Origin: Coleofasciculus chthonoplastes F2-STO-03 | GTDB lineage: Bacteria; Cyanobacteriota; Cyanobacteriia; Cyanobacteriales; Coleofasciculaceae | NCBI GenBank assembly: GCA_040222015.1 | Contig: JAVJWO010000177.1 | Span: 1 to 19,403, forward strand | Reading direction: 5' to 3' | Length of the DNA stretch: 19,403 bases | Shown: positions 1 through 19,403 of the stretch, in pieces | Numbering within the stretch: position 1 is the first letter of the stretch | Layout of the letters: every line of letters begins with the position of its first letter | Notes under the pieces: generated by a model | What the model was told of the DNA's origin: nothing | What the model saw: the letters and a program-made list of their open reading frames with translations, nothing else | Database searches by the model: none | Position numbers and translations under genes: made by a program

Positions 1-2
1 AC

Positions 3-810
3 TATTCTCAAGGACGCTACCAGGAAGCAGAACCGCTTTATCTAGACGCTTTAGCACTGAGAAAACGCCTGCTGGGAGAAAATCATCCCGATGTCGCTGC
101 TAGCCTGAATAATTTAGCCGGACTCTACTGTTCTCAAGGACGCTACGACAAAGCTGAACCTTTGGTAATAGAAGCCTTAGCACTGAGAAAACGCCTGCTG
201 GGAGAAAATCATCCCGATGTTGCTGCTAGCCTGAATAATTTAGCAGCACTCTACGATTCTCAAGGACGCTACCAGGAAGCAGAACCGCTTTATCTAGACG
301 CTTTATCACTGAGAAAACGCCTGCTGGGAGAAAATCATCCCGATGTTGCTGCTAGCCTGAATAATTTAGCATTACTCTACGATTCTCAAGGACGCTACCA
401 GGAAGCAGAACCGCTTTATCTAGACGCTTTAGCACTGAGAAAACGCCTGCTGGGAGAAAATCATCCCGATGTCGCTGCTAGCCTGAATAATTTAGCATTA
501 CTCTACAAATCTCAAGAACGCTACCAGGAAGCAGAACCGCTTTATCTAGAAGCTTTAGCACTGAGAAAACGCCTGCTGGGAGAACATCATCCTGATGTTG
601 CTACTAGCCTGAATAATTTAGCAGGACTCTACACATCTCAAGGACGCTACCAGGAATCTGAATCTATTTTTCTAGAAGCTTTAGCCATGAAAAAACGCCT
701 GCTGGGAGAAAATCATCCCTATGTTGCTACTAGCCTGAATAATTTAGCAGGACTCTACTATTCTCAAGGACGCTACGAGGAAGCTGAACCTCTGTATCTA
801 GAGGCTTTAG
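3..810 (+). repeat. Near-identical 126-bp tandem repeats encoding the TPR units
   Basis: 'ctgagaaaacgcctgctgggagaaaatcatcccgatgt' recurs every 126 bp (about 56, 183, 309, 435, 561, 687). Confidence 0.93.
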
Positions 811-908
811 CCATTGCCGATCGCACGTTAGGCTCTAATCATCCCAATACTGTCACTTTCCGTAAGAATCTGCAACTCCTGCGCGATAAATTACGCCATT
901 CTCCCTGA
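3..908 (+). CDS. Tetratricopeptide-repeat protein (42-aa kinesin-light-chain-like TPRs), 5'-partial
   Basis: The frame is open from position 3 (YSQGRYQEAEPLYLDAL...) into the 162..908 ORF. It has about 7 repeats of 'HPDVAASLNNLAxLYxSQGRYQEAEPLYLEALALRKRLLGEN' and a typical 'HPNTVTFRKNL' end. The start lies upstream of the window. Confidence 0.93.
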   Translation, partial: YSQGRYQEAEPLYLDALALRKRLLGENHPDVAASLNNLAGLYCSQGRYDKAEPLVIEALALRKRLLGENHPDVAASLNNLAALYDSQGRYQEAEPLYLDALSLRKRLLGENHPDVAASLNNLALLYDSQGRYQEAEPLYLDALALRKRLLGENHPDVAASLNNLALLYKSQERYQEAEPLYLEALALRKRLLGEHHPDVATSLNNLAGLYTSQGRYQESESIFLEALAMKKRLLGENHPYVATSLNNLAGLYYSQGRYEEAEPLYLEALAIADRTLGSNHPNTVTFRKNLQLLRDKLRHSP

Positions 909-963
909 ATAGGTATTTCAGCCCTTAACAGTACCTAATCTTATAGTGGGAAGGGAGTAAGCT

Positions 964-1010
964 AGTCCGCGCAGGCGGACTTTGTTTGTGTAGCTGCGAC
1001 TTCTAGTCGC
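964..1010. repeat. Double-hairpin short dispersed (REP-like) repeat
   Basis: AGTCCGC-gcag-GCGGACT (964-981), then GTAG and GCGACT-tct-AGTCGC (996-1010), downstream of the TPR gene. It could double as a terminator or RNA-stability hairpin. Confidence 0.6.
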
Positions 1011-1066
1011 CAGGGCAAAAAAGGGGTTCTTCGTTAACGTACCCTAGGAGTTCTGATGGTTGGTTC

Positions 1067-1094
1067 GGTGCGTTACTTCGTTAACGCACCCTAC
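1067..1094 (-). repeat. GTAG-family REP palindrome
   Basis: Minus strand GTAG-GGTGCGTTA-acgaag-TAACGCACC. A degenerate partial copy lies at about 1030-1047 (ttcgttaacgtaccctag). Confidence 0.7.
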
Positions 1095-1204
1095 GAGTTC
1101 ACCAATGGAGTGATTGAAGTGCGATCGCACGTTTCTATTCCAGTCCAATATCCTTCCTTGGTTATCATAAAATCATACAATGTTCGCCCGGTGATAGTAC
1201 GTCT

Positions 1205-1810
1205 ATGACCCAAGCTTCCCTACTTACTTTACCTTCCACTGATCAACGTATTGTCTATTCCAGCATTACCTGGGAACAGTTCAAGCTAATTCAGGCTGGT
1301 TTTACCAACTCTCCGGGTATTCGACTGGCTTACTATAACAGCACGATTGAAATTATTATGCCGGGACGCGAACATGAAATGTTGAGTCGGCTCATCGGCT
1401 TTTTAATCGGGTTATTTTGCCTAGAAAACGCCATTGAATTTGAACCCACGGGTTCCATGACTCAAGAGCGAGAAGGAGTCGTTTCTGCTCAAGCCGATGA
1501 ATCTTACTGTTTTGGTTCATCCAAACCCATTCCCGATCTCGTTATCGAAGTTGTAGTCACCAGTGGGGATACGAACAAACTGAAGCGATATCAGGCATTA
1601 GAAGTACCAGAAGTCTGGTTTTGGCAAGATGGTTTATTTAGCCTCTATCGCCTACGGAATAATCAGTACAAAAAAATTATCCGCAGCGAAATTCCCGAAC
1701 TGGCAACGCTGAGTATTGACTTGCTCACCCGTTGCGTGTTGATGGCTCAGACTTCTCGGTTGGAAGCAGCCAAAGAGTTTCGCAACGCCCTTAAATCGTC
1801 ATCGGCTTAA
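1205..1810 (+). CDS. Uma2-family (PD-(D/E)XK-like) putative endonuclease
   Basis: Typical cyanobacterial Uma2 motifs: ITWEQF, MPGREHE, GSMT, QADESYC, PDLVIEVVVTS, Y..LEVPEVWFW. Confidence 0.9.
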   Translation: MTQASLLTLPSTDQRIVYSSITWEQFKLIQAGFTNSPGIRLAYYNSTIEIIMPGREHEMLSRLIGFLIGLFCLENAIEFEPTGSMTQEREGVVSAQADESYCFGSSKPIPDLVIEVVVTSGDTNKLKRYQALEVPEVWFWQDGLFSLYRLRNNQYKKIIRSEIPELATLSIDLLTRCVLMAQTSRLEAAKEFRNALKSSSA

Positions 1811-2641
1811 CTTTAAAAATTGCCGCACCCCTTGAAGATAAACATCCGGGGCTTCCAACATCGGGAAATGAGCCGTATCAGGAATTTCCCAATACTCCAC
1901 CTTCTCACTCAACGCGGCTGCCCGTTGTCCCAACACAGATGGAATAATCTGATCATATTCCCCTGCCACTAATAACGTTGGTACAGTTAACTGGGCAAAT
2001 TCCGATGGCATCACCTCCGCCGCATACTTACTCACCGACGTTAACATCGTCCCCAATGCAGCATCATAATCCGCTATGATAAAATCTTCTAAAAATGCCC
2101 GACTTATGGTTCCCGGTAGGGGACGATGCAAAAATCGCGCCATAAACAACGCCCCGGCAAAGGGAATGCGTAGAAACCAGCGGGGGCGGTATTTTACCAC
2201 ATAACCGCCAAACTTATGAAAAGCGGCAAAGGATTTTTCCTCGTATTCAAAAATACCGCTACAAGTTAAAATAGCCCGTTCCACTTGCTCCGGATAGCGG
2301 TTGAGAAACATCGTCGCCACAGACGCGCCCAGGGAATGAGCATTTATATAGACGCGATTGAGGGCGAGCATCTCTAACAATATCGCCAAATCTTCGGCAT
2401 AGTCCTCCATTTCATAGAGTAACCCAACCGGTTCTGGGGGAAGTCGCGATCGCCCAAATCCGCGCAAATCGTAAAGCAAACAATTAAACTGATCCGACAG
2501 CGCTTCAGCCGTACTTTGCCAATACCGAGCCGAACCGCCCCAACCATGAATAAACACCATGACAGGCTTATCATCCAAGGGCTGGGACGTAGCCATCCAC
2601 TCGTAGTAATGATCGACGCCGCGAACGTTAACTAGAGGCAT
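1799..2641 (-). CDS. Alpha/beta-fold hydrolase
   Basis: HGWGG oxyanion motif, DLRGFGRS, AHSLG nucleophile elbow, GEYD acid and AHFP His. The 3' end overlaps the convergent Uma2 gene by 12 bp. Confidence 0.92.
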   Translation of the reverse strand: MPLVNVRGVDHYYEWMATSQPLDDKPVMVFIHGWGGSARYWQSTAEALSDQFNCLLYDLRGFGRSRLPPEPVGLLYEMEDYAEDLAILLEMLALNRVYINAHSLGASVATMFLNRYPEQVERAILTCSGIFEYEEKSFAAFHKFGGYVVKYRPRWFLRIPFAGALFMARFLHRPLPGTISRAFLEDFIIADYDAALGTMLTSVSKYAAEVMPSEFAQLTVPTLLVAGEYDQIIPSVLGQRAAALSEKVEYWEIPDTAHFPMLEAPDVYLQGVRQFLKLSR

Positions 2642-2677
2642 TCTTGATTCGTTTCGATACCACCACTGATAACAATA

Positions 2678-4018
2678 TTATGCCGATTCTGGTTTGGGTA
2701 GGGATGACGGATGCAGCAACAATTCCGCTGTCGAGCGTTTCTCTACCATTTCCCGGGTAATCGTACAGCGAGTCACATCCTTGCGCGAGGGCAATTCGTA
2801 CATCACCTCTAGCATCAACTCTTCCACAATACCCCGCAGCGCTCGCGCTCCCGTTTTCCGCCGATAGGCTTCTTGGGCAATGGCTCGCAGCGAGTCTTCG
2901 GTAAACCCAAGCTGCACATTGTCCATCTTCAACAACTTCTGATATTGCTTCACCAAAGCATTGCGCGGCTGGGTCAAAATCGCGATCAGAGCTTCTTCAT
3001 CCAAGGGATCAACCACCGCCGCGATGGGAATACGACCGATAAATTCCGGAATCATCCCGAACTTCACCAAGTCATCGGGTTCTAAATGTCGCAGTAAATC
3101 CGCCGCCCGTTTTTCTTTAGATTGACCTTCTCCCGGCTGGATAAAGCCGATTGAGCGCTTACCAAAACGCTGTTCAATCACCTTCTCTAGACCGACAAAG
3201 GCACCACCACAAATGAATAATATATTACCTGTATCAATCTGAATGCAGTCTTGATAGGGATGCTTTCGTCCGCCCTGAGGTGGCACATTGGCAACGGTTC
3301 CCTCAAGCATCTTCAGTAACGCTTGCTGAACCCCTTCCCCAGAAACATCCCGCGTAATCGAAGGGTTTTCGCTCTTACGGGCAATTTTATCAATTTCATC
3401 GATATAAATAATTCCCCGTTGTGCTTCTTCAACATCCAAATCTGCTACCTGCAACAGCCGTAGTAAGATGTTCTCAACATCTTCACCCACATAACCCGCT
3501 TCCGTCAGCGTTGTCGCATCGGCAACGGCAAAGGGGACATCAAGTACAGCCGCTAAGGTTTGCGCCAGTAAGGTTTTACCACAACCCGTGGGTCCGAGGA
3601 GCAAAATATTCGACTTTTGCAGTTCCACCGGATCATCTGATCCAGCTTTGCCCTTTGCCTTGGCTTCAAGAAAACTTAGGCGCTTATAGTGGTTATAAAC
3701 AGCCACGGAGAGAACTTTTTTCGCATCGTCCTGACCGATGACATGTTCGTCAAGATAGTTTTTCAGTTCCCGAGGTTTAGGAATCTGATTCAGTGACAAA
3801 CCCGAAGCCCGAGTGCGACGTTTTTGTGGGGGTTCTGAGCGGGGAACTTGCTGGGGAGCCGGAGCGCTGGAATCAAGCAACTCCTCATCTAAAATTTCGT
3901 TACATAAATCTACACATTCGTCGCAAATGTAGACTCCCGGTCCCGCAATTAACTTGCGAACCTGCTCTTGAGACTTGCCACAAAATGAACATTTTAGATG
4001 GGAGTCGTATTTAGACAT
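2678..4018 (-). CDS. clpX: ATP-dependent Clp protease ATP-binding subunit ClpX
   Basis: CSFC...CDEC zinc finger, Walker [13 protein letters not shown] pore loop, Walker [12 protein letters not shown] motif, IGF loop and GARALR sensor. Confidence 0.99.
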
Positions 4019-4028
4019 AAGGAGCCTC

Positions 4029-4760
4029 TTACTTAATAGAAGTGACGGTGGCTTCGCTCTTGAGATTCTCTCGCGAGATAACTTGGTCTACTAAACCATA
4101 CTCTTTGGCTTCCGCTGCTGACAGAAAAAAGTCGCGCTCAGTATCCGTGGCGATTCTTTCATAAGGTTGACCCGTATGATACGCCATTAGCTCATTGAGC
4201 TGATTTTTATGATATAAAATTTCCTTCGCTTGGATTTCAATGTCAACGGCTTGTCCTTGGGCGCCACCTAGGGGTTGACTGATCATGATCCGGGCATTGG
4301 GCAGGGACATACGTTTTCCAGGGGTTCCCCCGGTTAGTAGAATCACGCCCATATCCGTCGCCGCACCAAAACATATTGTGACAATATCGGGACGAATCTG
4401 TTGCATTGTATCGTAGATCGCCATTCCCGCAATCACTCCCCCGAGTCCAAGAATGGGACCACCGGGGGAGTGAATGTAAAGCTGGATATCTTTGGTGGGA
4501 TCTTCGGCTTCTAAATACAAAAGCTGGGCAATGATCGAGTCAGCCACTACATCATTGATTCTTGTTCCCAGAAACACAATCCGTTCCCGCAGTAGCCGCG
4601 AGTAGATATCAAACGCCCGTTCCCCGACGCCAGACTGTTCAACCACCATCGGGACGATGTTGCTTGAATTTGAATGACTATTTGTACTAGTACTAACAGA
4701 GTAAATTTCCGGGGAACTCCAGCTTGTAAATGAGTAGTCAGGGAACTGGGATTGCAGCAT
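4029..4760 (-). CDS. clpP: ClpP-family subunit (ClpP2 position) with substituted catalytic Ser and His; predicted inactive
   Basis: VPMVVEQ...[33 protein letters not shown] and ERDFF motifs; lies between tig and clpX. Canonical AASMG reads ATDMG and MIHQP reads MISQP. Confidence 0.95.
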
Positions 4761-4979
4761 AGAACAAGGATTAAAGTATTTGTGTCAACAAGTGAATGGT
4801 TTTCCCGGCAGGTTTGAACACAGATGTTCTCCGGAAGCCTTGGGCGGGAGTTACCCACGTTAACTTCTAGTTACCATTATGCCTTAGCAACATCAATAAG
4901 TGCTGAAGATAGCGATTAAATCTTTTGCCCAAGACTGATCGCTCCTGCTTGTTCTGGGTTAACTCCCCAACCCCCAAGT

Positions 4980-6431
4980 TTATTCGCTCGTTGCCGTTTG
5001 CTCAGAAGCATCAGGGGTGGGTGATGGTTCCTCGCTTTCCTGATCAGCTGTGGCTTCAGGTTGAGCGGTGGTCTCTTCACTTGCCTCAGAGACAGATTCT
5101 GTTTCTTCTGTTTCTAGTGATCCTTCCGGAACCAGTTCAATGGTAGCGTGTTCTTCCAACCATTGAATCGCTTTCTCTTTGAGCAAATCCGACTTGACGA
5201 ACTCCCGCAAGCGTTGTGGATCGACATCTTGCCCTGCCAATTGTTTCATCACTTCCTGACATTTGGCATCCATCTGTTCATCATCCACAGTCAGGGATTC
5301 CCGTTTCGCCAGTTCCTCAAGGGTAAGGGATTGGCGCAGCCGTGCGATCGCATCAGGGCGGGAACGCTGACGCAGTTGGGGCATCATTTCCGCTGTGAAC
5401 ACTTTCTGCAGATCCATCCCATAGTTTTCCATCTGGATCGCCGTCTGGGTTAATATCGTTTGAATTTCCTGCCCAATCAGGGTTTCGGGTAGGTCAATCT
5501 CAACTTGTGCCACCAGCGCTTCGAGCAGAGCATTTTCCTTATTCGTTTTGGTTTCTTGCTCAGCTTTTTCAGCAAATTGTTTTGCCAAGGATTCGCGCAA
5601 TTCGCTGATGGTTTCCTCTTCGCTAATGTCTTGGGCGAAGTCGTCGTCGAGTTCCGGTAACTCTTTTTCCTTGAGTTCTTTGAGGGTAAGGGTAAAGACA
5701 GCACTCTGGTTGGCTAAATCCTCTCGTGGATAATCCTCCGGAAATGTCACCGACACCTCTTTGGTTTCCCCCGGTGTCATGCCCACAATTCCCTGAACAA
5801 TGTCAGCCAGAAACCGTCCTTCTTCGAGTTCTAGCTGAAAGTCAGTCGCCTCACCGCCAGAAATATCAACGGCTTCCTCTCCCTCAGGTGTCAAACGACC
5901 TTTATAATCCACAACGGTCACATCACCCATTTGGGCAGGGCGCGATTCGACGGGAATCAGCGTGGCGTGCTGAACCTGGCGTTCTGCTAAAAAATTATCC
6001 ACCGCGTCAGGATCGGGTTTTACTTCTTCAGCTTGAACACTGAGATTCCCGTAGTCTCCCAAATTGATGTCTGGCGGCACATCCACCGATGCCGAGAATG
6101 TTAACGGTTGTCCCGGCTGGAACTGACTCAGTAGTTCTTCAAATGTGGAAACTAGCTGGTAGTTGCCCAGTGCCTCAATGGTTTCTTGGCTCAGGGCGTC
6201 CCGTAAACTATTTTGTACCAAATCTTCCAGCGCCGCTTCTTTGATCCGTCCAGGACCAAGACGCTGGAGCAAAATTTGACGCGGCACCTTTCCCTTGCGA
6301 AACCCAGGAATGTTGGCAGAGCGGGCAAGATTTTGCACGACCTTCTCGTAGACCTTCTTGGTCGTTTCGGCAGGAATTTCAATTTCCAGACCGAGTTGGC
6401 TCTTGGGGAGTTTTTCCTGAGTAACTTTCAT
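4980..6431 (-). CDS. tig: Trigger factor
   Basis: MKVTQEKLP start, GFRKGKVP ribosome-binding signature, FKBP-like middle domain, acidic tail, and tig-clpP-clpX synteny. Confidence 0.99.
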   Translation of the reverse strand: MKVTQEKLPKSQLGLEIEIPAETTKKVYEKVVQNLARSANIPGFRKGKVPRQILLQRLGPGRIKEAALEDLVQNSLRDALSQETIEALGNYQLVSTFEELLSQFQPGQPLTFSASVDVPPDINLGDYGNLSVQAEEVKPDPDAVDNFLAERQVQHATLIPVESRPAQMGDVTVVDYKGRLTPEGEEAVDISGGEATDFQLELEEGRFLADIVQGIVGMTPGETKEVSVTFPEDYPREDLANQSAVFTLTLKELKEKELPELDDDFAQDISEEETISELRESLAKQFAEKAEQETKTNKENALLEALVAQVEIDLPETLIGQEIQTILTQTAIQMENYGMDLQKVFTAEMMPQLRQRSRPDAIARLRQSLTLEELAKRESLTVDDEQMDAKCQEVMKQLAGQDVDPQRLREFVKSDLLKEKAIQWLEEHATIELVPEGSLETEETESVSEASEETTAQPEATADQESEEPSPTPDASEQTATSE

Positions 6432-6850
6432 CTGTCTTCCCCCGTGGAGGTCTCCACCATAGCTGTACTCAGCTTGGTGGTGGGAGGAAACGGGGGGCAG
6501 ATCTCGACTCCGCTCGATACAAGTGGTCTAGGCAATATATCCATAACTGATTGGTTTTTCAACTGAAATACAGTGCAGGTTTTTTGATGGGAAACCTACA
6601 AAACCAACTCGGATTACTCCGGTAATGTTAGCTTAGACAATGTTAGTGGTCGGTACTTTCTCAAAAGCACTGCCTCCCAGATGACTGTTTAACTTTTGAG
6701 TTTTAGAGCTACAGACTAGCTACGCATCCGTAGGTAAGAACTTAAACACTTGCCACTAACGTAGGCATTCCTGCCTGAGTCGGGTCAACTCGGGCTATCT
6801 TACCAGCCCCCGTTATAATCGGTACTCCGATTTAACGGTGGGTTGTTGAC
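6432..6850 (-). mobile_element. Non-autonomous IS200/IS605 (IscB-type) element with omega-RNA, no tnpA or iscB ORF
   Basis: Two subterminal hairpins share one architecture on the + strand: CCACCA-t-AGCTG-tact-CAGCT-TGGTGG-TGGG (6454-6484) and CCGTTA-t-AATCGG-tact-CCGATT-TAACGG-TGGG (6810-6842). It is flanked by TTCAT (6427-6431) on one side and ends in TTGAC (6846-6850). There are no terminal inverted repeats and no target duplication. Exact ends are inferred. Confidence 0.85.
6608..6850 (-). ncRNA. HEARO / IscB omega-RNA scaffold (orphan)
   Basis: Minus strand reads GTCAACAACCC...GGGGGCT...AGCCCGAGTTGACC...CTACGTT...ACCTACGGATGC..GCTAGTCTGTAGCTCT...GTTAAACAG...GGCAGTG...AACATTGTCTAAGCTAACATTACC, the motif order I recognise for HEARO. 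Visible helices: GTCAAC/GTTGAC (6850-6845 with 6789-6784), GTTAGTGG/CCACTAAC (6760-6753 with 6649-6642), CTCAAAAG/CTTTTGAG (6700-6693 with 6667-6660), and a terminal CGGA-GTAA-TCCG GNRA hairpin. Confidence 0.88.
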
Positions 6851-6875
6851 TGACGCTTGTTTTGGAGACAACTGA

Positions 6876-6881
6876 ATTTTA
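6876..6881 (-). promoter_or_regulatory. Candidate -10 element (TAAAAT) for the omega-RNA/tig transcript
   Basis: TAAAAT on the minus strand, 25 nt upstream of the scaffold start. There is no good -35, so the support is positional only. Confidence 0.3.
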
Positions 6882-7530
6882 GCTCTTTCGGGGGGACGCA
6901 TCACGCTCACTCAACAGTAGAGCGTGAGATGAATAACGAATGATTCAACAGGTTTGTGATCATCGAGTTCTTTTAGAGGGTAATCCAAACACCTCATGAT
7001 ATGCTAGTCTAAACAACGAGTTATTTTGATTTCTAGTCATTGTTTCAGGGTATAAAAGAGACATAGATTGAATCGGTCGGGCGGGGTTTCCGTATCTGAT
7101 GATAGTACATTCAGAGCGTCTACAGCAGCGAATCTACCCCTAAACCAGCTAGGCTAGGCAAAAGGTTTCCACTGTCGAAGCCAGGAGAACTCGAACCGCC
7201 TGTTCTAGCAGACGTAGCCAACTACGTCTAGAAGCCGGGATATGAATTGATCTGCCTACTCATCAACTCTGAACGAGAACTGTTATCGTTAATTTGTCCC
7301 GTTAAGGGCAAGCCGACGGTAATATCTCAGTCAATTGGCGCGACTATCGGTCTGTCGTGTTATCACAAGACAAGAATCGCCTTTGTGCAAATCTTATGGA
7401 TTTTGTCAGAATATAGATTACATATTTCCCTTAAATAATGTTTTAAGATTAAGAAAATTTAATTGTTTTTTTTGCTACGTTAAGTCACTGTCCACAGAAT
7501 CGATGTGTTAAAAAATTGGAGGTAGATCGT

Positions 7531-8574
7531 TTGTCTAGTCAAGTTCGTGTTGCTATACTGGGCGCAACGGGTGCAGTCGGCGCCGAGTTACTGGAATTAT
7601 TAGAAAGCCGAAACTTTCCCCTTACCCAGTTAAAGCTTTTAGCCTCACCCCGTTCGGCGGGACGGACTCTCCAGTTTCGAGGCGAATCCCTACCGGTGGA
7701 AGCCGTGGGGGAGGATTCGTTTAAAGAGGTGGATTTGGTTTTAGCCTCTGCTGGGGGTTCAACTTCTAAAGCTTGGGCATCTAAAGCGGTGGAGCAGGGA
7801 GCTGTGGTGGTTGACAATTCCAGCGCTTTTCGCATGAATCCTGACGTCCCCCTGGTGATTCCTGAGGTTAATCCGGAAGCGGCGGCGAAGCATAAAGGGA
7901 TTATCGCCAATCCCAACTGCACGACGATATTAATGGCAGTAGCCGTTTGGCCCCTGCATCGGGTGCAACCCATTCAACGGATTATCGTCGCTACCTATCA
8001 ATCAGCTAGCGGTGCAGGTAGGCGGGCGATGGAAGAACTCAAAGCCCAAGCTCAAGCCATTTTGCAGGAGCAAACGCCACCAACGGAAAGCTTTCCCTAC
8101 CCCTTGGCGTTTAACCTATTCCCGCACAATTCTCCGTTAAATGATCAGGGATACTGTGAGGAAGAGATGAAAATGGTCAACGAAACCCGTAAGATTTTCG
8201 ATGATCCCCAGATCCGCATCAGTGCCACTTGTGTTCGAGTTCCTGTGCTGCGAGCTCACTCGGAAGCGATTAATCTAGAGTTTGCTCAACCCATGTCTGT
8301 CGCCACAGCCAAGGAGTTACTTGCCAATGCACCAGGAGTGCGACTGGTTGAAGATTGGCAGGCGAATTATTTCCCCATGCCGATAGATGCTACGGGTAAG
8401 GACGATGTACTGGTGGGGCGAATTCGACAAGACTTGTCTCATCCCAGTGGATTAGAGATTTGGTTGAGTGGTGACCAAATTCGCAAAGGGGCAGCGTTGA
8501 ATGCTGTACAAATTGCCGAGTTGTTGGTGGAACGAAATTGGTTAAAGCCAGCAACAGCAATGATGGCTTATTAA
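7531..8574 (+). CDS. asd: Aspartate-semialdehyde dehydrogenase
   Basis: GATGAVG dinucleotide motif, DNSSAFRM, NPNCTT catalytic Cys, QSASGAG, RAHSE, KGAALNAVQ. Start moved from 7516 to the in-frame TTG at 7531 because GGAGG (7518-7522) lies 8 nt upstream. Confidence 0.98.
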   Translation: MSSQVRVAILGATGAVGAELLELLESRNFPLTQLKLLASPRSAGRTLQFRGESLPVEAVGEDSFKEVDLVLASAGGSTSKAWASKAVEQGAVVVDNSSAFRMNPDVPLVIPEVNPEAAAKHKGIIANPNCTTILMAVAVWPLHRVQPIQRIIVATYQSASGAGRRAMEELKAQAQAILQEQTPPTESFPYPLAFNLFPHNSPLNDQGYCEEEMKMVNETRKIFDDPQIRISATCVRVPVLRAHSEAINLEFAQPMSVATAKELLANAPGVRLVEDWQANYFPMPIDATGKDDVLVGRIRQDLSHPSGLEIWLSGDQIRKGAALNAVQIAELLVERNWLKPATAMMAY

Positions 8575-8667
8575 TTTGTCATTGGTCTTATGTCCTTTGT
8601 TCTATCCTGTGGCAAAGCTGTTGTGTGTCTATTGTCGTTAGTTCAGAGTTGATTTTAGCTCTATCCC

Positions 8668-8723
8668 TAATGACTAATAACCAATGACCAATGACCAATG
8701 ACCAATGACCAATGACTAACGAC
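8668..8723. repeat. STRR2-type heptamer tandem array
   Basis: Eight units of (C/T)AATGAC consensus, the reverse complement of a TTGGTCA-type repeat. Degenerate opposite-orientation units lie at about 8576-8600 (ttgtcattggtcttatgtcctttgt). Confidence 0.85.
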
Positions 8724-8743
8724 CAAATAGGAGTGAAATAAGG

Positions 8744-9628
8744 GTGGTCAATTTTGGACGTGTATTAACGGCAATGATTACGCCGTTTAAAGAAGACGGC
8801 AGTGTGAATTATCAGGTTGCTGAGAAATTAGCGGCTCATTTAGTGGAACAGGGTACCGATACCGTCGTCGTCTGTGGTACAACGGGTGAATCACCGACAC
8901 TGACATGGGATGAAGAGTCTCAGTTATTTCAGGTCGTGCAGAAAGCGGTGGCGGGAAAAGCCAAGGTAATTGCTGGCACAGGGTCAAATTCTACCCAAGA
9001 AGCGATCTCAGCCACCCAAAAAGTCGCTAAACTAGGGGTAGATGGTTCATTACAAGTTGTTCCCTATTACAATAAACCCCCCCAAGAGGGACTCTATAAT
9101 CATTTCCAGGCAATTGCCAAATCCAGCCCTGACTTGCCTGTGATGCTCTACAATGTACCAACGCGCACGGGTCAAAACCTCCAACCGGAAACCGTTGCCC
9201 GTTTAGCGGAAATTCCCAATATTGTAGCGATTAAAGAGGCGAGTGGTAGCTTCGATCAAGGCAGTCAAGTACGGCGTCTGACGCCACCGGATTTTGCCAT
9301 TTACTCAGGAGAAGATTCCTTTACCCTAGCCTTATTAGCATTGGGGGCAACCGGAGTCGTCAGTGTTTCCTCCCATCTCGTTGGTCTAGAACTCCGGCAG
9401 ATGATCCAGGCTTTCCAAGCGGGTCAAATTGACCTAGCCAGAGACATTCACTTAAAGCTTTTTCCTTTATTTAAAGTCTTGTTTTGTACTGCCAATCCTA
9501 TTCCACTCAAAGCCGCATTAAAACTTCAAGGATGGGACGTCGGTTCACCCCGTCCACCCTTGAGTGAGCTGCCGATGGAATTGGAACAACAAGTCAAGAC
9601 GGTTCTCCAAGACCTTTCTTTACTTTAA
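8744..9628 (+). CDS. dapA: 4-hydroxy-tetrahydrodipicolinate synthase
   Basis: [36 protein letters not shown] Schiff-base Lys and NPIPLK. GTG start with GGAG at 8730-8733. Confidence 0.98.
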
Positions 9629-10155
9629 ATTGTCATCAATGTTGTTGATGTAGATGTATAGGAGAGTTAAATTTCCCGTCAAATAAATACAACGAAACAT
9701 TTATCTATGAACTACTCTTGATTTTTGGGCTAAATTAGCCTATTGTCTGTTCCTTGCCCATTGAGGTGCTAGAGAGATAATTTATCGATGATTCCATAGT
9801 TTTTATCGATAAACTCTAGAAACCAGCTCAGTTTTTTAATAAAACTTGTGAATCAAGTTGAATTAATGACAGCAGGCATTGAGCCAAGGATACCATTTTG
9901 AATGGTAACCTCGTGTTCTTTATTGTCTGGATTTTTATAGCCGTTCTTAATGATGGATCACATCTTATGTTTTTTCTTTCCGATAGGTTCACTGATAACT
10001 CAAATAAGAAAAGCTACCATTTCTGACCAAGTTGAGTTAGTCTAGATTAAATAAGACAAGTTTATCGCCCAGAAAATATTTCCTAAGAAATGGCAATTTT
10101 CAATTCAGGTTTAACGTTGTAATTAATGAGTAATAGAACTCTCAAAGGAGGCAAA

Positions 10156-11919
10156 TTGACTAGCAAAAAATCTTCACCCGCTCTAAAAATTATTCCCTTA
10201 GGTGGGCTGCATGAAATTGGCAAAAATACCTGCATTTTCGAGTTCAACGACGAGATTATTCTCTTGGATGCAGGATTAGGATTTCCTAATGATGAAATGC
10301 ACGGGGTTAATATCGTTCTGCCCGACATGACCTATTTGCGGGAAAATCGCCATAAAATCAAGGGTATGATTGTCACTCATGGTCACGAAGATCATATTGG
10401 TGGACTTCCCTATCACTTGAAGCAATTCGATATTCCCGTCATTCACGGACCTAGACTGGCGATGGCGCTGCTGAAAGGCAAACTGGAGGAGGCTGGAGTT
10501 AGCGATCGCACCAAGTTAAATTCCGTGAGTCCTCGCGACATGGTGCGGATTGGCTCGTCCTTTATGGTCGAATATATCCGCAACACTCACTCTATTGCCG
10601 ATAGTTTTACCGTAGCGATTCACACACCCATTGGCGTCGTTGTCCACACCGGAGACTTCAAAGTCGATCATACCCCGGTCGATGGTGAATACTTTGATTT
10701 TCAACGATTAGCCGAACACGGGGAAAAAGGTGTCCTTTGTCTCCTCAGCGATTCCACCAACGCCGAAGTTCCCGGACACACCCCGTCTGAAGCGTCTGTT
10801 TATCCCAATCTGGATCGTATTTTCTCCCAAGCACCGGGACGAATATTGGTCACCACATTCGCCTCATCAGTTCATCGAGTGCAACTGATCTTAGATCTGG
10901 CACAAAAACAAAACCGTGTAGTGTCTGTTGTCGGGCGCTCCATGCTCAATGTTATTGCCCAAGCTCGTAATCTGGGGTATATAAAATGTCCCGATAGCTT
11001 ATTTGAGCCACTCCACGCCGCGAATAGTTTACCCCCAGAAAAAGTATTAATTTTAACCACTGGGTCTCAAGGTGAACCTTTAGCTGCACTCACCCGGATT
11101 TCCAAAGGGGAACACCGGAAACTGAAAATTCAAGAGGGTGACACGGTAGTCTTCTCCGCCAATCCCATTCCCGGTAATACGATCGCGGTTGTCAATACCA
11201 TTGATCGCCTAATGATGCAAGGGGCAAACGTGATCTATGGACGCCATCAAGGGATTCACGTTTCCGGTCATGGCGCTCAAGAAGATCATAAACTAATGCT
11301 CGCCTTAACCCGACCCAAGTTTTTCATGCCCGTTCACGGGGAACATCGGATGCTGATCCAACATGGCAAAATGGCACAAAAGATGGGTATCCCGGCGGAA
11401 AATATCGTGATTACCAATAACGGGGATATGGTGGAATTAACCGAGAATAGCATTAGTGTTGTCGGTCAAGTCCCCTCCGGTATTGAGTTAGTCGATCGCT
11501 CCGGTATCGTACATCATGAAGTCCTCAAAGAACGTCAGCAGTTAGCGGGAGACGGTGTAGTAACTGTCGCCGCCGCCGTGAGTTGGGAGGGTAAACTCCT
11601 TGCCCAACCCGAAATTCACCTGCGGGGTGTCGTGGCTAGTGTGGAGAAATCCCTACTCCAGCAGTTAGTAATTAAGCGGATTGAGCGGACATTGAGTGAG
11701 CAGTGGACAGACTTTGCCAAATCCTTAGATGGCAAAAAACAACCAGAAGTTGACTGGACAGGATTGCAACAGAAAATTGAGGGGGATTTAGAACGGTTAA
11801 CTCGCCGCGAACTGCAAAGCCGTCCTCTAGTGGTATTCTTACTGCAAAATCCAGAGGAAGCCCCTGTGAAAAGGGTAGGACGTCGTCGCCAGCGCACTGC
11901 AGCTCAGGCGGCTTCTTAG
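10156..11919 (+). CDS. rnj: Ribonuclease J
   Basis: PLGGLHEIGKN, HGHEDH metallo-beta-lactamase motif, HTGDFK, DSTNA, TGSQGEP, HVSGHG, PVHGE. The TTG at 10156 is preferred (GGAGG at 10147-10151); ATG 10126 is an in-frame alternative. Confidence 0.98.
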   Translation: MTSKKSSPALKIIPLGGLHEIGKNTCIFEFNDEIILLDAGLGFPNDEMHGVNIVLPDMTYLRENRHKIKGMIVTHGHEDHIGGLPYHLKQFDIPVIHGPRLAMALLKGKLEEAGVSDRTKLNSVSPRDMVRIGSSFMVEYIRNTHSIADSFTVAIHTPIGVVVHTGDFKVDHTPVDGEYFDFQRLAEHGEKGVLCLLSDSTNAEVPGHTPSEASVYPNLDRIFSQAPGRILVTTFASSVHRVQLILDLAQKQNRVVSVVGRSMLNVIAQARNLGYIKCPDSLFEPLHAANSLPPEKVLILTTGSQGEPLAALTRISKGEHRKLKIQEGDTVVFSANPIPGNTIAVVNTIDRLMMQGANVIYGRHQGIHVSGHGAQEDHKLMLALTRPKFFMPVHGEHRMLIQHGKMAQKMGIPAENIVITNNGDMVELTENSISVVGQVPSGIELVDRSGIVHHEVLKERQQLAGDGVVTVAAAVSWEGKLLAQPEIHLRGVVASVEKSLLQQLVIKRIERTLSEQWTDFAKSLDGKKQPEVDWTGLQQKIEGDLERLTRRELQSRPLVVFLLQNPEEAPVKRVGRRRQRTAAQAAS

Positions 11920-11930
11920 ATTATTTCGGC

Positions 11931-11960
11931 TGTAGAGACGTACTATGGTACGTCTCTACA
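11931..11960. repeat. Perfect GTAG-type REP palindrome, possible terminator or stability hairpin after rnj
   Basis: TGTAGAGACGTAC-tatg-GTACGTCTCTACA, a 13-bp stem 11 nt after the rnj stop. Confidence 0.8.
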
Positions 11961-12001
11961 ATGTTGATAGGATGCCATCAAATCTTATTGTTTTTTAGTT
12001 T

Positions 12002-12030
12002 GTAGGTTGGGTTGACGCAGGAAACCCAAC
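12002..12030 (+). repeat. GTAG-family REP palindrome
   Basis: GTAG-GTTGGGTT-gacgcagga-AACCCAAC. Confidence 0.7.
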
Positions 12031-12134
12031 TTATTCTTTTTATAATCTTGATTTTCCTCACATCAAGTCAATTGATATCGTGTCCGGTTGAAGACCCATA
12101 GTCTAGAGATAAAATTTTACAGGAGGACTACATT

Positions 12135-12617
12135 ATGAAAAATTTATATACATATTTATTGGCAACTATTTTAGGTGCTGTTGTTGCTTTTTCCGGAATA
12201 AATAGTCCTGCTAAAAGTCAAGTATTCTTTAATATTCAAGATATAAATTTTAAAATTTACGATAATCAAAATGACATTCTAGTAGAAGAGCAAACGAATG
12301 CTTATGGACTTGGAATGAATATTTTTATGTCGATTCTTATCAACCAAAATGCAGAATCAGGTGTTACTTATTCTATTACTGTTGAAGGATATGGTGAAGG
12401 AAGAGAGAATCTAGCTGAAGGTTTAGTTGAAGACTACACAATACAGGAAAATAAAGAAGTTACGCTTTATTATAAAACTAGCCAGTATATTCCTTTTATA
12501 ATAGAGTATCCATGTACAGAAGAAACAACCTACACTATAACAGTTGTTCAGAAAGGTACCGATAATAGAGTGACAGAAACGATTCAATCACCTCATAGCT
12601 TTTGTATTTTAAATTAA
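12135..12617 (+). CDS. Hypothetical exported protein (AT-rich gene)
   Basis: Strong SD AGGAGG (12121-12126) and a signal-peptide-like N-terminus (MKNLYTYLLATILGAVVAFSGINSPAKSQ). No family recognised. Confidence 0.8.
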   Translation: MKNLYTYLLATILGAVVAFSGINSPAKSQVFFNIQDINFKIYDNQNDILVEEQTNAYGLGMNIFMSILINQNAESGVTYSITVEGYGEGRENLAEGLVEDYTIQENKEVTLYYKTSQYIPFIIEYPCTEETTYTITVVQKGTDNRVTETIQSPHSFCILN

Positions 12618-12663
12618 AACCTCTCTCTCCAAAACCAATTTACCAGCCTATAGCGTTTTCAAA

Positions 12664-13363
12664 TCAATCATGAAACCCAACCCTAGTTCCTAATAACACA
12701 AAAAATGGTGCTACTGACGGGTTAGAAGGATAAGTCTGACCATCAAACTGCATTCGTGCGTAGTACAGTTTTTGCGTATAATCATCACCCTGGCGCACTG
12801 TTTTAGAATACGGGAAAACTATATCATTCCATCCATTTGTGCGCTGATTAGTCACTAGGATAGGAGACGGACTTACAGTCATTTCTGTCACTAACCGATA
12901 ATCTTGACCATCTTGAGTAAAAATCAAGGTATTACAGCCTCCCGAACCACAAGTATATTTTCCCACTAAATAAACTATAGCTTCCGGCTGTTTATCACCA
13001 TTAATATCAACGAAGTTATAGGAGTAGCGGCTATAGTCATCCGGCTCAACCCGTTTCGCATAATCGGGCATCGTTTGTAAAATAGCTTGTTCTAGCTGTG
13101 GGTTTGGTTCGGTTTCAGATAGGAGATACTGAATTTCTCCTATTTTTACATCGTCTGTGTCCTGTAGAGGGTCGCTTAAGGCTTGCATTTGAGTGTTACT
13201 ATCGAAACTGGAAGCAAAATTATCCTGACTTTCTTCTGTTTTAAATGGGCTACTTAACGTTGGAGTTGACGTAGGTATTTGAGCCGATAAAACCCAGTTT
13301 TCTTAATATCTGGGTGATTACCAACAGAACCGAAACACTTGGAATACACCAGCTTTTGCTCAT
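12664..13363 (-). pseudogene. Frameshifted exported protein (DxNGD...CGSGGC type)
   Basis: The 12664..13188 ORF (VDINGDKQPEAIVY, CGSGGC, TNGWNDI, YPSNPS) stays open upstream to 13302 (ENWVLSAQIPTSTPTLSS...). ATG 13363 gives MSKSWCIPSVSVLLVITQIL in a frame offset by 1 nt. Joined, they form a plausible signal peptide. Confidence 0.6.
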
Positions 13364-13502
13364 CTGAAGTTTACAGAACGTGCAAAATTCGCGTTGAAAC
13401 TTCACTAAACCTTTACGGACATTCATCCGGTATGAATGCCAGAGTAATTGTAGGTTGATAACAAGTGGTTTAGTTGGTTTGTTGCTAGCACAGGAAAGAT
13501 TT

Positions 13503-13871
13503 ATGAGTGTATCTGATTTTACAGCAAAGAAACTGATTTTTACGAAATGGGTTTGGATAGAGCCAAAACAGCCGTCCTCAACTCCAATCCAACCTCCCCA
13601 ACCGAAACCAGGATTCGATTTGCTCAAACCCATTAAACGGTGGATTGATGGGGTTGAAGTAAACAATCCCCAACTGGCGCACTTGATCTGCCATCTGATC
13701 CCCGCCCAATGTCCCTTTGAGCGCGACATTAAACTATTTGGGCATACCCTGTTTCACATTCCCCCCTTGTGTAAGCTGAATCCCTTCTATGAGGAAGTAG
13801 TCGGGTTACGCTTCCGGGCGTTGTGCTATTTAGCCGATGAATGTGGTGAAGATATTTCCGCTTACTGCTAA
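13503..13871 (+). CDS. 'Mo-dependent nitrogenase C-terminal' domain protein (cyanobacterial, function unknown)
   Basis: LIPAQCPFERDIKLFG...HIPPLCKLNPFYEEVVGLRFRALCYLADECGED signature. ATG 13503 is preceded by AGGAAAG. Confidence 0.9.
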   Translation: MSVSDFTAKKLIFTKWVWIEPKQPSSTPIQPPQPKPGFDLLKPIKRWIDGVEVNNPQLAHLICHLIPAQCPFERDIKLFGHTLFHIPPLCKLNPFYEEVVGLRFRALCYLADECGEDISAYC

Positions 13872-13879
13872 AATTCCAG

Positions 13880-14023
13880 ATGGAACGCCCCGATTTACCG
13901 GGACAGTTTCCCTTTGAGGTTCCCCAGCACCAGCAGCTCTTATTTCGCCGCCCTGAGGATTTACAAAAGACCCTACCTGTGGTATTAGAAACATTACTGC
14001 AACGGTTTAATTTATGGACGTGA
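13880..14023 (+). CDS. 47-aa ORF, possibly a C-terminal gene remnant
   Basis: My translation is MERPDLPGQFPFEVPQHQQLLFRRPEDLQKTLPVVLETLLQRFNLWT*. It has protein-like composition, fills the gap between two co-oriented genes and has no clear SD. Confidence 0.45.
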   Translation: MERPDLPGQFPFEVPQHQQLLFRRPEDLQKTLPVVLETLLQRFNLWT

Positions 14024-14076
14024 TTTATCCCTCATCGTCACAGATAATAATTGGGATGGATTGAGGAGAAAATTTT

Positions 14077-14328
14077 ATGCCTAGAACTCCAGATGAGTTT
14101 GCCGTTCACATTCTTATGGCTGGCGGTCACCGGGAAGAGGTGCGTTTTACCACGATTCAAGAGTTTCAGAAATGGTACAGTGGTGAACTCGTACCCAAAT
14201 CTGAGTCTAAGGACTTTATCAACGTCCCGATTAAAAATATTCAGGGCGAATATATGGTGATACGCCCTTCCAGCGTTTTAGCGATTCGGGTGGAACCCAT
14301 CTTCGGGGGTAGCGTCGAGCGATTTTAG
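14077..14328 (+). CDS. Small hypothetical protein (83 aa)
   Basis: SD GAGGAG at 14063-14068, ATG start, globular-looking sequence, co-oriented upstream of mltA. Confidence 0.85.
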   Translation: MPRTPDEFAVHILMAGGHREEVRFTTIQEFQKWYSGELVPKSESKDFINVPIKNIQGEYMVIRPSSVLAIRVEPIFGGSVERF

Positions 14329-14337
14329 GATGAAGTC

Positions 14338-14387
14338 TTTTGTCATTGGTCATTGGTACAACATCCAATGGCTAATGATTAATGATA
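14338..14387. repeat. Short inverted STRR2-like heptamer cluster
   Basis: tttgtcattggtcattgg followed by ccaatggctaatgattaatgat; the two halves can pair as a hairpin. Confidence 0.55.
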
Positions 14388-14409
14388 CGACGTCAAAGTT
14401 TGGACAAGC

Positions 14410-15588
14410 ATGAGAAAACAACTGACGAGTCTCTCCCTGAGTTTAGGGATATTGTTATTCAGTGGCAGTAGTTTGGCTGTTCCTGATGTTCCCTTAGAAC
14501 GAATCAATCCCGATACCTCATCGGTGACACTGAACTCACTGGGGTTTGATCAGCAACTCTGGGGGACTCCTGAACAACCTGGCGATCGGCAAGCCTTACT
14601 TAAGTCGATTGACCATAGCCTGCGCTATCTGGCGACGCCGACAGCAGCCGCCGCCTACCAAAACTATTCCATCCCCGGAATAACCTTGGAACGAGTGCGC
14701 CGTTCTCTGGTGCGATTTCGTCAACTTCTGCTCACATCCAATTCCCCGGCTGAACTGCAAGCGGCGGTAAATCGCGAGTTTGAGGTTTATCAGTCGGTGG
14801 GAAATGATGATCAGGGAACGGTTTTATTTACGGGGTACTTTGAACCCATTTATGCAGCGAGTCGTACCCCTAGTGCCGAGTATCGCTATCCCCTGTACCG
14901 TTTACCGACAAACTTTAATACCTGGAAAACCCCTCACCCAACTCGCGCTGATTTAGAAGGCGTGGATGGGTTTGGTGAAAATAGTCCCCTGAATGGGTTA
15001 GAACTCGTCTGGTTGCGCGATCGCCTCCAGGCGTTTTTGATTCATGTTCAGGGTTCTGCCCGGTTGCAATTGCCCGATGGGAGTGTGATGAGTGTTGGGT
15101 ATGCGGGGAAGACTGATTATCCTTACACCAGTGTGGGGCGAGAATTGGTCAAAGATGGCAAGTTGCCTCTGGAAGGGTTAACCTTACCCGTGTTACTTGA
15201 TTATTTCAGTCAATTTCCCAGTGAACTGGATCAGTATTTACCTCGGAATCAAAGTTTTGTCTTCTTCCGAGAAACCAATGGCGCACCCGCTACCGGAAGC
15301 CTAGGTGTGCCTGTGACAGCCGAGCGATCGATTGCTACGGATAAATCTTTAATGCCTCCAGGGGCGTTGGCGTTGATTCAAACTCGGATTCCCTATCCTA
15401 ATGCTCAAGGACAACTGGAATCGCGGTGGGTGAGTCGCTATGTTCTAGATCAAGATACAGGAAGTGCGATTAAAGGACCCGGACGAGTGGATATCTTTAT
15501 GGGGACAGGAGTTTTGGCGGGCGATCGCGCTGGCGTCATTGGCGGGAATGGAAACCTGTACTATTTATTGCTGAAGGATTCCAGATGA
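14410..15588 (+). CDS. mltA: Murein lytic transglycosylase A family protein
   Basis: FTGYFEP, FLIHVQGSARL, YTSVGRELV, N.SFVFF, RSIATD, and 3D-domain DQDTGSAIKGPGRVDIFMGTG. N-terminal signal peptide. Confidence 0.95.
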   Translation: MRKQLTSLSLSLGILLFSGSSLAVPDVPLERINPDTSSVTLNSLGFDQQLWGTPEQPGDRQALLKSIDHSLRYLATPTAAAAYQNYSIPGITLERVRRSLVRFRQLLLTSNSPAELQAAVNREFEVYQSVGNDDQGTVLFTGYFEPIYAASRTPSAEYRYPLYRLPTNFNTWKTPHPTRADLEGVDGFGENSPLNGLELVWLRDRLQAFLIHVQGSARLQLPDGSVMSVGYAGKTDYPYTSVGRELVKDGKLPLEGLTLPVLLDYFSQFPSELDQYLPRNQSFVFFRETNGAPATGSLGVPVTAERSIATDKSLMPPGALALIQTRIPYPNAQGQLESRWVSRYVLDQDTGSAIKGPGRVDIFMGTGVLAGDRAGVIGGNGNLYYLLLKDSR

Positions 15589-15598
15589 TTGGAGATTT

Positions 15599-15969
15599 AG
15601 GGCGACCCGACCTAATTAAATGGAGTGGTGTTGTCAATTAAATCAAGCGGGTCATTCCTACAGGAGGATGATCGGGGTTTTGACTTTGGTCTTAGGGATG
15701 CACCCAAGGTTTGCGATCGCCTCACCTTATTATCCCGATATTATCCCGATCTGGAGACGCGATCGCACATCCATTAAACCTCAATAACTGGGCTAGGACA
15801 GGGCGACCCGACCTAATTAAATGGAGTGGTGTTGTCAATTAAATCAAGCGGGTCGCCCCTACGGGAGGATGATCGGGGTTTTGGCTTTGGTCTTAGGGAT
15901 GCACCCAAGGTTTGCGATCTCCTCACCTTATTATCCCGATATTATCCCGATCTGGAGACGCGATCGCAC
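15599..15969. repeat. Direct duplication of a 170-bp non-coding module (15599-15768 and 15800-15969)
   Basis: Six mismatches by manual alignment, with a 31-bp spacer. Each copy has a REP-like GGGCGACCCG...CGGGTCGCCC-CTAC stem (damaged in copy 1), TTATCCCGAT x2 and HIP1 sites. Confidence 0.92.
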
Positions 15970-15994
15970 TACAATGGGGCTAAGATAAATTGAT

Positions 15995-16054
15995 GTAGGG
16001 GCGGGTTTCACGATTACCGTTTTTGACCTCACCCCAATGCAACTAAACCCGCCC
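15995..16054 (+). repeat. GTAG-family REP with long loop
   Basis: GTAG-GGGCGGGTTT...AAACCCGCCC. Confidence 0.7.
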
Positions 16055-16190
16055 TGACTAAGGTAACAGGGGGTAATCAAGGCGGATTTGATAGAATCTG
16101 ATCCATCAGTATCCTGCGATCGCACACCCTTTAAACCCACTCAACTCAATCAGCCATTTCCGATTAAAAGTTCCCCCAAAACCTGGTAGA

Positions 16191-19100
16191 CTACCAGGGA
16201 CTCCCCACTAGAGTAAACGCACTCCAATAATAAGGATGAGTAAGTTCCTGATCCGGTAATTCAGTTAACTGGGGAGGTAGGGGAAAGATACCATTCTGCG
16301 TCACAATTTGACCCTTTTCTAATCGAACTTCTCCCTGAATCATTGCGACTTGTGCCTGTCGCAAGGCTTCAGCTTTAATTGGGGCTTGTTTTAACTGTTG
16401 ATAAAATGTGGTCATCAGTCCTAATGTCCCAGTATCACTGACATACCAGAGACTACCCAATGCCGATTTTACCCCAGCTTGTACCGCTAATCCGGTAAAT
16501 CCTAATTCTGCTTCCTCATCCCCTAAGGCTGAACGACAGGCACTTAATACCATTAGTTCTATCGGGGGATTATCTAATTTTAATTCCCGCAATTTGTCTA
16601 GGGTTAATCGGGTATGCCAAAACTGAATATAGGAGTTACTCGGTTTTCCGGGTTTGAATTCCCCATGGGTGGCTAGATGGAGAATGCCAAAAGGTTGACT
16701 AGCCCGGGCTTGTTTAAGATTTTCTAGGGTAAAATATTGATTCAGAAAAGATGTACCTGACCACAACTGATTGGTAATAATCGATAACTCTTTGGGGACA
16801 GCAGGTAAAGGGTTTTGTTCTTCAAATTCAGATGCGCCCATGGCTAAGATAGTAGCATTTCGGATATCCACATAACGGGTATCGGTGAGGCTAAAACTTG
16901 GCATTAATCCCACGCTGTAGTTCTCGATAATAAATTGGTTTCCGTCATAAAGTGTGGCAATAGGGAGGGAACGTAAACCACTATCCATAACAAAGCTGAG
17001 ATTATTAATCTGTTGAGCTTGTAACTCTTCTGCAATGGGGGAAACTAACCAATCATAAAGTTGTTGTGCTGATGGTTTATAGGGGCGAGGAATGCGAACA
17101 TCGGTGACAGCGCGACGTAGTTGTTGTACTTGTTGCATCACTTTGTCCCGTGTTGCACCGGGAACAGGACGGCGAATGATGTCTCCAGAGGCAGTAACTA
17201 GGACGAGTTCTAGTTGGTCACTGGGTTGAGGATTGGGGTTACTAGAAAGTTGTTGGCGTTGAGGGGTGGAAGGATTAAATTGCCAAATAATTTCGGTTTT
17301 GTCTTTAGGATTGGGTTTTTCTGTAGTTGGGGTTTGGGGTTTAAAGAAGGCGTAAATTAAGGCAGGTTTTATGCCAGTTTGTTGTTCAATTTGACTCAGT
17401 GTCGTTTGCACTTGTTCAGGCGTAGCCGTTTGGGTATTACTAATCCCTAGGTAGCTTTCATACGCATTAGTGAAATTGCCTTCTTGTTGAGTCAGTTCAG
17501 CTTCAGCCGTTGGGGTAGTTGTGTTGGTTGTCGATGAGACGGCGATTGGACTCCTTTCGTCTGAGATGCTATCTTCCTCGGCAGATTCGTTAACTTGATT
17601 GGGTTGAGTGATATTAACCGGATTTATCGGGGGATCATCGACGGTACTGGTGGGAATATCACCGCGAATAATTGCAATATTTCCTTCTCGGTGAGTCAGG
17701 GGAAAGGAACGCAGTGGGATAATACTAATGTCTCCACTGGTGAGAACGCCAGCCGTACCATTAATTTCTGCATCACCGACTTTAAAGGGTGTGAGTGCGT
17801 CACCTCCATGGCGAATGGTAATATCTCCCCCACCGTTACCACCAGCCGTGGAGATACTGGCGTCTATCCCATTTTGGTCAGTAAAGGTGTCTGTGGCGCG
17901 GAAGTATTTGCCTGCGGTGATATCGACGTTACCCCCTGTACCATTATCACCTCCTTGAGCGTTAATCGAAGTTACCTGAATATCGCCGATAGGGTCAAGG
18001 GTAACATGACCCCCATCACCCAAACTGCCACTGGTATCAATAACACCTGTAGTTATTTGTTCTTCGGCTTGAACAACAATATCGCCACCCGTCAATCCAG
18101 CACTATTCAGATTTGCGATCGCCAATTTACCCGAATTTGCGTTAAGGTATATATCCCCCCCATCTCCCGTGGGGTTACTGGTATTTAAGGTAACCCCAAC
18201 CCCTTCCAAATCAGTTGTGTTGAGGGTAACGGTTCCGCCACGGGTTTGAATAATGCCGGAACCGGACAAGACGGTAGGATTAGAACTATTGACCGAAATA
18301 TCGCCGCCACTGGTTGTCAGTGTTAGCGCACCGACGGTAAGATTGCCTGTAGTAATCGCACCATTGTTGCTGGTAATGGTAAGAGTGCGATCGCGATTGA
18401 TAATGTCATCGGTAATAATATCTTGATTCGCCAGCAAGGTAATCGTCGCATTCCCCTCTCCGGTGATGGTTCCGGCGGTGGTATTGATGGAACCATTACC
18501 CACAGGTGCTTGTAAGGTGACAGGGGTTTGGAATGTAATATCATCGGTTAGGGTAATTGCACCACTGCTACTGGTTCCACCAATCGTGATTGAGGTAAAT
18601 GTATTTTGTAGGGAATTCAGTTCTGATGTGGTTAAATCTAAAATACTTGTGCTACCACTATCCGCACCTCCGAGTTGAATCCCTTGGGTTGGAGTCAATG
18701 GTTGTAGGGTTAAAGTTCCGGTTCCAGAGATATTGCCTGTAAAATTAAGCTCATCGCCGATTAGGGTAAGATTTCCTGCACCTCCATTAATAGTGCTGCT
18801 GATAGTCGCCGGGTTATTGAATTGGAAGGTATCATCTAAGGTTCCACCTGTCAAGTTAGAAAAGTCACTAAAGGTGAGTCCGTTAACTGTACCGCTATTG
18901 CTTCCGGTAATATTCCAAGTGTTAGTGGTGTTATTAGCAATTAGGGTACTGGTTGCATTTGTGGTTCCTTGGACTTGTTCGATATTAGTTCCCCCTAATA
19001 CTGCTAAGTTTACAGTTAGGGGACTGGTATAGGCTGAATAGTCTAGGGTATCTGTTCCTGCACCGCCATCAACGTTTCCGGTAAAGGTTACGCCATCATT

Positions 19101-19403
19101 AAAACTAAACGTATCATTATTACTCCCCCCTGTCAGGTTGTTAATTGCGGTAAAGTTACTGCCATTAATAGTGCCAGCATTAGAGTTGGTTAAATTCCAG
19201 GTGTTCGGGGTGTTACTAGCAATTATTGTATTGTTTCCTCCACCCCCATCAATGGTTCCCGAAAATGTAACGTTTTCATTAAACTGAAATGTATCATTAT
19301 TACTCCCTCCGGTCAGATTTGAGAAAGTATTGAAAGTAATTGTGCCATTAATCGTGCCGCTATTGCTATTCGTAATCGTCCAATTATTCGCGGTGTTATT
19401 GGC
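16191..19403 (-). CDS. Large CHAT-domain protein with filamentous-haemagglutinin-like G/T/N-rich repeats, 5'-partial
   Basis: C-terminal CHAT motifs LYDWLVSP, LHLATHG (His), VLSACRSALG (Cys), SLWYVSD and HPYYWSAF. I checked that the frame stays open from 18854 to the window end (ANNTANNWTIT...NLTGGSNNDTF repeats). Confidence 0.95.
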   Translation of the reverse strand, partial: ANNTANNWTITNSNSGTINGTITFNTFSNLTGGSNNDTFQFNENVTFSGTIDGGGGNNTIIASNTPNTWNLTNSNAGTINGSNFTAINNLTGGSNNDTFSFNDGVTFTGNVDGGAGTDTLDYSAYTSPLTVNLAVLGGTNIEQVQGTTNATSTLIANNTTNTWNITGSNSGTVNGLTFSDFSNLTGGTLDDTFQFNNPATISSTINGGAGNLTLIGDELNFTGNISGTGTLTLQPLTPTQGIQLGGADSGSTSILDLTTSELNSLQNTFTSITIGGTSSSGAITLTDDITFQTPVTLQAPVGNGSINTTAGTITGEGNATITLLANQDIITDDIINRDRTLTITSNNGAITTGNLTVGALTLTTSGGDISVNSSNPTVLSGSGIIQTRGGTVTLNTTDLEGVGVTLNTSNPTGDGGDIYLNANSGKLAIANLNSAGLTGGDIVVQAEEQITTGVIDTSGSLGDGGHVTLDPIGDIQVTSINAQGGDNGTGGNVDITAGKYFRATDTFTDQNGIDASISTAGGNGGGDITIRHGGDALTPFKVGDAEINGTAGVLTSGDISIIPLRSFPLTHREGNIAIIRGDIPTSTVDDPPINPVNITQPNQVNESAEEDSISDERSPIAVSSTTNTTTPTAEAELTQQEGNFTNAYESYLGISNTQTATPEQVQTTLSQIEQQTGIKPALIYAFFKPQTPTTEKPNPKDKTEIIWQFNPSTPQRQQLSSNPNPQPSDQLELVLVTASGDIIRRPVPGATRDKVMQQVQQLRRAVTDVRIPRPYKPSAQQLYDWLVSPIAEELQAQQINNLSFVMDSGLRSLPIATLYDGNQFIIENYSVGLMPSFSLTDTRYVDIRNATILAMGASEFEEQNPLPAVPKELSIITNQLWSGTSFLNQYFTLENLKQARASQPFGILHLATHGEFKPGKPSNSYIQFWHTRLTLDKLRELKLDNPPIELMVLSACRSALGDEEAELGFTGLAVQAGVKSALGSLWYVSDTGTLGLMTTFYQQLKQAPIKAEALRQAQVAMIQGEVRLEKGQIVTQNGIFPLPPQLTELPDQELTHPYYWSAFTLVGSPW

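Follow-up and report, generated by a model that had tools for sequence, protein, structure and literature searches.

Trigger factor is encoded on the minus strand of the window (the whole 19,403-nt stretch of Coleofasciculus chthonoplastes F2-STO-03 DNA that was analysed) by an intact tig gene, whose product contains the domains Trigger_N, FKBP_C and Trigger_C, with position 1 of the Pfam Trigger_N model aligning to residue 1. Immediately 5' of the tig ATG, on the same strand, lies a mobile element of 419 nt that carries no ORF (positions 6432-6850). Read along the minus strand, the locus runs from the native leader, ...GTCTCCAAAACAAGCGTCA (6869-6851), into the element, GTCAACAACC...GGGGGAAGACAG (6850-6432), and from there directly into the gene, ATGAAAGTT (6431 onward). 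The features of this region are collected in Table 1.

Table 1. Features of the tig locus in window coordinates.
Feature	Positions	Strand	Basis and remarks
Guide-encoding flank	6851..6869	-	Tail end (19 nt) of the original tig leader; abuts the 5' side of the omega-RNA scaffold
IscB omega-RNA scaffold (HEARO, RF02033)	6622..6850	-	cmscan; transposon end named RE in IS605 nomenclature
Gene-less middle segment	6501..6621	-	iscB remnant, shared 24-nt motif and promoter-like sequence
Conserved 3' terminal 69 nt (IS605 LE)	6432..6500	-	Imperfect subterminal palindrome; final letters ...GGGGGAAGACAG
Target site / TAM ATGA(A)	6427..6431	-	tig start codon plus 2 bases of codon 2; outside the element
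tig (trigger factor) ORF, intact, 483 aa	4980..6431	-	ORF list; ATG at 6431-6429

Composition of the element

Palindrome-associated elements (PATEs) are gene-less members of the IS200/IS605 superfamily. The 419-nt element is PATE-like in that iscB is gone, with both transposon ends and an omega-RNA scaffold still in place. The scaffold matches the HEARO model (Rfam RF02033) over its entire length (positions 1-211 of 211) with 126.8 bits (gathering score, 83). Across nine aligned rows, 24 of the 53 consensus pairs show at least one compensatory double change, a count in which row L028 was entered in wrong-strand form and scored as broken. At the opposite end, the terminal 69 nt share 88-90% of their letters with the corresponding 3' termini of 1.6-kb elements that encode IscB, from three other genomes (G004, G013, and G049), and their subterminal palindrome forms a hairpin in the computed fold; the 5' terminus, GTCAAC..., is likewise common to the element family. 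Between the two ends, translation against full-length relatives reveals an iscB remnant of about 30 codons, starting ...VFV... and ending ...GY.YA-stop, and neither the ORF list nor the translation contains a full-length iscB ORF 3' of the scaffold in the 419-nt element. The 24-nt motif of the middle segment (6501-6524) was also found, by 24-mer matches, in an unrelated small repeat. Other traits of non-autonomous IS200/IS605 elements are present as well, including a 4-nt target, a subterminal palindrome in place of terminal inverted repeats, and occurrence at several unrelated sites. Taken together, the full-model HEARO match, the covariation, and the ends held in common with the 1.6-kb IscB elements leave little room for doubt about the identity of the segment: it is an ISC element of the IS200/IS605 superfamily that is non-autonomous and has undergone internal deletion. 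Its insertion history, described next, is about as certain.

Empty alleles and the history of the insertion

The tig leader is contiguous with tig in six of eight congeners (G001, G003, G005, G006, G007, and G008), in which the final 19 nt of the leader are joined straight to the gene at the junction ...caag(c/t)gtca|ATGAAAGTT. These empty sites render both boundaries of the element unambiguous to the base and contain no target duplication. Of the two remaining congeners, G002 carries the same tig insertion at 98% identity, and in G004 the element is absent from tig by BLAST coordinates. The original prediction had held that the element abuts the ATGAA of tig, that guide and TAM together rebuild the empty site, and that the tig upstream regions of relatives would read leader|ATGAAA; this is correct to the base, and no differing junction occurs among the six congeners, all of which read leader|ATGA. 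What is thus shown for this locus is that the element entered an N|ATGA target, its ATGA made up of the tig start codon and the base after it, and that no target bases were duplicated. Two other placements of the boundary were considered and rejected. The ATGA(A) is not a start codon carried inside the element, as the empty alleles contain it; nor does the TCA found just 5' of both mini-element copies belong to the element or act as a further target, given that the empty alleles have TCA and the 5' flanks of other copies are unrelated.

Contigs from two RNA-library runs, X4 and X16, contain the exact joint 6431->6851, skipping 419 bases, with the leader joined to tig; they carry the empty allele, and as contigs neither prove transcription nor bear on the occupied one. 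Excised or mixed alleles were sought in the element-bearing DNA run X1, and its contigs, which drop rare variants, contain no such joint. Over the 773 nt of flanking sequence (6000-6431 plus 6851-7191), the empty allele of X4 differs by 6 letters and the filled allele of X2 by 12. The tig site is therefore polymorphic among very close strains. Overall, it is filled in the genome of the window (G000) and in G002 and empty in the six congeners and the two runs.

Since the guide of an element of this kind is the DNA 5' of its scaffold and the TAM is the DNA 3' of the element, leader plus ATGA should spell the empty site, that is, the donor joint. The leader at 6851-6869 followed by ATGA is indeed exactly the empty allele, whereas at the occupied locus the leader runs into GTCA, so that the occupied locus is not itself a target. 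The functional guide would be about the last 16-20 nt of this flank. Whether the element yields a working guide RNA served by an IscB in trans is, judged from its sequence, roughly an even bet.

Sibling copies, start codons and supply in trans

G000 contains just two copies of the mini-element. The second, at C178, is 97% identical, has different flanks, and runs into ATGAAT. When the 3' 190 nt were searched by BLAST against the same genome for a parent, this sibling alone was matched; the homologous 3' end of an IscB-encoding element at C77 was recognised by eye, and its boundary was confirmed through empty sites. ATGA adjoins all 18 ends of the subfamily of the tig element (A-type) and, in G000, all 12 B-type ends (those of a second subfamily, with the 3' end ...CCCCAATTTTCG), proportions that exclude chance, and it adjoins 27 of 30 B-type ends across the genus; the expectation that sibling and cousin copies would be flanked by ATGA was accordingly borne out, and no sibling end lacking it was found. 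Point changes in the TAM do occur in orthologous copies (ATTA versus ATGA, and ATGG versus ATGA). IscB subfamilies of the genome outside these two (C31, C193, and C170) have ends that are not followed by ATGA and were excluded from these counts.

Insertion at a start codon is not confined to tig. At clpR it is likewise demonstrated by empty sites, without target duplication, and a truncated copy is present at clpR in G001. For counting independent insertions, the following were merged as single events: L066 with the insertion in the window; L067 with L081; L073 with L091; L120 with L129 and L121; L123 with L127; L132 with L145; L140 with L139; and L126 (probably also L141) with L147. Start codons are occupied by 9 of 16 independent A-type insertions and 7 of 12 B-type insertions in G000. 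The expected share is 3.5% among all ATGA sites, 12.7% among non-coding plus start sites, and 43.6% among sense leaders of up to 100 nt plus start sites, which for 16 of 28 gives binomial p values of 1e-16, 3e-8, and 0.1, respectively, under a null model built from G000 only with gene calls from a crude ORF caller, while the observed counts pool several genomes. The predicted enrichment at genuine start codons is thereby upheld, at about 4-fold over random use of non-coding ATGA sites. In addition, 11 of the 12 B-type ends lie at a co-oriented gene or at most 80 nt in front of one (29% expected; p 1e-5), and of some 50 independent insertions in the two subfamilies about half lie exactly on start codons and most others in short sense leaders. 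The most fitting description of this excess is that copies favour short leaders on the sense strand. Among sites in such leaders, ATGA is the start codon about 44% of the time, and the observed share is what is expected if copies survive only there; it fits a "tolerated plus leader" model in which nuclease activity is unneeded.

Candidates for supply in trans are encoded elsewhere in the genome, which has 11 long RRXRR frames and 35 HEARO matches; six of the latter precede a near-full-length iscB frame (379-467 aa) and four more precede broken frames. One such IscB is that of contig C77, an intact protein of 428 aa with RRXRR (248 bits) and HNH domains that matches solved IscB structures at E values of 1e-26 to 4e-40. 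Its element is docked on the ATGA start codon of a PAS gene, an insertion demonstrated by empty sites without target duplication; with its related omega-RNA and the flank ATGAAT, it agrees with the TAM that had been predicted for the host IscB. Genes for Y1 transposases, as candidate mobilisers, are also available (17 Y1_Tnp matches).

The explanation favoured here, with a probability of about 0.7 when taken as a whole, is that of a PATE-like guide-RNA element inserted at the tig start codon and perhaps maintained by IscB in trans. A Y1 TnpA would have moved the 419-nt element in trans, and the tig promoter would transcribe leader and scaffold together. An IscB from elsewhere, such as the C77 protein, would load this RNA and cut element-free copies, after which repair from an occupied chromosome copy would restore the element. 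Cross-loading by the C77 protein is assumed, as the nearest IscB-linked omega-RNA, the one preceding its gene, is only 82% identical to that of the tig element. Start codons would furnish many ATGA sites, and copies would last only in short sense-strand leaders, in which no ORF is broken and the guide is transcribed by a host promoter; these two circumstances together would produce the start-codon habit of the family.

The same habit could arise at integration and independently of IscB, if the Y1 transposase prefers single-stranded DNA near active promoters and start sites. Single-stranded DNA is the substrate of IS200/IS605 transposases (Kapitonov et al., 2016; PMC4810608), the excess is in sense orientation within leaders, and Meers et al. 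(2023; bioRxiv 10.1101/2023.03.14.532601) allow for both origins in describing elements as "preferentially generated or preferentially retained". Co-orientation with the gene argues for neither, because ATGA is read on the coding strand. Bias at integration and retention by nuclease are not mutually exclusive, and the present data separate neither; as the explanation of the excess, insertion bias is considered somewhat unlikely.

Slightly less probable still is that the mini-element is a decaying remnant, touched by neither nuclease nor transposase, whose seat at a start codon is merely a place of low harm from which, unlike insertions within genes, it has not been purged. The reduction of iscB to a remnant, the presence of only two copies in G000, and the decay of relatives (the altered TAMs of orthologues and the truncated clpR copy of G001) would suit such a relic, and pure site tolerance explains the start-codon share if short leaders alone are tolerated. 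However, the omega-RNA scores like IscB-linked copies (126.8 bits, against 130.5 bits for that of C77), both ends are intact, and the tig site is polymorphic among strains whose flanks differ by as few letters as those of X4 and X2. With an excess of about 4-fold (p about 3e-8), tolerance alone must moreover exclude most intergenic DNA.

It is very unlikely that the element has been co-opted as a leader that serves tig through a ribosome-binding site, a promoter, or IscB binding to the 5' UTR that modulates translation: a purine run, GGGGGAAG, does lie 5-12 nt before the tig ATG (AAGGAGG at the same place in cousin copies) where the native leader, ...AAAACAAGCGTCA, has nothing comparable, and TTGAAA-17-TATATT (6562-6534) within the element points at tig, but six congeners and close environmental strains lack the element, the promoter scan is at chance level (2 sites found, 2.2 expected, with terminator matches likewise at chance), the purine run is the foot of the terminal palindrome and needs no translational role to be conserved, and the B-type end has no such run.

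Returning to maintenance by IscB in trans, its implications extend beyond tig. If these sites are truly maintained by an IscB acting in trans, polyploid cyanobacteria have housekeeping genes with nuclease-guarded 5' leaders, which would be relevant to gene expression and to the use of such IscBs as tools. More speculatively, and on balance doubtfully, ATGA-targeting omega-RNA mini-elements might form a guild of "start-codon dockers" that use the promoter of a host gene for their own transcription and its leader as their guide, with one IscB policing dozens of sites as a within-cell drive and with nuclease occupancy perhaps tuning the translation of tig and clpR; host mRNAs would then begin with IscB-binding RNA.

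Comparison with known systems

HEARO RNAs, reportedly described by Weinberg et al. in 2009, are the same sequence and structure family as the scaffold described here, and ORF-less copies occur among them. The RF02033 entry defines an RNA family only and is silent on target site and guide logic.

The element type, the N|ATGA target, and the donor-joint logic are already known. N|ATGA is the published target of cyanobacterial ISC transposons such as ISC1-1_MA of Microcystis aeruginosa (Kapitonov, Makarova, and Koonin, 2016; PMC4810608), which resembles the tig element in its cyanobacterial host, its 5' GTCA..., its subterminal palindromes, and its insertion immediately 5' of ATGA with no duplicated target bases, as empty sites prove. 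It also shares the end ...CG|ATGA with the B-type subfamily, and ISC transposons are mobilised in trans by Y1 transposases, as would be the case for the tig element (PMC4810608). In contrast, ISC transposons measure 1.3-1.7 kb, against 419 nt for the tig element with its nuclease gene lost, and ISC1 elements encode an HNH-less protein (PMC4810608), whereas the full-length relatives of the tig element encode HNH-bearing IscB. Start codons receive no mention in the text of that article. We did not find start-codon docking described in the literature searched.

The homing model in which guide plus TAM equals the donor joint comes from IscB elements of Geobacillus stearothermophilus and their PATE-like derivatives (Meers et al., 2023; bioRxiv 10.1101/2023.03.14.532601), and the cleavage and retention across chromosome copies proposed for tig is that published IscB/TnpB model and not a new idea. 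As at tig, the guides sit 5' of the scaffold and outside the transposon, the scaffold derives from the transposon end and the TAM lies at the opposite flank, transcription from outside is needed and orientation is biased with host genes, and ORF-less elements encode omega-RNAs that need the nuclease in trans (Meers et al., 2023). The model was demonstrated experimentally in that system and is proposed from sequence for the tig element, for which TAM and host differ; the accessible text of Meers et al. (2023) makes no mention of insertion exactly at start codons. The tig locus adds a very clean natural donor-joint case, in which filled allele, empty allele, guide, and TAM are all readable from genomes, and a simple rule (start codons, or else short sense leaders) that connects the motif targeted and transcription by the host with the survival of elements. 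Further afield, the OMEGA nickase DtIsrB has a measured TAM of NTGA and is active on ATGA (Hirano et al., 2022; PMC9581776). It differs from the system considered here as an IsrB without HNH from a thermophile, and is a distant relative (PMC9581776), but the NTGA TAM of this relative makes an ATGA TAM plausible for the family of the tig element.

The tig element and its empty site

The element at the trigger factor gene (tig) is a non-autonomous ISC element at an N/ATGA target, the slash marking the point of insertion; its 5' and 3' flanks joined together are the empty allele, and at the occupied locus GTCA, not ATGA, comes after the tig leader. The 483-aa ORF downstream is trigger factor, the Pfam Trigger_N profile beginning at residue 1. 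HEARO (RF02033, the omega-RNA of IscB) is the sole Rfam match within the window and extends over the full model length at 6622-6850 (126.8 bits; gathering score 83), and compensatory changes occur at 24 of 53 consensus pairs among nine omega-RNAs of the element's clade, one aligned row being on the wrong strand. Within the element no gene lies 3' of the omega-RNA; the 116 nt that follow it seem to retain a few codons from either end of iscB, and an imperfect terminal palindrome occupies the element's final 69 nt.

Boundaries of the element and the adjoining start of tig
Feature	Position	Strand	Basis
tig leader (5' flank of element), end ...GTCTCCAAAACAAGCGTCA	6869-6851	minus	sequence read
Element 5' start, GTCAACAACC...	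6850	minus	sequence read
Element 3' end, ...GGGGGAAGACAG, then ATGAAAGTT	6432	minus	sequence read
tig start codon ATG, opens 483-aa ORF	6431-6429	minus	ORF list

The 17-nt loop of the terminal hairpin, aagctgagtacagctat (6459-6475, minus strand), appears in exactly reverse-complemented form in the orthologue of congener G002 (L046/L066) and in sequencing run X2, the two forms differing by a small inversion of the stretch between the inverted arms CCACCA/TGGTGG. A 24-nt stretch (6501-6524) recurs identically at C178:124804, C93:35557 and C20:22989 of the source genome and in several congeners, at these other sites within a different small palindromic repeat, between ...ACCGAGCG and AAGCCGAGGTG....

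The original prediction placed the insertion (6432-6850) immediately before the ATGAA of tig and expected empty alleles in which the tig leader runs straight into ATGAAA; both were confirmed in six congeners by a BLAST search of window positions 6100-7250 against 40 relatives. Query positions 1-400 and 820-1151 match abutting stretches in five of them (G001, G003, G005, G006, and G007), and positions 363-400 and 820-1151 are arranged likewise in G008. The empty junctions read ...ccaaaacaagcgtca directly followed by ATGAAAGTT, three of the six differing by single substitutions, so that the inserted segment is exactly 419 nt, with no duplication and unambiguous boundary bases. The insertion is shared by G002 (98% identity) and, by BLAST coordinates, absent at tig from G004. 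Contigs from two RNA-library runs join 6431 to 6851, skipping 419 nt, and one of these differs from the window at 6 of 773 flank letters; the filled form is found in pieces in one DNA run and in a G002-like form in another, which differs at 12 letters over the same flanks. By this measure the empty strain is no more distant from the window than a filled strain, a weak hint of recent gain or seamless loss of the element.

Subfamilies and their ATGA flanks

The source genome contains 35 HEARO matches (26 above cut-off), 18 matches to RRXRR, the IscB N-terminus (11 in frames of at least 350 aa), 17 to Y1 transposase and 75 to the TnpB zinc ribbon. Six HEARO matches starting CGTGCAGAC... lie near or at contig ends (C169:11-178, C16:11-178, C57:9-200, C1:11-236, C63:36668-, and C33:42250-), two above cut-off and four below, and look like a distinct repeat of high copy number at which the assembly breaks. 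A sibling mini-element on contig C178 is 97% identical to the tig element, shares both of its end bases, lies amid unrelated flanks and is followed by ATGAAT. Scaffolds all start GTCA(A/G)..ACC, while the preceding sequence varies copy by copy. The mini-element shares its first 233 nt and its last 69 nt with 1.6-kb IscB-encoding elements of four relatives (G004, G013, G026, and G049), and it is therefore an internal-deletion derivative.

Sibling copies had been expected to adjoin ATGA, and they do so throughout the tig element's own subfamily (A). A probe consisting of its last 69 nt located 17 ends in 18 loci, ATGA being next in 17/17, and the eighteenth, the diverged IscB-encoding element on contig C77, ends ...GAGGAAGAAAG and itself adjoins ATGAAT (18/18). 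In a second subfamily (B; start GTCAGGAACC..., end ...CTTACCAACCCCAATTTTCG), ATGA follows 12 of 12 ends in the source genome and 27 of 30 across the genus. Of the three exceptions, two correspond by orthology to ATGA sites and differ from them by a single base (ATTA, ATGG; L139 against L140, and L134 against C95 of the source genome), and in front of clpR in G001 (L105, G001:C9) a truncated element alone remains; these are cases of decay after insertion. IscB elements of other subfamilies in the source genome (C31:40609-, C193:38381-, and C170:51899-) have ends without ATGA, for example ...GCCGCATT followed by TAAGG. The motif is therefore proper to subfamilies A and B, and this one genome houses several target/TAM specificities side by side. 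The copy on C31 apparently lies inside a TIR-like ORF, not in a leader.

Insertions at start codons

With orthologous sites merged, subfamily A comprises 16 independent insertions, of which nine fall on an ATG that opens an ORF of at least 70 aa, ORF length replacing annotation where Pfam is silent. The hosts are tig, a PAS protein (C77), an old-yellow-enzyme homologue (Pfam profile from residue 6), a response regulator (receiver domain from residue 13), an AAA_23/SMC-like ATPase (profile from residue 1-5), a PstS-like lipoprotein with a signal peptide, a PP2C protein, and proteins of 229 and 74 aa. Subfamily B ends on such an ATG at 7/12 sites in the source genome, including clpR and a psbN-like ORF (C48) whose true start may be 12 nt further on; another four of the 12 lie 14-79 nt ahead of a gene read in the same direction (rpsO, an aminotransferase, an SDR, and a 711-aa ORF) and one at neither. 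Among approximately 23 independent B sites across the genus, 11 (at least 70 aa) to 14 (at least 60 aa) are on ORF starts. Empty alleles at clpR read ...ggatc followed by ATGAAACGACCG (G005, G006, and G007), and those of the 1,667-nt C77 element read ...ctgcatcaa followed by ATGAATCAGGG (G005 and G007), with abutting matches additionally in G001 and G002. An ORF-less omega-RNA element (G000:C215:33427-33937, source genome) lies 14 nt upstream of rpsO, and highly expressed small genes (rpsO, psbN-like) are among the hosts.

Under our own crude ORF-based gene call (5,491 genes covering 78% of the source genome), 67,767 ATGA sites divide into 2,395 at gene starts, 48,929 inside genes and 16,443 intergenic, 3,103 of the last lying no more than 100 nt ahead of a gene in the same orientation. 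The anticipated enrichment at translation starts was upheld by a binomial test on 16/28 insertions (A 9/16, B 7/12), in which the null comes from the source genome alone and the observed counts pool several genomes: the expected start share is 3.5% among all ATGA sites (p 1e-16), 12.7% among non-coding and start sites (p 3e-8), and 43.6% among start sites and short sense leaders (p 0.1). Of the 12 B ends, 11 lie at a start or in a sense leader of at most 100 nt, where 29% would be expected (p 1e-5). Short sense-strand leaders are thus where the elements concentrate, and once this is granted, hitting the start codon itself in about half of cases is no more than an ATGA target predicts.

This bias may equally arise at integration instead of retention. 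The element may also be an inert relic, retained solely since leaders tolerate insertions; this reading must account for the avoidance of most intergenic ATGA sites. A role for tig itself is suggested by a purine run preceding the ATG and a promoter-like site within the element (TTGAAA-17-TATATT, 10/12 matches, 6534-6562, minus strand, facing tig approximately 100 nt upstream of the ATG), but the run belongs to the terminal palindrome, the promoter match is no better than chance, such sites across the region equalling shuffle expectation in number, and the element is absent from six congeners.

Proposed guide supply and relation to known systems

In the guide-based model, the tig promoter would supply the guide-bearing transcript, and an IscB encoded elsewhere would use this transcript; the model further assumes a polyploid host and spread across its chromosome copies. 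The best candidate for the trans nuclease is the 428-aa C77 IscB, which carries RRXRR (248 bits) and HNH, matches solved IscB structures (E 1e-26 to 4e-40), and is accompanied by an omega-RNA 82% identical to that of the tig element. G003 has a copy of the C77 element at 96% identity (G003:C211:38462-40133), on the contig that also holds its empty tig locus, approximately 8 kb away.

Excerpts of Meers (2023, bioRxiv 10.1101/2023.03.14.532601) describe the IscB scaffold as originating in the transposon end and place the guide outside the transposon, the RNA therefore being transcribed from outside; they also report orientation biased toward that of host genes, omega-RNAs encoded by ORF-less derivatives that need the nuclease in trans, and restoration of the element by recombination after the nuclease cuts the donor joint. 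Kapitonov (2016, PMC4810608) gives N/ATGA as a target of cyanobacterial ISC elements that begin with GTCA... and end in ...CG, and the words "start codon" are absent from the text. In a portion of Hirano (2022, PMC9581776), the measured TAM of the relative DtIsrB is NTGA/ATGA. A search at listing and abstract level found no publication tying the ATGA target to start codons. The original observation is correct and its reading sound; element type, target and guide logic are already in print, and the start-codon pattern is family-wide and deserves a proper census.

Follow-up and report, generated by a model that had tools for sequence, protein, structure and literature searches.

What kind of DNA is the 419-bp segment that directly precedes the trigger factor gene tig in Coleofasciculus chthonoplastes F2-STO-03, and can it still be moved or used? 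The window analyzed here is one entire contig (C177, 19,403 nt) of the source genome, which comprises 7.72 Mb in 219 contigs. An earlier note, made from the letters of this DNA, had read the segment as an orphan IscB omega-RNA (HEARO) mini-transposon. The segment is a real and recently mobile element, a protein-less ISC (IS200/IS605) derivative and thus a palindrome-associated transposable element (PATE) with an omega-RNA, and this kind of element is already in print (Kapitonov 2016; Meers 2023). The best explanation overall, which we hold to be very probable, is a 419-bp gene-less ISC derivative at the tig start codon that would depend on TnpA and IscB in trans.

Extent of the element and empty sites

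The features on which the delimitation depends are as follows.

2678-4018, minus strand: clpX, downstream of clpP
4029-4760, minus strand: clpP, downstream of tig
4980-6431, minus strand: tig (trigger factor, 483 aa; Pfam), its ATG abutting the element
6427-6431, plus strand: target motif TTCAT, reverse complement of ATGAA (tig start codon and two further bases), present at both copies and at the empty sites
6432-6850, minus strand (that of the omega-RNA and of tig): whole protein-less ISC mini-element of the IS200/IS605 superfamily, 419 bp, delimited by empty sites

The tig site was searched in eight genomes of the same genus. Exactly 6432-6850 was missing in seven (G001 and G003-G008) and the site was occupied in one, G002; a genome of another genus (G016) likewise lacked exactly this segment. 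Empty sites in the congeners read ...AACTTTCAT|TGACGCTTG..., in short ...TTCAT|TGAC... (bar, junction). In RNA/tig sense the empty site is …AAGCGTCA|ATGAAA… and the occupied site ...AAGCGUCA | GUCAAC...element...GACAG | AUGAAAGUU. The coordinates 6432-6850 are exact because the empty sites lack precisely that segment, which is the one that the earlier note had marked out. In contigs of two RNA-library runs (one each from X4 and X16) 6431 was joined to 6851, skipping the 419 bases (ends CT..AC). Contigs of DNA run X1, probably the source run, had the occupied form plus loose ends matching the flanks of the second copy on contig C178 (below), and those of run X2 had the form found in G002.

Comparison of occupied with empty sites revealed no target duplication at either locus, in keeping with the IS200/IS605 trait cited in the earlier note: native TTCAT stands before the element and native TGA after it (TTCAT|element|TGA against TTCAT|TGA). 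The element is co-oriented with tig. Its placement in the tig leader was right in that it lies upstream of the gene; ‘in the leader’ understates the precision of the insertion, for the start codon of tig itself serves as the N|ATGA target. TTCAT at 6427-6431 is also the predicted IscB TAM.

Transposon ends and filler

6439-6496, plus strand: left-end compound hairpin (inner hairpin and outer stem)
6497-6621, no strand assigned: filler in place of iscB, ~125 bp, no IscB similarity
6807-6842, plus strand: right-end subterminal hairpin, CCC-CCGTTA-T-AATCGG / TACT / CCGATT-TAACGG-T-GGG

The inner hairpin of the left end (6454-6480) reads CCACCA-T-AGCTG / TACT / CAGCT-TGGTGG and is followed by TGGG (6481-6484); the outer stem pairs CCCCCGT (6439-6445) with ACGGGGG (6490-6496). 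The core of the right hairpin occupies 6810-6838, and TGGG comes next (6839-6842). In single-stranded DNA folding, the left end reached -17.4 kcal/mol (z -4.2) and the right end -14.3 kcal/mol (z -5.4), with 0 of 200 shuffles folding as well in either case. The two hairpins with a bulged T, a TACT loop and a trailing TGGG that had been noticed by eye are thus both real folds of the plus strand. They lie 22 nt inside the TTCAT-side end (left) and 15 nt inside the other end (right). These positions and the common strand fit the IS200/IS605 arrangement, in which the left end adjoins tig and the omega-RNA is encoded at the right end, on the other strand; TnpA would read the plus strand of the window, the ‘top’ strand that bears the hairpins. 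One-strand subterminal imperfect hairpins at both ends and the lack of terminal inverted repeats place the element in the ISC group, as does presence/absence polymorphism at two loci, each empty in seven of eight congeners; the lack of any protein-coding gene between IS200/IS605-type ends makes it a PATE.

The stem of the right hairpin covaries (CCACTA/TAGTGG) in a full-length IscB element of the same genome on contig C77. On the left, the end tip and ACGGGGG recur in relatives that have different inner hairpins. The 23-nt tip, CT(G/T/C)TCTTCCCCCGTGGAGACCCCC, is 91-100% conserved across several genera (L055-L084) and partly pairs with the conserved ACGGGGG.

The filler has no similarity to the C77 element, to any other element or to any IscB gene of the genome. 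When 17 IscB-like frames from the genome were compared with 6400-6900 by tblastn, no IscB coding remnant emerged; the sole match was a frame upstream of the C77 IscB start that overlaps omega-RNA DNA. The only ORF of at least 60 aa touching the element (6213-6566, plus strand) belongs to no Pfam family, and no remnant of iscB or tnpA was found within the element. The reported lack of an IscB or TnpA frame is therefore correct, and both kinds of gene occur elsewhere in the genome. Within the filler, 24 nt (6501-6524) recur exactly at three unrelated loci, C178:124804, C93:35557 and C20:22989, as part of a longer motif (…ATCTCGACTCCGCTCGATACAAGTCGCTC…), which has the look of a short repeat dispersed in the genome.

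Omega-RNA scaffold

6622-6850, minus strand: IscB omega-RNA scaffold (Rfam HEARO, RF02033), 126.8 bits against a gathering score of 83, E 2e-26

HEARO was the sole Rfam match in a scan of the whole window. It runs from 6850 to 6622 and spans the model completely (positions 1-211 of 211), matching in sequence and in secondary structure. The central claim of an omega-RNA was accordingly upheld, with three amendments: the match is 229 nt long and not ~243 nt; 190 bp, not ~110 bp, lie between 6622 and the far end at 6432; and the scaffold is not bracketed by the two hairpins, since the right hairpin, read on the opposite strand, is the first stem-loop of the omega-RNA itself. The HEARO family reportedly goes back to Weinberg et al. 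in 2009. Its name implies an adjacent HNH-endonuclease ORF, whereas none stands beside the window copy; the missing downstream IscB ORF makes this an orphan copy and has no bearing on the identity of the RNA.

Compensatory changes were present in 30 of 62 predicted pairs of an alignment of nine sequences (the window scaffold, its C178 twin, the C77 scaffold and six relatives from other genomes, all six above the cut-off). Several of them are private to the window lineage, in which all helices are kept, and the differences from the C77 scaffold are largely pair-preserving.

The genome has 35 HEARO matches, 26 of them above the cut-off, and none was found in 14 control genomes. Linkage to IscB was assessed by comparing HEARO coordinates with those of matches to RRXRR, the IscB N-terminal domain. 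A full-length IscB frame follows five of the 26 over-threshold copies (C214, C77, C12, C31 and C193; 114.5-136.2 bits) and truncated RRXRR fragments follow three (C23, C95 and C5); the other 18, two of them at contig ends, lack a neighbouring RRXRR match. Contig ends also hold HEARO-like matches whose sequence type is distinct (C169:11-178, C16:11-178, C57:9-200, C1:11-236, C63:36668 and C33:42250); these probably represent a repeat family that breaks the assembly.

These figures bear on the strongest alternative, that the element is an inert hitch-hiker: a MITE-like IS200/IS605 derivative moved by TnpA only, tolerated at tig, whose omega-RNA is a leftover that IscB does not use. We regard this as possible, with clearly less than an even chance. 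No iscB is linked to the element, the nearest IscB-linked scaffold (contig C77) is 82% identical, and the 18 copies with no adjacent RRXRR match indicate that decay of iscB is the common fate. Set against this, the window scaffold, at 126.8 bits, falls inside the range of the IscB-linked copies, and its helices have all been kept through private compensatory changes. The window and C178 scaffolds differ at three positions within 229 nt, too few to show decay or constraint. We return below to the preferred reading, an element served in trans.

Second copy and in-place decay

The earlier note had proposed a search for dispersed copies with the same ends, and BLAST against the genome found one: C178:70136-70550, 415 bp, 97% identical, with unrelated flanks (match C178:70131-70553 against window 6427-6853). 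It lies between a metallophosphoesterase gene and miaE, at a site that is empty in seven of eight congeners (...GGAAATTCAT|TGAATTTCAC...) and occupied in G004. The window and C178 copies have the same architecture, the same filler and the same junctions. Since the same mini-form stands at a second locus, it moved as a mini-element.

It is therefore highly improbable that a full-length IscB transposon at tig lost iscB by local deletion and that the mini-form never moved. In its favour are the truncated RRXRR fragments at three other HEARO copies; against it, an identical layout recurs at an unrelated locus and the filler resembles no IscB gene of the genome. Movement as a gene-less element is the reading retained.

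The sequence TTCAT|TGA occurs at both insertion sites (window 6427-6431/6851-6853; C178:70131-70135/70551-70558). At the second of them the empty sequence forms a perfect palindrome, GAAATTCA-T-TGAATTTC, perhaps through an extended target preference, perhaps by chance. An IS200-type tnpA 2 kb from the C178 copy (C178:67639-68004; L091 1167-1614) was considered as a source of transposase and rejected: it is interrupted by a stop codon and unrelated, and two host genes, encoding an M48 peptidase and the metallophosphoesterase, lie between.

Site-specific alleles in two further species

Between the window and C178, the alleles differ at 10 aligned positions: six substitutions and, close to the left end, a deletion of 4 nt. 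Each allele was then compared with its counterpart at the same site in a congener. At the tig site, the G002 element differs from that of the window by inversion of 15 inner left-hairpin bases and has no other difference in 419 bp; its flanks are 98.5% identical on the left (532 nt) and 95.6% on the right (750 nt), with an identical tract at 6364-6934. At the second site, the G004 element (C41, L101) differs from that of C178 by two small deletions, with no substitution in 415 bp, and the adjoining 1,500 nt on the left differ by about 4%.

Both insertion alleles thus have zero base substitutions between species, against 1.5-4.4% difference in their flanks, a contrast that an expectation of uniform rate overstates because difference-free tracts occur elsewhere in the same G002 alignment (4424-5091). 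That each site-specific allele is common to two species fits recent transfer of occupied alleles by homologous recombination, and the sequence comparison suggests such transfer between species.

The inverted segment, seen in G002:C34 (L046) and in run X2 at the position of window 6460-6474, gives an inner hairpin CCACCA-AGCTGAGTACAGCTA-TGGTGG in which the bulged T and the loop are on the opposite strand. This may immobilize that copy, locking it in place. The occupied G004 allele lacks 10 native bases (TGAATTTCAC) beside the right end, which is the would-be guide-coding segment.

Guide and trans-acting factors

The first base of the scaffold (6850) is the last base of the element, the boundary 6850/6851 being set by the empty sites. 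As the scaffold starts exactly at this boundary, we infer that the guide comes from flanking DNA; we take its length to be 16 nt.

6851-6866, minus strand: native tig leader immediately 5’ of the scaffold, predicted to supply the guide (from the boundary and the available text of Meers 2023)

For transposition the element would need a Y1 TnpA in trans, and for homing an IscB. The genome has 17 Y1_Tnp matches, at least six of them full length and uninterrupted, and 18 RRXRR matches, about 11 of them full length. The earlier note had proposed a search for relatives bearing iscB or tnpA; the first kind exists, in the C77 element with its related ends, and for the second no tnpA-bearing element with similar ends was found. 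When 22 ends of 11 elements were compared with 10 tnpA neighbourhoods by blastn-short, there were no hits at E ≤ 0.01. The 425-aa IscB of C77 matches the solved structures of TbaIscB (E 3e-39) and OgeuIscB (E 9e-26); with the two scaffolds only 82% identical, cross-recognition of the window RNA by this protein is hypothetical. Five full-length RRXRR (IscB/IsrB-like) frames have no HEARO beside them (C216:111694, C178:89892, C179:45659, C162:35690 and C103:8250) and may use a different type of omega-RNA.

The cycle proposed here is modelled on the published scheme of Meers 2023 (10.1101/2023.03.14.532601). According to its available text, the right end marks the limit of the omega-RNA of IscB elements, a HEARO-like region that precedes iscB, and PATEs frequently specify omega-RNAs that can be served only in trans. 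A Y1 TnpA encoded elsewhere would read both plus-strand hairpins and excise or paste the element in single-stranded form. Transcripts started in the tig promoter region would contain the native-leader end (guide, 6851 onward) fused to the scaffold. An IscB from a full-length relative, the nearest being on C77, would bind this guide-scaffold RNA and cut tig alleles from which the element has been excised, where the leader sequence lies next to the TAM ATGAA (scarless donor joint). An occupied chromosome copy would then restore the element. We put the chance that the element still works in this way, with excision and pasting by TnpA and homing by IscB in trans, at about even.

Comparison with known elements

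Cyanobacterial ISC transposons insert at N|ATGA with no duplication, according to the available text of Kapitonov, Makarova and Koonin 2016 (PMC4810608). By the same text, the window element is like the ISC1-1_MA type of Microcystis aeruginosa in its subterminal imperfect hairpins, in having neither terminal inverted repeats nor duplication, in insertion exactly 5’ of ATGA, in a 5’ terminus GT... (iscB sense), in its cyanobacterial host and in predicted mobilization by a Y1 transposase in trans. It differs in size and content: those elements are 1.3-1.7 kb and encode IscB, whereas the window element is 419 bp with no protein gene.

PATEs with omega-RNA, in the available text of Meers 2023 (10.1101/2023.03.14.532601), are likewise protein-less, have left and right ends and draw their nuclease from another IS; the IscB elements treated there share the right-end-bounded omega-RNA and the dependence on outside transcription. 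The PATE omega-RNAs described in that text are acted on by TnpB, in Geobacillus, whereas the window RNA is of IscB type and from a cyanobacterium.

Within the genome, the C77 element (C77:45219-46885, 1667 bp) is the closest full-length relative, with an 82% identical scaffold, a TACT-loop right-end hairpin, a related left-end tip and an ATGAA flank. It too stands directly before a start codon, here of the gene for a 1314-aa PAS histidine kinase. It has an intact IscB and no counterpart of the 125-bp filler; in the window element the reverse holds.

Consequences for tig

The start codon of tig is taken as true because Pfam Trigger_N aligns from the first residue (residues 1-149, profile positions 1-142) and is followed by FKBP_C and Trigger_C. 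The gene is single-copy, with one Trigger_N match in the whole genome. Insertion has made the tig leader longer by 419 nt and has placed the left end of the element just upstream of the start codon. In the predicted RNA fold, a compound stem (-45.2 kcal/mol, z -2.3) pairs the G-run of the left end and also the first two bases (AU) of the tig start codon; on this model the insertion could hamper translation of tig rather than be neutral. A replacement ribosome-binding site in the left end was considered, since a run of five G lies 7 nt before the ATG, and is not claimed because that run is predicted to be paired and because another left-end subfamily (…AATTTTCG|ATGA) has no such run. The contig of run X4 (record 14, RNA library), which has the empty form and 99% identical flanks, reaches 341 nt upstream of the tig ATG (6851-7191), which hints weakly that the native tig leader is long, unless DNA was carried over.

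It is very unlikely that the host has domesticated the omega-RNA as a cis-regulatory part of the tig-clpP-clpX leader. The co-orientation and abutment, the fold that occludes the start region and a consensus promoter-like site in the filler directed at tig (TTGAAA-17-TATATT, 6562-6534, minus strand) would all suit such a role. However, the element is missing in seven of eight congeners and in a contig with 99% identical flanks, a near-identical (97%) element sits at an unrelated locus, and the counts of promoter-like sites (one found, 1.8 expected) and of terminators at 6350-7550 are not above those of shuffles. The reading that the earlier note had named as its refutation, a tig leader of the ordinary conserved sort that fits the covariance model by chance, can be dismissed given the HEARO E value of 2e-26, 35 genome matches against none in 14 control genomes, and the precise empty sites that most congeners display.

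Abutment on start codons

Among 14 HEARO elements of the genome whose left end could be placed, by the end point of homology and the nearest ATGA (uncertain for three, C165, C50 and C18), the flanking ATG opens a host gene in sense orientation in seven:

C120:3442: ClpP-family protein
C134:63855: MFS transporter
C33:40633: ComFB-domain protein
C77:46886: 1314-aa PAS histidine kinase
C48:2402: PsbN (47 aa, profile positions 1-43 of 43)
C5:35721: 143-aa protein with no Pfam family
Window 6431: tig

Homology end points were used for this census because a genome search with the left-end tip (18-mer, ≤4 mismatches) returned 70 hits, of which only the window’s own copy was convincing. As background, at least 100 codons are opened by 12.1% of 67,767 ATGA sites, by 9.6% of the 16,429 ATGA sites whose 5’ neighbour lies outside crude ORFs, and by 13.0% of ATGAA sites; six of the 14 elements do so (p = 0.001-0.004, on a crude gene map and a hand-curated set).

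The left-end query was present in 23 of 52 genomes of the family. The tip was carried by 20 of 30 loci from these genomes, with TCAT flanking all 20 related left ends and TTCAT 15 of them. Judged by frame length alone, 10 of 18 distinct family sites open at least 100 codons, and another reaches its contig end at 86.

For IscB elements, a tendency to point the same way as the gene upstream is reported (Meers 2023, 10.1101/2023.03.14.532601, available text), whereas in the window it is the start codon of the downstream gene that is abutted. The term start codon does not occur in the available text of Kapitonov 2016 (PMC4810608), and among the titles and abstract openings of the papers listed by a literature search no report of start-codon abutment by IscB elements was found.

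Targeting of N|ATGA may be no accident but a strategy: sense landing on start codons, at about half of the sites here, would let a host promoter transcribe the external guide. Between species, the gene-less omega-RNA form may travel as a site-specific allele; having entered by recombination, it may then be driven by IscB in trans across the numerous chromosome copies that a polyploid cyanobacterium carries, an idea prompted by the substitution-free insertion alleles in diverged flanks. Taken jointly, landing at N|ATGA as a strategy and the gene-less form as a guide-only gene drive parasitizing the nucleases of other elements make a speculative reading that we consider doubtful. Start-codon abutment and the identity of alleles across species are the parts worth following.

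Significance

Here nature provides a clean case of an OMEGA element at its most reduced, consisting of a guide-RNA scaffold and transposon ends only, with both boundaries proven by empty sites, where the tig-clpP-clpX proteostasis genes begin. The locus offers a setting in which three questions can be tested: whether IscB nucleases serve orphan guide RNAs in trans, whether a host promoter supplies the guide, and whether landing on start codons, seen in seven of 14 sister copies, reflects target choice or selection. For annotation, it means that an apparently ordinary intergenic leader can conceal a structured RNA gene of 419 nt.
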